Of a stretch of DNA of 64,000 bases, positions 1 to 64,000 are shown one piece after another. Location: the NCBI GenBank assembly GCA_964415175.1, contig CAYPYG010000001.1, positions 17,975 through 81,974 on the forward strand, in the 5' to 3' direction. Below the pieces are notes generated by a model. That model saw only the letters and a list, made by a program, of their open reading frames with translations, had not been told where the DNA came from and did no database searches. The translations under genes were made by a program, and so were the position numbers. The first letter of the stretch is position 1, and the number at the start of each line of letters is the position of its first letter. The DNA is from an uncultured Elusimicrobiaceae bacterium. GTDB taxonomy: Bacteria; Elusimicrobiota; Elusimicrobia; Elusimicrobiales; UBA9959.

Positions 1-1
1 C

Positions 2-937
2 GGCGCGCTGGCCAGGCTCACCGGCCTGCCCAGGCTGGCAGGGAAGCTCGGGCTCTTCCGCATGCTCGGCCTTGCGCCGCTGGAGAAGGCGGAGCGGGAG
101 GCCCCGCGCATGCCCTTCACTTTCCTGGCCGGGAAACTCTCCGCGGACCCCGAACTGGCCGACGCGCCCGGCGGTCCGGCGCCGGCCTGGGCCTATTTCG
201 CGCCCTGCGGACCCAACTACCTTTTCACCGCGGTCGGCGAGGCGACGGTGGCCCTGCTGAAACGCTTCCTGGGCAAAGGGCTGTTCTTCCACAATAACTG
301 CTGCGGGCTCCTGGCCTATAATTACGGCGACATACGCCACGCCAGGGAATTCGCGCGGCGCAACATAAAGAAGTACGAGGAGCTGAAGGAAAAGCACGGG
401 GAATTGAAGGTCGTAGGGGACTGCTCCTCCTGCACGGCCTTCATGAAGACCTACGAACAGCTCTTCACGGCCGAGCCGGAATGGCGGACCAGGGCGGCGG
501 CTTTCGCCGCCGCCGTGCGCGACGCCATAGAGGCCGTCCCATCCTCGGCCATGACCCACGCCCCCAGGGAGGAGCTGGCCGGGACGGGCAGGATAACCTA
601 CCACGATTCCTGCCGGGCCTGCCACGGGCAGGGCATACGGAAGGAGCCCCGCGAAGCACTGAAGACCCTGGCGGGGAAAAATTTCGTCGAGCTGCCCGAA
701 AGCGACTGGTGCTGCGGCGGGGCGGGCGCTTATTCTTTCACCCAGCCGGAGATGTCGGAGCGGATACTCCGGCGCAAGACCGCTAATATCGCCTCGGTCC
801 GGGCCGATACCGTGGCCGTGGGCGGCACCTCCTGCCTGCTGCAGATAAACGCCGGCCTGAAGCGGGATTATCCCCGGGCGAAGGCCGTGCATTACACCCA
901 GCTGCTGGAGCGGCTGACCAGGGTCAGGGGACGCTGA
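2..937 (+). CDS. (Fe-S)-binding oxidoreductase subunit, C-terminal part with two CCG cysteine-rich domains (GlcF/LutA/HdrD-like); 5' end runs off the window
   Basis: The frame is open from nt 2. Motifs NNCCGLLAY and YHDSCRACH...DWCCGGAGAYSF are present. The stop TGA 935-937 lies inside the left arm of the palindrome at 926-990. Confidence 0.75.
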   Translation, partial: GALARLTGLPRLAGKLGLFRMLGLAPLEKAEREAPRMPFTFLAGKLSADPELADAPGGPAPAWAYFAPCGPNYLFTAVGEATVALLKRFLGKGLFFHNNCCGLLAYNYGDIRHAREFARRNIKKYEELKEKHGELKVVGDCSSCTAFMKTYEQLFTAEPEWRTRAAAFAAAVRDAIEAVPSSAMTHAPREELAGTGRITYHDSCRACHGQGIRKEPREALKTLAGKNFVELPESDWCCGGAGAYSFTQPEMSERILRRKTANIASVRADTVAVGGTSCLLQINAGLKRDYPRAKAVHYTQLLERLTRVRGR

Positions 938-990
938 TTCCTAAATGACTGATCGATAGTAAATTAGTCATTTAGGAATCAGCGTCCCCT
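926..990. repeat. Palindromic element copy A: perfect 25-bp inverted repeat (AGGGGACGCTGATTCCTAAATGACT / reverse complement) with a 15-nt loop
   Basis: Arms 926-950 and 966-990 are exact reverse complements. The same arms, with one compensated change, recur at 45536-45632. Confidence 0.9.
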
Positions 991-991
991 T

Positions 992-1000
992 TGCTACAAT
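992..1000 (+). promoter_or_regulatory. Extended -10-like box TGCTACAAT, 6 nt upstream of ATG 1007 (candidate leaderless promoter)
   Basis: TGnTAnAAT motif; no Shine-Dalgarno sequence lies between the box and the ATG. Confidence 0.4.
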
Positions 1001-1006
1001 ATACCT

Positions 1007-2170
1007 ATGACGCGGGCTGAAGACCTCGAAAAACGGCTCGAGCTGCTGGTCAAGTTCGGCGGCAGCATCTCCACCGAGACCCACATCCACAAGCTGATCG
1101 AGCTCATCGCCGACCAGGTGAAGACGATTCTTGCCTGCGACCGCTGCACGGTCTTCGTGATCGACCGCCACACCAACGAGCTCTGGTCGCAGGTCGCCCA
1201 GGGCATGAACCAGCACACCGAGATCCGCATCCCGTACGGCCGCGGCATAGCCGGCCACGTGGCCGCCACCGGCCAGGTGATGAACATCACCGACGCCTAC
1301 GGCGACAGGCATTTCAACCAGGACACGGACCGCCTGACCGGCTACCGCACCAACACCATACTGGCCGTCCCGCTGCGCAACATAAACGGGCGCATCATAG
1401 GCGTCTTCGAGGTCATCAACAAGCTGACCGGCGTCTTCAACAAGGACGACGAGGGCATACTGCAGCTGCTGGGCTCCATCGCCTCCTCGGCCATCGAGAA
1501 CGCGCAGCTCTACGAGAGCCTTTCCAAGTCCCAGCTCGAGACCATCTACCGCCTCGCCGTCACGGCCGAGTACCGCGACCAGCAGGACACGGCCATCCAT
1601 CTGCGCCACATCAGCGAATACTCCGCCCTGCTGGCCGAGAGCGTCGGCCTGCCGCAGAAGGAGATAGAGAACATCCGCTACGCGAGCCCCCTGCACGACA
1701 TCGGCAAGGTGGGCATCGCCGACGCCATACTCCTCAAGCCCGGCAAGCTGACCGCCGACGAGTTCGAGGAGATGAAGAAGCACACCCTTTACGGCGCCAA
1801 GATCCTCTGCAACGCGGAGAGCACGCTGCTGCAGATCGCCTGCAAGATAGCCGGCTCCCATCACGAGAAGTTCGACGGCACGGGCTACCCGGCCCGGCTG
1901 CGCGGCGAGCAGATCCCGATCTACGCCCGCATCGTCTCGGTCGTGGACGTCTTCGACGCCCTCTGCATGCCGCGCGTCTACAAGCCCAAGTGGGAGCCCG
2001 AGCGGGCGCTGGAATACATAAGGAACGAGAGCGGCAGGGCCTTCGACCCGATGGTGGTGGACGCTTTCGAGCGGGTCTACGACCAGGTGGTCAAGATCTA
2101 CTCCCTTTCCGACGCCAGGACCACCGTCATCCCGGGCATAACCCGGGAGATCCACAAGCACAATTACTGA
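1007..2170 (+). CDS. GAF domain / HD-GYP domain protein (putative c-di-GMP phosphodiesterase)
   Basis: GAF-like N-terminal half; HD...HHEKFDGTGYP motif in the C-terminal half. Confidence 0.85.
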   Translation: MTRAEDLEKRLELLVKFGGSISTETHIHKLIELIADQVKTILACDRCTVFVIDRHTNELWSQVAQGMNQHTEIRIPYGRGIAGHVAATGQVMNITDAYGDRHFNQDTDRLTGYRTNTILAVPLRNINGRIIGVFEVINKLTGVFNKDDEGILQLLGSIASSAIENAQLYESLSKSQLETIYRLAVTAEYRDQQDTAIHLRHISEYSALLAESVGLPQKEIENIRYASPLHDIGKVGIADAILLKPGKLTADEFEEMKKHTLYGAKILCNAESTLLQIACKIAGSHHEKFDGTGYPARLRGEQIPIYARIVSVVDVFDALCMPRVYKPKWEPERALEYIRNESGRAFDPMVVDAFERVYDQVVKIYSLSDARTTVIPGITREIHKHNY

Positions 2171-2251
2171 TCCCCGGGCTGAAACTTCCGCCCCCACTCC
2201 GGCATCAAAAGGATGAACGATACCCCGGCCCCGGCCGGCAGGGAGGCTCAT

Positions 2252-2644
2252 ATGCGGGATATTGAAATAACTTTTCCCGGCGGCAAAAAAGTCGCGGCTG
2301 GATTCGACGGCTTCGAGATAATGACCGACCAGCCGGCGGCGGCGGGAGGCGAGGGCTCGGCGCCCTCGCCTTTCGACCTCTTCCTGGCTTCGCTGGGCAC
2401 CTGCGCCGGCATCTTCGTGCTGGGCTTCCTGCGGTCCAGGGGCCTCGCGACGGAAGGGCTGAGGATAATACAGTCGGTGGACTGGGACCCGGCCGCGCAC
2501 CGGCTGAGGAAGGTCTCGTTCAGGGTGGTATTGCCGTCCGGCTTCCCCGGGAAATACAGGGGCGCGGTGGTAAAGGCCGCCGAGCAGTGCCTGGTAAAGC
2601 GCACGCTTCACGACCCGCCGGAATTCGAGATAACGGCCGGCTAG
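2252..2644 (+). CDS. OsmC/Ohr family protein
   Basis: GEGSAPSPFDLFLASLGTCAGIF motif. GGGAGG lies 6 nt upstream of ATG 2252; the track start at 2213 is an alternative. Confidence 0.75.
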   Translation: MRDIEITFPGGKKVAAGFDGFEIMTDQPAAAGGEGSAPSPFDLFLASLGTCAGIFVLGFLRSRGLATEGLRIIQSVDWDPAAHRLRKVSFRVVLPSGFPGKYRGAVVKAAEQCLVKRTLHDPPEFEITAG

Positions 2645-3681
2645 ACTTTTATCTTGGCTATGGCCAGGCTGACCAGGACGAACTCCCCCCCGACGACGAA
2701 ATAGATCAGCGCTCCCCATTCCAGCGAGACCTGCGTCACGAGGAAAGCCGCGACGGAAAGGGCCGCCGCGGTGAGGGCCGATATCGAGACCACCCGGCGG
2801 CGCGAGAAGCCCAGGGCCTCAAGCCGCAGCGCGTAATGGTCCTTGCTGCCCAGGAAAGGGGAATGCCCCCGCCTCAGGCGCATCACGGAGACGAAAAGAG
2901 TGTCGTAGATGGGCAGAGCCAGTATGAACAGCGGGGCGTAGACGCCCAGGGGGTTGAGGTTGGTATAGCTCGTGCCCATGGCTATGACGGCCAGCGTGTA
3001 GCCGCAGAAGAGACTGCCCGAGTCCCCCATGAAGATCTTCAGCCGCCTGGAAAAATTGTAGGGCAGGAACCCCAGCGCCGCTCCGCAAAGGGCCGCCGAC
3101 GCGAAATTGACGTAGATGGACTCCGACGGCAGCGCTATCAGCAGGAAACCGGCCGCGGCCAGCGCCGCCTGGCTGGCCGAAAGGCCGTCCATGATGTCTA
3201 TGATGTTGAAAGCGTTGGAGACCCCGACTATCCAGAGCACGCTCAGGGCCGCGGCCAGGTAGCCCGGCTGAAGGAAGTCTATCCGTATCCCGTAAAAGAC
3301 CGTGAAGAAGGCCACGGCGGCCTGGACCGCGAACTTCGTCCTGACACCGAGGCCGTGAGGCTTTTTCAGGTCGTCGATCAGGCCGAGCAGCAGCATGACG
3401 GCCCCGCCGGTGAGCAGTATCCTCAGGTCGCGGAGCGTGCCCGTAGGGAAGTCGGTAAGGAAGCGCACGGTTATCAGCGAGGCGGCGAAGGCGGCCGCCA
3501 CCGCCACGCCGCCCAGCAGCGGCGTCGCCACTTTATGGGTCTTAACGTGAGTGGAGGGCGCGTCCAGGTGGCCGAACCTCACCGCCAGCGCCCGCAGGAG
3601 CGGGGTCAGGGAAAGGGAAAGCAGCAGCGCGCCCAGGAAACAGGCGAGGTAAAGGTAGAAATTCTGGACCAGGGCTTCCAT
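2641..3681 (-). CDS. Polyprenyl-phosphate HexNAc-1-phosphate transferase (WecA/MraY family, GT4)
   Basis: About 10 TM helices with NAFNIIDIMDGL and FMGDSGSLF motifs. The ATG at 3681 overlaps the upstream stop (ATGA). The longer 543-aa track ORF is an artefactual extension. Confidence 0.85.
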   Translation of the reverse strand: MEALVQNFYLYLACFLGALLLSLSLTPLLRALAVRFGHLDAPSTHVKTHKVATPLLGGVAVAAAFAASLITVRFLTDFPTGTLRDLRILLTGGAVMLLLGLIDDLKKPHGLGVRTKFAVQAAVAFFTVFYGIRIDFLQPGYLAAALSVLWIVGVSNAFNIIDIMDGLSASQAALAAAGFLLIALPSESIYVNFASAALCGAALGFLPYNFSRRLKIFMGDSGSLFCGYTLAVIAMGTSYTNLNPLGVYAPLFILALPIYDTLFVSVMRLRRGHSPFLGSKDHYALRLEALGFSRRRVVSISALTAAALSVAAFLVTQVSLEWGALIYFVVGGEFVLVSLAIAKIKV

Positions 3682-4406
3682 CAGCGGGACCGGGGAGGGA
3701 AGGAGCTTGGGCGCAGCGACAGGCGCAGCCGGAGTATCTTCAGCACGCCCTTCACCGCGTCGCGGAAATCTATCTTTTTCCCCTCCTCCCGCGAACGGGG
3801 CGAATAGGCGATGGGCACCTCCAGGAAACGGAGCCCGAGGAAAGCCGTCTTGCAGGAGAGTTCGGCCTCTATCTCGAAACCCGTCGAGACAAGGCCGAAG
3901 CGGCGCAGTTCCGCGGCGCGGAAAGCCTTGTAGCAGGTGTAGGAATCCGTCATCCGCACGCCGAACAGGACCGAGATCAGGAAGGAGAGGAACCTGTTGC
4001 CGGCCAGGTAGAGACGGCTGTAGGTCCTGACGCCGGAGGAGAGCATGCGCGAGCCGAAGACGGCGTCGGCGCGGCCCTCGGCTACGGGCCGCACCACCTC
4101 CGCTATCTGCAGGGGGTCGTACTCCAGGTCCGCGTCCTGTACGATCACGGCTTCGCCCGCCGCGGCTCCGAAACCGGTTATGAGCGCGCCGCCCTTGCCG
4201 CGGTTCCGCTCGTGCTTTATCAGCCTCAATTCGTAGGGGAAACGCCGCTCCGCGATAGCCCCGTCCAGCCATTCCCTGGAGCCGTCGGACGACCCGTCGT
4301 CGACCACCACCACTTCCTTGTCGATAGGGAGGGCCTTGAGCCTTTCCAGGACCGCGGGCAGGGTCCGCATCTCGTTATAGGAGGGTATTATGATGGAAAC
4401 TTTCAT
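3681..4406 (-). CDS. Family 2 glycosyltransferase, ArnC/GtrB/DPM1-like (polyprenol-phosphate sugar synthase type)
   Basis: MKVSIIIPSYNE...VVDDGSSDGS...QDADLE motifs; clear paralog of 7361-8068. Confidence 0.8.
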   Translation of the reverse strand: MKVSIIIPSYNEMRTLPAVLERLKALPIDKEVVVVDDGSSDGSREWLDGAIAERRFPYELRLIKHERNRGKGGALITGFGAAAGEAVIVQDADLEYDPLQIAEVVRPVAEGRADAVFGSRMLSSGVRTYSRLYLAGNRFLSFLISVLFGVRMTDSYTCYKAFRAAELRRFGLVSTGFEIEAELSCKTAFLGLRFLEVPIAYSPRSREEGKKIDFRDAVKGVLKILRLRLSLRPSSFPPRSR

Positions 4407-4512
4407 TATGGGGCCCGGCGGCTCGCGGGAGATTCAATTATACAATAAAGACCCTTTTTTTATAGAATTAGGGCTCGGGCGGCGGAAAAGCCGCCCCACG
4501 GAGGCGAAACCG

Positions 4513-5643
4513 ATGAAAGTTCCCATGGTAGACATGCTCGCGGGCTATCCCCCCATACGCGAAGAGATAGAGAACGCGGTCAAGGCCGTGTTCAACAAGG
4601 CCAATTTCATACTGGGCGAAGAAGTAAAGAAGTTCGAGGCCGAGTTCGCCGCCCATAACGGCGCCAAATACTGCGTGGGCGTGGCCAACGGCACCGACGC
4701 CCTGCGCATGGCCTATATAGCCAGCGGCATCAAGGCCGGAGACGAGGTCATCACCTCCCCCTTCACCTTCATCGCCACCTCCGAGACCATCTCCCAGATC
4801 GGCGCGGTCCCCGTGTTCGCCGACATCGACCCCGTCACCTTCAACCTCGACCCGAAGTCGGTCGAGAAGAAGATAACGAAGAAAACGAAGGCCATCGTCC
4901 CCGTCCACCTCTACGGCCTCCCCTGCGACATGGACGCTTTAATGGCGCTGGCCAGGAAGCATGACCTTATCGTCGTGGAGGACACCGCGCAGGCTTTCAC
5001 CGGCAAGTACAAACCGGCGGGCGGCGACTGGAAATACCTCGGCACGCTGGGACACTGCGGCACCTACAGCTTCTTCCCGGCCAAGAACCTCGGCGCCTTC
5101 GGCGACGGCGGCGCGGTGGTCACCAACGACCAGAAGATCTACGACACGCTGATCCAGCTGCGCAATCACGGCAGCAAGGTGCGCTACCATCACGAGATGG
5201 AGGGTTTCAACAGCCGCCTCGACACCGTGCAGGCGGCCGTCCTGTCCATCCGCCTGAAGCACGTGGAGAAGTGGACCGAGATGCGCAACAAGGTGGCCGC
5301 CGGGTACGCGAAAGCCCTCGAGGGCGTCTGCGTGACCCCGGTCGTCCCGGCCAATGCCCGCCACTCGTTCAACTACTACACGATACGCTTCGACTCCAAG
5401 GCCAAGCGCGACAACGCGCAGAAGCACCTGACGGAGCAGGGGATAGCCAACCAGATCTACTATCCCATAGCCCTGCACCTGCAGGAGGCTTATAAGCACC
5501 TGGGCGGCAAGCGCGGGGATTTGCCCGTCTGCGACGCCGTGATGGACACCGTCTTCTCGCTGCCCATGTACCCGGAACTCAGCGACGAACAGATAAAGAC
5601 GGTCACCGACGCGGTAAAAGCGTCGCTCAAGGCCGCGGTCTGA
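4513..5643 (+). CDS. DegT/DnrJ/EryC1/StrS family sugar aminotransferase
   Basis: Whole-length family resemblance (GAKYCVGVANGTDAL, FFPAKNLGAFGDGGA). GGAGG lies upstream of ATG 4513; the track start 4390 is an extension. Confidence 0.85.
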   Translation: MKVPMVDMLAGYPPIREEIENAVKAVFNKANFILGEEVKKFEAEFAAHNGAKYCVGVANGTDALRMAYIASGIKAGDEVITSPFTFIATSETISQIGAVPVFADIDPVTFNLDPKSVEKKITKKTKAIVPVHLYGLPCDMDALMALARKHDLIVVEDTAQAFTGKYKPAGGDWKYLGTLGHCGTYSFFPAKNLGAFGDGGAVVTNDQKIYDTLIQLRNHGSKVRYHHEMEGFNSRLDTVQAAVLSIRLKHVEKWTEMRNKVAAGYAKALEGVCVTPVVPANARHSFNYYTIRFDSKAKRDNAQKHLTEQGIANQIYYPIALHLQEAYKHLGGKRGDLPVCDAVMDTVFSLPMYPELSDEQIKTVTDAVKASLKAAV

Positions 5644-5653
5644 GGCCCGGCCG

Positions 5654-6643
5654 ATGAACTGGCGCGGAAGCAGGGTACTCATAACCGGCGGGAGCGGCTT
5701 CATAGGGAGCCACCTCACGGAAAGGCTGGTCAGGCTGGGGGCCAGGGTGACCGCCCTGCTGGAATACACCCCCTACAACGACCTCGGCGCGCTCAAGCAC
5801 GCGCCGCGGCAGCTGCTCTCGCAGATCGAGTTCGTGCCGGGCGACCTGCGCGACCCGGAGATGGTGAAGAAACTGCTCAGGAAGAAGGACGTGGTCTTCC
5901 ACCTCGGGGCACTGGTGGGGATCCCGTACTCCTACGTGAACCCGCGCGAAGTGTTCGAGGTCAACGCCCTGGGTACGCTCAACGTGCTGCTGGCCGCGCG
6001 CGACGCCGGCGCCAGCAAGGTCGTCACCACCTCCACCTCCGAGGTCTACGGCACCGCCCTCTACACCCCGATAGACGAGAAGCACCCGCTGCAGGCCCAG
6101 TCCCCCTACTCCGCCAGCAAGATAGCGGCCGACAAGATAGCGGAGTCCTTCAACCGCACCTACGGGCTGCCGGTGGCGGTCATACGGCCCTTCAACACCT
6201 ACGGTCCCCGCCAGTCGGACAGGGCGATAATCCCGACCATCATCGCCCAGGCCCTTACGAAGCGGACGGTCAAGCTGGGCGCCCTCGCCCCGCGCAGGGA
6301 CCTCAACTACGTGGCGGACACGGTGGACGGCTTCGTAAAGACCGCCGAATCGCCGCGCGCGGTGGGCAGGGTGATAAACATAGGCACCGGGCGCGATATC
6401 TCCGTCGGGGAGCTGGCGGCCGAGATACTGCGGCTGATGGGCCGCAAGGTCAGGATAGAGACGACGAGCGCGCGGAAGCGCCCGAAGGCCAGCGAGGTGA
6501 TGCAGCTGCTCTGCGACAACTCCCTGGCGGCCGGCCTGATAGGCTGGAAGCCGCGCACCACGCTCGAAAGCGGCCTGAAGCAGACCATCGACTGGATAAA
6601 GTCGCACTCGGAAGGCTACAGCCCGGACAAGTACAATATCTGA
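5654..6643 (+). CDS. NAD-dependent sugar epimerase/dehydratase (extended SDR)
   Basis: VLITGGSGFIGSHL Rossmann motif; YSASK catalytic motif. Confidence 0.85.
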   Translation: MNWRGSRVLITGGSGFIGSHLTERLVRLGARVTALLEYTPYNDLGALKHAPRQLLSQIEFVPGDLRDPEMVKKLLRKKDVVFHLGALVGIPYSYVNPREVFEVNALGTLNVLLAARDAGASKVVTTSTSEVYGTALYTPIDEKHPLQAQSPYSASKIAADKIAESFNRTYGLPVAVIRPFNTYGPRQSDRAIIPTIIAQALTKRTVKLGALAPRRDLNYVADTVDGFVKTAESPRAVGRVINIGTGRDISVGELAAEILRLMGRKVRIETTSARKRPKASEVMQLLCDNSLAAGLIGWKPRTTLESGLKQTIDWIKSHSEGYSPDKYNI

Positions 6644-6665
6644 AGCGGGGGAAAGGGGAACTCGG

Positions 6666-7364
6666 ATGAAAGCGGTCATAATAGCCGGCGGCTGCGGTAC
6701 CAGGCTCCGCCCTTTCACTTTCTCCATACCCAAGCCGCTCCTGCCGGTGGACGAGAAGCCGATACTGGAGCACATGGTCCTCCGCCTCAGGGCGCTGGGA
6801 ATAAAGGACATAATCCTCACCCTCGGTTACGGCGCGGAACTGATAGAGGCCTATTTCGGCGGCGGCAGGAAGTTCGGCGTCAGCATCGGCTACACGAGGG
6901 AGCGCCGCCCTCTCGGCACCGCCGGTCCGCTGAAGCTCATAAAAGGCCTGCGCGAGCCCTTCCTGGTGATGAACGGCGACATCCTCACCCGGCTGGATTT
7001 CAGGAAATTCATGACCGCCCACCGGCGCTCGGGCGCGGACCTGACCATCGCGGCGCGCAAATACTCCGACCGCCTCCCTTTCGGCACGGTCTCGGTCTCC
7101 GGCGGCAGGGTCACCGGCATAACCGAAAAACCCGTGACGGAACATCTCGTCTCGGCCGGCATCTACGCCGTCTCGCCCTGCGCCCTGCGCAGGATCCCCC
7201 GCGAGGGGGCCTTCACCATGCCGGAACTGGTGAACTCGCTGCTGGCCGCCGGCAGGCACGTCGGCATGTACGAATTCTCCGATTACTGGCTGGGGATAGA
7301 GAAGGCGTCCCAGCTGGAGGAAGCGGCGCAGGAGGCGCGCCTCCTGCGCACCCGACCCGGATGA
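6666..7364 (+). CDS. Sugar-phosphate nucleotidyltransferase
   Basis: MKAVIIAGGCGTRLRPFT signature of the NTP_transferase family. Confidence 0.8.
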   Translation: MKAVIIAGGCGTRLRPFTFSIPKPLLPVDEKPILEHMVLRLRALGIKDIILTLGYGAELIEAYFGGGRKFGVSIGYTRERRPLGTAGPLKLIKGLREPFLVMNGDILTRLDFRKFMTAHRRSGADLTIAARKYSDRLPFGTVSVSGGRVTGITEKPVTEHLVSAGIYAVSPCALRRIPREGAFTMPELVNSLLAAGRHVGMYEFSDYWLGIEKASQLEEAAQEARLLRTRPG

Positions 7365-8068
7365 AGCTTTCCGTCATAATCCCCTCCTACAACGAGGCCG
7401 CGACCGTGCGCGAGATCATCGCTCGCGTCCGCCGCGTGCCCGTGGACATGGAGAAGGAGATCATAGTGGTCGACGGCGCCTCTTCCGACGGCACCAGGGA
7501 GGCGCTGCGCGCAGAGGAGGCCGTCCCCGGCACGCGCGTCATATACGAGGAGCGCCGGGAAGGAAAGGGGGCCGCCGTGCGCAAGGGCCTCGAGGCCGCC
7601 ACGGGCGAAATCGCCCTCATACAGGACGCGGACCTGGAGGTCAGTCCCGAGGAATATCCCGCCCTGCTGCGTCCCATCCTGGACGGCGAGAGCGACGTGG
7701 TCTTCGGCTCCCGCTTCCTGGGCGGGGCCAGGTTCAGGACCGCCAGCCTGATAGCCAACCGGGTGATCATCGCCCTGACCAACCTCCTTTACGGCGCCGG
7801 CATGACCGACGTGCTCACCTGCTACAAAGTCTTCAGGCTCAGAACGCTGGAGGGGATGAGGTTCACCTGCAACGGCTTCGATTTCGATACCGAGCTGGCC
7901 GTCAGTCTCATCAGGCGCGGGGTCAGGATAAAGGAGATCCCGATAAGCTACACCCCCCGCACCTACGGCGAGGGCAAGAAGATCAACTGGAAGGACGGCT
8001 TCATGGCGGTCTGGAACGTTATCAGGCTCCGGTTCTCGCGGCGAGCGGGGAAGGCGGGACTTCCATGA
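7361..8068 (+). CDS. Family 2 glycosyltransferase, ArnC/GtrB/DPM1-like
   Basis: MKLSVIIPSYNE...QDADLE...TCYKVFR...EGKKI motifs; ATGA overlap with the upstream gene. Confidence 0.8.
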   Translation: MKLSVIIPSYNEAATVREIIARVRRVPVDMEKEIIVVDGASSDGTREALRAEEAVPGTRVIYEERREGKGAAVRKGLEAATGEIALIQDADLEVSPEEYPALLRPILDGESDVVFGSRFLGGARFRTASLIANRVIIALTNLLYGAGMTDVLTCYKVFRLRTLEGMRFTCNGFDFDTELAVSLIRRGVRIKEIPISYTPRTYGEGKKINWKDGFMAVWNVIRLRFSRRAGKAGLP

Positions 8069-9177
8069 CGAAGAACGCCCCTCCCCCCCCACTCACGCGG
8101 CGAATAGATCTGAACGTGGGCTATTCCTGCAACATCAAGTGCAGTTTCTGCTATTATCTCACCGACGTCAAGGCCCGCGACCGCGACAAGGACCTGACCA
8201 CGGAGCAGTGCAGGACCCTCATCAGGCGCCATTACGCGGAGGGACTTCGCGTGCTGGAGTTCACCGGCGGAGAGCCCACCATACGCCGCGACCTTTTCGA
8301 CCTGGTCCGCTTCGCGAAAGAGACGGGGTTCCCCAGGGTCTCGGTCATCACCAACGGCCTGAGGCTCTCCGACAAGGAATACGCCCGCGGCCTGGCGGCG
8401 GCCGGAGTGGAGGACTTTCTTTTCTCGGTGCACGGCTCCACCGCCGCCCTCCACGATTCCGTGACCAACGTCCCCGGCAGCTTCGACCGGCTCATGAAGG
8501 CCGTACGCAACGCTCAGTCCCTTGGCGCCAAGGTCCGCTGCAACTCGGTCGTCACGGGAGTCAACCTGTCGGATGTGTACGGCAGAGCGCGGCTCTTCCG
8601 GGACCTGGGCATCAAGACCGTCAATTTCATCCTCTTCAACCCCATCCAGCAGCAGACCGAGGGCGCCGACGAAAGCAACTTCCTGCGCTACTCGGACGCG
8701 GCAGCGGAACTGAAGCGGGCCATGACGGACTTCGGGCCGGACTTCGACAAGTTCACGGTCAGGTACCTGCCGTTCTGCCTGATGCCGGGTCTCGAAAGGC
8801 ACGTGCAGAACGTGCCCCAGGTCCATTACGACCACGACGAATGGGACTACTATCACCGGTCCCGAGTGCGCGAACCTCTCTGGAAATGGCTGGGCGGCCT
8901 GCTGGCCGGCGCCGCCGTACTGCCTGGCAAGCGGTTCTGGCTGTCCTGCGGCTGGGACCATTTCTGGCACGCCGCCATACTGCAGGCCCACTCACTGCTC
9001 CACAAACGCATGTTCCCCAAGTGCCGGCGCTGCTCTTTCGCCCGCATCTGCGGCGGGGTCTGGAACGAATACGCCCTCCGCTTCGGGGACTCCGAACTGA
9101 TCTCCGTCCCCGGCCCGGTCCTGGCGGAGCCCTGGCATTTCATGGACGAGTCCCAGCGCGCGGAGACCCGGCGGTGA
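8065..9177 (+). CDS. Radical SAM protein with SPASM/twitch-like C-terminal Cys cluster
   Basis: CNIKCSFC (CxxxCxxC) near the N-terminus; CRRCSFARICGG near the C-terminus; ATGA overlap upstream. Confidence 0.75.
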   Translation: MTKNAPPPPLTRRIDLNVGYSCNIKCSFCYYLTDVKARDRDKDLTTEQCRTLIRRHYAEGLRVLEFTGGEPTIRRDLFDLVRFAKETGFPRVSVITNGLRLSDKEYARGLAAAGVEDFLFSVHGSTAALHDSVTNVPGSFDRLMKAVRNAQSLGAKVRCNSVVTGVNLSDVYGRARLFRDLGIKTVNFILFNPIQQQTEGADESNFLRYSDAAAELKRAMTDFGPDFDKFTVRYLPFCLMPGLERHVQNVPQVHYDHDEWDYYHRSRVREPLWKWLGGLLAGAAVLPGKRFWLSCGWDHFWHAAILQAHSLLHKRMFPKCRRCSFARICGGVWNEYALRFGDSELISVPGPVLAEPWHFMDESQRAETRR

Positions 9178-10133
9178 CCGGCGTCTCGATAGTCATACCG
9201 GCCTACAACGCCGAGAGGACCCTCGCCCGCACGCTCGAAGCCTGCCGCGCGCAGTCCCTGCCCTGCGAGGTGGTCGTCGCCGACGACGGTTCGACCGACT
9301 CCACACCGGCCATAGCGGACCGTTTCGGGGTGAAGTACCTGCGCCAGGAGAACCGCGGCGCGGCCGCGGCCCGCAACCTCGGCTGGCGCGCCGCTTCCGG
9401 CCGCTACGTGCTTTTCACGGATTCGGACTGCGTGCCCGACAGGGACTGGGCCCTGACCCTGGTAAGGCTGCTCGACGAGGGCGCCGGGGCCGCCGGCGGC
9501 ACCTACACGCTGGCCAATCCGGAGAGCCTGACGGCGTCCTGCATCCATTACGAGATCCAGTACCGCCATGCCCGGCTGCCGCGCGAGGTCCGCTACCTCG
9601 GCTCCTTCAGCCTGGGCGCGCCCCGCGAGGTACTCGAAGCCCTGGGGGGTTTCGACGAGTCGTTCCGGATAGCCTGCGGGGAGGACTCCGACCTCACCTA
9701 CCGCATAGCCGCCTCGGGCCGGCGCCTGCTCTTCACGCGCGAGGCCCGCACTGGCCATTTCTTCCCGGAGAGCGCCCTCGGTTTCCTGCGCCAGCAGTTC
9801 TGGCGCGGCTACTGGATAATGAAGCTGGTCGCCAAACACCCCGGGCGCATCGGCAACGACGACTACAGCGGGAAGCGCGACGCCGTGCAGCCGCCGCTCT
9901 TCGCGCTCTCGGCCGTCTCGCTCCCTTTCTGCGCCGCCTTCGGCTGGATGCCGCACTGGCTCGCGCTGAACCTGGCCGCCTTCCTGCTCAACCTGCCGCC
10001 GGCCCTTTTCGCCGTGCGGGCTTCCGGTCAGGCCCGGCTGCTCTGGATGCTCCCCCTGCTCTATCTGCGGGGCTTCTGCTGGGCCGCCGGCTGCGCGGCC
10101 GGAACCGTGAAGTTCATCCTTCTGAAAAAATGA
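9174..10133 (+). CDS. Family 2 glycosyltransferase with C-terminal membrane segment
   Basis: VSIVIPAYNAE...VVADDGSTD...FTDSDC motifs. The GTG start overlaps the upstream stop (GTGA). Only the 3' third of track ORF 8139-10133 is credible. Confidence 0.75.
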   Translation: MTGVSIVIPAYNAERTLARTLEACRAQSLPCEVVVADDGSTDSTPAIADRFGVKYLRQENRGAAAARNLGWRAASGRYVLFTDSDCVPDRDWALTLVRLLDEGAGAAGGTYTLANPESLTASCIHYEIQYRHARLPREVRYLGSFSLGAPREVLEALGGFDESFRIACGEDSDLTYRIAASGRRLLFTREARTGHFFPESALGFLRQQFWRGYWIMKLVAKHPGRIGNDDYSGKRDAVQPPLFALSAVSLPFCAAFGWMPHWLALNLAAFLLNLPPALFAVRASGQARLLWMLPLLYLRGFCWAAGCAAGTVKFILLKK

Positions 10134-11776
10134 AGAACGACCCGCCCCTCAGTTCCTCCTCCGCCGCCCCGGCCGGCGCCTCCGCCCGCGGCCTCGTCTG
10201 GCTCGCCGTCGTCCTCCTGGCCGCGGCGGCGCTGCGCTTCCCGGCCGTCTTCTGGAAGCTGCCCGGCGGGACCACGCAGCTCAACACTTATAACAGCGAC
10301 GAGTACACCATCCTGGTCTCGATACAGGCGATGGACCCGGCCAGGCTCGATTTCAACCCCGTCAGCGAGAAGGACCCGCTGGCCCTGTCCGGCGGCACCT
10401 TCCACACCTATCTCTACGCCGCGGCGCTCAAGGCACTCTCGCTCACGGGCTGGCTGGAACTCACCACCGACAAGGAGTTCTACTATTCCCACCCGGAGGA
10501 ATGGGCCCGTTTCTACATAGCCGGGCGGACCCTCTCCGCCGTTTTCGGCCTCCTGACCATCTGGCTGGTCTACCTGCTGGGCCGCCGGACCTACGGCGGG
10601 ACCGCCGGGATCTTCGCCGCGCTGCTGCTGGCGGTGACGCCCTCCCATATCGTCTACTCGGCCTACATGGTCAAGAACGTCCCGGAGACCTTCTGGGCGG
10701 CCCTCTCGCTGTATTTCCTGTGGAAGGCGGCCGAGTCCGGCGGCGGCCGGGACTTCTTCCTGGGCGGGGCCTGCGCGGGACTGGCCACGGCCACGCGCTT
10801 CTCGTCGGCACCGCTGCTGGCGATGATACCGGCGGCCCTGCTGCTGAGGCCGGCCGGCGAGAGGTCCCCGGGCAAGGCCCTGGGGGCGGCCGGGGCCGCG
10901 CTGCTCTTCTTCCTGGTCACTTCCCCCTACACCATCCTCGACTATCCGAGCTTCATGAAGGGGATCGAACTGATAAAGACCGCGGCCTCCGGGGCCCGCC
11001 ACGCGGACGGCCCCCTGCAGAAGTTGTTCGCCGTCTCGCTCAACGCCGCCGAAGGGTTCGGGGTCCCGGTACTGCTGGCCGTCCTCTCCGGCGCGGGCCT
11101 CGCGGCGAAGGCGCGCACGCGCGCCGACAGGTTCGTCCTGGCCTGGGTGCTGCTGATGTCGCTCATCTTCTTCAAAGCGGGAAGGGAGTCCACGGCCGGG
11201 CGCATTCTCCCGCTCATGCCGCTGGCCGCGCTGCTGGGGGGCCGGTCCCTGGCGGCCGCGCTGCGCCGGCGGCCCGCCGCGGCCTGGCTGGCCCTGGCCC
11301 TGGTCCTGGCCCACGCCGCCGTCTTCAACGCGGAGCACCTGCGGCTGCGCGGGGCCCCGGAGATACGCGACCTTGCCTCCGGGTGGCTGGCGGAGAACCT
11401 CCCGCCGGGAAGCTCCATCGGCCTGGCGCGCGAACCCTCCTGGTTCAGCCCGGGCTTGGTCGAGCGGCATTACCGTCATCCGGACCACGGGCTGCTCAAC
11501 GGCGCCGCCCTCGTTTCCGTCTCTTCCAGCGACTGGGGTTCGAACGGGGACATAGACCTCCTGAAAGAGAAAAGACCCGACTTCGTCCTCCTCTCGGACC
11601 TGGAGGCGGAGTTCATAGGACGGCCCGCCGCTTTCCGGGAGATACTGGACGCCGGCTACTCGGAGGCGGCCTCTTTCTCCAGCTCCTTCTCCCGCGCGGC
11701 GGCCTGGCCGCTGCCCGGGAAACCGACCCCCATACTCTTTACCCCCGGCGAGATCAGGATCTTCCGCAGGGTCTGA
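10130..11776 (+). CDS. Polytopic GT-C glycosyltransferase (ArnT / PMT_2-like)
   Basis: Many TM helices with an ArnT/PMT_2-like N-terminal organisation and a soluble C-terminal domain; ATGA overlap upstream. Confidence 0.65.
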   Translation: MKNDPPLSSSSAAPAGASARGLVWLAVVLLAAAALRFPAVFWKLPGGTTQLNTYNSDEYTILVSIQAMDPARLDFNPVSEKDPLALSGGTFHTYLYAAALKALSLTGWLELTTDKEFYYSHPEEWARFYIAGRTLSAVFGLLTIWLVYLLGRRTYGGTAGIFAALLLAVTPSHIVYSAYMVKNVPETFWAALSLYFLWKAAESGGGRDFFLGGACAGLATATRFSSAPLLAMIPAALLLRPAGERSPGKALGAAGAALLFFLVTSPYTILDYPSFMKGIELIKTAASGARHADGPLQKLFAVSLNAAEGFGVPVLLAVLSGAGLAAKARTRADRFVLAWVLLMSLIFFKAGRESTAGRILPLMPLAALLGGRSLAAALRRRPAAAWLALALVLAHAAVFNAEHLRLRGAPEIRDLASGWLAENLPPGSSIGLAREPSWFSPGLVERHYRHPDHGLLNGAALVSVSSSDWGSNGDIDLLKEKRPDFVLLSDLEAEFIGRPAAFREILDAGYSEAASFSSSFSRAAAWPLPGKPTPILFTPGEIRIFRRV

Positions 11777-11897
11777 CGGCCCGCGGCGCCGGCCTCCCCC
11801 CTCCATCCCTATTTGATACAATCTGTTGTCCGGGACGCGCTTTTTCCGCCGCCGTCCCCGGATACCGCGATGTCGCCGGAACGATGACGGACTCCGA

Positions 11898-13352
11898 ATG
11901 GGCCGCAATAAAAGAATAATTTTCGTAAATCCGCCTCTTTCCATAGAGGACCGCTACGGCGTAAAGCACCAGAGCGGCGGTCAGACACCGCCCCTGGGCC
12001 TGCTGTGCCTGGCCACCATGGCGCGGGAGAAAGGTTTCGACGCTTCGATACTGGACGCGGCCGCGCTGAAACTGGGATACCGGGAGACCGTCGGCGCCAT
12101 ACTGGAACGGGCCCCCGGCTGCGTCGGGATAACCGCGGTCACCATCTCCATAGCTCACGCGGCCGAGCTGGCCGCCCGGCTGAAAAAGGCCGACCCCGGC
12201 CTGGTGGTCATGATAGGGGGTCCCCATCTCACGGCCCTGCCCGCTGAGACCATGGAACGATACCCGCAGTTCGACCTCGGGGTCGTCGGCGAGGCGGACC
12301 ATACCATCGTGGAACTGCTGGAGGCGCTGGAGTCCGGCCGGGACTTCTCGCAGGTGAAGGGCCTCATCCTGCGCACGCCGGCCGGTACGGTCAGGACCGC
12401 GCCGAGGGAGCGCGTCGGGAAAATGGACGAGCTGCCCATGCCGGCCTGGGAACTGCTGCCGGACCTGACGCGGTATTACTGCCCGCCCGTGCATACGCTC
12501 AAGCGGATACCCGCCGCCCTGCTGGTGGCCTCGCGGGGCTGCCCGGGCAAATGCACCTTCTGCGACCGCAGCGTGTTCGGGAACGTCCTGCGGGCCTACA
12601 GCGCGCGCTACACTTTCGAGATGATAAAGGAGCTCTACCACAGGCACGGCGTGCGCGAGATACAGCTCCGCGACGACAATTTCACCGCCTACCGCGGCCG
12701 CACGCTGGAGCTCTGCGCGCTGCTCAGGGAGGCCCGGCTGGACCTGGTCTGGACCTGCGCGGGCAGGGTGGACATGGTTAACCCGGAGCTGCTCCGGGCC
12801 ATGAAGGAGGCCGGCTGCTGGCAGATCTGGTACGGCGTGGAGAGCGGCTCCGACGAGATCCTCGCGCGCATAATGAAGAACACCACCACGCGCCAGGTCC
12901 GCGACGCCGTGCGCATGACCCGCGAAGCCGGCATAAGCCCCTGCGGCTTCTTCATGCTGGGCCATCCCGGCGAAACGCCGGCCACGCTGGAAAGCACCAT
13001 CCGCTTTTCCAGGGAACTGCCCCTGGACGAGGCCCATTTCTCGTTCACGACCCCCTTTCCCGGCTCCTGGCTCTACGATCACGCGGAGGAATACGGGACC
13101 TTCGACAGGGACTGGAGCCGGCTCAACGGCTGGCTGCCCGTTTTCGTGCCGCGCGGGCTGACGGCCGCCGCGCTCGAGGCCGCTTCCAAGCGGGCCTTCC
13201 GCGGCTTCTACTTCCGGCCGAGGATAATCCTGTCCTACCTCCTCAGGATACGCAGCCTCAGGCACGCCGCCATCTATTCCAGGGGATTCATGGCGCTGCT
13301 GGAGTGGCTGTTCAAGAGCAGGCGCCCGGGCAAAGGCGGGGCGCGGGACTGA
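11898..13352 (+). CDS. Cobalamin-binding-domain (class B) radical SAM protein, paralog 1
   Basis: N-terminal B12-binding-like domain; SRGCPGKCTFC cluster motif. ATG 11898 is preferred over the track start 11826. Confidence 0.8.
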   Translation: MGRNKRIIFVNPPLSIEDRYGVKHQSGGQTPPLGLLCLATMAREKGFDASILDAAALKLGYRETVGAILERAPGCVGITAVTISIAHAAELAARLKKADPGLVVMIGGPHLTALPAETMERYPQFDLGVVGEADHTIVELLEALESGRDFSQVKGLILRTPAGTVRTAPRERVGKMDELPMPAWELLPDLTRYYCPPVHTLKRIPAALLVASRGCPGKCTFCDRSVFGNVLRAYSARYTFEMIKELYHRHGVREIQLRDDNFTAYRGRTLELCALLREARLDLVWTCAGRVDMVNPELLRAMKEAGCWQIWYGVESGSDEILARIMKNTTTRQVRDAVRMTREAGISPCGFFMLGHPGETPATLESTIRFSRELPLDEAHFSFTTPFPGSWLYDHAEEYGTFDRDWSRLNGWLPVFVPRGLTAAALEAASKRAFRGFYFRPRIILSYLLRIRSLRHAAIYSRGFMALLEWLFKSRRPGKGGARD

Positions 13353-14774
13353 ATGGCGAAACTCCTCTTCCTCCAGAACATCGAGTACGAGTTCCTCGGT
13401 CCGATGTACATCTCCGCGGCCGTGAAGCGCAGGCACGCCTGCGAGCTGGCGCTGGGCGGCGGGCCCGAGGATTTCTACGCCGTCATGGAGTCGTTCAGGC
13501 CGGACGTGATAGCCTTCTCCATCATGACCGGCTCCCACCGCTGGGCCAGGGAGACGGCGAAAGCGCTGAAAGCCCGGTACCGGACGCTCTCGCTCTTCGG
13601 CGGCGCGCATCCGACCTTCTTCCCCGAGTTCGTCGAGGAGGAAGGCGTCGACGTCATCTGCAGGGGCGAGGGAGAGGACGCCGTCCTGGACCTGCTGGAC
13701 GCGCTGGACGCCGGCAAGGACATCTCCGGCATCGCCAACCTCCACGTGAAGACCGGCGGCGCAGTAACGAGGAACCCGGTGCGGCCGCTGCGCGCCGACC
13801 TCGACGAGTACCCCTTCCCTGACCGCGCGCTCTACCGCGCGCTGGGGGCCGTCGCCGACCGCAGCGTCAGGAACGTCATAACCTCGCGCGGCTGCCCCTT
13901 CCACTGCACCTTCTGCTTCGAGGACAGCATAAGGCTGCTCTACAGCGGCAAGGGCCGGCACGTGCGGGTGAGGGACCAGGACAGGGTGATAGAGGAACTG
14001 CGGGGCCTCAAGGAGGCCGGCGAGGTCCGGACCGTCTATTTCTGCGACGACGTCTTCGGGCTGGACAAGCGCTGGCTTTACGGCTTCCTCGACAGGTACA
14101 AGCGCGAGATAGGCCTCGATTTCCTCTGCCTGGCGCGGGCGGACATAATAAGCGCCAATCCCGATTACGCCCGCCGTCTCAGGGACGCCGGCTGCAGGAG
14201 CGTTTTCTTCGGCATCGAGACCGGCTCGGAGACGCTGCGCAACAAGGTCCTCGGGAAAGGCGTGAAGGACGCCGACATCTACAAGGCCGCCGCGCTGCTG
14301 CACGAAGCCGGCATCACTTTCAGGACCTACAATATCGTCGGGCTGCCGGACGAGACGCTCGAGGACGCCCTCGGGACCATCAGGATGAACGTCCGGATAA
14401 AGGCCGATTACCCCTGGTGCTCCATCTTCTCCCCCTATCCACGCACGGCCCTCACGGCCTACGCCCAGGAGCGGGGCTACCTGGAAAAGGACTTCAGCCC
14501 GGACTCCATCTCCTCCTCCTTCTTCATAGACTCCAGGCTCAGGATGCCGGACATACGCAGGCTCGAGAACCTGCACAAGTTCTTCCAGACCGCCGTGATC
14601 TGGCCCTGGACCCTGCCGCTGGTGAAACTCCTGATAAAACTGCCGCCCAACCCGCTGTTCAACCTATGGTTCGGCGCCGTATATTTTTATATATTCCTAA
14701 AGAGCGAAAAGCGGAGTTTTTTCAGGACCTGCGTCTTCGCGCTCAAGAACTACGGCCACCTCCTGAAAAAATAG
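13353..14774 (+). CDS. Cobalamin-binding-domain (class B) radical SAM protein, paralog 2, with hydrophobic C-terminal tail
   Basis: SRGCPFHCTFC motif; starts 1 nt after the preceding stop. Confidence 0.8.
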   Translation: MAKLLFLQNIEYEFLGPMYISAAVKRRHACELALGGGPEDFYAVMESFRPDVIAFSIMTGSHRWARETAKALKARYRTLSLFGGAHPTFFPEFVEEEGVDVICRGEGEDAVLDLLDALDAGKDISGIANLHVKTGGAVTRNPVRPLRADLDEYPFPDRALYRALGAVADRSVRNVITSRGCPFHCTFCFEDSIRLLYSGKGRHVRVRDQDRVIEELRGLKEAGEVRTVYFCDDVFGLDKRWLYGFLDRYKREIGLDFLCLARADIISANPDYARRLRDAGCRSVFFGIETGSETLRNKVLGKGVKDADIYKAAALLHEAGITFRTYNIVGLPDETLEDALGTIRMNVRIKADYPWCSIFSPYPRTALTAYAQERGYLEKDFSPDSISSSFFIDSRLRMPDIRRLENLHKFFQTAVIWPWTLPLVKLLIKLPPNPLFNLWFGAVYFYIFLKSEKRSFFRTCVFALKNYGHLLKK

Positions 14775-14792
14775 GCGGCGCGGGACCCGGAA

Positions 14793-15962
14793 ATGATGAA
14801 CATAAACCTCCTTAAATTCCTGGACAAGTACGCCGGCCTGCCCCTCTGCCTGCTGCTGACCGTCCTGACCCGCCTGTCCGGCCGGGAAACCCCCTCCCTG
14901 CGCGGGGAGGAGATACGCAAGACGCTGGCCATGAAGTTCTTCGGCATGGGCAGCATACTACTGCTGGCCCCGACCCTGGCGGAGTTCAGGAAGACCTATC
15001 CCGGCTCCAGGCTCGTCTTCCTTACCCTGGGCAGGAACCGGGAGATAAGCCGGGCGCTGGGACTTTTCGACGAGATCGTCACCCTGGACATAGACGGGGG
15101 CTGGGCCGCCTTCGCGGGGTCTTTCGCGTCCGTCATGCGGTACCTCTGGAAGGAACGCTTCGACCTGGTCCTGGACTTCGAGTTCTTCACCCGTTTCTCG
15201 GCGATAGTCTCGTTCTTCACTTTCGCCGGGATCAAGGTGGGCTATCACGCCTGGGAGACCTGGCGGGGCGGCATACACACCATAAGGGTCCCGTTCAACA
15301 GGTACTGGCACATAAGCGACAGCTTTTACGCCCTCGGCACCCACATAGGCCTGCCCAGAAAAGAGAAACTGGAGCCGGTCCGGCCCGTCGTGGACCAGGC
15401 GGACCGCGACGCCGTGAAAGAGCTGCTCGGGGCGGGCGGGGTCTCCGGCGCGTACGTCTGCGCCTATGTCAGCGCGGGGGACCTGAGCGTGGAACGCCGC
15501 TGGCCGGCCGACAGCTTCGCCCGCCTGCTCGGAGGCCTCCTGGAGCGCGGAGGCCCCCCTATCGTACTGACCGGGTCCGGCAAAGAGGTGCCCTATGTCC
15601 GGGAGATGCGCCGCCGGCTGAACGACCCGCGCGTGCTGGACCTCTCCGGCAGGCTTTCCGTCACGCAGCTGGCAGCCCTGCTGGAGGGCGCGGAACTCAT
15701 GATCTCCAACGACGGAGGCCCCCTCCACCTGGCCGCCGCCATGGGGACCCGCACCGTCTCCTTCTTCGGGCCGGAAACGCCGGTCATGTACGGTCCCCTG
15801 GGAGAAGGGCACTCGGTCTTCTTCAAGGGCATAGAGTGCAGCCCGTGCATAAACGTCCACGACCGCAAATCCGTGCGCTGCTACTGGACCGAGCCGAAGT
15901 GCATGCAGGCCATAGACCCGGAAGAAGTCCTCGCAGAGGTCGAAAAAAAACTCGCCAGATGA
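14793..15962 (+). CDS. Family 9 glycosyltransferase (heptosyltransferase-like)
   Basis: C-terminal LSVTQLAALLEGAELMISNDGGPLHLAAAMGTRTVSFFGP is typical of GT9. Confidence 0.8.
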   Translation: MMNINLLKFLDKYAGLPLCLLLTVLTRLSGRETPSLRGEEIRKTLAMKFFGMGSILLLAPTLAEFRKTYPGSRLVFLTLGRNREISRALGLFDEIVTLDIDGGWAAFAGSFASVMRYLWKERFDLVLDFEFFTRFSAIVSFFTFAGIKVGYHAWETWRGGIHTIRVPFNRYWHISDSFYALGTHIGLPRKEKLEPVRPVVDQADRDAVKELLGAGGVSGAYVCAYVSAGDLSVERRWPADSFARLLGGLLERGGPPIVLTGSGKEVPYVREMRRRLNDPRVLDLSGRLSVTQLAALLEGAELMISNDGGPLHLAAAMGTRTVSFFGPETPVMYGPLGEGHSVFFKGIECSPCINVHDRKSVRCYWTEPKCMQAIDPEEVLAEVEKKLAR

Positions 15963-17356
15963 AAAAAGTACTCCTGCTCAACCCTCCCGGCGAACGCCTC
16001 TACATCCGCGACTATTTCTGCAGCAAGGTCTCACAGGCCGACTACCTGACCCACCCGGTGGACTTCGTCGTCCTGAGCGGCATACTGGCCGGCGAGTACG
16101 AGGTCGGGCTCGTCGACGCCATCGCCGAGAAGCTTTCGCCCGAAAGGGCGCTGGAGGCGATACGCCGCTTCGACCCCTTCGCCGTGATCTGCCTGTTCGG
16201 CTCGGTCAGCCTGCCCGAGGACCTGGCCTTCGCGGCCAGGGTACGGTCGGCCTGCCCGGACGCCAGGCTGGTGGGAATAGGCGACGTTTTCCGCGAAGGC
16301 GGCGGCAAATACCTCGGCCCGGCGTCCCCCCTCGACGCCCTGCTCCTCGATTTCGCCGCCCCGGACATCCTCTCCTACCTGAGAGGCGATCCCGCGTCGG
16401 CGGCCAATATGCTGATACGCTCGGGGAGCGAAGTACTTCCTCTCCGGCAGGGGACCCCCGGTCCCCGCTTCGAGATACCGGTGCCCCGCCACGAACTCTT
16501 CTCCGGCCGCGGTTACCGCCACCCTTTCGTCAGGAGCAGGCGCTTCGCCACCGTGCTGACCGATTACGGCTGCCCTTTCCACTGCAGCTTCTGCGTGATG
16601 GGCACGCTGGGCTTCAGGTCCCGCGCGCCGGAGTCCGTCATGGCGGAACTGGAGCATATCAGAAGCCTGGGGATCACCGAGGTGCTCTTCCACACCCAGA
16701 CCTTCGGCGCGCGGAAGGACGAGGCCAGGGAGCTCTGCCGCCTGATGATAAGCGCCGGCCTCGGGCTGGGCTGGACCTGTTTCTCCAGGGTCGACGTGGC
16801 GGACCCGGATCTGCTCTCGCTGATGCGGGAGGCCGGCTGCCATACCGTCATCTTCGGGGTGGAGTCCGGCTCCGACGAGATACTGAAGAAGTACGGCAAG
16901 GGCTACACGCGCGGACAGGTAGTGTCGGCCGTCGATCATTGCGCCGCCATAGGCATAGAGACGGTCGGGACCTTCATCCTGGGCCTCCCGGAAGAGACCC
17001 ACGCCACGATGCGGGAGACCCTGGACCTGCTGCGCGCGATAAAGCTCGATTACGCCTCCATAAACGTGGCGGTCCCGCGGATGGGGACCCCGCTAAGGGA
17101 GGAGGCCATCGCCCACGGGCTGGTGGACGGGGATTTCGCGGTGATGGACCAGTCCGGGGCGGAGGTGGCCATGGGCAGCAGGTCGCTCTCCCGGGAGGAG
17201 ATAGCGGAGTACCGCAGGCGCGCCGTCTCGGCCTTTTATTTCAATACGCGCTATATCCTCAGGCGCCTGGCCCGGGTCAGGTCGCTCTACGATCTGACGC
17301 GCCAGGTGAAGCAGGCCGCCGCCCTGGCGGCCAATACCTGGTTCGGGGAGAAATGA
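15959..17356 (+). CDS. Cobalamin-binding-domain (class B) radical SAM protein, paralog 3
   Basis: DYGCPFHCSFC motif. ATG 15959 overlaps the GT9 stop (ATGA); the track start 15836 is an extension. Confidence 0.8.
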   Translation: MKKVLLLNPPGERLYIRDYFCSKVSQADYLTHPVDFVVLSGILAGEYEVGLVDAIAEKLSPERALEAIRRFDPFAVICLFGSVSLPEDLAFAARVRSACPDARLVGIGDVFREGGGKYLGPASPLDALLLDFAAPDILSYLRGDPASAANMLIRSGSEVLPLRQGTPGPRFEIPVPRHELFSGRGYRHPFVRSRRFATVLTDYGCPFHCSFCVMGTLGFRSRAPESVMAELEHIRSLGITEVLFHTQTFGARKDEARELCRLMISAGLGLGWTCFSRVDVADPDLLSLMREAGCHTVIFGVESGSDEILKKYGKGYTRGQVVSAVDHCAAIGIETVGTFILGLPEETHATMRETLDLLRAIKLDYASINVAVPRMGTPLREEAIAHGLVDGDFAVMDQSGAEVAMGSRSLSREEIAEYRRRAVSAFYFNTRYILRRLARVRSLYDLTRQVKQAAALAANTWFGEK

Positions 17357-17357
17357 G

Positions 17358-18569
17358 ATGAACGCCAGGGCCGGGCTTTACGTCTTCCTCGCCGCGCTGG
17401 CGCTGCGCCTCGGCCTGCTGTTCGGCGCGCCGTCCATACCCGAGGCCTACGAGCGCTTCGACGCCAGGGCCTACGAGGCCGTGGCGGTGAACCTGATGCG
17501 GGGCAACGGCTTCGTCGAGGCGCCGGGCCGCCCCACCGACGGCCGCCCGCCGGTCTATCCCCTGTTCCTGGCCGCGGTCTATTCGGTCACGGGCCACAGC
17601 GAATTCGCCGTGAGGCTGCTACAGTGCTTCATCGACTCGGGCAGCGCCGTCCTCCTCATGACCCTGACCGGCCTTATCTTCCCGCCCGCCGCCGCGCTGG
17701 GGGCGGGACTCCTGGCGGCGGCCTACCCGCCGTTCATACTTTACAGCAACGTGCGCCTGACCGAATGTCTTTTCATGTTCCTTTTCCTCTGGGAATGCCT
17801 GCTGCTGACCAGGGCCTTCAGGGAGGGAGACAACCGCAGGTTCGCCCTGGCCGGCATACTGCACGGCGTCGCCGTCCTCGTCAGGGCGCCGACGCTGCTT
17901 TTCCCCCTCTTCCTGCTGCCCGTCGTGCTCTTCAAACGCTTCCGCGGCCTGCTGAAGGGGTTCGTCCTTTACGCGGTGATAAGCACCGCCCTGATATCCG
18001 TCTGGACGGTGCGCAACTATTACGCCCACGGCGGCTTCCTGGCGGTCAATACCGGCAGCGGCTGGCTGATGTGGTACGCCATACAGGACGACGCCTGGGA
18101 CGGCGACAGGATACGGGAGCTCAGCCCGCTGCGCGAATACCCGGAGCTGGCGGGGCTGCCCCGCCACGAGATGGAGAGCATAGTCGGCAGGAAGGTGATG
18201 AAGTACGCGCTCACCCATCCCGTCGATTATTCGCTGAAACTGGCCCGGAACTTCCGCCGCCTGTGGACCCTCCCGATAGGCAAAGTGATGATCTCCGATA
18301 TCTCACCGCTCTACGGCGCGCTCTACCAGGCGGCCCATTACCTCCTGCTCGCCGCGGCCCTCTGCGGGTTCTTCCTGGTCACGAAGTCGAATATCATCCC
18401 CCTCCTGCCCGCGCTGCTCTACCTGGCCTACGTCTCGCTCATGCACAGCGTGATCCTCGGTACCCCCAGGTACCGCCTGCCCTACGATCACTTCATGCTC
18501 ATGTTCTGCGCCGCCGGGCTGGTCTTCCTCCGCGGCGCCGCCGGGAAACCGAAGGGGACCGCCAGGTGA
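17358..18569 (+). CDS. Polytopic GT-C glycosyltransferase (ArnT / PMT_2-like), second copy
   Basis: About 10 TM helices; N-terminal region resembles ArnT/PMT_2-family enzymes. Confidence 0.65.
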   Translation: MNARAGLYVFLAALALRLGLLFGAPSIPEAYERFDARAYEAVAVNLMRGNGFVEAPGRPTDGRPPVYPLFLAAVYSVTGHSEFAVRLLQCFIDSGSAVLLMTLTGLIFPPAAALGAGLLAAAYPPFILYSNVRLTECLFMFLFLWECLLLTRAFREGDNRRFALAGILHGVAVLVRAPTLLFPLFLLPVVLFKRFRGLLKGFVLYAVISTALISVWTVRNYYAHGGFLAVNTGSGWLMWYAIQDDAWDGDRIRELSPLREYPELAGLPRHEMESIVGRKVMKYALTHPVDYSLKLARNFRRLWTLPIGKVMISDISPLYGALYQAAHYLLLAAALCGFFLVTKSNIIPLLPALLYLAYVSLMHSVILGTPRYRLPYDHFMLMFCAAGLVFLRGAAGKPKGTAR

Positions 18570-19429
18570 ACTGCCCGGTCTGCGGGTCCGGTCCGCTGAA
18601 GAGGGGCCGCGCGCTGGGCGCCGGCTTCCTGCACTCCTGCCTGTCCTGCACCGCGCGCTTCATAAGCCCGCAGCCGACGGACGCGGAGCTCAAGGACATG
18701 TACGGCGAGGGCTATTACGGCTCCTGGGGCCTCTCCGGCGGCGGGGAGCAGGACGCGCTCAAGGCCATGAAGACCGCCACCTTCGGGCTCCGGCTGGACC
18801 TGATCTCCCGTTATAAGACGGCCGGCGACATACTCGACGTGGGCTGCGCCACCGGCTTTTTCATGGAGGCCGCCGAGAAAAGGGGCTTCCGCGCCTACGG
18901 CGTCGAGATCTCCGATTATTCCAGCGCGGCGGCCGCGGCCAAGTTCGGCGCCGGAAGGGTGCACCACGGCGTCCTGGAGGACTGCCCTTTCCCGGAAAAG
19001 AGTTTCGACGCCATCGCGATGTCCGACCTGCTGGAGCACGTGCGGGACCCGCTGCGCACGCTGGCCGCCGCGCGCAGGCTGCTCCGGGACGACGGCATGA
19101 TCATGATAATGACGCCGGACACCGGTTCGCTCACGGCCAGGCTGATGGGCGCGAGATGGACGCACTACAAGCCGGAGCACCTGTTCTACTTCAACAGGCG
19201 CTCCCTCTCGCTGCTGGCGAAGAAGTCCGGCTTCGAGGCCGTGCGCTTCGAGGCCGCCCGGAAGGCGATGAACCTGGAGTACCTGCGCACCCAGTTCGCG
19301 GCTTATCCTCACCCGCTCCTCACCCCGGCCAGCGCCCTCCTGGCGCGGATAACGCCGCGCGGAGCGAGGTCCGGCAATTTTTTCCTGACCATGGGGGAGA
19401 TGACGGCCGTACTGCGGCCCTCGAGCTGA
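18566..19429 (+). CDS. Class I SAM-dependent methyltransferase with N-terminal Cys4 zinc-ribbon-like motif
   Basis: CPVCGS...CLSC motif; ILDVGCATGFF SAM motif I. The GTG start overlaps the upstream stop (GTGA). Confidence 0.75.
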   Translation: MNCPVCGSGPLKRGRALGAGFLHSCLSCTARFISPQPTDAELKDMYGEGYYGSWGLSGGGEQDALKAMKTATFGLRLDLISRYKTAGDILDVGCATGFFMEAAEKRGFRAYGVEISDYSSAAAAAKFGAGRVHHGVLEDCPFPEKSFDAIAMSDLLEHVRDPLRTLAAARRLLRDDGMIMIMTPDTGSLTARLMGARWTHYKPEHLFYFNRRSLSLLAKKSGFEAVRFEAARKAMNLEYLRTQFAAYPHPLLTPASALLARITPRGARSGNFFLTMGEMTAVLRPSS

Positions 19430-19465
19430 AGGACCCGGCGCCGTTCCCGGCGCGAAAATGATAGT

Positions 19466-19474
19466 TGCTATAAT
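19466..19474 (+). promoter_or_regulatory. Extended -10 box TGCTATAAT, 9 nt upstream of ATG 19484
   Basis: Consensus TGnTATAAT in an AT-rich gap; no Shine-Dalgarno sequence. Confidence 0.4.
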
Positions 19475-19483
19475 ATCCTCCCG

Positions 19484-20788
19484 ATGATAAGGACCGACAC
19501 GCTGATCATAGGCGGCGGCCTGGCCGGTCTTTCGGCCGCCAGGGAGCTCAGGGGCCGGAAAAAGGTGTTCCTGGCCGAACGCGAGGCGCGTTACGGCGGC
19601 CTGGCCGCGACCATACGCAAAGGCGGCTTCCATTTCGACTATTCCGGGCACCTGCTCCACCTGCGCTGGCCGGAGACGACCAGGCTCATTCTCGGCGCCC
19701 TCGGCTCCAATGTCCGCCGGCTGCGGCGCGACGCGCGCGTCTTCGCGCACGGCCGCTGGACCCCTTTCCCTTTCCAGGCCAATCTCGCCGGCATGCCTCC
19801 CGCGGTGCGTTCGGAGTGCGTGCGGGGTTTCCTGGCGGCCCGCGCGGCCGGCGGCGGCGCGCCCGGCGACGGGAGCGAGACCTTCGAGAAATGGAGCCGC
19901 CGCGTCCTGGGCGACGGCATCTCAAGGCACTTCATGCTGCCCTACAACGCCAAGCTCTGGCAGTACCCGCTGGACCGGCTCACTACCGAATGGTGCGCGC
20001 CTTTCGTGCCGGTCCCTTCCCCCGCCGAGATACTCAAGGGCGCCTACGGCCGGTCCAGGCCCGGCCTGGGCTACAACGCCGTCTTCCACTACCCGCGAAA
20101 GGGAGGCATCGGCGCGCTGGCCGCCGCCCTGGCCCTCGGGACCTCCGGCACGCATCTCGGCATCGAGGTGGAGAAAGTGGACCTGCGCGCCCGGAAAGCC
20201 CGGGTGCGGCACTTCGGGGAGGTCCGTTTCCGCCGGCTCATAAACACGGCGCCGCTCGACGAATTCGTGGCCCTGTGCGCCGACGCGCCGGCCGCCGTGC
20301 GCCGCGCCGCGGCGCGGCTGCGGCGCAACACCGTCTACGTGCTGAACCTGGGCTTCAGGGAACCGGCGCCCGCCATGCACTGGGGCTATTTCCCCGGCGC
20401 GGCCTTCCCCTTCTACCGGGCCGGGGTCTCCGGCAATTTCTCCCCCTTCCTGTCGCCGGCCGGGCGCTCCTCCTTCTACATAGAGATAGCCACCGACGGC
20501 CGCCCGCTGGACCTGGTATCCGCGGAGCGGGCCTGCGTGAAAGGACTGCTGGCCTGCGGGATGCTGAAGGACGCCGGACGGATCGAGGAGCGGCTCTGGC
20601 TCAAGATCCCCTGCGCCTACGTCGTCTACGACGCGGACAGGGCGGCGGCGCTGCCGGTACTGCGCGGCTGGCTCAGGGAGCGGAAGGCCCGCTCCATCGG
20701 CAGGTACGGCGGCTGGAAATATTCCTTCATGGAAGAAAGCGTGAAGGAAGGGCTGGAGGCCGCGCGGGAGATCGCCGCGGGCCTCTGA
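19484..20788 (+). CDS. FAD-dependent oxidoreductase (amine oxidase / UDP-galactopyranose mutase-like superfamily)
   Basis: LIIGGGLAGLSAA dinucleotide-binding motif; C-terminal GRYGGWKY resembles the Glf/amine oxidase family. Confidence 0.7.
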   Translation: MIRTDTLIIGGGLAGLSAARELRGRKKVFLAEREARYGGLAATIRKGGFHFDYSGHLLHLRWPETTRLILGALGSNVRRLRRDARVFAHGRWTPFPFQANLAGMPPAVRSECVRGFLAARAAGGGAPGDGSETFEKWSRRVLGDGISRHFMLPYNAKLWQYPLDRLTTEWCAPFVPVPSPAEILKGAYGRSRPGLGYNAVFHYPRKGGIGALAAALALGTSGTHLGIEVEKVDLRARKARVRHFGEVRFRRLINTAPLDEFVALCADAPAAVRRAAARLRRNTVYVLNLGFREPAPAMHWGYFPGAAFPFYRAGVSGNFSPFLSPAGRSSFYIEIATDGRPLDLVSAERACVKGLLACGMLKDAGRIEERLWLKIPCAYVVYDADRAAALPVLRGWLRERKARSIGRYGGWKYSFMEESVKEGLEAAREIAAGL

Positions 20789-20798
20789 GACCGCGGGG

Positions 20799-21689
20799 TC
20801 AGGACGGCAGTTTTATGCCGGCCTTCAGCATCGCGGCGCGGAGTCCCGGCCGCAGTTTCGCCGCCAACGGCGTCAGAGGCAGCCTCGGCTCGGGACCGCA
20901 GAGCCGCAGCAGCGAGACCGCGTACTTCACGGGGATCGGGTTCGTCTCCACGAAAAGGTTCTTCACCAGCGGGAAAAGCCTGTGGTGCATGGCGGCCGCC
21001 TCGCCCGGCTGGCCTTTCCTGAATAGTTCGCACATGCGCGAGACCTGCGCCGGGGCGATGTTCGAGACCACGGAAACGACACCCCTGGCCCCCACCGCCA
21101 TCATGGGAAGCGTCAGCGAATCGTCGCCGCTCATCACGGCGAAACCTTCCGGCGCGCCGTTGACTATCTCGCTGGCCTGGTCGAGAACGCCCGAGGCCTC
21201 CTTGATGCCGATGATATTGGAGAATTCCTTCGCCAGGGCGAGCACCGTGGCGGGCAGCATGTTGACGCCCGTACGGCCGGGGATATTGTAGAGGACCACC
21301 GGCAGCCGGGTGGCGCCCGCGAGCTCCCCGAAATGGGCCTTCAGGCCGGCCTGCGTGGGCTTGTTGTAATAGGGGACTATGGCCAGCAGACCGTCGACGC
21401 CGAGAGCGGAGACCTTCTTCGCCATCTCCGCCGACCTGGCCGTGGAATTGGTCCCCACCCCGGGCATCACCGGCAGTTTCCCCCCCGCCTCGTCCACGAC
21501 GGTCCTTATGACATCGAGGTATTCCTCGGGCGAGAGCGTAGCGGCCTCGCCGGTGGAGCCGCAGGGCACCAGGCCGTCGGCGCCGTTGGCGATCTGGAAA
21601 GCCACGAGGGACCGCAGCGCCTTCAGGTCGGGCCTGCCCCCTTTGAAAGGGGTGACCAGAGCGGTAAAACATCCTTCAAGTTTCAGCAT
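20799..21689 (-). CDS. dapA: 4-hydroxy-tetrahydrodipicolinate synthase
   Basis: TALVTPF...GLVPCGSTGE motifs and full-length family resemblance. Confidence 0.9.
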   Translation of the reverse strand: MLKLEGCFTALVTPFKGGRPDLKALRSLVAFQIANGADGLVPCGSTGEAATLSPEEYLDVIRTVVDEAGGKLPVMPGVGTNSTARSAEMAKKVSALGVDGLLAIVPYYNKPTQAGLKAHFGELAGATRLPVVLYNIPGRTGVNMLPATVLALAKEFSNIIGIKEASGVLDQASEIVNGAPEGFAVMSGDDSLTLPMMAVGARGVVSVVSNIAPAQVSRMCELFRKGQPGEAAAMHHRLFPLVKNLFVETNPIPVKYAVSLLRLCGPEPRLPLTPLAAKLRPGLRAAMLKAGIKLPS

Positions 21690-22492
21690 CGTTCCTCCCG
21701 TAGGACCATCTCGCCGGCGAAGACCAGGCGGGCCGGCCCCTCTATCGTTATACCGGAAGCGCCCGCGCCCGAGGGCTCCAGGCTTACCGTGAAATCCTCC
21801 CCGCTGCGCGAGCGCAGGGCGACCGGCGGTTCGACCGCGCCGGAGAGCGCCAGCGCTATCGCCGCGGCCGTTATGCCGGTGCCGCAGGCCAAAGTCTCGT
21901 CCTCCACCCCTCTCTCGTAGGTGCGCACCAGCACCCGGCCTCCCCTGGTCTCCGCGAAATCCGCGTTGGCGCCGGCCGGGCCGAAGGCGCGATGGCGGCG
22001 CAGCAGGCGGCCCAGCGCCGGCACGTCCACCCGGCCGACGTCCTTCACGGGGACGACGGCGTGCGGCACGCCGGTATCGAGGAAGTGGACCTCCCTCACG
22101 CCGGCGGGCCAGCGGCCGGGGTGACGCAGGGAGACCTTTTTCACGTCGGGCATGCGCATACGGACCCTGCCCCCGCCCGCGATCTCCACCGGCAGGGTCC
22201 CGGCCGCGGTGGAAAGTTCGAAGGAGCGCGGCGCCAGGCCGTTCAGGAACGCCCAGAGGGCCGCGCAGCGCGAACCGTTGCCGCAGAAGGCGGCGGAGCC
22301 GTCCGCGTTGAAATACCTCACGCTTATCACGCCGGGCCGCGCCCGCCGGACCAGGAGCAGCCCGTCGGCGCCTATGGAGAGACGGCGGTCGCAGAGACGG
22401 CGGGCCAGCCTGCCCGCCGCCGCGCCGCGGGGACCGCCGCCGGCGAGCAGCACGAAATCGTTGCCGGCGCCGGACATCTTCCAGAACTTCAT
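21683..22492 (-). CDS. dapF: Diaminopimelate epimerase
   Basis: MSGAGNDFVLL, CGNGSRC and ACGTG catalytic Cys motifs. Confidence 0.9.
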   Translation of the reverse strand: MKFWKMSGAGNDFVLLAGGGPRGAAAGRLARRLCDRRLSIGADGLLLVRRARPGVISVRYFNADGSAAFCGNGSRCAALWAFLNGLAPRSFELSTAAGTLPVEIAGGGRVRMRMPDVKKVSLRHPGRWPAGVREVHFLDTGVPHAVVPVKDVGRVDVPALGRLLRRHRAFGPAGANADFAETRGGRVLVRTYERGVEDETLACGTGITAAAIALALSGAVEPPVALRSRSGEDFTVSLEPSGAGASGITIEGPARLVFAGEMVLREERC

Positions 22493-23445
22493 CGCCCGCC
22501 TCCCGCCGCCTGCGCGAAACCGGCCAGGAACCGGCTTTCTCCGGCCGCGGCCTCCCCTAACGCCCGCGCGGCCTCTCCGCCGCGGCCCAGCGCCCGCAGG
22601 GCCAGGCCCCTGGCCAGCGCCAGCGGCTGGTCCCCCTCCGGCAGGAACCGGCCGGCCTCGTCGAAGGCCGCCAGCGCCCCCTTGCGGTCGCCGGCGAAGA
22701 GCAGATAGAGGCCGCGCTCGAAGAACAGGTCCCCGTCGCGGCAGTCCGCGCCGCAGGCTTCGGCCGCCAGTTCCGCGGCGCGCGCGTAGTCGCCCGACCT
22801 GGCTTTGAGACGGGCCAGCGCCCCGACGACCCCGCGGTCGGCGGGGGCCGCGGCCTTAGCCTCCTCCAGCAGGGCCGCGGCCCCCGCGAAGTCCCTCGCG
22901 GCTTCGAGGCAGCCGGCGTATTCCGACAGGAAAGCGGGGCCGGACGCGCCGGCCTCGCGGGCGTCCGCGTAGGAGGCCGCGGCCTGCGCCAGCGCGCCCA
23001 GGCCGGCGTAACTGCGGGCCAGGCCCAGGTTGAGCGGCACGGAACCGGGCTCTTTCTTCAGCAGCGGCAGGTAGAGCGGGACGGCCTTGTCGTAAAAACC
23101 GTTGGCGAGGTAAAGGTCGGCGAGCGCCCTCGGGAATAGCGCGTTGTCGGGGTAGAGCGCGGCGGCCAGTCTGTAGGAGGCCATGGCCTTGTCGGAAGCT
23201 CCCAGCGCCTCCTGGCATTTGCCCAGGCAGTAATACGCCCGCTCCTTGATCCCGCGCGCCGGGGAAAGTTCCAGCAGCGAGTTTATGGAGGCGACGGCAG
23301 TCCCGCAGTCCCCGGCCTCCAGGCCGGCGACGGCCTCCTGCAGGAGCTTCTCGTGGGCCGGGTCCGGCTTCTTCTTCCAGAAAAAAGCGCCGGCCCCGCC
23401 GGGGGAGAGCAGAACGGCCGACAGGAACAGCGCCGCCGCCCTCAC
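22489..23445 (-). CDS. Membrane-anchored TPR repeat protein
   Basis: N-terminal hydrophobic anchor followed by repeated A/L/Y-rich TPR-like units. GTG start preceded by GGAGGG; GTGA overlap with the patatin stop; ATGA overlap with dapF. Confidence 0.7.
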   Translation of the reverse strand: MRAAALFLSAVLLSPGGAGAFFWKKKPDPAHEKLLQEAVAGLEAGDCGTAVASINSLLELSPARGIKERAYYCLGKCQEALGASDKAMASYRLAAALYPDNALFPRALADLYLANGFYDKAVPLYLPLLKKEPGSVPLNLGLARSYAGLGALAQAAASYADAREAGASGPAFLSEYAGCLEAARDFAGAAALLEEAKAAAPADRGVVGALARLKARSGDYARAAELAAEACGADCRDGDLFFERGLYLLFAGDRKGALAAFDEAGRFLPEGDQPLALARGLALRALGRGGEAARALGEAAAGESRFLAGFAQAAGGGR

Positions 23446-24401
23446 AATCCCTCCAGCAGCGGCCCCGCCGAGCGCAGCGCGTAGGCGCGCCTGATCCCGT
23501 CCATGGCCGCCCAGGCCGCCGCGCGGCCCAGTTCGCCGGCCTCGGCGCAGCGCTCGAAATCGGCCACCTTTATGCCGCCGGCCCGCGGTTTCACCACGAA
23601 ATCGGCCCCCTTCTCCTGGCTCTCTGCCAGGATGGAGCCCCTGATGTCTATGACCTGCAGCAGCGAGAGCAGCACGTTGGACGGCATCTCGTCCACGCTG
23701 TTCTCGGTCACGCTGGCCAGCACCCATTCCGCCCCTATCCCGCGGGCCGCGTCTATCGGTATGAAGTCGACGACGCCGCCGTCCACCAGGTAGCGGTGCC
23801 TGTATTCGACGGGCGCGAAGATGCCGGGCAGGTTCACGCTGGCGCGCACCGCCACCGCCACCGGACCCTCGTCGAAGATGATCCGCTCGCCGGTGCGGAA
23901 ATCCATCGCGACGCAGGCGAAAGGGGTGCGCAGCGAGGAGAAGTCCCGGCCGCCCAGGTTGTCCTCTATGACCTGCGTGATGTACTTGGGCGAGATAAGT
24001 TTCTCGGTCAGCAGCAGGTTCAGCAGCCGGACGCCGCCGAAATCCCTGTCCAGCCTGAGTTCGGAGGTGCGGCGGCCGAACTCCCAGATCTTTTCGACCG
24101 GCATGCCCGAGGCGTAGAAGCCGCCGATGACCGACCCCATCGAAGTGCCGGAAACGCGGTCCACGGGGAAACCGGCGTAGAGCAGGGCCTCGAGCACCCC
24201 GGTATGCGCGAAACCGCGCGCGCCCCCGCCCGAAAGCGCGACGCCCGTGACGGGCCGCTCGCCGGCCGGCAGGGAGACCAGCCTGTCCCAGAACAGGTCG
24301 AGCAGCAGCGCCTCCCGCGAGGCCGCCGGCGCGGCGGCCGCCGCGCACGGGAGCGCCAGGAGAACGGCCGTCAGGAATCTCTTCGCGCAGAGCGGCTTCA
24401 C
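23442..24401 (-). CDS. Patatin-like phospholipase with signal peptide
   Basis: GVALSGGGARG and GTSMG (GxSxG) motifs. The GTG start at 24401 overlaps the TolC-like stop. Confidence 0.8.
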   Translation of the reverse strand: MKPLCAKRFLTAVLLALPCAAAAAPAASREALLLDLFWDRLVSLPAGERPVTGVALSGGGARGFAHTGVLEALLYAGFPVDRVSGTSMGSVIGGFYASGMPVEKIWEFGRRTSELRLDRDFGGVRLLNLLLTEKLISPKYITQVIEDNLGGRDFSSLRTPFACVAMDFRTGERIIFDEGPVAVAVRASVNLPGIFAPVEYRHRYLVDGGVVDFIPIDAARGIGAEWVLASVTENSVDEMPSNVLLSLLQVIDIRGSILAESQEKGADFVVKPRAGGIKVADFERCAEAGELGRAAAWAAMDGIRRAYALRSAGPLLEGL

Positions 24402-25666
24402 TCGGGCAGTCCTTCGCCCTGCGCCCAGGCCAGCCTGATAGCGGCCATCTTCTGCAGGTAGAGACTCTCGAGCAGGGCGGTCTCCTTCCCGTAGACGGCC
24501 CTGAGTCCGGCGGCCGCGCGGCCGGCGTCGGGACCCGCGCGGTAGGCTTTCTCGTAGGCCGTCGACAGGCTTTCCAGCGAAGCCCGGGCCGCCTCGGCCT
24601 CCTCGAGGCGGAACACGGCCTCCTCCCACGCCGAACGCAGTTCGCCGCGCAGACGGTCCTCCAGTTCGACCCGCTTGAGCACGCCCTGGCGCTGCTGCGC
24701 CCGGCGCTGCAGGATCTGCGTCCACCAGTCGTAGGAAAGCGGGAAATGCATGGCGACCGAGGCGGCCCAGCTGCCGGTGCGGTCGCGCATGGCGGAGATG
24801 GAGTCCGCGTCGTAGGCCACGGCGTCGTAGACGGCGCCGACATAGACGTTGGGGTAGCGGCGCAGCGAGGCCATGTTAAGCGCTATCTCGTCCATCTGCG
24901 CGCGGTAGATCTCCCCGCGCAGTTCCGGGCGCCGCTCCGTGGCGGCGATAAGGGCCTTCTGCAGGGTGCCCTCCGGCGGCTCCGCGGCCAGCTCCCCCTC
25001 TATCTCCAGGGGACCGTCGGCGCCGCGGGCCAGCTCGGCCAGGACGGACAGGGCGTCCGCGTAGGCGCGCGCGGCCCGCTCCTTCTCGCGGCTAAAAGTG
25101 TCCAGCGCCGCGGCCGTCTCCAGCGCGTCCCAGCCGCCGGCGGCCTTCGCGGCCAGCGCGGCGGCGCGCAGGTGATAGGAGGAGGCCGCGGCCAACAGTT
25201 CCCGCCGGTAAAGCGCGGTGCAGAAAGCCTCCCTCGCCCCGCGCGCCGCGGCCAGCCGCTCGGTCTCCAGTTTGAGGCGCGACTGGCTCCAGGCGTGCCG
25301 CGCCATGCGCGCGGCGTTGCGGTTGCGTCCGCCGGTATAGACCGGCTGCACCAGGTGGGCGCGGAGGGCGTAGGTATTGTCGCCGTAGGCGCCGTCCAGG
25401 TAGCGGCCGCCCAGTTCCTGCGGAAGTATCATCGGGTACTCCAGGTTCAGCCTGGAGAGGGAACCGGAAAACGCGATCTGGGGCAGCAGCAGCGACCTGG
25501 CCTCGCGCAGCCGCTGGCGCGAAATGATCACGTCCTGCTCGGCGGAAAGGAGGGAGGTGTCGTTCTTGAGCGCCAGTTCTACGAAACGCTCAACGGTTAT
25601 CGGCCCGGCCGCGGCGGGAGCCGCCGCGCACGGGAGGAATATCGGCAGGAGCAGGAGGAGGCGCAT
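24398..25666 (-). CDS. TolC-family outer membrane channel protein
   Basis: Signal peptide; duplicated OEP-type coiled-coil/barrel repeat pattern. Confidence 0.75.
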   Translation of the reverse strand: MRLLLLLPIFLPCAAAPAAAGPITVERFVELALKNDTSLLSAEQDVIISRQRLREARSLLLPQIAFSGSLSRLNLEYPMILPQELGGRYLDGAYGDNTYALRAHLVQPVYTGGRNRNAARMARHAWSQSRLKLETERLAAARGAREAFCTALYRRELLAAASSYHLRAAALAAKAAGGWDALETAAALDTFSREKERAARAYADALSVLAELARGADGPLEIEGELAAEPPEGTLQKALIAATERRPELRGEIYRAQMDEIALNMASLRRYPNVYVGAVYDAVAYDADSISAMRDRTGSWAASVAMHFPLSYDWWTQILQRRAQQRQGVLKRVELEDRLRGELRSAWEEAVFRLEEAEAARASLESLSTAYEKAYRAGPDAGRAAAGLRAVYGKETALLESLYLQKMAAIRLAWAQGEGLPE

Positions 25667-25669
25667 CGC

Positions 25670-26248
25670 TCATGTCTTGAGACCGGACAAGACCCCCCCG
25701 AGTTCCGCGGCCGCGGCTTCCAGTTCAGCCTTCAGCGGGCCGGCCTCCGGCCTGGCGGCGGCGGCCTCCAGGCGGGACCTGACGGAGGCGACGGAATCCT
25801 TGCTTTCCTTCACCGACTGCTGCAGCGAGCCGGCCATGTTGTTGAACTGCTCCTGCAGGTCCTCGAGATGGTCGCCCTTGCGCAGCCAGACCCGGTAGGT
25901 CAGGTCGCCCTCGGCCAGCGTGGCGCAGCTCTTCTCGAACTTGAAGATGGGGCCGGCCATGCGGTGCGAAACGACGGCGGACATGATCAGCACGATGACC
26001 ATGTACATGAGCATCTTGATGAGGAAGAGCGGCCCCATCGAGGCCATCTCCTCCAGCATCGGCTGCATCATCGGGCGGTCGTTGACGAACTTCGAGAGCG
26101 TCCAGATCAGGTCCAGGCCCACTATCAGGAACGCCACGAACACGCTCATCGTGATGAGCGCCATGTACCGGTACTGCAGCCCCTTCTTTATGAGTATCGT
26201 CTTGCGCTGGAAGGCCGGCTTGGCCTGCGCCTGTGCTTTGTCCGCCAT
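25670..26248 (-). CDS. Two-TM HAMP-domain protein with coiled-coil tail and no recognisable output domain
   Basis: Two TM helices, HAMP-like SHRMAGPIFKFEKSCATLAEGDLTYRV, then an Ala/Glu/Leu-rich coil. Confidence 0.6.
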   Translation of the reverse strand: MADKAQAQAKPAFQRKTILIKKGLQYRYMALITMSVFVAFLIVGLDLIWTLSKFVNDRPMMQPMLEEMASMGPLFLIKMLMYMVIVLIMSAVVSHRMAGPIFKFEKSCATLAEGDLTYRVWLRKGDHLEDLQEQFNNMAGSLQQSVKESKDSVASVRSRLEAAAARPEAGPLKAELEAAAAELGGVLSGLKT

Positions 26249-26258
26249 ATTCTCCCCC

Positions 26259-27293
26259 TTAAAAGAGAACTTCCATCAGCCCGTCCCAGTCCTTCGAGAC
26301 GGTCTTGAGCTGCCCGGTGGCCTTCTCGAGCGGAACGCCGACTATCCGGTTCCCGACCAGCGCCGACATCTGGCCGAACTGCCCGTCGCGCACCAGCTCG
26401 GCGGCCTTCACGCCGACGCGCACGCCCAGCATGCGGTCGAACAGCGTGGGCGCGCCGCCGCGCTGCATGTGGCCTATCACGGCCGAGCGGGTCTCGAAGC
26501 CGGTGTTCTTCTCGATGAACGAGGCGATGCGCTCGCCCATGCCGCGGTCCTTCAGGATCACGTGGCCGAACTGGTCCAGTTCGCGCTTCTGCTCCCCTTC
26601 GCCGACGACCGGCAGCTCGGAGGCCTCGCTGGTCACGACCAGCGCGAACTTCTTCTTCGCGTAGGCCTCCTTGATCTTCTTGAGCATCGCGCCGGTGTCT
26701 ATGGTCTTCTCGGGGATGCAGACGAAGTCGGCGGCCGAGGCGATGGCGGTGAACAGCGCCACCCAGCCGGCGTGGCGGCCCATGACCTCCAGCACCATGA
26801 CGCGGCGGTGGCTGCGCCCGGTGTCCATCAGCGACTCGGCGGCGTCCATGGCCCTGGTGACCGAGGTATCGAAGCCGAAGGTGTAGTCGGTGGCGTCCAG
26901 GTCGTTGTCCATCGTCTTGGGCACGCCGACGACGTTGAGCCTGTGCTCCTTATAGAACTTCGTGGCCACGCCCAGCGTGTCCTCGCCGCCCATGGCGACC
27001 AGCGCGTGCAGGCCCAGTTTTTTGAAGGTCTCCAGGCACTTCTTCACGTTGTCTTCCTTCTTGAACGGGTTGGTGCGGGAGGTGCCGAGCATCGTGCCGC
27101 CCTTCATGATCACGTACTCGGTGATCTCCCTGTTCAGCGGCGTGGTCAGCCCCTCCACGAGGCCCTTCCAGCCGTCGGTAAGGCCGACGCATTCGTAGCC
27201 GAACTTCTCGGCCGCCCAGACGCAGCCTTTTATGGCGGGGTTGAGACCGGGGCAGTCCCCGCCGCCGGTCAGGATAGCGATCTTCTTAGCCAT
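26259..27293 (-). CDS. pfk: 6-phosphofructokinase (PFK-A family; GGEDT/PKTMDND-type motifs; phosphoryl donor uncertain)
   Basis: ILTGGGDCPGLN, MGGEDTLG and PKTMDNDL motifs. Confidence 0.9.
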   Translation of the reverse strand: MAKKIAILTGGGDCPGLNPAIKGCVWAAEKFGYECVGLTDGWKGLVEGLTTPLNREITEYVIMKGGTMLGTSRTNPFKKEDNVKKCLETFKKLGLHALVAMGGEDTLGVATKFYKEHRLNVVGVPKTMDNDLDATDYTFGFDTSVTRAMDAAESLMDTGRSHRRVMVLEVMGRHAGWVALFTAIASAADFVCIPEKTIDTGAMLKKIKEAYAKKKFALVVTSEASELPVVGEGEQKRELDQFGHVILKDRGMGERIASFIEKNTGFETRSAVIGHMQRGGAPTLFDRMLGVRVGVKAAELVRDGQFGQMSALVGNRIVGVPLEKATGQLKTVSKDWDGLMEVLF

Positions 27294-27320
27294 GGTATGT
27301 GTCTCCTTGCCTTGAGGTGT

Positions 27321-28088
27321 TCAGAAACTGGTCGTGTAGCGCATCTGCACCACGCGCTCGGGATTGCGCTCGGAGCCGTCCAGGAAATCCTCGCTGGCGC
27401 CGAGGTCGCGCATCGCCACGTCCAGGTGGAAGTACGGCGTGATGAAGAACCTGGTGCCGGCGTTCACGCGCTTGGGATTGTCCGAATGGAAAAGGTTGTC
27501 GTACTCGAACATGAAGGCCATCTTGTCGCCGAGCGTGTAGTTGGCCGCCAGGAAGCCGAAGATGTAGCCGTCGTCGAAATCGGGCACGTTCAGGCCGCCG
27601 TGGAAGACCAGTCCGGGGGCCAGGTATTCCTTGGAGCCGACCACGTAGAGGCCGCGGCCCTTCTCCATGTACTTCTTGAGCGCCTTGCGGTAGAAGTACC
27701 CCTGCCCGTCGAAACCCAGCGCCAGCGCCGGCACGTAGTAGTCCCCGTCGTGGAAGCGGTAGCGCACCTGTATCTCGGGGCGGACCATCCTCACGGGAGA
27801 ATCGGAGCCCACCAGTTTGTCCACCGCCATCGAAGCGCCCAGGTTGAGCCGCTCGAGCACGCCGAAGTTCAGCGAACCCAGCACTCCGCCCTCGCTGTAG
27901 AAGCGGGTCTTTATCAGGAAACCGTAATAATCCAGTATGCCGGCCGTCGGGACGTCTATCAGGCCCGTCTCGGGCAGTATGACGCCCTCCGGCTTCTCCT
28001 CCCGTTCCGCGCCTTTCTGCGCGGCCAGGGGGGCCGCCGCGAGCACCGCGAACGAGAACGCGAACAACGCTGTCATGGTCTTTTTCAT
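27321..28088 (-). CDS. Outer-membrane beta-barrel-like protein, unknown function
   Basis: Signal peptide MKKTMTALFAFSFAVLAAAPLAA; alternating strand pattern; C-terminal ...RYTTSF. Confidence 0.55.
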   Translation of the reverse strand: MKKTMTALFAFSFAVLAAAPLAAQKGAEREEKPEGVILPETGLIDVPTAGILDYYGFLIKTRFYSEGGVLGSLNFGVLERLNLGASMAVDKLVGSDSPVRMVRPEIQVRYRFHDGDYYVPALALGFDGQGYFYRKALKKYMEKGRGLYVVGSKEYLAPGLVFHGGLNVPDFDDGYIFGFLAANYTLGDKMAFMFEYDNLFHSDNPKRVNAGTRFFITPYFHLDVAMRDLGASEDFLDGSERNPERVVQMRYTTSF

Positions 28089-28138
28089 CTTTTTCTCTAC
28101 GCTCCTTGGTCTTTCACCGAACGACATTCTAGAAAATT

Positions 28139-28522
28139 TCAGTCCGGCCGAGCCGCCAGCAGCGCCTTCACTTTCCTGTCCATCTCATCGAGCGCGAAGG
28201 GCTTCTGCACGGTGTCGCTGGCGCCGCTGAGCAGGGCGATAGGCTTCTCGCTGGCGGTGTCGCGCGAGGTCATGATTATTATCTTCGGGGCGTCCTGTCC
28301 CAGCCGCCCGGTGACCTCGTTGGCCACGTGGTAGCCGTCCATGTAGGGCATCATCACGTCGAGCAGCGCCAGGTCGAACTTCTCCTCCTGCAGCCGCTGC
28401 ACGGCGTCCTTGCCGTTGGTCACCACCTCCACCCGGTAGCCCTGCCCGCCGAAATAGGACTCCAGCAGGTCCGCCAGGTCCGGGTCGTCGTCCGCTATCA
28501 GGATGCGCTTTCCACCTGCCAT
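28139..28522 (-). CDS. Single-domain response regulator (CheY-like receiver)
   Basis: RILIADDD...LALLDVMMP...KP receiver motifs. ATG 28522 lies 25 nt inside the 3' end of dnaE. Confidence 0.85.
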   Translation of the reverse strand: MAGGKRILIADDDPDLADLLESYFGGQGYRVEVVTNGKDAVQRLQEEKFDLALLDVMMPYMDGYHVANEVTGRLGQDAPKIIIMTSRDTASEKPIALLSGASDTVQKPFALDEMDRKVKALLAARPD

Positions 28523-31500
28523 GTCTTCTCTCCCAGTACCGCCTCTATGTCCTTGAAAAGGTTCTCGCCGAGGGCCACGCGCTCGCTCATCTCGACCACG
28601 TACTTGCCGCTGCCGCGCGTGTCCAGGCGCAGGTAGACGGGCGCGCCGCCCTGGTGCTTCCCCAGCGCGGACCTGAGGGCCGAGAGCTGCTTGTCGTCGA
28701 GGAGGTTGGCGTCCGAGAGGAAGACCACCAGGTTCTTCCCCCATTTGCCGAAGGCCTCGCCCATGGCCGAGACCTCGTCGGCCAGCAGCTCGAAGCCGCC
28801 TTCGCCGAAATTGGATTCGTTGACCTGCCCCTGCACCACCACTATCTGGTTGGGGACCAGGTACTTGGAGTACAGCGCGTACTGCCGGGGGAACATCGTG
28901 GCGCTGATGCTGCCGGAAAGGTCCTCCAGTTCGAAGCGGGCCATCGGGTCGCCCTTCTTGGTCGTGATGTTCTTGACCTGCAGGATCATGCCGCCTATGC
29001 GCACCGCGGCGCCCTTCTTGTAGACGCCGCCCGAGACCTTCTCCACGCTGGCCGTGGTCAGCATGGACATCTGCCGGCGCAGGCTGGTCAGCGGGTGGCC
29101 GGAGAGGTAGAAGCCCAGCACTTCCTTCTCGTTCTTGAGCAGGTCGTGCTCGCTGAGCGCGGGAGCGGGGCCGTCCGCGGAGGTGTCCTTCTGCACCAGG
29201 CTGTCGGCGCCGAAAAGCATGTCCTGGGCCTCGTCGCAGGCCTTTTTGGGCCTGGAGAGAGAGCCGGAGGCCTTTTCGGCGGCGGCCAGGCCCCTGGCCC
29301 GGCGCTCCTCCGTCTTAGGGTCCTTGAAGAAGGAATCGAAAGCCCCGGCCTTGGCGGCCGACTCCAGGACGCGTTTATTGAGCTGGTGTCCTTCCATGCG
29401 GCAGACCAGGTCGGAGACGTTCTTGAACGGGCCGTTCTTATCCCGCTCGGCGGCCAGTTCCAGCACCACTCCTTCGCCGACGTTCTTTATCGCGGTCATG
29501 GCGAAGCGCAGGGCCGTTCTCCCGTCCTTCTTCTCCAGCGAGAAGACCGGTCCGGAGGCGTTGATGTCCGGGCCCAGCACCCCGAGGCCCATCTCCTGGG
29601 CCTCCTCCACGTAGGTGACGATCTTGTTCTCCTTGCCGCCCTCCTCGTCGACGGGGCTGTGGCCGATCTCGCTGGTCAGCAGCGCGGCCATGAACTCGGC
29701 CGGGTGATTGGCCTTGAGCCAGGCCGTCTGGTAGGCCACCAGCGCGTAGGCGACGGAATGCGACTTATTGAAGCCGTAGCCGGCGAACTTGGCCATGTCG
29801 TCATAGACCTTGGTGGCGAGCTTGGCCGGGATCTCCTTCTTCTTGCAGCCTTCGACGAACATCAGCCGCATCTTCTCCATCGCCTCCGCGTTCTTCTTGC
29901 CCATGGCCTTGCGCAGGCCGTCGGCCTCGCCGGGCGTGAAACCGGCCAGGCGCTTGGAGATCTCCATGACCTGCTCCTGGTAGACCATGGTGCCGTAGGT
30001 GTCGCGCAGCACCTCCTCCATGAGCTGGTGGTCGTATACGATCTTCTTCCGGCCGTGCTTGCGCTCGACGAAGAGCTCGAGCATGCCGCTCTGGATGGGG
30101 CCGGGGCGGTAGAGCGCCACGAGCGCCGAGATGTCGCTGAAGACGGAGGGCTTGAGGCTCTTGACCAGCTTCTTCATGCCGTCCGATTCCAGCTGGAACA
30201 CGCCGGTCGTGCGGCCCTCCGAGAGCAGGTCGAAGGTCCTCTTGTCGTCGAGCGGTATCCTGTAGATGTCGAAACCCCTGTCGCCGGCGGCGCGTATCAT
30301 GGCGGCCGCCGACTCTATGACGGTCAGCGTGCGCAGGCCCAGGAAGTCCATCTTCAGCAGGCCGAGGTTGCCCAGCTGGTTGCCGTCGTACTGCGTGGTG
30401 ACGACGTTCTTGTTGTTCTTGTTGGAGAGCGGGACGTATTTCGTCACGGCCTCGCGCGTGATGACCACGCCCGCGGCGTGCACGCCGGGCTGGCGCTTGA
30501 GGCCCTCCACCTTGAAGGCCATCTCGAAGAGCTTCTTGATCTTGGGGTCCTTCTGCGCGTCGCGCAATTCCTGCACCTCGGCCACGACCTTGGCCAGCGG
30601 CTCGTTGTTGGGGATCAGTTTGCAGAGCGCGTTGACGTCGGCCAGCGGCACGTCCATCACGCGGCCCATGTCCTTGAGGGCGCTCTTGGCCTTGATGGAA
30701 TTGTAGGTGATGATATTAGCCACGTTGTCGCGGCCGTAGCGCTGGCGCACGTACTCGATGACCTCGTCGCGGCCCTTGTCCGAGAAGTCGATGTCGAGGT
30801 CGGGCATGCTCTTGCGGTCCGGGTTGAGGAACCGCTCGAAGAGCAGGCCGTGGACCATCGGGTCCACGCGGGTTATGTCCAGCGCGTAGGCGACCAGCGA
30901 GCCGGCGCCCGAGCCGCGGCCGGGACCGACCGGGATGCCGACCGAGCGGGCGTGCTTTATGAAATCCATGACTATCAGGAAGTAGCCGGAGAAACCCATC
31001 CGCTTGATGACCCCGAGCTCGTAGTCGAGGCGCTCGATATAGTTGGCCGGGACCTGCCCGACCTTCACGCCGAGGCCCTCGAGACAGAGGTCGTGCAGGT
31101 ACTCGAACTGGCCCTCGGTCCCGGACTTGTATTTCGGGGGAGGATTGAAGATGGGGAAGACGAATTCGCCGGTATTGAGCTTCACGTTGCAGCGGGAGGC
31201 TATCTCCAGCGTGTTCTTCACCGCCTCCGGCGTATGGGAGAAGAGCTCGATCATCTCCTCCGGGCTCTTGTAGTAGAACTCGTGGGTGCTCATGCGCATC
31301 CGGGACTCGTCCTGTATCAGGCGGCCGGTGGCGATGCAGAGCTGGGCGTCGTGGGCCTCCCAGTCCTCGCGCTTCGGGTAATGACAGTCGTTGGTGGCCA
31401 CGACGGGGAGCCCCATCTTTTTGGACAGCTCCAGCAGGCCCTTCATCGCGGCCCGCTCCTCCGGAATGCCGTGGTCCATCAGCTCCAGGTAGAAATTGCC

Positions 31501-32037
31501 CTTGCCCATGATCGCGGCGTACTCGGCCGCGCGCGCCTCGGCCGCGGCCATATCGCCGGAGGCGCAGGCCCGGGCGACGTGGGACTTGAGGCAGCCGGAC
31601 ATCGCGAGCAGTCCGCCCTTGTACTTTTCGAGCAGCTCCAGGTCTATGCGCGGGTCGTGGTAGAATCCCTCCAGGAAGGCCCGAGAGACCAGCTCCAGCA
31701 GGTTCTGGTAGCCCTCGTTGGTCTCCGCCAGCAGGGTCAGGTGGCCGTTGTCGCGTCGGCTGGAGGTGGCCTTGTCCTTGTCGAGGCGGGAACCCTTGGC
31801 CACGTAGACCTCGCAGCCGATTATCGGCTTTATCCCGGCGGCGGAGGCGGTGTTGTAGAACTCCAGCGCGCCGTACATGTTGCCGTGGTCGGTGAGCGCC
31901 ATGGCCGGCACCCGCTTGTCGGAGAGTTCCTTCAGGAAGGGCGACGGCTTGCCGTGCCCGTCCGTGACGCGCAGCATCCCGTCGAGCATGGAATACTCGG
32001 AATGATTGTGCAGATGTATGAACCCGGCGGATTTCAT
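28498..32037 (-). CDS. dnaE: DNA polymerase III alpha subunit
   Basis: PHP-domain start FIHLHNHSEYSMLDG; full-length DnaE resemblance. The ATG at 32037 is preferred over the longer track ORF. Confidence 0.95.
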   Translation of the reverse strand: MKSAGFIHLHNHSEYSMLDGMLRVTDGHGKPSPFLKELSDKRVPAMALTDHGNMYGALEFYNTASAAGIKPIIGCEVYVAKGSRLDKDKATSSRRDNGHLTLLAETNEGYQNLLELVSRAFLEGFYHDPRIDLELLEKYKGGLLAMSGCLKSHVARACASGDMAAAEARAAEYAAIMGKGNFYLELMDHGIPEERAAMKGLLELSKKMGLPVVATNDCHYPKREDWEAHDAQLCIATGRLIQDESRMRMSTHEFYYKSPEEMIELFSHTPEAVKNTLEIASRCNVKLNTGEFVFPIFNPPPKYKSGTEGQFEYLHDLCLEGLGVKVGQVPANYIERLDYELGVIKRMGFSGYFLIVMDFIKHARSVGIPVGPGRGSGAGSLVAYALDITRVDPMVHGLLFERFLNPDRKSMPDLDIDFSDKGRDEVIEYVRQRYGRDNVANIITYNSIKAKSALKDMGRVMDVPLADVNALCKLIPNNEPLAKVVAEVQELRDAQKDPKIKKLFEMAFKVEGLKRQPGVHAAGVVITREAVTKYVPLSNKNNKNVVTTQYDGNQLGNLGLLKMDFLGLRTLTVIESAAAMIRAAGDRGFDIYRIPLDDKRTFDLLSEGRTTGVFQLESDGMKKLVKSLKPSVFSDISALVALYRPGPIQSGMLELFVERKHGRKKIVYDHQLMEEVLRDTYGTMVYQEQVMEISKRLAGFTPGEADGLRKAMGKKNAEAMEKMRLMFVEGCKKKEIPAKLATKVYDDMAKFAGYGFNKSHSVAYALVAYQTAWLKANHPAEFMAALLTSEIGHSPVDEEGGKENKIVTYVEEAQEMGLGVLGPDINASGPVFSLEKKDGRTALRFAMTAIKNVGEGVVLELAAERDKNGPFKNVSDLVCRMEGHQLNKRVLESAAKAGAFDSFFKDPKTEERRARGLAAAEKASGSLSRPKKACDEAQDMLFGADSLVQKDTSADGPAPALSEHDLLKNEKEVLGFYLSGHPLTSLRRQMSMLTTASVEKVSGGVYKKGAAVRIGGMILQVKNITTKKGDPMARFELEDLSGSISATMFPRQYALYSKYLVPNQIVVVQGQVNESNFGEGGFELLADEVSAMGEAFGKWGKNLVVFLSDANLLDDKQLSALRSALGKHQGGAPVYLRLDTRGSGKYVVEMSERVALGENLFKDIEAVLGEKTWQVESAS

Positions 32038-32070
32038 GTTGGGACGGCGATAATTATATAATTTATATAC

Positions 32071-32658
32071 GTGACCACCAAAACCATACCAGGGGCCGCG
32101 CGGAGAAAGACCGCGGAACTGCGCGAGACCCGTATCCGGACCCTCGGCCGCCTCCCCGGCAAAGCGGTCTCCTTCCGCGTGGACGAGGTGCGCCTGCCCG
32201 ACGGCAGGAAGGCCGTGCGCGGCTACATGGAGCACGCCGGGGCGGTGGCCGTCCTCCCGGTCCTGGACGACGGCCGCATCGTCTTCGTCCGCCAGCACCG
32301 CTACCCGGTGGGACGGGACACGCTGGAGATCCCGGCCGGAAAACTGAACGGTCCCGGGGACGATCCCGCCGCCCGCGCCCGCGCGGAGCTCGGGGAGGAG
32401 ACCGGCTGCACCGCCCGCCGCCTCACGCGGCTGCTGTCTTTCTGGCCCAGCACGGCCTTCTCTACGGAAATACTCCATATCTACCTGGCCCGGGGCCTCA
32501 GGGAAGGCGTCCCCTGCCCGGACGAGGACGAGTTCGTGGAGACCGTGATACTCGGTTTCAGGGAAGCCTGGGCGCTGGTCCGGAGCGGCCGCATCAAGGA
32601 CGCCAAGACCGTGATAGCGCTGCAGGCGTGGAAGATAAAGGAGCTTGAAAACAGATGA
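32071..32658 (+). CDS. NUDIX hydrolase (ADP-ribose pyrophosphatase-like)
   Basis: Nudix box GKLNGPGDDPAARARAELGEETG. The GTG start lies 8 nt after a TATAAT. Confidence 0.85.
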   Translation: MTTKTIPGAARRKTAELRETRIRTLGRLPGKAVSFRVDEVRLPDGRKAVRGYMEHAGAVAVLPVLDDGRIVFVRQHRYPVGRDTLEIPAGKLNGPGDDPAARARAELGEETGCTARRLTRLLSFWPSTAFSTEILHIYLARGLREGVPCPDEDEFVETVILGFREAWALVRSGRIKDAKTVIALQAWKIKELENR

Positions 32659-34634
32659 AATTCGACAACACCGACGAACTCTGCGTGAACACTCTCAGGG
32701 CCCTCTCCATCGACATGGTCGGCAGGGCCGACTCCGGCCATCCCGGGCTGCCGCTGGGGGCCGCGCCGCTGGCCTACGCCGTCTGGGCCGGCCACCTCAG
32801 GTTCTCCCCCGCCGACCCGCTCTGGACCGACAGGGACCGCTTCGTCCTCTCCGCCGGGCACGGTTCCTCCCTGCTCTACTCCATGCTGCACGTCTACGGC
32901 TTCGGCCTGGAGATGGAGGAGCTCGGGAACTTCCGCCAGCTGGGCAGCCGCACGCCGGGCCATCCCGAGTACGGCCACACCCCCGGCGTCGAGACGACGA
33001 CCGGTCCGCTGGGGCAGGGCTTCGCCAACGCCGTCGGCATGGCCCTGGCCGAGAAGCTGCTGGCGGAGAAGCTCAACACGCCGGAGTTCGCCCCGGTGGA
33101 CCATCACACCTACGTGCTCGCCGGCGACGGCGACCTGATGGAAGGCCTCAGTTACGAGGCGGCCTCGCTGGCCGGCACGATGAAACTGGGCAAGCTCATC
33201 TGCCTCTACGACTCCAACGGCATCACGATAGAGGGCTCCACCGCCCTGGCCTTCACCGAGGACGTGAAGAAAAGGTTCCAGGCGCAGGACTGGCAGGTCA
33301 TAGAGGTGGAGGACGGCAACAGCCTCGCGGAGCTCGACTCGGCCATACGCAAGGCCAGGCGCGAGACGGAGAAGCCGTCGCTGATAATCGCGCGCACGCA
33401 GATCGGCTTCGGCAGTCCCAAGCAGGGCAAGAGCAGCGTGCACGGCGAACCGCTCAAGCCCGAGGAGATAGCCGCCACCAAGCGGACCCTCGGCTGTCCC
33501 CCCGACCAGCCGTTCTGCATGCCGGAAGAGGCGCGCGCGCGCTTCGCGGAGACCGCCGCGGCCGGCGAGCGCGGCAGGAAGAAATGGCTAAAGCTCTGGA
33601 AGAAGTACAGCGAAGCCCATCCCGACAAGGCCGCCCTGGCCAAGGCCATGCTGGGCGGCGAGGTACCCGAGGACCTCTTCAAGGTCCCCGAGAACTTCTT
33701 CGACAAGCCGGCCGCCACGCGCGAGGCCTCCGGCAGGGTCATCAACCTGATGGCCGACAGGCTGCCCGGCCTTACCGGCGGCTCGGCCGACCTCGGCCCG
33801 TCGACCAAGACGGATTTCACGAAGGAGCCGGGACGCACGCTGCATTTCGGCATACGCGAGCACGCCATGGGCTCCATCCTCAACGGCCTGGCCCTGCACG
33901 GCGGGCTGATCCCGTTCGGCGCCACCTTCCTGGTCTTCTCCGATTACATGCGCCCGGCCCTGCGGCTGGCGGCGCTGATGAACGCGCCGGCGGTGTTCGT
34001 CTTCACGCACGACGGCATCGGCGTCGGAGAGGACGGCCCCACCCATCAGCCCGTCGAGCATCTGATGAGCCTGCGCCTGATACCGGGCCTGCTGGTGCTG
34101 CGGCCGGCCGACGCGTGGGAAACGCTCTACGCCTGGGAGGCGGCCGTCAGGACCCGACGCCCGGCCTGCCTCGCTCTTTCCCGCCAGAAACTGCCGCTGC
34201 TGACGCAGTTCAGGGCGAAAGCGGCCGAGGGGGTGAAACGCGGCGGCTACATCCTCAAGGAAGCCGTGGAGACACCCGACGTGGAGCTGATCGCCACCGG
34301 CTCCGAGGTGGCGCTGGCGCTGGAGGCGGCGGACCTGCTGGACAAGAAGGGGCTGGCGGCGCGCGTGATTTCGATGCCGTCGTTCGAACTTTTCAGGGAG
34401 CAGCCGCCGGCCTACCGCGAGAAGGTCCTCTCGCCCGGCACGCCCAAGCTGGCCGTGGAGGCCGGCAGGACGGCGGGCTGGAAGGACCTGGCGGGCGCCG
34501 AAACCTCCGCGCTGGGAGTGGAGACCTTCGGGAAGTCGGCCCCGGCCGGGCAGGTCTACGCCGCCGTCGGGCTGACGGCGAAGCGGGTCGCCGAGGAGGC
34601 GGCCGCTCTGGCGAAGGGAAGGACGAGGGGCTGA
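32655..34634 (+). CDS. tkt: Transketolase
   Basis: SGHPGLPLGAAP, GDGDLMEG and THDGIGVGEDGPTHQP motifs; ATGA overlap with nudix. Confidence 0.95.
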   Translation: MKFDNTDELCVNTLRALSIDMVGRADSGHPGLPLGAAPLAYAVWAGHLRFSPADPLWTDRDRFVLSAGHGSSLLYSMLHVYGFGLEMEELGNFRQLGSRTPGHPEYGHTPGVETTTGPLGQGFANAVGMALAEKLLAEKLNTPEFAPVDHHTYVLAGDGDLMEGLSYEAASLAGTMKLGKLICLYDSNGITIEGSTALAFTEDVKKRFQAQDWQVIEVEDGNSLAELDSAIRKARRETEKPSLIIARTQIGFGSPKQGKSSVHGEPLKPEEIAATKRTLGCPPDQPFCMPEEARARFAETAAAGERGRKKWLKLWKKYSEAHPDKAALAKAMLGGEVPEDLFKVPENFFDKPAATREASGRVINLMADRLPGLTGGSADLGPSTKTDFTKEPGRTLHFGIREHAMGSILNGLALHGGLIPFGATFLVFSDYMRPALRLAALMNAPAVFVFTHDGIGVGEDGPTHQPVEHLMSLRLIPGLLVLRPADAWETLYAWEAAVRTRRPACLALSRQKLPLLTQFRAKAAEGVKRGGYILKEAVETPDVELIATGSEVALALEAADLLDKKGLAARVISMPSFELFREQPPAYREKVLSPGTPKLAVEAGRTAGWKDLAGAETSALGVETFGKSAPAGQVYAAVGLTAKRVAEEAAALAKGRTRG

Positions 34635-34635
34635 A

Positions 34636-35721
34636 TCAAAGGGCCCGCGCCCGGCGCAGTCCCCACAGACCGAGCGCCAGGAAGAACAGCAGCGGACCGA
34701 AGGCGGCCGTGAACGGGCCCAGTATCTCCACCTGGCCGGCGGACTGGCCGAACATCATCGCGGCCCAGAGCAGGAAGCCGGACCCTATCGCGAGGCCGAG
34801 ATTGAAAAGTCTGCCCTGGCTGCCCAGCAGCAGGACCACCGCGGCGCCGAGCAGCGCCATGACCGGGTTGGCCAGCGGCGCGGCGAGCTTGCCCCAGAGG
34901 ACGGTCTCCTCCTCCGCCGACGGGGCGCCGATGAGACGCAGGCGTCTTATGCGCAGGAAAAGGCCGCGCATCGAGATCCCCTCCGGGACCAGTTTGTCCA
35001 TCACCATGTCCCAGGGCGCGAGCGCTATGTCGGAAATATGCGTTTCGCGGCGGGAAACCGCCGGCCCGGAAGGCAGGTACTCGGTCATCAGCGCGCCGTG
35101 GAACACCCAGCGCCCGCGGTCCGGGTCCCAGACGGCGGTCTCCGCCGAGATCTCCCCCGAAAGTTCCCCGGCGGCGTAGATATCGGCCGACACCTTCTCC
35201 ATCCGGCCCGCCGCCCCGTCGAACAGCCTCGCCGTGAGGAACACCCCTCCCCCCACCGAGAAGGAGACGTCCTCCCGGACCAGGCGGCGCCAGTCGTCGT
35301 AACCCCGCAGGTCCTCGTAATAAAGTTCCTGGGACCTCATAAAGGCCGGGGGCATCAGCAGTTCCTGCGCCGCCAGGTGCAGGACGGAGACGCCCAGGGC
35401 GCAGGCGAGCAGCGGCGCCAGCATCTGTGCCGGGCGGTAGCCGCCGGCCAGGCCCGCCTTCCATTCGCCCCGCGCCATGAGCCCGCCCAGGGCGAAAAGC
35501 GAGGCCAGCAGCGTCGCCATCGGCATCACCCTGACGGCGAAATAAGGCGCCTGCAGTCCTATATAGGAAAGAAAAAGCCCGGCGCCGGCGTCCTTCCCGG
35601 TGAAAACGGCCAGTTTGTCGAACGCGGTCCCGAAAAGGATGAGGGCCAGAAAGATCCCCAGGCCGAAAACGAAAGGGCCCCAGTAAAGAGAGGAGACGTA
35701 CCTGAAGAAGGTCTTTCTCAT
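34636..35721 (-). CDS. LptF/LptG family (YjgP/YjgQ) permease
   Basis: Six-TM pattern with a large periplasmic insert and a typical N-terminus; ATGA overlap with its partner. Confidence 0.8.
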   Translation of the reverse strand: MRKTFFRYVSSLYWGPFVFGLGIFLALILFGTAFDKLAVFTGKDAGAGLFLSYIGLQAPYFAVRVMPMATLLASLFALGGLMARGEWKAGLAGGYRPAQMLAPLLACALGVSVLHLAAQELLMPPAFMRSQELYYEDLRGYDDWRRLVREDVSFSVGGGVFLTARLFDGAAGRMEKVSADIYAAGELSGEISAETAVWDPDRGRWVFHGALMTEYLPSGPAVSRRETHISDIALAPWDMVMDKLVPEGISMRGLFLRIRRLRLIGAPSAEEETVLWGKLAAPLANPVMALLGAAVVLLLGSQGRLFNLGLAIGSGFLLWAAMMFGQSAGQVEILGPFTAAFGPLLFFLALGLWGLRRARAL

Positions 35722-36839
35722 CTGAAACTCAGTTTCCTGCGCCAGAGCCAGGCCCCCGCCAGGGCGCCGGCCGCCGTCGGCGCGAACATGACCCAGGGAA
35801 AAAGACCGGGCTGCTTGCGGCTTAGCGCCATGCCGGCCACGGTCAGCCCGTAATAGAGGAATATGACCAGCAGGCTGGCGGCGAAGCCGGAGGACCTGGC
35901 CTTCGAGTCCAGCACCAGCCCCAGCGGGGCGCCGAGCAGGAAAAAGACCAGCGGCGCCAGGGTCACGGAAAGCCGGCTGACTATCTCCATCCGGTAACGG
36001 AGGGCCAGGCGGCCGTCCTCCACCCCTTCGGACAGCCTGGCGAGCAGCGCGGGCGTGGTCATTTCCCTGGCGTGCAGGGGCCGCGTTTCGGTCCCGCCGG
36101 AAAAGAAGGGCAGCAGCGTCCTGTAGGAAGTGAAACCGCCGTGCATGAGACGCGCCCGTCCGCCGAAGGAGGACTGGCTAAGCGTGCCGTCGGCCAGTTC
36201 TATCTTTATCCCGAGGGCGGGTTCCACGCCGTAACGGCCCCGCGAGGCGCTGATGCGCATCAGCCGCGGCTGGGACCCCGGGCGCTGCACCCGCCGCGTC
36301 AGTTTCACGCCCCCGAGCCGTCCCGTCACGGCGTCGGCCTCGTCCGCGTAGAAGGTCCAGTCGGCTATCCTGCGGAAAGTCCGCGGCTTGAGCTCGATAT
36401 GCGTTATGCGGGAGACCATCGCCTCGACATGGTCGTTGGAACGCTTGAGGCTGACCGGGCCGGCCCAGTTCCCGAGCGCCGCGGTAAGCGCCGCGGCGCC
36501 CGCCGCGGCCAGGAGCAGCGGCGCCAGGACGCGCCCGAAGGAGAAGCCCGACGCGCGCAGCGCCATGATCTCGCCGTCGCGGGAAAGCTGGCCCAGGCCC
36601 AGGAGCAGCGCCATGAGGAAAGCGATCGGCAGCACGAGGGTCATGACGTTGGGCAGCAGGAAGAGGAGCGTCCGCGACATGAGCGGGAAGGAAAAGCCGT
36701 GCAGGACCCCCTCGTGCAGTATCTGGAGGAAGTTGACCATTACGATGAGCGCGGAGAAGATGAAGACCGAAAGCAGGAAAAAGCCGCCGAAGACCTTCAG
36801 CACATAGCGCTGCGCGACAGTTATCCTCATCGTTTCCAT
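35718..36839 (-). CDS. LptF/LptG family (YjgP/YjgQ) permease
   Basis: Paralogous architecture to 34636-35721. Confidence 0.8.
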   Translation of the reverse strand: METMRITVAQRYVLKVFGGFFLLSVFIFSALIVMVNFLQILHEGVLHGFSFPLMSRTLLFLLPNVMTLVLPIAFLMALLLGLGQLSRDGEIMALRASGFSFGRVLAPLLLAAAGAAALTAALGNWAGPVSLKRSNDHVEAMVSRITHIELKPRTFRRIADWTFYADEADAVTGRLGGVKLTRRVQRPGSQPRLMRISASRGRYGVEPALGIKIELADGTLSQSSFGGRARLMHGGFTSYRTLLPFFSGGTETRPLHAREMTTPALLARLSEGVEDGRLALRYRMEIVSRLSVTLAPLVFFLLGAPLGLVLDSKARSSGFAASLLVIFLYYGLTVAGMALSRKQPGLFPWVMFAPTAAGALAGAWLWRRKLSFR

Positions 36840-36853
36840 TCTATTATATATTT

Positions 36854-36863
36854 TGATTATAAT
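36854..36863 (+). promoter_or_regulatory. Extended -10-like TGATTATAAT in the divergent lptF/G - giant OMP intergenic region
   Basis: AT-rich 80-bp gap; motif match only. Confidence 0.35.
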
Positions 36864-36919
36864 ACTACGATGACCGTACGGCGGGCAGCGAGCCGCCGCG
36901 CGCTTTCGCTCGTCGCCAC

Positions 36920-39900
36920 GTGAAAAAAGTCCTGCCGCTCATACTTCTTCTTTCGGCCGCCCCGTCGCGGGCGGAGGAGCACTATTCCGCTCCCCCTCCG
37001 CCGCCGTCCGGCAGGTTCCTGCTGCTCGACAGGGAGGACTCCTCCTCCCTTTTCCCGCCGGCCGCCGAAGAGGAGGCCGGGCCGGAGAGCGGAGAGGGCG
37101 GACTGGACCGGCTGCTGGACCGCCTGCCGGTCTCGGACTATTCCCAGGAGAGGTGGAACAAGGTCCGCGGCGACATCGAGACCGGCCGCTTCCAGCGGGA
37201 GGAAACGCCGCCGCTGGCCCGCGTGGCCGTCTCCACCGACACCCCGCTGTCCCCTCCGCCGGAACTGGAGTTCAGGGAATCGGGCACCACGCTCTCCCTG
37301 ACGGGCCGCAAGGTCATCGGCTTCAACTACAGCGGCAAACGCTACATGAAGGAACAGACCACCGTCATACGGCCGCGCTCGCTGAGCCTTTTCGAGATAA
37401 GCCAGCAGCTGCAGGTGCGCATGCAGGGCAAGGTCGGGCAGAAGATAACCGTCAACGTGGACTACGACGACACCAAGGAGGACAGGCAGGACATCTCCGT
37501 CGTCTACCAGGGCGATCCCAACGAGGTCGTGCAGAACGTCTCGTTCGGCGACATAGACCTTTCCCTGCCCTCGACCGAGTTCGTTTCCTACAACAAGCAG
37601 CTCTTCGGCATCAGGGCCGACCTGCGCGCCAAGGGCTTCGCGCTGACCTTCATCGGCTCGCGCACCAAGGGCCAGACCAAGGTGAAGCAGTACACCGGCA
37701 ACACGCAGTTCCAGACCGTGGACGTCCAGGACGTCAACTACCTGCGCCGGCGCTACTACGACGTGGCCTTCCGCGATTACGCCTATTTCCCCTCCTCCGA
37801 GGGACTCCCGGCGGGCCGGCTGCCCATCAAACCCGGCTCCGAGTCCGTCTACATAGACCGGCAGAGCGCGGCCGCCGTCGACAATATCACGATCTCCTCG
37901 ATAACCGCCGACGACCTGGCGCTGCAGACAACGACCTACACCGGCCGTTTCCAGCGGCTCAGCCCCGGCATCGACTACACGATGGACTACTCCAAGGGCA
38001 TACTGACCTTCAGCCAGACGCTGAACGTCCAGGACGTCGTCATCATAGACTACGTCAACGCGAACGGCACGCTGCTCTCGCAGAACACCTCTTCCATAAC
38101 GGTCAACACCGGCGGCACCCTGCGGCCCAAGCTGGTCAAGACCCGCAACGACGCCCCGATCAACTCCGGTTCGCTGACCGACGACGATTTCGCCGCCCAG
38201 GCCGGCTGGAACCGCGAGATAAAGACCTATTATTCGATAGGCCAGACCAACCTGGTGCGCGACGACGGCCGCGGCAGCTTCACGCTCAAGCTGCAGGACT
38301 TCAACCGCAACGAGGTCTCCGCGCCGGGCACCGACGGCAACCCGGTAAAATACCCCGACAACATAGAAGTGGACTTCGAGCAGGGCGTCTTCAAGCTCAA
38401 ATACCCTTTCCAGGACCCGGAACTGGCCGGCACGGCCGACCGGCAGATCTATTCGGCCGCCCCGGCCGCGCGGCGGCTCTTCCGCGTGGAGTATTCCTAC
38501 AGGTTCAAGACCTTCCTGCTGGAGCCCTCCATAGTCGTGAATTCCGAGATCGTGACCGTGGACAAGCAGAGGCTGCGCAAGAACGAGGAATACTTCATCG
38601 ACTACGACTCGGGCTTCATCACCTTCTACTACCCCGACCGCATAGGCCAGAACAGCGCGATAGAGATCAGCTACGAGGTCTCGCCCTTCGGAGGGGCCGG
38701 CAATCTCTCGCTGGTGGGCGGCCGCGTGTCCTACGACTTCGGCTCCAGGCTCTCGCTGGGCAGTTCGCTCCTCTACCAGGGCGGCATCAAGGCCAAGTCC
38801 GTGCCCAGCGTGACCGACCTGACCAGCAGCATGTTCGTCTACGAGGGCGACGTACAGCTCAAGAACCTCAACCTCTTCGGCCTGAGGATGACCCTGGGCG
38901 GCGAGATAGCCCAGTCCAGGCTCAACCCCAACCTCAACGACTACGCGCTGGTGGACAACATGGAGGGCGTCAAGCAGGAGGATGCGCCCTCCATGGACAG
39001 GAACTTCTGGTTCATAGCGGCCAACCCGCCCGGCTCGGTCGACACTTCGGCGGACCCGGCGTCGGTCGCCTGGAACACCGTGGAGATCAAGGCGCGCGAC
39101 ATAAACCCTTCGGCCACTTCCGACGGGACGCAGCAGGTCCTCTCGGTCTCCTACGACTTCACGCTCTCCAACGAGGTCTCCATCGTCTACCCGCTTTCGG
39201 CGACCGGGCTGGACTTCACCCAGAAGACGGCGCTCGAGATGGTGCTGCAGGGCCAGGGCGCCGGCGGACCGGAGGTGAACCTGCACTTCGGCCAGATAGA
39301 CGAGGACGCGGACGGACGCGGCGGACAGAACTTCGCCTGCTCCAGCGGACTGGCGCTGTTCGGAGCGCCCAGAAGCGAGGACCTCAACTGCGACGGCCAG
39401 CTCTCCAGCACGGAGGACATCGGCTGGGAATACGCGCCGGCCGGCAAGGGCTCCACGCGCTACGGGGCCAATAACGGACGCATAGACTCGGCCGACCTCA
39501 ACCGCAACGGCCGCCTGGACCCGCAGGACTTCAGCGGCGGTTCTTTCGGCTATGTCACCGGCACCAAGTTCACCGACACCACGGATTCCGCCCAGAAGAA
39601 CGCGGTGGATTCAACGGAGTGGCGCACCTGGAACATGCCGCTGTTCATCGCCTCCACCGAGACCTACAAGTGGAACGCGGTCAAGCAGCTGCGCCTGACG
39701 CTGCGCAAGGCGGCGGGCGGCTCCAATTCGGGCACGGTGCGCTTCGCGCGCATCGCGGCCGTCGGCAACACCTGGACGGTGCAGCAGAGCACGACCACGG
39801 GGACCCTGCAGCTCCTGGGCGTCAACAACATCGACAATCCCACCTATGTGCCCATCTACAGCGTGGGCGGACCCCCGTCGCAGGTCTACAACTCCCTTTA

Positions 39901-42301
39901 CGGCTCGGTCTCGGAGCAGCGCGAGCGGACGAATTCCTCCAATGTCAGCGAGCAGGCCCTCTCCGTCTCCTACAATTCGGTGGTCTCGACCTCCACGGTC
40001 TACGCCTACCGCAAGTTCCCGCAGGCGCTGGACATCTCGCAGCACGAGGAGTTCCGCTTCCTGCTCTACGACAACGCCACGCCCAACGCCAGTTTCTATC
40101 TGAAGATCGGCGACGAGAACAGCTACTTCAAGGCCTCGGTGGCCCCGGCGGCTTCGGCGGGCTGGCGGCTGATCACGCTGCGCCAGGAGGACGTCAACGG
40201 CGACAAGATCCCGGACGTCTGGACCAACGCGAGCCCCTACGCCGTGGAGATCTCCTCCCGCGGCAATCCCAGCCTGCAGCAGGTCTCGGGCATACTGATA
40301 GGCGCGGAGACCGCCGCGGGCCAGCAGAGCGGCACCTTCTACCTCAACGAGATCCACCTGGCCAAGCCTCTTATGCGCGTCGGCGAGGCCCGCAAGGCCG
40401 AGGCTTCGTTCGAGATCCCCGGCTGGATGACCTTCGGCGGCAAGCACCGCGAGACGGACCGCAACTTCCAGACCCCGGTCTCGGTCATCTCCAACCAGGA
40501 CAACGAGCAGCAGACGGCTTACCTCAATTTCAACAGGCTCTCCTTCTTCCCGCTCGCTTTCACCGGCGCCCGCCAGGTCACGGTCACGCCCAACACCTAC
40601 GTCACCGGCGGCAGCAGCCTGGTGACATTGCTGCAGCAGGGGCGGGTGAAGAAGCTCGACGGAACGGCGGCCGGCAATCTCTCGCTGGGCGGCCTGCCCA
40701 GGATCTCGCTGAATTACGCCGGCAACAGGACCGAGTACGACCTGCTCAAGCGCGACGACAGCAGGGACGTCTATTCCGGCGCCCTGACCTACAGTCCGCC
40801 GCTGCAGTTCTTCCTGCTGCCGCGCACGCTGAGCCTCACCTACTCGCTGACCAGCAGCCGCGTGGACTACCGGACGGAGGAACTGGACTCGCTGGACGGC
40901 CTGTACCGCACCGAGGAGCGCGTCGACGCCTACGGGGCCCGGCTGAACTTCGTCCCCTGGCGGGGCTCCACCTTCAACCCCTCCTACAACCTGCAGGAAA
41001 CGCGCGAAAAGAAGGACGAGCTCTTCAGCGGCAACAGTTACGATTATCCCAAGGCCCGTCAGCAGACCGTCGACTTCAACTCCAACTTCCTGCTGGCGCG
41101 CTGGTTCAACCCGGCCGTCAACTACTCGGTCACGACGATGGAGAACAACAATATCGTCGTCACGACCGTGACCGTCGTGACCTCCTCGGCGGTCTACTCG
41201 CCCGGCGAGATCAAGACCGTCAACCGCACGGCGCAGGGCGGCGTGAGCCTGAACTTCAGCATGAACGATCTCACGCCCCGGAACCGCCTGCTCCGCTCGC
41301 TGGTGGTCTCCTCCAACTTCCAGATACAGGACGGCGATTCCTGGCAGAACGTCGAGCGGGACTACGACACGGCCAACAAGCTCTGGGTCCGGGAGAGCCT
41401 GCGGCCGCGCAACGCCCTGGCGCTGAGGAGCTCTCTCACTACGCGCGACACGTTCACCTCCAACCAGAGGTGGCAGCCGCTGGAGGGCTACGCCCTCAAG
41501 GGCCGGCTCGCGCCGCTCTCCACCATCTCGATAACTAACAATTTCTCCAGCACCTACCAGAAATCGGACGTGACCGGCACCAGGTCGCGGGTCTCGAACC
41601 GGACGTTCCCCGACGCCATAATCTCCATCTCCAAGCTCGAGGTGCTGGCCGGCGCGCAGTCCTGGGCGCGCAACGCCACGATGAACGTCAAGTACTCCAA
41701 CAATACCAACGAGACCAGGACCATCAGCCTGGACCTCACCCGCTCCTACGGGACGGACCTGCGCTTCCGCCTGCTGGAGAAGGTAGACACCGCCCTGAGC
41801 TACAATTACCGCTTTACCGAGAGGAAGGACCTGCGCCGCGGCCAGGTGACGCAGAGCGCCGAGCACCACGACGCCACGGTGCAGGGGACTTTCGACTACC
41901 GCAAGTTCCGCTTCACCCCAAAAGTGGACTACTCGCTGGACTACGGCAAGACCGCGCTCGGCGTGGTCAACCAGGACCTGACCGTCATGACCCCCAGCCT
42001 GCTGATCAAGACCGACTTCCAGGCGCCCAAGGGGCTTCGCCTGCCTTTCATGAAGCAGGCCGTGGTCTTCAGCAACCGCATAGTCTGGACCACCACGCTC
42101 AGCTACGCCATCCGCAAATCTCCCATCGTGGTGGCGGAGAACAACAGGCTGTTCTCCATGAACACCACCGCCGATTACGAGGCGGCCAAGAACCTGCGCC
42201 TCGCCTTCAACGCTTCGGTGCAGCGGCTCTGGCACAAGTATCTGCACCAGGAAGACTACCTTTCCTACACCGCCGGCAGCACGCTGACGTTCCAGTTCTA
42301 G
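36920..42301 (+). CDS. Giant (1793 aa) outer-membrane beta-barrel protein, SprA/Sov-like
   Basis: Signal peptide MKKVLPLILLLSAAPSRA; C-terminal ...TLTFQF. The N-terminal blocks MQGKVGQKITVNVDYDD and KQLFGIRADL...TFIGSRTKGQ...YLRRRYYDVAF resemble the SprA N-terminal region as I recall it. Confidence 0.6.
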   Translation: MKKVLPLILLLSAAPSRAEEHYSAPPPPPSGRFLLLDREDSSSLFPPAAEEEAGPESGEGGLDRLLDRLPVSDYSQERWNKVRGDIETGRFQREETPPLARVAVSTDTPLSPPPELEFRESGTTLSLTGRKVIGFNYSGKRYMKEQTTVIRPRSLSLFEISQQLQVRMQGKVGQKITVNVDYDDTKEDRQDISVVYQGDPNEVVQNVSFGDIDLSLPSTEFVSYNKQLFGIRADLRAKGFALTFIGSRTKGQTKVKQYTGNTQFQTVDVQDVNYLRRRYYDVAFRDYAYFPSSEGLPAGRLPIKPGSESVYIDRQSAAAVDNITISSITADDLALQTTTYTGRFQRLSPGIDYTMDYSKGILTFSQTLNVQDVVIIDYVNANGTLLSQNTSSITVNTGGTLRPKLVKTRNDAPINSGSLTDDDFAAQAGWNREIKTYYSIGQTNLVRDDGRGSFTLKLQDFNRNEVSAPGTDGNPVKYPDNIEVDFEQGVFKLKYPFQDPELAGTADRQIYSAAPAARRLFRVEYSYRFKTFLLEPSIVVNSEIVTVDKQRLRKNEEYFIDYDSGFITFYYPDRIGQNSAIEISYEVSPFGGAGNLSLVGGRVSYDFGSRLSLGSSLLYQGGIKAKSVPSVTDLTSSMFVYEGDVQLKNLNLFGLRMTLGGEIAQSRLNPNLNDYALVDNMEGVKQEDAPSMDRNFWFIAANPPGSVDTSADPASVAWNTVEIKARDINPSATSDGTQQVLSVSYDFTLSNEVSIVYPLSATGLDFTQKTALEMVLQGQGAGGPEVNLHFGQIDEDADGRGGQNFACSSGLALFGAPRSEDLNCDGQLSSTEDIGWEYAPAGKGSTRYGANNGRIDSADLNRNGRLDPQDFSGGSFGYVTGTKFTDTTDSAQKNAVDSTEWRTWNMPLFIASTETYKWNAVKQLRLTLRKAAGGSNSGTVRFARIAAVGNTWTVQQSTTTGTLQLLGVNNIDNPTYVPIYSVGGPPSQVYNSLYGSVSEQRERTNSSNVSEQALSVSYNSVVSTSTVYAYRKFPQALDISQHEEFRFLLYDNATPNASFYLKIGDENSYFKASVAPAASAGWRLITLRQEDVNGDKIPDVWTNASPYAVEISSRGNPSLQQVSGILIGAETAAGQQSGTFYLNEIHLAKPLMRVGEARKAEASFEIPGWMTFGGKHRETDRNFQTPVSVISNQDNEQQTAYLNFNRLSFFPLAFTGARQVTVTPNTYVTGGSSLVTLLQQGRVKKLDGTAAGNLSLGGLPRISLNYAGNRTEYDLLKRDDSRDVYSGALTYSPPLQFFLLPRTLSLTYSLTSSRVDYRTEELDSLDGLYRTEERVDAYGARLNFVPWRGSTFNPSYNLQETREKKDELFSGNSYDYPKARQQTVDFNSNFLLARWFNPAVNYSVTTMENNNIVVTTVTVVTSSAVYSPGEIKTVNRTAQGGVSLNFSMNDLTPRNRLLRSLVVSSNFQIQDGDSWQNVERDYDTANKLWVRESLRPRNALALRSSLTTRDTFTSNQRWQPLEGYALKGRLAPLSTISITNNFSSTYQKSDVTGTRSRVSNRTFPDAIISISKLEVLAGAQSWARNATMNVKYSNNTNETRTISLDLTRSYGTDLRFRLLEKVDTALSYNYRFTERKDLRRGQVTQSAEHHDATVQGTFDYRKFRFTPKVDYSLDYGKTALGVVNQDLTVMTPSLLIKTDFQAPKGLRLPFMKQAVVFSNRIVWTTTLSYAIRKSPIVVAENNRLFSMNTTADYEAAKNLRLAFNASVQRLWHKYLHQEDYLSYTAGSTLTFQF

Positions 42302-42334
42302 CGGGAAAGGACGGGGGCCGGGGGAAGAAGCGCC

Positions 42335-43051
42335 ATGGGGCTGAACTTCAAAGGACTCGGGATAAGACTGCTGGGCGTGCTCCTGCCCCGCACCTGCGTC
42401 CACTGCGCCGAGGACCTGCCCGCCGCTTCGGAGCGGCCGCTGTGCGCGGACTGCCTGGCCGCCCTGGAAAGGCCGGGACCCCCGCTCTGCGGCCGCTGCG
42501 GTCTGCCGCTGCGGTCCGCGGAGGTCTGCCGGTCCTGCCGGGGACCGCGGCCCCCTTTCGACCTGGCCAGGTCGGCGTTCCTTTTCAACCCTCCGCTGCG
42601 CTCGCTCCTGCACGCCTTCAAATACTCCGGCCGCCGGGACCTGGCGCGGCCGCTGGCGCTCATGATGGCGTCGGAACTGGCGCTTCTCGAGGAGCTCACC
42701 CCGTTCCGGACGGTGCTGCCGGTCCCGCTGCATCCCTCGAGGGAGCGGCGGCGCGGCTACAACCAGTCGGCGCTGCTCGCCCGCGGCCTGGCCGAAGCCG
42801 CCGGCCTTTCTTTCGCGGAGGACCTGCTGACGCGGGAGCGGGAGACGCGCCCGCAGGTGGACCTGAAGCGCAGGGAGAGGCTGGAGAACGTGCGCTGGGC
42901 CTTCCGCGCCGCGCCGGGCGCGGCCGGAGGCAGTTTCCTGCTGGTGGACGACGTGGCCACCACGCTGGCGACCGCCGGGGACGCCGCGCGGGCGCTGAAA
43001 GAGGCCGGCGCGGCCGCCGCGGCCGTGTTCACGCTGGCGCGGGAGCCCTGA
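42335..43051 (+). CDS. comF: ComF family protein (phosphoribosyltransferase domain with N-terminal Cys4)
   Basis: CVHC...CADC...CGRC Zn-ribbon-like motifs; FLLVDDVATTLAT PRTase motif. Confidence 0.8.
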   Translation: MGLNFKGLGIRLLGVLLPRTCVHCAEDLPAASERPLCADCLAALERPGPPLCGRCGLPLRSAEVCRSCRGPRPPFDLARSAFLFNPPLRSLLHAFKYSGRRDLARPLALMMASELALLEELTPFRTVLPVPLHPSRERRRGYNQSALLARGLAEAAGLSFAEDLLTRERETRPQVDLKRRERLENVRWAFRAAPGAAGGSFLLVDDVATTLATAGDAARALKEAGAAAAAVFTLAREP

Positions 43052-43052
43052 A

Positions 43053-44540
43053 TCAGAATTCTATGTCGAAGATGTAGGAGGCGTAAGGCGGGACGTTCTC
43101 CAGGCGCAGCCCCTCTTTAAGCGAATCGGAATCAAAGGAAAAGAAACGGTCGGAGAGCTGTTCGAAAACGGCCGTGGTCTCGCCGGAAGTCCGTATCTTC
43201 ACGTTCACCACTCCGCAGACCGGCGCGGGCGAGTAGTTGACCACCACGATCTTCAGCGTGCGCCGCTGCGCCCAGCTCCAGGCCAGGATGTTGACAAAGC
43301 TCCGGTCCTCCTTAGAACAGGGCCGCACGTCCAGCAGCGTCCATTCGCCGCCGTGGAAAGCGGGGTGGTCCACGATCTTGAGCAGTTTCTCGTAGAACTT
43401 CTTCACGGCCAGGTCCGGCTCGAGGGAAATGTCCTTGAGCTGCAGGGGCACGCGCCGCCGCAGGCCGCTCAGCTGGGAATCGGAATAAAAGCGCAGGCCT
43501 TTGATGGTGGAGATCACCGCGGCCGCCGCCTGCGCGCGCGGCCAGCCGAAGGCCTCGACGGAGGGATCTTCGTCGTGATTGTCGATGAAGCGTACCGAGC
43601 GCTTCTGGTAGAGCTTCTCGGCGCGCAGGTGGCCGCGCACCTCGTCGGCGCCCAGGGAGCGCAGGCGGTCGTAGACGACCTTGTCGTAGGTATAGTCGAA
43701 CCCCAGCTGCTGCAGCCGCCACTCCAGGCCCCAGTAGACCTCGGCGAGGAAGACGAACTCCGGGTGCTCCTCCTTGACGGCCTTTATGGCCGTCTCCCAG
43801 AACTCCTTCCCGGGCCGCCGGAAGCCGGCGCGCTCCAGCAGCGGGCCCCAGGTGCCCTCGTGTATGTCGTTGAGCGTCAGCATGACCATGTCGCAGCGCA
43901 CGCCGTCGCACATCCCGGCCACTTCCAGCAGCTGCTTCGTCATCTTCTCCCTGGTCTCGGGGTGGAAATAGTTCAGCTGCACGCTGTCGGTCCAGGCGGG
44001 GAAGTTGGGGTCCCGCGCGTAGGCCACATAGGCCTTGCCGTCCGGAGTGTCCAGCTCGAAGAACCAGTCCGGGCGCGCCTTATAGTCGTCGGCCGTCCCC
44101 TTAACGAAGCAGTGCAGGCACTCCTTCAGGCAGGGATTGTCGCGCGCGACGTGGTTGGAGACGAAATCCAGCAGCAGTTTCATCCCCATCGCGTTGAGCT
44201 TCTCGCGCAGGGCCTTCAGCTCCCACTCGAAACCGAGCGCGGGGTTGAGCTTGTACTCGTAGATGGAATATGGGGAGGCGTCCAGGTTCTCGTCGGTGCC
44301 GGCTATCGAGACGGCCTCCTCGCGCAGCGCCGGGGTCTCGCGCGCTATACGGGCCGACCCGGGGCTCGGCGTCCAGACGCCCATCAGCCAGACCATATCG
44401 AAGCCCAGGTGCCGCAGGGCCTCCCATTCCTCGTCGGGAATGGTGGAGATCGTCATGTCCGGGGAGGCGTACTTCCGCCGCAGGCCGTTGAGCCAGACGC
44501 GCGTGTTGATCTCCATGAGGTGGGGGTTCGCTCTCAGCAT
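43053..44540 (-). CDS. Cytoplasmic alpha-amylase-family (GH13-like) enzyme
   Basis: DFVSNHV, GVRCDMVM, FLAEVYW and FIDNHDE correspond to GH13 conserved regions I-IV; no signal peptide. Confidence 0.75.
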   Translation of the reverse strand: MLRANPHLMEINTRVWLNGLRRKYASPDMTISTIPDEEWEALRHLGFDMVWLMGVWTPSPGSARIARETPALREEAVSIAGTDENLDASPYSIYEYKLNPALGFEWELKALREKLNAMGMKLLLDFVSNHVARDNPCLKECLHCFVKGTADDYKARPDWFFELDTPDGKAYVAYARDPNFPAWTDSVQLNYFHPETREKMTKQLLEVAGMCDGVRCDMVMLTLNDIHEGTWGPLLERAGFRRPGKEFWETAIKAVKEEHPEFVFLAEVYWGLEWRLQQLGFDYTYDKVVYDRLRSLGADEVRGHLRAEKLYQKRSVRFIDNHDEDPSVEAFGWPRAQAAAAVISTIKGLRFYSDSQLSGLRRRVPLQLKDISLEPDLAVKKFYEKLLKIVDHPAFHGGEWTLLDVRPCSKEDRSFVNILAWSWAQRRTLKIVVVNYSPAPVCGVVNVKIRTSGETTAVFEQLSDRFFSFDSDSLKEGLRLENVPPYASYIFDIEF

Positions 44541-44541
44541 C

Positions 44542-45486
44542 TCACTCCCCCGCCCTGAAAACGGGCCCGAGCCATTTCGCCGCCAGGGCCAGGGTCATGA
44601 ACGACAGCAGCACGATCATCGCCGCGCCGGTCAGGATGACCCGCTTGATCCAGCCGGTGCCGGAACGGGACTCCAGGCCCGCGGCGGAGGCCAGTTCGTA
44701 CACCCACCAGCGCGTGCCGGGCACCGCCGCCGCGGCGATGAGCAGGTCCTCTCCGCGATGGGTGGAAGCTATCCTGGCCGAGGAAAGTCCGCGGCCGGAA
44801 GCGCGCCCGACCAGTTCCAGGACCGGCTCCGGCGACTTCAGCCCCGGTTTGAGCAGGGAACGGCCGGCGGAATCGGCTATGGTCTGGCCGCCCGCGTCGA
44901 GCAGGGCGGTGACGCCGAGCGAGCCCTTTCCGCTGACGCGGAAAAAAGCGGAGGTCTTCGCCAGGCTGATGCGGGAAAGGACCGCTCCCTGCGGTTTGCC
45001 GTCCTTCAGCAGCGGCTCGGCCAGCACCAGCACAGGCGGCATATCCTCGAAATACTCCACGGCCCCGGCCGGACCGCCGGATCCCTTCATGGCGGTGAAA
45101 ACGGGGCTGGAGGAATAATCCTGCAGCGGCGCCTTATCCTCTCCCGTGCGGGCTATCTCCCTGCCGGAACCGTCGAGCAGCGAGAAATGGAGGTAAAGGC
45201 CCCGGTTCTCGCCGGCTAGCCTGCCGAGGCGGCGCTTCTTCTCCTCGCGCGAGGCGGAGACGAAGGCCTTGCCCCGTATCTCTTCCAGCGGGGCGGCGGC
45301 GGCGACCAGGTGCTCGGCCAGCGTCCCGGCTATCAGCCGGGTGCGCAGTTCCATGTAATTCAGGGTGTCCCGCCTGAGAGCGGCGCGGCTGGTGCGCAGG
45401 AAGTGGGAGGAAAGGACCAGGAACGGGGTTAGGAACATGACCGCCACGACGGCCACGAAAGCCCATTTAGGTTTGACCAAAGTCAT
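44542..45486 (-). CDS. Two-TM protein with Cache-like periplasmic domain and no cytoplasmic output domain
   Basis: TM1 near the N-terminus, a ~250-aa extracytoplasmic region with a Cache-like pattern, then TM2 followed by only ~12 residues. Confidence 0.5.
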   Translation of the reverse strand: MTLVKPKWAFVAVVAVMFLTPFLVLSSHFLRTSRAALRRDTLNYMELRTRLIAGTLAEHLVAAAAPLEEIRGKAFVSASREEKKRRLGRLAGENRGLYLHFSLLDGSGREIARTGEDKAPLQDYSSSPVFTAMKGSGGPAGAVEYFEDMPPVLVLAEPLLKDGKPQGAVLSRISLAKTSAFFRVSGKGSLGVTALLDAGGQTIADSAGRSLLKPGLKSPEPVLELVGRASGRGLSSARIASTHRGEDLLIAAAAVPGTRWWVYELASAAGLESRSGTGWIKRVILTGAAMIVLLSFMTLALAAKWLGPVFRAGE

Positions 45487-45524
45487 ATCGGACCCCTCCC
45501 CGGAATGATAGCAAAAAAACCTCG

Positions 45525-45533
45525 TGCTATAAT
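45525..45533 (+). promoter_or_regulatory. Extended -10 box TGCTATAAT immediately upstream of palindromic element copy B
   Basis: Consensus motif; the predicted transcription start falls within the first bases of the left arm. Confidence 0.4.
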
Positions 45534-45535
45534 AG

Positions 45536-45632
45536 AGGGGACGCTGATTCCTAAATGCCTAATTGGCGGGACATTCGCCGATCATGATGATCGAGCCGTA
45601 CGGAATCAGGCATTTAGGAATCAGCGTCCCCT
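45536..45632. repeat. Palindromic element copy B: perfect 25-bp inverted repeat (AGGGGACGCTGATTCCTAAATGCCT / reverse complement) with a 47-nt loop
   Basis: Arms 45536-45560 and 45608-45632 are exact reverse complements. They differ from copy A by one base, changed in both arms. Confidence 0.9.
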
Positions 45633-45639
45633 ATCCCTT

Positions 45640-46941
45640 ATGCGCGAAATAACTCTCGAGTTCAGGAAAATAGTGGGCGAAGGCAAGGCGCTCGGCCGCG
45701 CCGACGGCAAGGTGGTCTTCTGCTACGGCGTGCTGCCGGGCGAAACGGCGCGCGTGCGCGTCAAACGCGAGAAGCGCAACTGGGCCGAGGCCGACCTGGT
45801 GGAAGTCCTGACGCCCTCCCCCTCCCGCCGCGAGCCGCGCGAGGACCATTACCTGAGCTGCTCGCCCTGGCAGGTCATGGACTACGCCCTGCAGGCGGAG
45901 ACCAAGAAGGCGCTGATCGAGGACCTTTTCTACCAGACGCTCAAAGAGACCGTAAAACTGGATTTTTTCCGGACCGCGAAGGAGCACTACGGCTACCGGA
46001 CCAAGATAGAGTACAGTTTCACCGAGGAGGACGGGCGCCTGGAGCTGGCCTTCCACAAGCGCGGCTCCTACGGCGAGAAATACGCCCTGAAGTCGGGCTG
46101 CGCGCTGATAAGCGACAATACCAACGCCGCCGCGCTGACCATAACGGAGGAACTGCGCAGGAAGGGCGCCAAAGCCTCCGACCTTAAGTCCCTGATAATA
46201 CGCGAGTCCAAGGACCCCGAGGGACGTATAGCCGCGCTTTTCGTGAAGAATCGCGAGCTCGACGCCGCCGGCCTGGCGCTGCCGCCGGGCCTCAACGGCT
46301 TCACGGCCGCCTGGTCGAATCCCTTAAGCCCCGTCAGCCAGGCCGACGAAGTGATCTTCTCGTCCGGCGACGACCATATCACCGAGACGCTGCCCGGAGG
46401 CGAATTTTCCTCGCGGGTGAAGCTCTCCTACGGCTTCGACTGCTTCTTCCAGAACAACATGGAGCTCTTCGCCCAGGCGCTGGACGAGATGGGCCGCCAC
46501 TGCTTCAAGTGCGGCAAGATGGTGGACCTCTATTCCGGGGTGGGGGCGATAGGCCTCTCGCTGCGCCAGTACGCGGACAAGGTCTACGCCGTCGAGTCCT
46601 CGCCCTCGGCCGTGCGCTACGCGGCGCATAACGCGCTGGAGAACGGGGCCTCCAACTTCGAGGCCGCCTGCGGCCTGTCGGAGAAGACCGGCGAGGAGGC
46701 GCTGCACGGGGCGGAAATACTGCTGGTGGACCCGCCGCGCGCGGGCCTGCACATCAAGGCGGTGAAGTCGATACTGGCGGCGCGGCCGAAAAGGGTGATC
46801 TACCTCTCCTGCAACCCGATAACGCAGGGCAGGGACGCCGCTTTCTTCCTGGAAAAGTACAAGCTCTCCGCCTCCGGCGGCTTCGATTTCTACCCCAACA
46901 CTCCCCACGCCGAGACCATGATGGTCTTCGACCTCAGGTAA
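45640..46941 (+). CDS. TRAM-domain RNA (uracil-5-)-methyltransferase, RlmD/RumA/TrmA family
   Basis: TRAM-like N-terminus (GKALGRADGKVVFCYGVLPGE); DLYSGVGAIGL SAM motif; SCNP catalytic Cys motif. The start at 45640 is preferred over 45505. Confidence 0.85.
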   Translation: MREITLEFRKIVGEGKALGRADGKVVFCYGVLPGETARVRVKREKRNWAEADLVEVLTPSPSRREPREDHYLSCSPWQVMDYALQAETKKALIEDLFYQTLKETVKLDFFRTAKEHYGYRTKIEYSFTEEDGRLELAFHKRGSYGEKYALKSGCALISDNTNAAALTITEELRRKGAKASDLKSLIIRESKDPEGRIAALFVKNRELDAAGLALPPGLNGFTAAWSNPLSPVSQADEVIFSSGDDHITETLPGGEFSSRVKLSYGFDCFFQNNMELFAQALDEMGRHCFKCGKMVDLYSGVGAIGLSLRQYADKVYAVESSPSAVRYAAHNALENGASNFEAACGLSEKTGEEALHGAEILLVDPPRAGLHIKAVKSILAARPKRVIYLSCNPITQGRDAAFFLEKYKLSASGGFDFYPNTPHAETMMVFDLR

Positions 46942-46958
46942 ACGAACCGCGGACGGAC

Positions 46959-47918
46959 TCAGTCCGCCGCGACCCACGCGGCGGTCCGCGTACCCTTCAG
47001 CTTGCCGTTGAACCCTTCCACCCACGCGTTATAGCGGGTCTGCACCTGTTTCCCCTCTCCCAGGTATTCGGGGTTCAGCGCGTTCTTCACGAAACCTTCC
47101 GCGACGGGGAAGGCCGTAACGAGCTGCGCGTGCGGCTTCGACGAGTCCTTGACCGAATAGACCAGCAGGTAGGCGTTCCCGCCGGAGGTGACGGCCCCGA
47201 AAGGAAGGAAGTCGGTGCGCAGCGAGACGCTCCGCTTGCGGGTGAGGGCGACGGTCTCGTTCAGCCGGAAATGGCCCGGGGCTTTCCAGGCCCTGGCGGC
47301 GGAGCCGCAGGCGTAGGACGCTTTTGCCAGCCTGGCGCGGGCCGCGCCGTCGTCGGCGAAAGCCGCGGCGCCGGACACGCAGGTGATATTGGCCAGCAGC
47401 GTGCCCTCCGCGGGAGAAGGGCCCAGCGCGCCGCGCGCGAAACCGAGTCCCGCCTCTATGTCGTCGCGCACCCAGCGGGCGCGCTTGAAACCGAACTTGG
47501 TCGGCAGCAGGCTGAAAAGATAGCCGTAGGAGTGCTCCATGCCGGCGTGGACTATCTTGCCGCGCGGGCCGGGGAGGGCCAGCTCGCCGGCGAGGAAGGA
47601 AAGTATGGAGTCGTGGACTATGCGGGCCTTGGCCATCTCGTCGAAGTTGACGCTCTCCCCCCAGAGTTCCTTGAGGTCCGTATTGAGCTTGTCGGAGGCC
47701 AGCTGGGCGGCCAGGCCCGGGGCGTGTTCCGCCAGCACCGGCGCCAGCGGCAGGCTCCCGGCGGCGTTGGCTTCCATCACCCGGGCCATGCCGGCCCAGG
47801 GGCAGTCCAGGGCGTCCTCGGCGGCGGGATCGCCCGGCGCGGCGGGCGCCGGGCACTGGTAGGCGTGCAGCGCCGCGGCGAGGAGGAACAGCGGGAGAAC
47901 GAGGAGAGCGCGCTTCAT
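46959..47918 (-). CDS. Secreted hypothetical protein (319 aa)
   Basis: Signal peptide MKRALLVLPLFLLAAALHA; no family recognised. Confidence 0.55.
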   Translation of the reverse strand: MKRALLVLPLFLLAAALHAYQCPAPAAPGDPAAEDALDCPWAGMARVMEANAAGSLPLAPVLAEHAPGLAAQLASDKLNTDLKELWGESVNFDEMAKARIVHDSILSFLAGELALPGPRGKIVHAGMEHSYGYLFSLLPTKFGFKRARWVRDDIEAGLGFARGALGPSPAEGTLLANITCVSGAAAFADDGAARARLAKASYACGSAARAWKAPGHFRLNETVALTRKRSVSLRTDFLPFGAVTSGGNAYLLVYSVKDSSKPHAQLVTAFPVAEGFVKNALNPEYLGEGKQVQTRYNAWVEGFNGKLKGTRTAAWVAAD

Positions 47919-47919
47919 A

Positions 47920-48267
47920 TCAGGCCCTCCCCCGGAAGTCGGAAAGGCTGACCGTGAAGTAACGGGTGCCGCAGGGATAGCCGGGATAGGGGCCGCATTC
48001 CTCGTCCGGATTTATCGGTTCCTGGACGGCGCGGGTGGTCTTGGACACTTCGTCCGGCGCCCGCTCGACGGCCGGCCGTACGCGCCCGTCGGCGGCCGGC
48101 GCGGGCGGCTCGGCCGCGGTCCGCGCGTTCGAGCCGTTCCCGGCGCAGCCGAAAAGACCCAGCACGGCGGCGGCCAGGGCGCCCAGAAGTCCGGCGCGCG
48201 AAAAGCCGGCGGCCTCCCTTTCGCTCATCCCGGTCTTCAAAGCCAGTTCCCGCAGTTTCTTTTCCAT
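47920..48267 (-). CDS. Small membrane/lipoprotein-like hypothetical protein (115 aa)
   Basis: AGGAG upstream of the ATG; hydrophobic segment ending LGLFGC (lipobox-like); 1-nt gap to the next gene. Confidence 0.5.
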   Translation of the reverse strand: MEKKLRELALKTGMSEREAAGFSRAGLLGALAAAVLGLFGCAGNGSNARTAAEPPAPAADGRVRPAVERAPDEVSKTTRAVQEPINPDEECGPYPGYPCGTRYFTVSLSDFRGRA

Positions 48268-48330
48268 AAGGTCGGCTCCTTTATTTCGGACTCCCGGACA
48301 TTGTACAAAAGCGGGGGCCGCCTTATTTAG

Positions 48331-48336
48331 TAAAAT
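48331..48336 (+). promoter_or_regulatory. -10-like TAAAAT, 6 nt upstream of the ispH-fusion ATG 48343
   Basis: Same -10-N6-ATG geometry as other genes in the window. Confidence 0.3.
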
Positions 48337-48342
48337 CCACTC

Positions 48343-50061
48343 ATGTCCTACCGGGCGCAGATAACGGTGGCCGCCAGCGCGGGCTTCTGCCCGGGCGTCA
48401 AAGGAGCCATCGACAAGGTGCTGGAACTGGCCGCCGCCGGCAAGTCCCCCGTCTACACGCTGGGGCCCCTCATCCACAACAAGCAGGTCATAGAGACCCT
48501 GGAGGAAAAAGGCGTGCGCGCCGTCAAGGACGCCTCCGAGATAAAGGAGAAGGGCGCGACCCTGGTCATACGCGCCCACGGCATACCGCCGGGACTCGAG
48601 GCCGCAGTCAGGGCGCTGGACCTCAATGTCGTGGACGCCACCTGTCCGCTGGTGAAGCGGGTGCACCGCAATATAAAGGAATGGGCCGACAAGGGCTACG
48701 ACACCGTAATAGTAGGCGACGCCGACCACGCCGAGGTCGTCGGCCTGATGGGCTATACCGGAGGCCGCGGCCACGTGGTCAGCGGGCCGGAGGAAGCGGC
48801 GCGGCTGCCCCGCCTGGAGAAGGCCAATATAGTCGCCCAGACCACGCAGGGAACGGACGTTTTCCTCAGGACCGTGGAGGCGCTGCGGCCGAACACCGGC
48901 GAACTGATAGTCTCCAACACCATCTGCGCTCCCACCCGCGAGCGCCAGAGCGAGACCATGGACCTCTCGCGCCGCAGCGGCCTGGTCATAGTCGTCGGCG
49001 GCAAGAACTCGGCCAATACGGCGCGCCTTTTCCGGATCTGCGCCGGCCTGGCCCCCCGCGCCGTCCACATAGAGCGCGAGGACGAGCTCTCGCCGGAACT
49101 GTTCGACGGGGTCACCTCCGTCTTCATAACCGCCGGCGCCTCGACGCCCGCCTGGATGATAGAGAAGGCGCTCGCCCGCGCGCGCGAGCTGACCGAGGTG
49201 CGCCGCTCCCCGCTGGCGGCCGGGCTGGAATTCTTCTGGCTGCTGCTGGTGACGAGCTGCGTCTTCACGGCCGCGGGCGCCGTGGCGCTGGCCTACGCCT
49301 CGATGCGCCTGCAGGGCCTGCCGATAAGCCCAGCGATGCTGGCCCTGGCCGGCCTCTTCGTCTTCAGCCTGCACCTGACCAACCGCGCCGCCGAGAAAGG
49401 CGCCGCCGTGCCCGACCGCGCCAAGCAGCTGCTCTTCGTCCGCTTCGGCCGGGCCGCGCGGGCCGTGGCCCTGCTGGCCGGCGTGGCGGCCATAGCCCTG
49501 GCCGCCGGCACTACGGGCACGCTGGCCCTGCTGCTGACCGCCTTCTTCTGGGCCATGGGCATGCTCTACCCCTATAAGATGCCTCTGGGCCTGGACTCCC
49601 TGGCGAAATTTCCCGGCTCCAAGGACATCATGACCGCGCTGGGCTGGGCCTTCGTCTGCGCCGCCCTGCCCGCGCTCTCCTACGGTTCGCTGGCCTACAA
49701 ATCGTCGCAGCTGGCGGTAGTCTTCGCCTTCACGCTGGTCTTCGCGCGCTCGGTCATGTTCGGCATCAGCCACGTGCACAGCGACATGATCGTCGGCAAC
49801 GAGAACTTCTACAAGGCGGCGGGACCGAAAGCTACCTACGCGGCCGTCCTGTCCATCTTCATCTTCATGGAGGCGATACTCATCGCCCTCAAGAACATGG
49901 CGTGGAAGGAACCGCTGGTCAACGCGATGATAGCGGGGATGTTCTACTACCTGGGGCTGATGGTATTCTTCTATTTCCGGCGGATGCCGGAGAAGACGCT
50001 GGCGGAAACGCTGATAGACAGCCAGTTCCTCATCCTGGCCGGCCTGGTGCTGGTCTCCTGA
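48343..50061 (+). CDS. ispH: 4-hydroxy-3-methylbut-2-enyl diphosphate reductase (IspH/LytB) fused to a ~285-aa polytopic membrane domain
   Basis: The N-terminal ~285 aa carry the three cluster Cys contexts GFCPGV, DATCPLV and NTICAPT. The ORF continues uninterrupted into ~8 hydrophobic helices. Confidence 0.85.
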   Translation: MSYRAQITVAASAGFCPGVKGAIDKVLELAAAGKSPVYTLGPLIHNKQVIETLEEKGVRAVKDASEIKEKGATLVIRAHGIPPGLEAAVRALDLNVVDATCPLVKRVHRNIKEWADKGYDTVIVGDADHAEVVGLMGYTGGRGHVVSGPEEAARLPRLEKANIVAQTTQGTDVFLRTVEALRPNTGELIVSNTICAPTRERQSETMDLSRRSGLVIVVGGKNSANTARLFRICAGLAPRAVHIEREDELSPELFDGVTSVFITAGASTPAWMIEKALARARELTEVRRSPLAAGLEFFWLLLVTSCVFTAAGAVALAYASMRLQGLPISPAMLALAGLFVFSLHLTNRAAEKGAAVPDRAKQLLFVRFGRAARAVALLAGVAAIALAAGTTGTLALLLTAFFWAMGMLYPYKMPLGLDSLAKFPGSKDIMTALGWAFVCAALPALSYGSLAYKSSQLAVVFAFTLVFARSVMFGISHVHSDMIVGNENFYKAAGPKATYAAVLSIFIFMEAILIALKNMAWKEPLVNAMIAGMFYYLGLMVFFYFRRMPEKTLAETLIDSQFLILAGLVLVS

Positions 50062-50598
50062 TCACTTTTTGTTGAATTCTTCGCGGAGCCGGAGGCGGCC
50101 GCGCAGCAGGCGGGACTTGAGTGCCCCGACGGTTATTTCGAGCACCTTCGCGGCCTCTTCCAGCGACATTTCCTGTATGTCGACCAGGGTGATGGCCATC
50201 CTGTAATCCACCGGCAGGGCCGAAAGCGCCCTGGCGACGCTCTCGGAAAGGTCCTTCTTTATCGATTCCTCGTGGGCGACGGCGTCCTTTACGTCCTTGA
50301 TGTCCTCGAGGCTGACCAGCTTCTCGCGCTTCTTCCTGCGGAACTTCATCCAGCAGTTGTTGGCCGCGATGCGGTAGAGCCAGGTGCCGAAGCCGGACCT
50401 GCCCTTGAAGCTCTTTATCTTGGTGAAGGCGGTCAGCATCGTCTCCTGGTAAACGTCCTCCGCCTCCGAGGGCAGGCCGCTGCAGACATAATGCGCCAGG
50501 CCGTAGATGCGGTCCTTGTGCAGCTTTATCAGTTCCTCGAAACTGGCGATGTCGCCGTCCTTCGCCTTGGCGATGAGCGCCTCTTCCTTCGCGTCCAT
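50062..50598 (-). CDS. ECF-type RNA polymerase sigma-70 family factor
   Basis: Region 2 (DVYQETMLTAF...WLYRIAANNC) and region 4 (EMSLEEAAKVLEITVGALKSRL). ATG 50598 lies 6 nt downstream of TGTGTATAAT. Confidence 0.85.
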   Translation of the reverse strand: MDAKEEALIAKAKDGDIASFEELIKLHKDRIYGLAHYVCSGLPSEAEDVYQETMLTAFTKIKSFKGRSGFGTWLYRIAANNCWMKFRRKKREKLVSLEDIKDVKDAVAHEESIKKDLSESVARALSALPVDYRMAITLVDIQEMSLEEAAKVLEITVGALKSRLLRGRLRLREEFNKK

Positions 50599-50604
50599 AC
50601 TCCG

Positions 50605-50614
50605 ATTATACACA
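50605..50614 (-). promoter_or_regulatory. Extended -10 TGTGTATAAT for the ECF sigma gene (leaderless geometry)
   Basis: The minus strand reads TGTGTATAAT-cggagt-ATG. Confidence 0.45.
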
Positions 50615-50618
50615 AAAG

Positions 50619-50627
50619 TGATAAAAT
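50619..50627 (+). promoter_or_regulatory. Extended -10 TGATAAAAT upstream of tRNA-Val
   Basis: Lies 11 nt before the mature tRNA 5' end. Confidence 0.4.
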
Positions 50628-50638
50628 AACGGCACGGA

Positions 50639-50713
50639 GCGCAGTTAGCTCAGCGGTAGAGCATCCGCCTTACACGCGGAGGGCCATAGGTTCGAATCCT
50701 ATACTGCGCACCA
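50639..50713 (+). tRNA. tRNA-Val (anticodon TAC), CCA encoded
   Basis: Manual cloverleaf: acceptor GCGCAGT/ACTGCGC, D stem GCTC/GAGC, anticodon loop CTTACAC, T arm ATAGG-TTCGAAT-CCTAT. Confidence 0.9.
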
Positions 50714-50747
50714 TTTTCCATTCCTTCCCAAAAAGGCACCAAAAAAA

Positions 50748-52727
50748 ATGACCGACGACAAGCGCGACGACCTTCCCAAAGAAGAGGTAATGGCAGAGGA
50801 CGAGATAGAGCTCCTGGACGAGCCCGAGAAAGGCCCCGAGGACATCAAGGACCCCGAGCAGATAGAGCTCAAGTGGTTCAGGGAGGTCTACCAGGGCGAC
50901 AATATGAAGCAGCTCACGCTGCGCGCCGTCGTCATGGGGGCGTTCCTGGGCGGCTTCATGTCGCTCTCCAACCTTTACATCGGACTCAAGACCGGCTGGG
51001 GCCTGGGCGTCGCCATCACGGCCTGCATACTTTCGTTCACGATCTGGAAGACGCTGATGACGCTGCTGCCCTTCCTCTTCAAGGACCCGATGACCATCCT
51101 GGAGAACAACTGCATGCAGTCCACGGCCTCGTCGGCCGGCTACTCCACCGGCGGCACCATGGTCTCGGCCATCTCGGCCTACCTGCTGATCACCGGCACG
51201 CACATGTCCTGGCAGGTGCTCACCGTCTGGACGATATTCCTGGCCATGCTCGGCGTCTTCATCGCCATACCGATGAAACGTCAGATGATAAACATCGAAC
51301 AGCTCAAGTTCCCCAGCGGCATAGCCGCCGCCGAGACCCTCAGGAGCCTGCATTCCAAGGGCGCCGAGGCTTCCGACAAAGCCAAGGCCCTGGGCGCGGC
51401 GGGTCTTTTCGGGGCGGCCGTGGCCTTCTTCCGCGACAAAGGGGAGGCCGTCTTCGGCAGGACGCTGATCCCCGGAATGCTCGAGTTCCCCGGCGCGCTG
51501 AAGGGCCAGCCGCTTTCCAAGTGGACCATCTCCTTCGAAATGAGCGCGATAATGGTGGCCGCCGGGGCCATCATCGGCTGGAAAGTCTCCTGGTCGCTGC
51601 TGCTGGGCGCCATCGTCAATTACGGCCTGCTCGCGCCCTGGGTGGCGGGCCTGCCGCCGACGGAGGCCGGGGTGGCGGCCATAGACGCTTCCAGCCTGGG
51701 CTACCGCGCCATCGTGCAGTGGAGCACCTGGGCGGGCGCCTCGATAATGGTCACCTCGGGCCTGTTCATGTTCGCGCTGCAGTGGAAAACGATCAAGCGG
51801 GCTTTCAGCGGCATCACCGCCATCTTCAGGCCCAAGTCGGAGAGAAAAGCCGACCCGATGGCCAGGATAGAAGTGCCCGCCTCCTGGTTCGCCGGCGGCA
51901 CCTTCGCGGCCGGTCTCGGCTGCATCTTCGTCCTGCACTACGCGTTCAATACCAGCTGGTGGATGGGCCTGGTCGCCATAATCATGACCTTCTTCCTGGC
52001 CATGGTCGCGGCGCGCGCCACCGGCGAGTCCGACATCACGCCCATAGGCGCGATGGGAAAGATCACGCAGCTAACCTTCGGCGTGCTGGCCCCGTCCAAC
52101 ATGACGACCAACCTCATGACGGCCTCGGTCACGGCCGGCGCGGCCGGCTCCACAGCCGACCTGCTGGTGGACCTCAAGAGCGGCTACCTGCTCGGAGCCA
52201 ACCCGCGCCAGCAGTTCATCGCGCAGTTCCTGGGCATCTTCGCCGGCACGCTGGTGGTGGTCCCGGCCTTCTACCTGCTGGTGCCCGACGCCTCCATACT
52301 CGGTTCGGACAAGTGGCCGGCCCCGTCGGCGCAGGTCTGGGCGGCGGTGGCGAAACTGCTCTCGAACGGCATCGGCTCGCTGCATCCCGCGGCGCGCAAC
52401 GGCCTGCTCATAGGCGGCCTGGTCGGCCTCGTCATCCCCGCGCTGGAGCTCATGTTCCCGAAACGGCGCAAGTACATCCCTTCTGCGATGGGGCTGGGAC
52501 TCGCCATGGTCATCCCGTTCTGGAACTCGCTTTCCATGTTCATCGGCGGCCTGATAGCGCTGATCCTGGAGAAGAAGAACAAGCCGCTGGCCGACAAGTA
52601 CATCATCCCGGTCAGTTCGGGCATCATCGCCGGCGAGTCGATAATGGGCGTGGCGATCGCCCTGACCGACGCCAGGGACATGGTGACCGAGGTGATAGGG
52701 CGCGTCAAGGCCGTGCTCGGGCGCTGA
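50748..52727 (+). CDS. OPT family oligopeptide transporter
   Basis: 659 aa and ~16 TM helices; the N-terminal LTLRAVVMGAFLGGFMSLSNLYIGLKTGW is typical of the OPT superfamily. Confidence 0.85.
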   Translation: MTDDKRDDLPKEEVMAEDEIELLDEPEKGPEDIKDPEQIELKWFREVYQGDNMKQLTLRAVVMGAFLGGFMSLSNLYIGLKTGWGLGVAITACILSFTIWKTLMTLLPFLFKDPMTILENNCMQSTASSAGYSTGGTMVSAISAYLLITGTHMSWQVLTVWTIFLAMLGVFIAIPMKRQMINIEQLKFPSGIAAAETLRSLHSKGAEASDKAKALGAAGLFGAAVAFFRDKGEAVFGRTLIPGMLEFPGALKGQPLSKWTISFEMSAIMVAAGAIIGWKVSWSLLLGAIVNYGLLAPWVAGLPPTEAGVAAIDASSLGYRAIVQWSTWAGASIMVTSGLFMFALQWKTIKRAFSGITAIFRPKSERKADPMARIEVPASWFAGGTFAAGLGCIFVLHYAFNTSWWMGLVAIIMTFFLAMVAARATGESDITPIGAMGKITQLTFGVLAPSNMTTNLMTASVTAGAAGSTADLLVDLKSGYLLGANPRQQFIAQFLGIFAGTLVVVPAFYLLVPDASILGSDKWPAPSAQVWAAVAKLLSNGIGSLHPAARNGLLIGGLVGLVIPALELMFPKRRKYIPSAMGLGLAMVIPFWNSLSMFIGGLIALILEKKNKPLADKYIIPVSSGIIAGESIMGVAIALTDARDMVTEVIGRVKAVLGR

Positions 52728-52781
52728 CGCTCCCGATTTGCCTCGCCCGGCGCGCTTTTGATATCATTTCCCCGTTCCCGT

Positions 52782-52858
52782 GGGGTCGTGGTGTAGTTGG
52801 TTAACACGCCGCCCTGTCAAGGCGGAGACCGCGGGTTCGAGTCCCGTCGACCCCGCCA
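52782..52858 (+). tRNA. tRNA-Asp (anticodon GTC), CCA encoded
   Basis: Manual cloverleaf: acceptor GGGGTCG/CGACCCC, anticodon stem CCGCC/GGCGG, loop CTGTCAA, T loop TTCGAGT. Confidence 0.9.
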
Positions 52859-52881
52859 AATTTCCTGCAAAGGAAATTTGG
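52856..52881 (+). other. 11-bp hairpin with GCAA tetraloop whose 5' arm begins with the tRNA-Asp CCA end
   Basis: CCAAATTTCCT-GCAA-AGGAAATTTGG is a perfect complement. Confidence 0.6.
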
Positions 52882-52903
52882 TGTCAGTAACATCCGCTAG
52901 TTC

Positions 52904-52942
52904 AAAAAATGTCCGCCGGCTTTAATCCGGCGGTTATTTTTT
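52904..52942. terminator. Bidirectional intrinsic terminator-like hairpin
   Basis: A6 tract, stem CCGCCGG/CCGGCGG with a 7-nt loop, then TTATTTTTT. Confidence 0.6.
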
Positions 52943-52983
52943 GCCATTATGGGTCCGATGAAGAAGGCTTTTCCGGAAATAGC

Positions 52984-53013
52984 AAAAACCGCGCCGTCAA
53001 AGCCGCGGTTTTT
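52984..53013. terminator. Bidirectional intrinsic terminator-like hairpin downstream of the minus-strand lipoprotein gene
   Basis: AAAAACCGCG ... CGCGGTTTTT are exact complements. Confidence 0.55.
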
Positions 53014-53061
53014 ATAGCCGGCAGCCGATTTTACCCGGCCGGTACGGGTCGGGACGCGGCT

Positions 53062-53535
53062 TTATCCGCCGTGATGGTGGTCTTCCTCCCCGTCGTCATG
53101 CTCCCCCCACTTCCTGTCCCGGTTCAGCGGGCGCATCAGGGATGGCTCGTCGAGAACGCGGCGCAGTTGTTCCATTGACCAGTCGCCCTCGTGACGGCCT
53201 ATCCCTTTCATCTCCAGAGGGAACTCGACAAAGTCCACGGTCTTGCCGCCTATCTCCGCCGTAAAGCTGCCGTCGATGACCGCGGCGAAGGGGAAATGCT
53301 CCCGGGGCAGGCCGTACTTTTCCCTGAACGGCTCTGACGAGGGGTCTAAAATGTCGCGCTTTATTATGTTGAGACCCTTCCTGCCCTCCAGCGCCGCCTC
53401 CGCGAGACCCAGCGTTTTCAGCGACGGCGGCATCTTCTTGTAAAAGAGCTCCACCGTTCTTTCACCGCCTCCGGTATTAGTGGCGGCGCAGCCCGCCAGC
53501 AGCAGGCACAGGGCCAATCCCGTAGTCTTTTCCAT
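53062..53535 (-). CDS. Lipoprotein with acidic/His-rich C-terminal tail, unknown function
   Basis: Lipobox LLAGC after a short signal sequence; tail EHDDGEEDHHHGG. Confidence 0.6.
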   Translation of the reverse strand: MEKTTGLALCLLLAGCAATNTGGGERTVELFYKKMPPSLKTLGLAEAALEGRKGLNIIKRDILDPSSEPFREKYGLPREHFPFAAVIDGSFTAEIGGKTVDFVEFPLEMKGIGRHEGDWSMEQLRRVLDEPSLMRPLNRDRKWGEHDDGEEDHHHGG

Positions 53536-53559
53536 TTCAATCTCCTTTAACCCGCGGGT

Positions 53560-54297
53560 TCAGGCTATCCAGCTCCTGCGGATATTGCGCAGGCTCAGCA
53601 TGAACAAGCCAGCGCAGAAAGCGGCCAGCGCCGCCAGGTCCAGCGCGAAAGGCATTATGTTCCCGCCGCGCACGGCGCCGTGCAGCATGTCCGCGCCGTA
53701 AGTCAGCGGCAGCGCGTAGGCCAGCGGCCGCAATAAGGCCGGCAGGTCAGAGACGGGGAAGAACAGCCCGCACAGGAAAACCATGGGGAAGCGGAAAAAA
53801 TTGGAGAAGGTCTGGGCCTCGAAGACCTCGCTGACCGCCACCGCCACGAAAAGCCCAAGGAAAGTGGAGGCCACGGAGATCAGCAGCACCGCCGGCAAGA
53901 ACGCCGCCCAGTCGAGGCCGCGCAGGTCAATCATAAAAGCCGCCATCACCACGGGCACGAAGGCGTTGGCCACCCCGAACAGTATGGCCCCGGCGGTCTT
54001 GGCCAGCATCAGCAGCTCCAGCGGCACTGGGGCCAGCAGCAGGCGCTCGAAGGAGCGGCTTTTCTTCTCGAAGGTCACCGCCACCGAGAGCAGGGAGGTG
54101 GTGCCGAACAGGATGGACAGCGCGATGACTCCCGGCAGTATCCCGGCCAGGCTCTCCGGCCCGCCGCCGGACTTTATGAAGAACATGCCGGTCCAGGCCA
54201 GCGGGAAGATGATGCCCCAACTGACGTTAGGCGGCTTCAGGTAATAGGTGCGCAGGTCCTTGGCCAGGATGTTCCAGAAGGCGGTCCAGAGCCTCAT
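53560..54297 (-). CDS. ABC-2 type transporter permease
   Basis: Six-TM ABC-2 pattern; ATGA-type overlap with the ATPase gene. Confidence 0.8.
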   Translation of the reverse strand: MRLWTAFWNILAKDLRTYYLKPPNVSWGIIFPLAWTGMFFIKSGGGPESLAGILPGVIALSILFGTTSLLSVAVTFEKKSRSFERLLLAPVPLELLMLAKTAGAILFGVANAFVPVVMAAFMIDLRGLDWAAFLPAVLLISVASTFLGLFVAVAVSEVFEAQTFSNFFRFPMVFLCGLFFPVSDLPALLRPLAYALPLTYGADMLHGAVRGGNIMPFALDLAALAAFCAGLFMLSLRNIRRSWIA

Positions 54298-55268
54298 TGT
54301 TTCCCCCCCGCTCTTTCCTTTTCCTTGCGCATGGCGCCGGCGTCTATGCCCGTCACGCTCACAAAGACGTCCTCAAGGCTAAGCGCTATCTTCCTCGCCT
54401 CGGACACCTCGGCCCCGCCGTCCTCGAGGAACCGCACCAGCGGGCCCACGCGCACGGGGCCGCCGGCCTCCACCCGCACCGCGCCCGGACGCGGGGCGCT
54501 GAAAGCCAGGCCGGGGAAGGCCCCGGCGAGACCGGCAAGGTCCACCGGGCCGGCGCAGGAGATCTCCACCGCGTGTTTGTCCCGTACGGGGCGGACCAGG
54601 TCCTCCACGGTATCGGTCCGCACGACGCGGCCGGACACTATGAAGGCGATGCGGTCGCACAGGCGCTCCGCCTCCTCTATGTAATGGGTGGTCAGGAAGA
54701 TAGTGGTGCCGTCCCGGCGCAATTCTCCGATGAGGCGGCGCAATTCCCTTGCGCTGGCCACGTCTATGCCGGTGGTGGATTCGTCGAGGAACAATATCCG
54801 CGGCTTATGGATGATCCCGGCGGCGATGGTGAGCTTGCGCTTCATGCCCTTGGAATAGGCCGCGAACTTCCGGTCGACCGCTTTCTCCAGCCCGAAGGTC
54901 CGCAGCAGCTCGCGGGCCCTGGACCGGCGTTCGGGCTTGCGGATGCCGTAGAGGGAGGCGCAGAAGCAGAGGTTGTCGAAACCGGAGAGTTCGGGGTAGA
55001 GGTTGCTCTCGTCGGGCACCACGCCGATGAGGTGCTGGGCGCCGCGCGGCTTTTTCACGCAGCCGATCCCGCCTACTTCGACGCTTCCGGCGTCGGGGCG
55101 CGCCAGGCCGGTGAGCATGTTGATGGTGGTGGTCTTGCCCGCCCCGTTGGGGCCGAGGAAACCGAACAGCTCGCCCTCGTACACGTCGAAGTCGGCCGCG
55201 GCCACGGCCCGCACTTCGCCGAAGCTCTTGGCGAGCCCGCGCACGCTTATGACGACACCGGCGCTCAT
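54294..55268 (-). CDS. ABC transporter ATP-binding protein
   Basis: Walker A GPNGAGKTT, signature YSKGMKRKL, Walker B ILFLDEST. ATG 55268 is preferred over the longer track ORF. Confidence 0.9.
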   Translation of the reverse strand: MSAGVVISVRGLAKSFGEVRAVAAADFDVYEGELFGFLGPNGAGKTTTINMLTGLARPDAGSVEVGGIGCVKKPRGAQHLIGVVPDESNLYPELSGFDNLCFCASLYGIRKPERRSRARELLRTFGLEKAVDRKFAAYSKGMKRKLTIAAGIIHKPRILFLDESTTGIDVASARELRRLIGELRRDGTTIFLTTHYIEEAERLCDRIAFIVSGRVVRTDTVEDLVRPVRDKHAVEISCAGPVDLAGLAGAFPGLAFSAPRPGAVRVEAGGPVRVGPLVRFLEDGGAEVSEARKIALSLEDVFVSVTGIDAGAMRKEKERAGGKQ

Positions 55269-55633
55269 GCGGACGTACCGTCCACGGAAGCCGCGGAGAC
55301 CATGTACGTGCCCGCTTCCCTGTCCCACTTCCGCTTCAGCGTTCCTTTTTCCTCCATTATCAGGATGACCCCGGCCAGCTCTTCGGTATCGTTGTAGAGG
55401 TCGGCAATAAGCCGGTCCTGGCGCAGGGGCCCGCCATGCTGGCGCAGCATGGACAGGATCTCCCGCTCCGGCAGCGACAGCACCTCCCTCTCCCGCGGCG
55501 TCAGGCCGTCGGAAGCCGTCATCCTCCTGTAGCTCAGCCACACGATGACCGCTACCGCCAGCAGCAAACCGACGATGATCACCGTAACCATCCACGGCTC
55601 GAAGGCCGCGGCGGAGTAGTGACCGTGCCTCAC
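55265..55633 (-). CDS. Membrane-anchored winged-helix (MarR-like) protein
   Basis: One TM helix followed by a wHTH-like region (EREILSMLRQHGGPLRQDRLIADL). The GTG start overlaps the small ORF stop (GTGA). Confidence 0.5.
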   Translation of the reverse strand: MRHGHYSAAAFEPWMVTVIIVGLLLAVAVIVWLSYRRMTASDGLTPREREVLSLPEREILSMLRQHGGPLRQDRLIADLYNDTEELAGVILIMEEKGTLKRKWDREAGTYMVSAASVDGTSA

Positions 55634-55785
55634 GCCCCGCTCTTCCCGGCGCGTTTTTCAGTGTTCGGCGCGCACGGATGCGTTTTAACGTCGCCGTGGC
55701 ACTTCTTTATCTGCGCGGCCGAGCAGCCGCTCGCGCGGCCCTTGCGGTCCGCCGGTCTCAGGCACTTCGTTTTTCCCTGGCACAT
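55630..55785 (-). CDS. Unannotated 51-aa Cys/His-rich small protein (MCQGKTKCLRPADRKGRASGCSAAQIKKCHGDVKTHPCAPNTEKRAGKSGA)
   Basis: My own translation. A strong AGGAGG lies 7 nt upstream of the ATG. The stop is coupled by a GTGA overlap to the next gene. The ORF is below the track length cut-off. Confidence 0.45.
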   Translation of the reverse strand: MCQGKTKCLRPADRKGRASGCSAAQIKKCHGDVKTHPCAPNTEKRAGKSGA

Positions 55786-56105
55786 AAGCTTCCTCCTTTT
55801 TTATCCCTCTTGCGCGCAAACAACGCGTTTAGCGCCCCGCGGCAGCGCGCCATTGCGTCCGGCGCGGCCCGGTAATGCATGAAATAGCCGCGCCGCACCG
55901 CTTTTACCAGCCCGGCCTTCCTTAAAACGTTGAGATGCTGCGAGACCGCGCCGGCCGAAAGGCCGAGGCGGCGCGAAAGCGCCCCCACGCAAAGCGCGCC
56001 GCCGGCGAGCTGCCCCAATATCCGTACGCGGCTCTGCGCAGAGAGGGCATTGAAGAGCCCGCAAAGGGCTTTTTCGGAACCGGCTAGGCGCATTTGTTTT
56101 AGCAT
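55758..56105 (-). CDS. ArsR/SmtB family transcriptional regulator
   Basis: wHTH region RVRILGQLAGGALCVGALSRRLGLSAGAVSQHLNVLRKAGLV. The alternative start ATG 56093 fits a leaderless geometry. Confidence 0.85.
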   Translation of the reverse strand: MLKQMRLAGSEKALCGLFNALSAQSRVRILGQLAGGALCVGALSRRLGLSAGAVSQHLNVLRKAGLVKAVRRGYFMHYRAAPDAMARCRGALNALFARKRDKKGGSLCAREKRSA

Positions 56106-56119
56106 ACACTAAAACAAAT
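56092..56119. promoter_or_regulatory. Perfect 10-bp inverted repeat ATTTGTTTTA-N8-TAAAACAAAT overlapping the arsR start and -10 region (candidate ArsR operator)
   Basis: Exact palindrome read directly. TTGACC-N17-TATGCT promoter-like hexamers lie on the minus strand at the same place. Confidence 0.5.
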
Positions 56120-56139
56120 CATGGGTCAAGGCCAGGGCG

Positions 56140-56520
56140 GGTGCGACGACCACACGGGAGCCAGGCGCGCCCGGCCCGGCCCCTTCCCTTACGGTCCCCG
56201 TTCCCGCTCCCCCCCGGTGGCCGCTTTACATTAACAGGAAAGACCACCGCGGCGGCCGCAGCAGGCCGTCTGACGAGCATAGCTCTTGATACGGCACGGG
56301 CATAGGCCGGTAGAGCCGCCGGGGGCGTTAATAAGAGCGGGCATCCTTGGGAGCAGGTGCGACGGCGCATAGTGCCGGAGCCCTGCGAACGGCCTTCCTA
56401 GCGGCAAGGAACAGTGCGGGGCCACGCTGCGTGGCCACGCCTGCGACGACATCTCAATGTAAATTAGAATTTCATCCTGAAAACACCACCAAATTTCTCC
56501 CCGGAGAGATTTGGCATCTG
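56140..56520 (+). other. GC-rich non-coding region with local hairpins and repeated GTGCGACG motif; unassigned candidate structured RNA or leader
   Basis: No credible ORF. Motif copies at 56141, 56357 and 56441; hairpins at 56420-56436 and 56489-56514; followed by a terminator. Confidence 0.35.
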
Positions 56521-56573
56521 CAAAACCCGCCAGCGACCGCCAGCAGTTTTCACCAGGACGGCGGGGAGTTAAG

Positions 56574-56609
56574 AAAGCCGCGCTTTAAAGGCGCGGCTTT
56601 TCGTTCTTT
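56574..56609 (+). terminator. Intrinsic terminator-like hairpin
   Basis: AAAGCCGCGC-TTTAAAG-GCGCGGCTTT followed by TCGTTCTTT. Confidence 0.6.
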
Positions 56610-56681
56610 CCCGGCGGCGCGAAAGCGAGCGAGAGAGCGGACTGGCGCCGCCGCGCCCATTAATAATATAGTGTCTTCCGA

Positions 56682-58796
56682 ATGGGTACAGGGGATACGC
56701 GGGAACCGGCCGCCGCGCCGTATTTCGCCGCGGCCATCTTCCTCGGCGCCTTCCTGCTTTTCCAGGTGCAGCCGATGATGGCCAAGGCCATACTGCCCTG
56801 GTTCGGCGGCGCGCAGGCGGTCTGGACCACCTGCATGCTGTTCTTCCAGACGGCGCTGCTGGGCGGTTATCTCTACGCCCACCTCCTCACCACCCGTCTC
56901 AGGCCGGACGCGCAGACGGCGCTGCACCTGGCGCTGCTCCTGCTCAGCGCGCTCTTCATACGCATACTGCCCTCGGCCGACTGGCGCCCGCTTAACAGCG
57001 GGGCTCCCGCGTTCAGGATACTGCTGCTGCTGGCGGTCAATGTCGGTCTGCCGTTCTTCCTGCTCTCCGCCACCAGCCCGCTGCTGCAGTCCTGGTACGG
57101 CGCGGCGGCGCCGGGCAGTTCCCCCTACAGGCTCTACGCTCTCTCCAACGCGGGGTCGATGCTGGCGCTGCTCAGCTATCCTTTCCTGGTGGAACCCTTC
57201 CTCGAACTGCGCGCGCAGGCCGGCCTGTGGGGCATCCTCTATATACTCTTCGCGATAGCGCTCTGGCGTTCCTCCCGGGTCTATCTGGCCGCCCGGCCGG
57301 GCCCGCTTCCGGCGCCGTGGTCCGCCGCCGCGGCCGGCCGCCCCCCGGCCTCCGCGATCGCGTTCTGGACGCTGCTCGCCGCCTGCGGCTCGGCGATACT
57401 GCTCTCGGGCACGGCGCAGCTGACGCAGAACGTGGCGCCGGCGCCTTTCCTCTGGATACTGCCTCTCTCTCTCTACCTGCTCTCTTTCATCCTCTGCTTC
57501 GAGAGCGACCGCTGGTACTCGCGCGGCAGGTGGACGGTCTATTTCGGCTTCGCCTGCGCCGGAACGGTCTACCTCCTGTCCGCCTGGATAAAGACGCCGC
57601 TGGCGCTGCAGCTGCCCATACATTCGCTCTCGATCTTCATCGCCTGCATGGTCTGCCACGGCGAACTGGCAGCGCTCCGTCCCGCAGCGGGGCACCTGAC
57701 GCTCTTTTATGTCGCGGTCTCGGCCGGCGGCGCGCTGGGCGGACTGCTGACGGCGCTGGGCGCGCCGCTGCTGCTGGACGGGCCGTGGGAATACCACATC
57801 GCCTGGGGCACGCTGGCGGCCGCGGTGCTGGTCCTGCTCGCCGGCCGGGCCGGCCTGCGCTCCGGGCGCGCGCGCCTCGGCGGCGCGGCGCTGCTGGCCC
57901 TCTACGGCGGCTTCGTCTACGCGCTTTACGCCAATTATTCCGAGGAATCCTCCTCGCGCCTGGACATGCGGCGCAACTTCTACGGCACGCTGCAGGTCTA
58001 TGAATGGGAGCATTACGGCGCGCAGGCCCTGACCCTGATGCACGGCCAGATCGACCACGGCTTCCAGTTCCTCGAAGGGGACCCGCGCAGGGACAGGCCG
58101 GTCTCCTATTACGGGCCGGACTCGGGCGCCGGGGCGGCGGTGCGCGCGCTGCGCCGCAGGCGGGGCGGCCGGGCGGGGCTGGAAATGGGCGTCGTCGGGC
58201 TGGGGGCCGGCATCATGGCCGCCTGGGGCCGGAGCGGCGACAGGCTGACCTTCTACGAGCTCAACCCGCTGGTGACGCGGCTGAGCTACGCCTATTTCAC
58301 CTACCTCGATTCGACGCGCGCCGGCGTGGCGGTGGTCATGGGCGACGCGCGGCTGAGCCTGGAACGCGAAGCGGCCGGGAAGGCGCGCCGTCAGGACCTG
58401 CTGGTCCTCGACGCTTTCAGCAGCGACGCCATACCGCTGCACCTCCTCACGCGCGAAGCCTTCGAAGTCTATTTCAGGCGGCTCAAGCCCGGCGGAGTGC
58501 TCGCCGTGCACGTATCCAACCGTTTCCTGGACCTGGAACCGCTGGTGGCCGGTCTCGCGGAGGAACGCGGCCTGGCCTGGACGGTGACGGACTCTTACGA
58601 GGTCCCGGAGGACGGCGCCTCGGCCAGCACCTGGGTGCTGGTCAGCGCCGACGCGGAACTCCTGTCGGGCCCGCCGGTCTCGAGCCGTTCGCGCGGGCTG
58701 GAGGAAGGCCGCGCGCCGCTGGTCTTCACGGACCGCCACAGCGATCTCTTCAGGCTCATCCGCGGCGGCTGGCTGGCCGGGGCGGACATGGAATGA
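56682..58796 (+). CDS. Polytopic membrane domain fused to a spermidine-synthase-like methyltransferase fold
   Basis: About 12 TM helices in the N-terminal two-thirds; C-terminal LLVLDAFSSDAIPLHLLTREAF...LKPGGVLAVHVSN is typical of spermidine-synthase-like proteins. Confidence 0.75.
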   Translation: MGTGDTREPAAAPYFAAAIFLGAFLLFQVQPMMAKAILPWFGGAQAVWTTCMLFFQTALLGGYLYAHLLTTRLRPDAQTALHLALLLLSALFIRILPSADWRPLNSGAPAFRILLLLAVNVGLPFFLLSATSPLLQSWYGAAAPGSSPYRLYALSNAGSMLALLSYPFLVEPFLELRAQAGLWGILYILFAIALWRSSRVYLAARPGPLPAPWSAAAAGRPPASAIAFWTLLAACGSAILLSGTAQLTQNVAPAPFLWILPLSLYLLSFILCFESDRWYSRGRWTVYFGFACAGTVYLLSAWIKTPLALQLPIHSLSIFIACMVCHGELAALRPAAGHLTLFYVAVSAGGALGGLLTALGAPLLLDGPWEYHIAWGTLAAAVLVLLAGRAGLRSGRARLGGAALLALYGGFVYALYANYSEESSSRLDMRRNFYGTLQVYEWEHYGAQALTLMHGQIDHGFQFLEGDPRRDRPVSYYGPDSGAGAAVRALRRRRGGRAGLEMGVVGLGAGIMAAWGRSGDRLTFYELNPLVTRLSYAYFTYLDSTRAGVAVVMGDARLSLEREAAGKARRQDLLVLDAFSSDAIPLHLLTREAFEVYFRRLKPGGVLAVHVSNRFLDLEPLVAGLAEERGLAWTVTDSYEVPEDGASASTWVLVSADAELLSGPPVSSRSRGLEEGRAPLVFTDRHSDLFRLIRGGWLAGADME

Positions 58797-58841
58797 GCAT
58801 CTGAAAGCGGCCGGACGGGCCCCGGCCGCCGCGGAGGAAAA

Positions 58842-60059
58842 ATGAAAGTAATATCGACAGCGCTGCTCCTGCTCCTGCCCTGGCCGGCGGCGGCCAGGAT
58901 AGAGGACAGGACCGAAGAACTTTATACGGCCGCCGCGGCCGGCGACCTGAAGACCGTCAGGGCCATACTGGAGGAGAGCGACCAGAACGTGAACGTCTCC
59001 TACGACGACAACGACACCTCCCCCCTGATGCTGGCCTGCCGGGCGGGGAACGAGGAACTGGCGGAACTGCTGATAAAACATGGCGCGGACATCGCGGCCG
59101 TGGACGCCGGCGGCAGGCCGGTGGAAGAATACCTCCTCCCGCCGGCCGGGCCCGCGCATAAGCGGCTGCGCCGGCTGCTGTACGCGGCGGCGGCCGAAAA
59201 GAGCGTACAGCTGCCCTACGCCTGGTCGACGCTTTTCATGCCCGACCCCGCCTCTTCCCCGGCGCTCTCCCCCGACCCCCAGGTACTGCCCGCGGGCAAC
59301 GCCGCCGACGGCGACCCTGCCACCGCCTGGGCGGCGAAAGGGACCGGCGCGGAACTGTGGCTTTTCATAAATCCCGGGGCCTCTTCGCTGCGCGTGAGCA
59401 ACGGCTGCGCGAAAACCAGGGCGCTCTTCAAGGCCAATAACCGCGCGAAGAAACTGGCCGTCTCAGTCTGGACCGCCGAGCATCTGGACGGCGACGTCAC
59501 GGAAACGGCGCGCGCCTGGAAAGCCGCCAGACTGACCGCGGACGCCGCGCTGCAACTCAAGGACGCCCCGGAAACGCAGGAGTTGCCCCTTCCTTTCAAC
59601 TGGGAGGAACTGCGTTTCAGGCGGGCGGAAGCCGTCTCTTCCCTGATGAAGCGGGCCGATTACCGCGGCAGGAAGCGGCTCTATTCCTCCTTCGTCCTGC
59701 GCCTGGAACCCCTGGAGGTGTACCGCGGCTCCGGATCCGGCGACACCTGCGTCTCCGAGCTCGCCGCCGGCGGCCGCTGGCTTAACGAGGCCGCGCTGCC
59801 GGGCGTCTGGGAACGGCCTTACGGCGGCGCGAGCGAGACGATATCGCTTTCCACCCCGCAGGAACGCCTCTATTCGCTCAAACGGGGGGACAAGACCCTG
59901 CATTCGGGCAACTGGCGCGTCGAGGACGGTCTGCTGGTCATGGAGCACGAGGCGGGCGCCGCGCGCTACGGGGCCTTCGTGGAGACGCGAGGCGGGAAGA
60001 AGACCCTCCGCCTGACCGGCGAAGGCGGCGAAACGCTTATTTACCGGCCGGCGCGCTGA
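58842..60059 (+). CDS. Secreted ankyrin-repeat protein with discoidin-like middle domain
   Basis: Signal peptide; ANK units (LYTAAAAGDLKTVRAIL, SPLMLACRAGNEELAELLIKHGADI); NAADGDPATAWA...G.ELW motif. Confidence 0.65.
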   Translation: MKVISTALLLLLPWPAAARIEDRTEELYTAAAAGDLKTVRAILEESDQNVNVSYDDNDTSPLMLACRAGNEELAELLIKHGADIAAVDAGGRPVEEYLLPPAGPAHKRLRRLLYAAAAEKSVQLPYAWSTLFMPDPASSPALSPDPQVLPAGNAADGDPATAWAAKGTGAELWLFINPGASSLRVSNGCAKTRALFKANNRAKKLAVSVWTAEHLDGDVTETARAWKAARLTADAALQLKDAPETQELPLPFNWEELRFRRAEAVSSLMKRADYRGRKRLYSSFVLRLEPLEVYRGSGSGDTCVSELAAGGRWLNEAALPGVWERPYGGASETISLSTPQERLYSLKRGDKTLHSGNWRVEDGLLVMEHEAGAARYGAFVETRGGKKTLRLTGEGGETLIYRPAR

Positions 60060-60123
60060 ACGAGCGCCGCCGCCGTTTTGAGCGCCTTTTCCAGGTCGTC
60101 GGCCAAGACCGGGGAAAGAGGGC

Positions 60124-61722
60124 TCAGTTCCCGGCCTGCCGGGGCGGGGGAAGCTTGGAAAGGACCACCTTCGGGTGGCGCTCAAGGAAATATTTGCAGT
60201 CCCACTCGCGCGCGAAGAGCAGCACGGGCCTGCCGTCCGGGTCCCCCGCGAGGCGCGCGCCCGTAGGCAGCATGTCCTCGGTGACCGGCTCCGAACCCGC
60301 GCCCAGCCAGCGCAGCACTTCCCAGCCTGTCTGCTCCAGCCGCGCGTCGGCGCCGTACTCGTTGGCGAGGCGGTACTGCAGCACTTCGAACTGCAGCGGT
60401 CCGACCGCGCCCAGCAGCGGCACCCGCGACTGGGAACTGGGGATATTGAAGGTCTGCACCACGCCCTCCCGCAGCAGGTGGTCGAAGCCCGCGCGGAACC
60501 GCTTGAACTGCGCCGTGTTGCTGCAGTGCAGGAAAGCCAGGTGCTCTGGCGGGAACCGCGGCACCTCGGGATAGATTATCGACGGGTCCTCGGTCAGAGT
60601 GTCGCCTATGCGGAACTCCTCGTGGCCGACTATGCCGATCACGTCTCCGGCATAGGCTTCGTCCACCGTCTCGCGCTCGCGGCCGAAGAGCTTGTGGGAG
60701 CTGGAGATGCGCAGCGTCTCCTTCGTGCGGGCGTTGAAGACCTTCATGTCGCGCTCGAACCGCCCCGAACAGACGCGCAGGAAGGCTATCTGGTCGCGGT
60801 GCTTGGGGTCCATGTTCGACTGTATCTTGAAGACGAAACCGGAGAAGCGCGGATCGTCCACGGGCACCGGGCCGGAGACCGCCGACTGGGGGCGCGGCTC
60901 CGGCGCCATGGCCAGGAAATTGTCCAGCAGCAGCTGCACGCCGAAATTATTGACCGCGCTGCCGAAGAAGACCGGCGTCAGGTCCCCCTTGAGCACGGCC
61001 TCCCGGTCGAAAGCGTCGCCCACCGCGTCGAGCATCGAGACTTCCTCCAGGAAACGGGCGGTCGAGACGGCGTCCGCCCTGCCGGTCAGTTCCTTGCCTA
61101 GGTCCTTCACCACCGTCAGCGGCGCGCGGTAGGCGCCGCCGGGCACGCGCTCGAAAAGATGCAGGTCGCGCGAGCGCCTGTCATAGACGCCCTTGAAATC
61201 GGAACCCATTCCCAGCGGCCAGTTGACGGGATAGGTCTGCAGCTGCAGCGACTTGTCTATCTCGTCGAGGAGCTCCAGCGGCTCCCTCGCCGGGCGGTCC
61301 ATCTTGTTCACGAAAGTGAAGATCGGGATCTGCCTCATGCGGCAGATCTCGAAAAGCTTGAGCGTCTGCGCCTCTATGCCCTTGGCCGCGTCGAGCACCA
61401 TGATGACCGAGTCCACGGCCATCAGGACGCGGTAGGTGTCCTCCGAGAAATCGCGGTGGCCGGGGGTATCGAGCAGGTTGACCTTGCGGCCGCCGTAGTC
61501 GAACTGCAGGACGGTGGAACTTACCGAGATACCGCGCTTCTTCTCCAGCTCCATCCAGTCCGACGAGGTGCTCTGCTGCTTGCGGCGGGCGGTGACCGAG
61601 CCGGCCAGCTGCACGGCGCCGCCGTAGAGCAGGAATTTTTCCGTCAGCGTGGTCTTGCCGGCGTCCGGGTGCGAAATGATGGCGAAAGTGCGCCTCTTGG
61701 CTATCTCTTTGGGGTTTATCAT
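60124..61722 (-). CDS. prfC: Peptide chain release factor 3
   Basis: GTPase motifs AIISHPDAGKTT, DTPGH and NKMD; full-length RF3 resemblance. Confidence 0.9.
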   Translation of the reverse strand: MINPKEIAKRRTFAIISHPDAGKTTLTEKFLLYGGAVQLAGSVTARRKQQSTSSDWMELEKKRGISVSSTVLQFDYGGRKVNLLDTPGHRDFSEDTYRVLMAVDSVIMVLDAAKGIEAQTLKLFEICRMRQIPIFTFVNKMDRPAREPLELLDEIDKSLQLQTYPVNWPLGMGSDFKGVYDRRSRDLHLFERVPGGAYRAPLTVVKDLGKELTGRADAVSTARFLEEVSMLDAVGDAFDREAVLKGDLTPVFFGSAVNNFGVQLLLDNFLAMAPEPRPQSAVSGPVPVDDPRFSGFVFKIQSNMDPKHRDQIAFLRVCSGRFERDMKVFNARTKETLRISSSHKLFGRERETVDEAYAGDVIGIVGHEEFRIGDTLTEDPSIIYPEVPRFPPEHLAFLHCSNTAQFKRFRAGFDHLLREGVVQTFNIPSSQSRVPLLGAVGPLQFEVLQYRLANEYGADARLEQTGWEVLRWLGAGSEPVTEDMLPTGARLAGDPDGRPVLLFAREWDCKYFLERHPKVVLSKLPPPRQAGN

Positions 61723-61731
61723 AAAGGATAA

Positions 61732-61826
61732 AGGGGACGTTGTTTAGTTCTTTAGTTTTCGCTGTGCCGGGGGCCTAATAGGGGTCGCTGAAGGGTCGAA
61801 AACTAAAGAACTAAACAACGTCCCCT
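61732..61826. repeat. Palindromic element copy C: perfect 30-bp inverted repeat (AGGGGACGTTGTTTAGTTCTTTAGTTTTCG / reverse complement) with a 35-nt loop
   Basis: Arms 61732-61761 and 61797-61826 are exact reverse complements. They share the AGGGGACG terminus with copies A and B. Confidence 0.9.
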
Positions 61827-63381
61827 GGTATTCCGGGCCGCCGGGCAGCCGCCAGGGCCGCCCTTTGACGCGGCCCTTCACGAAAACGCGCAGGCCGTGG
61901 GCGGGGACTTCCGCTTCCAGCGAGCCGGCTGCGACGCGGGCCCTATCCCCGGCGTACAGCTCGCGGTATTTTCCGGAGGGCAGACCGCCGGCCCTCAGCA
62001 GCGCCGGGGAGGAGCCCTTGTTGAGCATGACCACGGCGGTCTCTCCGCCGTAGTCCCGCCTGAAGACATAGGAGTCGCTCGAAGAGGAGACGGCGGTCTG
62101 AGTCCCGCGCCGCAGAGGGGCGGCGGAGCGCCTCATCGCGTTGAGTTTCTTCAGGTGATGATAAACGGGATCGGTCTTCGCGCTCTTTATCCCTTCGGCG
62201 CCGAGCATCCTCCTGTTGTCGGGATCGTTGCCGCCGGCCATGCGGACCTCGGTGCCGTAGAAGACGCAGGGGATGCCGCGCGCGGTGAAATAGAAGTTCA
62301 GCGCGTCGAAGTACTGCTCCTCGGACGCGGGCGTGCCCTGTCCTTCCCCGCCCGCGCCGTTGAACCTCGGTTTGTCGTGATTGTCCAGGAAAGTGACGAG
62401 CCAGGTCGGGTCCTTGTATTTATGGTCGTGGGCGAATATCGCGTCGGCCTTCGAGTAATCCCCGCCCTTGAAGACCTCCTCCATCGGTCCCCAGGTCCCC
62501 ATCGCCGAGAGCGGCATGTCCAGCAGGCTCATGGCGGAGTTCATCGGCTCGCCTTCGGACAGGCGGCTGTAGCGGGCCAGCATATCGAAGTCGTCGCGGG
62601 TCCAGGCCTCGCCGAAGATGAAGAAATCCTTCTTCGCCGCGTGCAGCGCGTCCGTGAAATCGCGCCAGAAGGCGTCGCCCATCCAGACGACGGTGTCCAG
62701 CCGGAAGGCGTCCACACCCATCGCCTGGTAAGCCAGGTAAATGTCCGTCAGCCACTTCGCCGTCGCGGGATTTTCGTCGTTGAAGTCCAGCAGGTCGGCG
62801 ATGACCGGGCCCCTGCGGTTGAACCAGTCCTTCCCGTCCGCGTAATAGTCGAACTCCAGCCCGAGGCCGCGCACCTTTCCGCGCTCCGCGTGCCATTTCA
62901 CCGACGGGTGGGTGTCGCCGCCGTGGCCGTGATTGGCCACCACGTCCTGTATCAGTTTCAGGCCCCGCGAGTGGGATTTCCTTATCAGGTCGGCGTAAGA
63001 CGCCCCCTTCGACTCCAGGTGCGGGTCTATCCGGGAGAGATCCCAGGCCCAGTAGCCGTGATAGCCGGCCGCGTCGTAGGTCTCCGACGAGTTCAGATAG
63101 CGGCCCGGCGGCTGCATCACCGGCGGGGTTATCCAGACGGCCGAGAAACCCATGTCCTTTATGTGGGACAGATTGTCCATCAGACCGCGGAAATCGCCGC
63201 CCTGGTAGTAGCGCAGGTTCCCGGGGACGTATTCGTCCCCGTAGATGTCGTTGTTGGAAGGGTCGCCGTCGGCGAAGCGGTCGGTCAGGACCAGGTATAT
63301 CGTCTCGTCGCGGAAATCGGACGCCGACCCCGGAAGGGCCGGCGCCAGCAACAGGAGCAGCAGCGCCGCGGCGGTCTTCAT
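61744..63381 (-). CDS. Secreted alpha-amylase family (GH13) enzyme; last ~27 codons and the stop are encoded by palindromic element C
   Basis: Signal peptide; DRFADGDPSNN, GFSAVWITPP, DAFRLDTV, FGEAW and FLDNHD conserved regions. Confidence 0.85.
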   Translation of the reverse strand: MKTAAALLLLLLAPALPGSASDFRDETIYLVLTDRFADGDPSNNDIYGDEYVPGNLRYYQGGDFRGLMDNLSHIKDMGFSAVWITPPVMQPPGRYLNSSETYDAAGYHGYWAWDLSRIDPHLESKGASYADLIRKSHSRGLKLIQDVVANHGHGGDTHPSVKWHAERGKVRGLGLEFDYYADGKDWFNRRGPVIADLLDFNDENPATAKWLTDIYLAYQAMGVDAFRLDTVVWMGDAFWRDFTDALHAAKKDFFIFGEAWTRDDFDMLARYSRLSEGEPMNSAMSLLDMPLSAMGTWGPMEEVFKGGDYSKADAIFAHDHKYKDPTWLVTFLDNHDKPRFNGAGGEGQGTPASEEQYFDALNFYFTARGIPCVFYGTEVRMAGGNDPDNRRMLGAEGIKSAKTDPVYHHLKKLNAMRRSAAPLRRGTQTAVSSSSDSYVFRRDYGGETAVVMLNKGSSPALLRAGGLPSGKYRELYAGDRARVAAGSLEAEVPAHGLRVFVKGRVKGRPWRLPGGPEYQGTLFSSLVFDPSATPIRPPAQRKLKN

Positions 63382-63393
63382 CGGCCCGGGCGC

Positions 63394-64000
63394 TCAGCGG
63401 TTGAGGACGTAACTGAACAGCAGCGGGGCCACTATGGTCGCGTCGCTCTCTATGACGAACTTGGGGGTATCCACGGCCAGCTTGCCCCAGGTGATCTTCT
63501 CGTTGGGCACGGCGCCGGAATAGGAGCCGAAACTGGTGATGCTGTCGGAGATTTGGCAGAAGTAGCTCCACATCTTCACTTCCTTGCGCAGGTCGCATTC
63601 GATCAGCGGCACGACGCAGATGGGGAAGTCGCCGGCTATGCCGCCGCCTATCTGGAAGAAGCCGATGCCCGCCTCCGTCTCGCGGCTGGTCTTCTGGTAC
63701 CAGTCGGCCAGGTGCATCAGGTACTCGATGCCGGTCTTCATCGTGCCGGGCTTCAGCTGGCCCTTGATGCACTTGGCGGCGTAGACGTTGCCGAGCGTGG
63801 AGTCCTCCCAGCCGGGCACGTAGATCGGGAGGTTCTTCTCGGCCGCGGCCAGCAGCCAGCTGTCGGCCGGGTCCACCTGGTAGTGTTTCTTTATGTCGCC
63901 CGAGAGCAGCAGGTCGTAGAAATGTTCGTGCGGGAACTTGCGGTTGCCCGTCTTCTCGGAGGCCTTCCAGCGCTTAACGATGTGGTCCTCGATGTGGTAC
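63394..64000 (-). CDS. Deoxyhypusine synthase-like protein, C-terminal part (5' end beyond the window)
   Basis: I read the frame as open to nt 64000. FFQIGGGIAGDF and the catalytic-Lys context EKITWGKL resemble the DHS family. Confidence 0.8.
   Translation of the reverse strand, partial: YHIEDHIVKRWKASEKTGNRKFPHEHFYDLLLSGDIKKHYQVDPADSWLLAAAEKNLPIYVPGWEDSTLGNVYAAKCIKGQLKPGTMKTGIEYLMHLADWYQKTSRETEAGIGFFQIGGGIAGDFPICVVPLIECDLRKEVKMWSYFCQISDSITSFGSYSGAVPNEKITWGKLAVDTPKFVIESDATIVAPLLFSYVLNR

Follow-up and report, generated by a model that had tools for sequence, protein, structure and literature searches.

The MEP-pathway enzyme IspH is essential and a drug target, and the control of MEP flux at this last step is poorly understood. 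Hybrids joining IspH to a UbiA-like domain were described in 2015 as 'Rosetta stone' proteins (Rao, O'Dowd, Li, Wang & Oldfield, Chem Sci 6:6813; PMC4746011). The 47 sequences reported there were 'all in sulfate-reducing bacteria' and carried two DXXXD repeats, with the UbiA domain assigned to CDD PT_UbiA_5; expression of a hybrid failed in that study (PMC4746011). A second type of fusion, IspH-RPS1 (Clostridia and Fusobacteria; NCBIfam NF000907), likewise consists of an N-terminal IspH and an extra C-terminal module. Because removal of the S1 repeats left IspH activity unaffected in the 2015 study (PMC4746011), IspH-RPS1 is an earlier case in which the added C-terminal module is accessory, although its partner consists of soluble S1 repeats that bind RNA and the one here is a membrane domain.

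The protein described below is encoded in the window (the whole 64,000-nucleotide stretch of DNA that was analysed). Within the IspH-UbiA hybrids it belongs to a divergent branch found in Elusimicrobia, and the existence of such a fusion was already known. The original prediction had taken ribosomal protein S1 to be the known fusion partner of IspH, overlooking the IspH-UbiA fusions already described in 2015 (PMC4746011). It had also considered that the C-terminal domain might come from a widespread, annotated family for which fusion to IspH is usual, which the 2015 class turns out to be, and its proposal that membrane tethering channels IPP and DMAPP is essentially the hypothesis published for those hybrids (PMC4746011).

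The fusion gene and its IspH half

The gene and the IspH features are as follows.

48343-50061, + strand: complete ispH-ubiA-like fusion gene, 572 codons plus stop, a single open reading frame without an internal stop
48343-49197, + strand: IspH (LytB) domain, residues 1-285, from PF02401, TIGR00216, PDB and Foldseek matches
48388-48390, + strand: Cys16, [4Fe-4S] ligand equivalent to E. coli C12, context GFCPGV (3KE8 alignment)
48643-48645, + strand: Cys101, [4Fe-4S] ligand equivalent to E. coli C96, context DATCPLV (3KE8 alignment)
48727-48738, + strand: H129-A-E131-V, catalytic His and Glu equivalent to E. coli H124 and E126 (3KE8 alignment)
48925-48927, + strand: Cys195, [4Fe-4S] ligand equivalent to E. 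coli C197, context NTICAPT (3KE8 alignment)

Residues 6-281 matched IspH/LytB in Pfam (PF02401, E 7e-84, 281.7 bits against a threshold of 24.5), and the IspH half also passed TIGR00216 (259.9 bits, cutoff 187.85). It matched IspH among the sequences of PDB structures (3DNF, E 4e-63; 3KE8, E 3e-43) and in Foldseek searches (TM 0.83-0.84). The best NCBIfam E-value belonged to the S1-fusion model NF000907, at 303 bits against a cutoff of 624 and over the IspH part only. Alignment to 3KE8, with E. coli H41, H74, H124, E126, T167, S225/N227 and S269 as reference residues, located every catalytic and substrate-binding residue (H45, H79, H129, E131, the QTT threonine, N-S-A-N-T and TAGAS-T-P), and the three cysteines together with H45, H79, H129, E131, QTT, NSxN and TAGASTP aligned to both E. 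coli and A. aeolicus IspH. The predicted complete IspH in residues 1 to ~285 is therefore borne out, with all three cysteine contexts as described and the catalytic residues complete. Because these residues are kept and the gene lies in the genomic slot that holds a stand-alone IspH in sister lineages, the IspH half is best read as the organism's housekeeping HMBPP reductase, the probable source of its IPP and DMAPP.

The fusion gene is real and conserved. The same in-frame, uninterrupted fusion of ~571 aa was found in all 43 species-level Elusimicrobia genomes retrieved by a search with the membrane domain, in agreement with the earlier observation that the frame runs from IspH into the membrane domain without a stop or frameshift, and this supplies the proposed check for conservation in relatives. 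GC3 was 0.87 and 0.92 in the two halves of the gene, dN/dS calculated in the fusion-gene frame was 0.06-0.17 for both halves, and homology E-values of the fusion protein were far under chance level. An AF2 model of the full-length fusion reached a pLDDT of 94.6 and a pTM of 0.90. That an assembly or sequencing error (a frameshift or a lost stop) joined two genes was raised at the outset as a danger, and its probability is now negligible. In its favour, the gene caller split one metagenome contig (L003) into two genes; however, the split reflects a single in-frame TAA within the same reading frame and not two independent genes, and the fusion is unbroken in 43 independent genome assemblies and in 75 of 80 canonical-type metagenome loci.

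Two kinds of candidate were rejected. A longer antisense open reading frame (47920-49779, - strand) is a high-GC artefact. Three short matches that appeared to lack LytB (P0002, P0004 and P0005) do not represent stand-alone genes: two run off the end of their contig before any stop is reached, and the third is a fusion with one in-frame TAA.

A UbiA-fold membrane domain in a wide hybrid family

The C-terminal half was assigned as one domain.

49198-50058, + strand: UbiA-fold membrane domain, residues 286-572, with nine TM helices (residues 290-324, 330-350, 369-391, 393-408, 426-446, 453-478, 495-518, 523-544 and 551-571), from AF2 models, Foldseek, hhalign and a K/R count

Nine TM helices is the number found in UbiA proteins. 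About eight had been predicted; the hydrophobic multi-helix domain stands, and the confident full-length model corrects the count to nine. The AF2 models had pLDDT values of 82-95. Cytoplasmic loops of the domain contain 12 Lys/Arg residues and outside loops one, which indicates an N-in topology that agrees with that of AfUbiA (PMC4106721).

Pfam UbiA (PF01040) did not match the whole protein or its C-terminal 287 aa even at E <= 1; Pfam and NCBIfam searches with the C-terminal 287 aa returned no family, with VbhA as the only match and at chance level; and a profile of the C-domain found nothing at E <= 10 among sequences of PDB structures, solved UbiA structures included. Comparison of folds and profiles gave a clear assignment. 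Foldseek aligned the domain to ApUbiA 4OD4 (TM 0.66-0.69, E 2e-5 to 6e-5), the best matches being 4OD4, 4OD5, 8DJK, 4TQ3, 6M31 and 8J8K, with ApUbiA, AfUbiA, UBIAD1 and DGGGPS among them, and hhalign against stand-alone proteins that pass PF01040 gave 99.7% probability (E 1.9e-26, 265 columns). The predicted fold, the hhalign result and an exhaustive HMM search agree, and membership of the UbiA prenyltransferase superfamily is solid. Both the HMM and the Foldseek comparison suggested at the outset thus place the domain where it had been predicted, as UbiA-like with non-canonical Asp motifs.

With canonical UbiA enzymes (ApUbiA 4OD4/4OD5, AfUbiA 4TQ3/4TQ4, E. coli UbiA and MenA, and archaeal DGGGP synthase 6M31/7BPU) the domain shares the nine-TM fold (TM-score 0.58-0.69), the N-in orientation, a polar pocket opening cytoplasmically between the TM2-3 and TM6-7 loops, and an Asn, an acidic residue, a Tyr, a Lys/Arg and the final Asp. 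It differs from them in lacking a direct sequence match to PF01040 or to a solved structure, in having a non-carboxylate residue at one of the four direct Mg2+ ligand positions and a Glu at another, and in being fused to a soluble Fe-S enzyme.

The exhaustive HMM search with the membrane domain recovered 385 clusters at 50% identity, mostly of ~575-590 aa, and IspH sequence was present in 119 of the 155 proteins retrieved from the matches. An earlier impression that the domain is extremely rare came from five matches in a word-index protein search and was discarded, since a word index performs badly with a hydrophobic query. Six of seven distant fusions scanned passed both the Pfam LYTB and UbiA thresholds, and the C-domain HMM matched such fusions with E-values of ~1e-30 to 1e-13. 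Profile searches placed hybrids of ~575-590 aa in Nitrospinota, Desulfobacterota-type MAGs, Nitrospirota, Planctomycetota and Edwardsbacteria. The IspH-UbiA family therefore extends well beyond sulfate reducers, which is new, and the class is far larger and taxonomically wider than reported.

In neighbour-joining trees built without support values, the Elusimicrobia C-domains were monophyletic and sister to six 'GDD' intermediates, and with stand-alone UbiA proteins as the root they fell among the other hybrid C-domains, which points to a common descent for all of these. The 2015 hybrids and the window protein share the arrangement of an N-terminal IspH and a C-terminal nine-TM UbiA-like domain in one open reading frame of ~570-590 aa, and their C-domains are homologous. 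The window branch differs in belonging to Elusimicrobiota, in falling under the Pfam UbiA threshold, in having HxxxD for DxxxD and NxxxE...A for NxxxDxxxD with a 3-residue deletion in motif I, and in having sister lineages that repeatedly lost the domain.

As a side observation, the fused proteins carry only the name IspH in public annotation, RefSeq entries for Candidatus Avelusimicrobium among them, so that half of the protein is overlooked.

Remodelled motifs of the candidate pocket

Three segments of the membrane domain are relevant to the candidate pocket.

49372-49419, + strand: remodelled first motif, H344-L-T-N347-R-A-A-E351-K-G-A-A355-V-P-D358-R359 (hhalign column map)
49567-49626, + strand: TM4-TM5 cytoplasmic loop with conserved Y409, K412 and S426-K427-D428
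49762-49815, + strand: remodelled second motif, G474-I-S-H477-V-H479-S-D481-M-I-V-G-N-E487-N-F-Y-K491 (hhalign column map)

The two polar motifs singled out in the original prediction, LHLTNRAAEKG...D and HSDMIVGNENFYKAAG, correspond to residues 343-358 and 479-494, and both are conserved across 44 Elusimicrobia copies. In the hhalign columns, AfUbiA N68, D72 and D76 align with N347, E351 and A355, and D198 and D202 with H477 and D481. The first Asp-rich motif (N-D-x-x-D-x-x-x-D) is absent in its canonical form: the Asn remains, with Glu standing in for the first Asp and Ala for the second. Among 49 Elusimicrobia-type sequences, N347 was present in 44 and E351 in 48, with Ala, Val, Ser or Gly at position 355, and hhalign further revealed a 3-residue deletion in motif I that removes the N-[DE]-P segment. 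In the TM4-TM5 loop, Y409 is conserved in 48/49 sequences of the Elusimicrobia clade and 87/89 other fused proteins, and K427 in 48/49 and 81/89, respectively.

The second Asp-rich motif (D-x-x-x-D) is likewise altered, to H477-V-H-S-D481, with its second Asp invariant in the clade; the two DXXXD repeats of the published hybrids are absent from the Elusimicrobia clade. Position 477 is variable, with His in 34 of the 49 Elusimicrobia-type sequences, Asn in nine, Ser in two, Ala in two, and Gln and Gly in one each, and the remaining pocket is invariant; in other fused proteins the same position is Asp (66 of 89) or Glu (9 of 89). Around it lies a new invariant pattern, S-H-x-H-x-D...G-x-E-N-F-Y-K. 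G474, D481 and E487-K491 are identical in 44/44 genome and window copies, a figure that is partly circular for the columns covered by the Elusimicrobia-type patterns (ENFY, FPxSKDI) used in the genome scan. Motif II of the wider family is mostly D..D...D, with Asp at -7 in 72/99 sequences and at -4 in 71/99. On these alignments, the HxxxD-type second motif (with Asn, Ser, Ala, Gly or Gln also at its first position) replacing DxxxD in Elusimicrobia is new.

In AfUbiA, N68, D72, D198 and D202 bind Mg2+ (PMC4106721). Alanine mutants of the EcMenA equivalents of these ligands are inactive, while AfUbiA D198A and D202A merely weaken GPP binding, 45- and 21-fold (PMC4106721). By this comparison one of the four direct ligands is truly lost in the window protein and one more is changed from Asp to Glu, with the equivalents of N68 and D72 conserved in type. 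We infer that the pocket keeps the first metal/diphosphate site (N347, and E351 replacing Asp) together with Y409, K427, R469 and D481.

Selection, inferred domain loss and possible roles of the fusion

The UbiA-like half evolves under a constraint close to that of the IspH half (dN/dS 0.095-0.165 versus 0.060-0.152), such that in this one lineage a remodelled metal-binding motif is under strong purifying selection. Stand-alone IspHs of 289-296 aa fill the same slot, between UvrB and ECF-sigma/OPT, in sister lineages, and the three such loci verified held no remnant of the domain. These proteins are up to 84-86% identical to fused neighbours and are interspersed among fused copies in a neighbour-joining IspH tree without support values, on which Fitch parsimony gave at least 12 changes from a fused root, although some of the short proteins with LytB alone may be incomplete. 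Because the stand-alone IspHs hold the same genomic slot, these data imply that the UbiA-like domain has been cleanly lost repeatedly in sister lineages, which is also new. Strong purifying selection suggests that the domain is beneficial where it is kept, and its many clean deletions in related lineages suggest that it is dispensable. Elusimicrobia thus offer a natural experiment, since closely related genomes differ at this one locus in whether they have the domain or have cleanly deleted it, and comparing those genomes, or both protein forms, is a practical route to its role.

An inert membrane anchor or decaying remnant that binds no ligand would account for the repeated loss, for the in-frame stop after TM1 in the metagenomic copy L003 and for the failure of Pfam to recognise the domain. 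However, the domain is as constrained as the essential IspH half, a single helix would suffice as an anchor, and, whereas a pure anchor would call for hydrophobic residues facing the lipid, the invariant positions are polar or charged residues in the cytoplasmic motif loops (N347, R348, E351, K427, D428, R469, D481, E487, N488, Y490 and K491). This explanation is quite improbable.

Taken together, the results are best explained by a model, to which we give a probability of roughly 55%, in which a housekeeping IspH is joined to a ligand-binding, non-standard UbiA-like membrane dock that is beneficial yet dispensable. Topology and model place the N-terminus of the UbiA-like domain and both motif loops at the cytoplasmic side, and because of this IspH would be held at the cytoplasmic membrane face, directly above the opening of the UbiA-like pocket. 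A rigid docking of IspH, as opposed to a loose tether, is suggested by the high pTM; both the docking geometry and the clustering of pocket residues are derived from pTM and the alignment. As judged from its motifs, the domain may still bind an isoprenoid (di)phosphate but would no longer be a standard two-Mg2+ prenyltransferase, and is probably non-catalytic or of altered chemistry. It would act mainly as a ligand-binding membrane dock that places IspH beside membrane isoprenoid metabolism, and may also tune IspH activity.

The strongest competitor to the dock model, with a distinctly lower but appreciable likelihood, is a fully active bifunctional enzyme, in which a working prenyltransferase with altered ligands (Asn, Glu, His/Asn and Asp, possibly with Mn2+, Fe2+ or Zn2+ in place of Mg2+) would use IspH-derived DMAPP/IPP, or elongation products of these, on a membrane acceptor. 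This corresponds to the channelling idea put forward for the 'Rosetta stone' hybrids in 2015 and again in the original prediction. In its favour, fold and homology place the domain firmly among UbiA proteins, metal-binding side chains occupy three of the four direct ligand positions, and Tyr, Lys and Arg are conserved. His and Asn can coordinate metals and Glu can replace Asp, such that catalysis with another metal could occur; a remodelled pocket that is invariant across 44 species, with a dN/dS of ~0.1, is no less consistent with an enzyme than with a binding module. The predicted docking of IspH at the pocket mouth also suits an enzyme, and the canonical D..D...D in most of the wider family suggests that the ancestor was probably one. 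Against activity, the AfUbiA D198 equivalent varies among H, N, S, A, G and Q in proteins that are otherwise conserved; Ala, Gly and Ser cannot ligate metal, and EcMenA loses its activity when the corresponding residue is changed to Ala (PMC4106721). Motif I also lacks its N-[DE]-P segment, and close relatives have discarded the domain on several occasions or more with nothing replacing it at the locus, which is unexpected for a step of an essential pathway. Finally, no conserved isoprenoid or glycan partner and no acceptor-pathway gene was found next to Elusimicrobia-type or canonical-type fusions.

A variant of the dock model, which we regard as rather unlikely, is a pseudo-prenyltransferase that has lost catalysis and kept prenyl-(di)phosphate binding, and that would act as a membrane sensor allosterically gating the docked IspH in response to how much of a downstream isoprenoid lipid is present. 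The stability of HMGCR is modulated by UBIAD1, which responds to geranylgeranyl diphosphate. In the UBIAD1-HMG-CoA reductase complex (8DJK), which is among the top fold matches, a UbiA-fold membrane protein is bound to a key enzyme of isoprenoid-precursor synthesis, and by analogy it sets a precedent for a sensing or regulatory role, although any such role for the domain here is speculative. That system differs in being eukaryotic, non-covalent and part of the mevalonate pathway, and UBIAD1 is itself an active enzyme. If the sensor reading is true, the fusion would be a covalent bacterial analogue of UBIAD1-HMGCR and the first known feedback device on the last MEP step.

The window also contains a polyprenol-phosphate-dependent glycan cluster at ~4.4-18.6 kb (DegT, a sugar dehydratase/epimerase, two PMT_2 GT-C enzymes, GT9 and three radical-SAM proteins), and it had been suggested that the fusion might serve this cluster by supplying carrier lipid. 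Such coupling is very unlikely. The cluster ends ~27 kb or more from the fusion gene and is no neighbour of it in relatives, the upstream genes of the window being common only to a 97%-identical relative (L006). Fusion genes of other Elusimicrobia have housekeeping neighbours (UvrB, NadC, BirA, QueG-like, ECF sigma and OPT), and canonical-type fusions adjoin PlsY, ParAB and YacP. The convergent PlsY gene adjoining canonical-type fusions is a weak lead.

The IspH-membrane domain fusion is real and conserved

The open reading frame comprises 572 codons with zero internal stops.

48343..50061 (+): IspH fused to a C-terminal UbiA-like membrane domain
Residues 6-281: IspH/LytB match (Pfam PF02401, E 7e-84)
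C16 in GFCPGV, C101 in DATCPLV, C195 in NTICAPT: cysteines of the [4Fe-4S] cluster
H45, H79, H129, E131, the QTT threonine, the N-S-x-N loop, TAGAS-T-P: catalytic counterparts from the 3KE8/3DNF alignment

The IspH half scored 259.9 bits against TIGR00216 (cutoff 187.85), and alignment with the IspH structures of E. coli (3KE8) and A. aeolicus (3DNF, E 4e-63) matched all catalytic residues. The original prediction of an IspH with these three cysteine contexts was correct. The hydrophobic domain continues the IspH reading frame directly, and in this frame both halves carry a coding signature (GC3 0.87 and 0.92) and a dN/dS of 0.06-0.17. An antisense open reading frame (47920..49779, -; 619 aa), longer than the fusion gene, was rejected as spurious and typical of 66% GC DNA; it would fool gene callers that choose the longest frame.

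One genome per GTDB species was scanned using patterns taken from the membrane domain, yielding 43 loci, every one in an Elusimicrobia/Elusimicrobiota MAG; the nearest relative of the window fusion among them was WAS_Bin_5 (97% identical). At all 43 loci IspH lies immediately upstream in the same frame without a stop, giving proteins of ~571 aa. Because the scan was keyed on the membrane domain, split or stand-alone versions with the same motifs would have surfaced; none was found among these loci. The predicted in-frame fusion was thus confirmed, and at these 43 loci the accompanying question of whether relatives keep or split it was answered in favour of fusion. Three short metagenomic matches without LytB were considered as exceptions: two were truncated at contig edges, and the third was itself a fusion (metagenome contig L003). 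Together with the 43 uninterrupted loci, this excluded an assembly artefact, and the probability that the fusion is artefactual is negligible.

Contig L003 (JGI 3300042535; present in two samples) has one in-frame TAA (1494-1496, codon 324) immediately behind TM1, at a position occupied by Glu or Gln in relatives, and the 237 codons 3′ of it are intact and conserved. Either a sequencing error or the beginning of a domain loss like that in sister lineages could explain this stop. Among other, canonical-type IspH-UbiA fusions (mostly with Asp motifs), two metagenome loci (L068, 1018-2763; L069, 1308-3053) have the IspH and UbiA domains overlapping in different frames, an apparent frameshift.

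The membrane domain is a member of the UbiA superfamily

The membrane domain had no family in Pfam or NCBIfam, and its profile matched none of the sequences of solved structures. Three independent lines of evidence (fold, profile search and profile-profile comparison) assign it to the UbiA prenyltransferase superfamily. AF2 models of the domain alone (pLDDT 82, pTM 0.84) and of the full-length fusion (pLDDT 94.6, pTM 0.90) had ApUbiA (4OD4) as their best PDB fold match (TM 0.66-0.69, E ~2e-5 to 6e-5), followed by UBIAD1, AfUbiA, DGGGP synthase and mycobacterial DPPR synthase. An exhaustive profile search of 1.84 billion representatives returned 385 clusters (198 at E <= 1e-10), most of ~575-590 aa, in which residues ~285-575 form the domain; IspH sequence was present in 119 of the 155 proteins retrieved, the remainder being mostly fragments, and six of seven more distant fusions scanned passed the Pfam thresholds for both LYTB and UbiA. 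Comparison with stand-alone Pfam-positive UbiA proteins by hhalign gave 99.7% probability (E 1.9e-26, 265 columns). A word-index protein search found five relatives of the domain versus the 385 clusters; word-based candidate lists seem to become saturated when the query is hydrophobic, so word-index rarity of a transmembrane domain is untrustworthy.

The model contains nine transmembrane helices rather than the "about eight" first proposed. Lys/Arg residues number 12 in cytoplasmic loops versus one outside, which indicates an N-in topology with both motif loops cytoplasmic, as established for AfUbiA and E. coli UbiA (PMC4106721).

IspH-UbiA hybrids have been described by Rao et al., who classed their UbiA domain as PT_UbiA_5 with two DXXXD repeats, took ApUbiA as the template for modelling it, and suggested that it brings IspH to the membrane, uses IspH-derived isoprenoids, or both; the full-length hybrid could not be expressed in their hands (PMC4746011). 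No later literature characterising the hybrids was found. Since such hybrids were already published, the domain comes from a described family that recurrently joins IspH, which the original interpretation had named as grounds for its own refutation, and the fusion itself is not novel. The family is much broader than previously described: a metagenome scan gave at least 566 confirmed stretches, with an in-frame fusion in 75 of the best 80, and source names span Nitrospinota, Syntrophobacteria/Deltaproteobacteria, Nitrospirota, Planctomycetota, Candidatus Edwardsbacteria and Elusimicrobiota. What is new within this class is the Elusimicrobia branch, with its remodelled active-site motif; it is missed by curated models and publicly labelled as IspH only, RefSeq included.

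Motif II of the Elusimicrobia branch and the proposed role

In a tree of the C-terminal domain, the Elusimicrobia-type sequences form a single clade of 49 with no other sequences inside; six 'GDD' intermediates make up its sister group, and an 84-member, mostly canonical group is separate from both. Motif equivalences were obtained by placing hhalign columns on the AfUbiA ligand assignments (PMC4106721).

Residues at AfUbiA motif positions in the window protein, Elusimicrobia-type (n=49) and other fused proteins (n=89)
N68, direct Mg2+ ligand: window N347; Elusimicrobia-type N 44; other fused N 80
D72, direct Mg2+ ligand: window E351; Elusimicrobia-type E 48; other fused D 40, E 14
D76, not a direct ligand: window A355; Elusimicrobia-type A/V/S/G; other fused variable
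D198, direct Mg2+ ligand: window H477; Elusimicrobia-type H 34, N 9, S 2, A 2, Q 1, G 1; other fused D 66, E 9
D202, direct Mg2+ ligand: window D481; Elusimicrobia-type D 49; other fused D 89

The predicted UbiA-like fold with non-canonical Asp motifs is borne out by this map as well as by the fold and hhalign matches. Y409, K427 and R469 are conserved throughout, and the N-[DE]-P segment of motif I has been deleted. The column comparison indicates that the basic residues and the first of the two metal/diphosphate sites have been retained, with the second site lacking one carboxylate; motif II is remodelled, and position 477 is no longer restricted to metal ligands. A new pattern, S-H-x-H-x-D...G-x-E-N-F-Y-K, is invariant in 44 genome and window copies; because the scan patterns contained ENFY and FPxSKDI, perfect conservation of those columns is partly circular, a circularity that leaves positions 474, 477, 479 and 481 and motif I unaffected.

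Alanine at equivalent positions of EcMenA abolished activity, and the D198A and D202A substitutions of AfUbiA merely weakened GPP binding (45- and 21-fold, respectively) (PMC4106721). Together with the retained and lost sites, these data favour a domain that binds but does not catalyse normally. A single protein joins a complete IspH to a domain that has the UbiA fold and belongs to the IspH-UbiA family, and we consider it somewhat probable (about 0.55) that this domain acts as a ligand-binding membrane dock, having kept prenyl-(di)phosphate binding and lost standard two-Mg2+ catalysis. Such a dock would place IspH at the membrane and possibly modulate it. From the topology, IspH would sit at the cytoplasmic face above the pocket mouth, and the pTM of 0.90 for the two-domain protein suggests rigid docking on the UbiA-like domain. 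The main rival, in which the domain is still a working prenyltransferase whose metal site has changed, in line with the published channelling idea, is possible, with a clearly smaller share of the probability.

Selection, repeated loss and genomic neighbourhood

Between the window gene and its five nearest relatives, dN/dS of the UbiA-like half (0.095-0.165) was indistinguishable from that of the IspH half (0.060-0.152), which indicates that the domain is functional where present; a purely inert anchor is unlikely. The nearest relatives of the IspH half are LytB-only proteins (279-299 aa, 67-72% identity). Three were confirmed on long contigs as true stand-alone genes occupying the fusion's own syntenic slot (QueG-like, BirA, NadC and UvrB upstream; ECF sigma and/or OPT downstream); at these three loci no membrane-domain remnant was found, the proteins stopping exactly at the domain boundary. 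In the IspH-domain tree stand-alone forms are scattered among fused ones, with certain stand-alone IspHs 84-86% identical to a fused neighbour, and parsimony gives at least 12 changes with a fused root. Most simply read, the fusion is ancestral and was followed by repeated clean deletions of a domain that is under purifying selection where kept; the L003 nonsense codon may be such a loss in progress. Given the slot and relationship shared with stand-alone ispH, the fused gene is orthologous to ordinary ispH and hence the housekeeping copy. The presence/absence pattern of the branch could be used to learn what the UbiA half does.

Genes next to the fusion encode an alpha-amylase-family protein, a protein with a Cache domain, an RNA U5-methyltransferase and a hypothetical protein; also adjacent are an ECF sigma factor in convergent orientation, an OPT transporter and an ABC-2 transporter pair. 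Other features are as follows.

~4.4-18.6 kb: glycan-type cluster (DegT aminotransferase, NAD-dependent sugar dehydratase/epimerase, GT9 heptosyltransferase-like protein, two PMT_2 (GT-C) glycosyltransferases, three radical-SAM proteins, one with a B12-binding domain)
19484-20788: amine-oxidase/phytoene-desaturase-like flavoprotein after the cluster
46959-47918 (-): 319 aa, hydrophobic signal-like N-terminus, no Pfam family
50062-50613 (-): ECF sigma gene
56550-59159 (-): 869 aa, no Pfam family

The proposed coupling of the fusion to the glycan cluster is very improbable: the cluster exists, but it ends ~27 kb or more from the fusion gene and is unlinked in relatives. The original interpretation is partly supported: the UbiA-like membrane domain stood, and this coupling did not.

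The stop codon of the fusion abuts that of the ECF sigma gene (50061/50062) with zero intergenic space, and an ECF sigma gene is paired with the fusion or with stand-alone ispH at ~21 Elusimicrobia loci. Around canonical-type fusions (L054-L133, the best 80 of at least 566 metagenome loci) no recurrent adjoining isoprenoid partner was found. ParA, ParB, YacP and DUF3842 recur upstream, and a convergent plsY (glycerol-3-phosphate acyltransferase, PF02660; for example L132 8846-9469, -) lies ~125 bp downstream in 33 of the 58 with a downstream flank, an adjacency that may reflect inherited gene order or may point, faintly, to a connection with glycerolipids.
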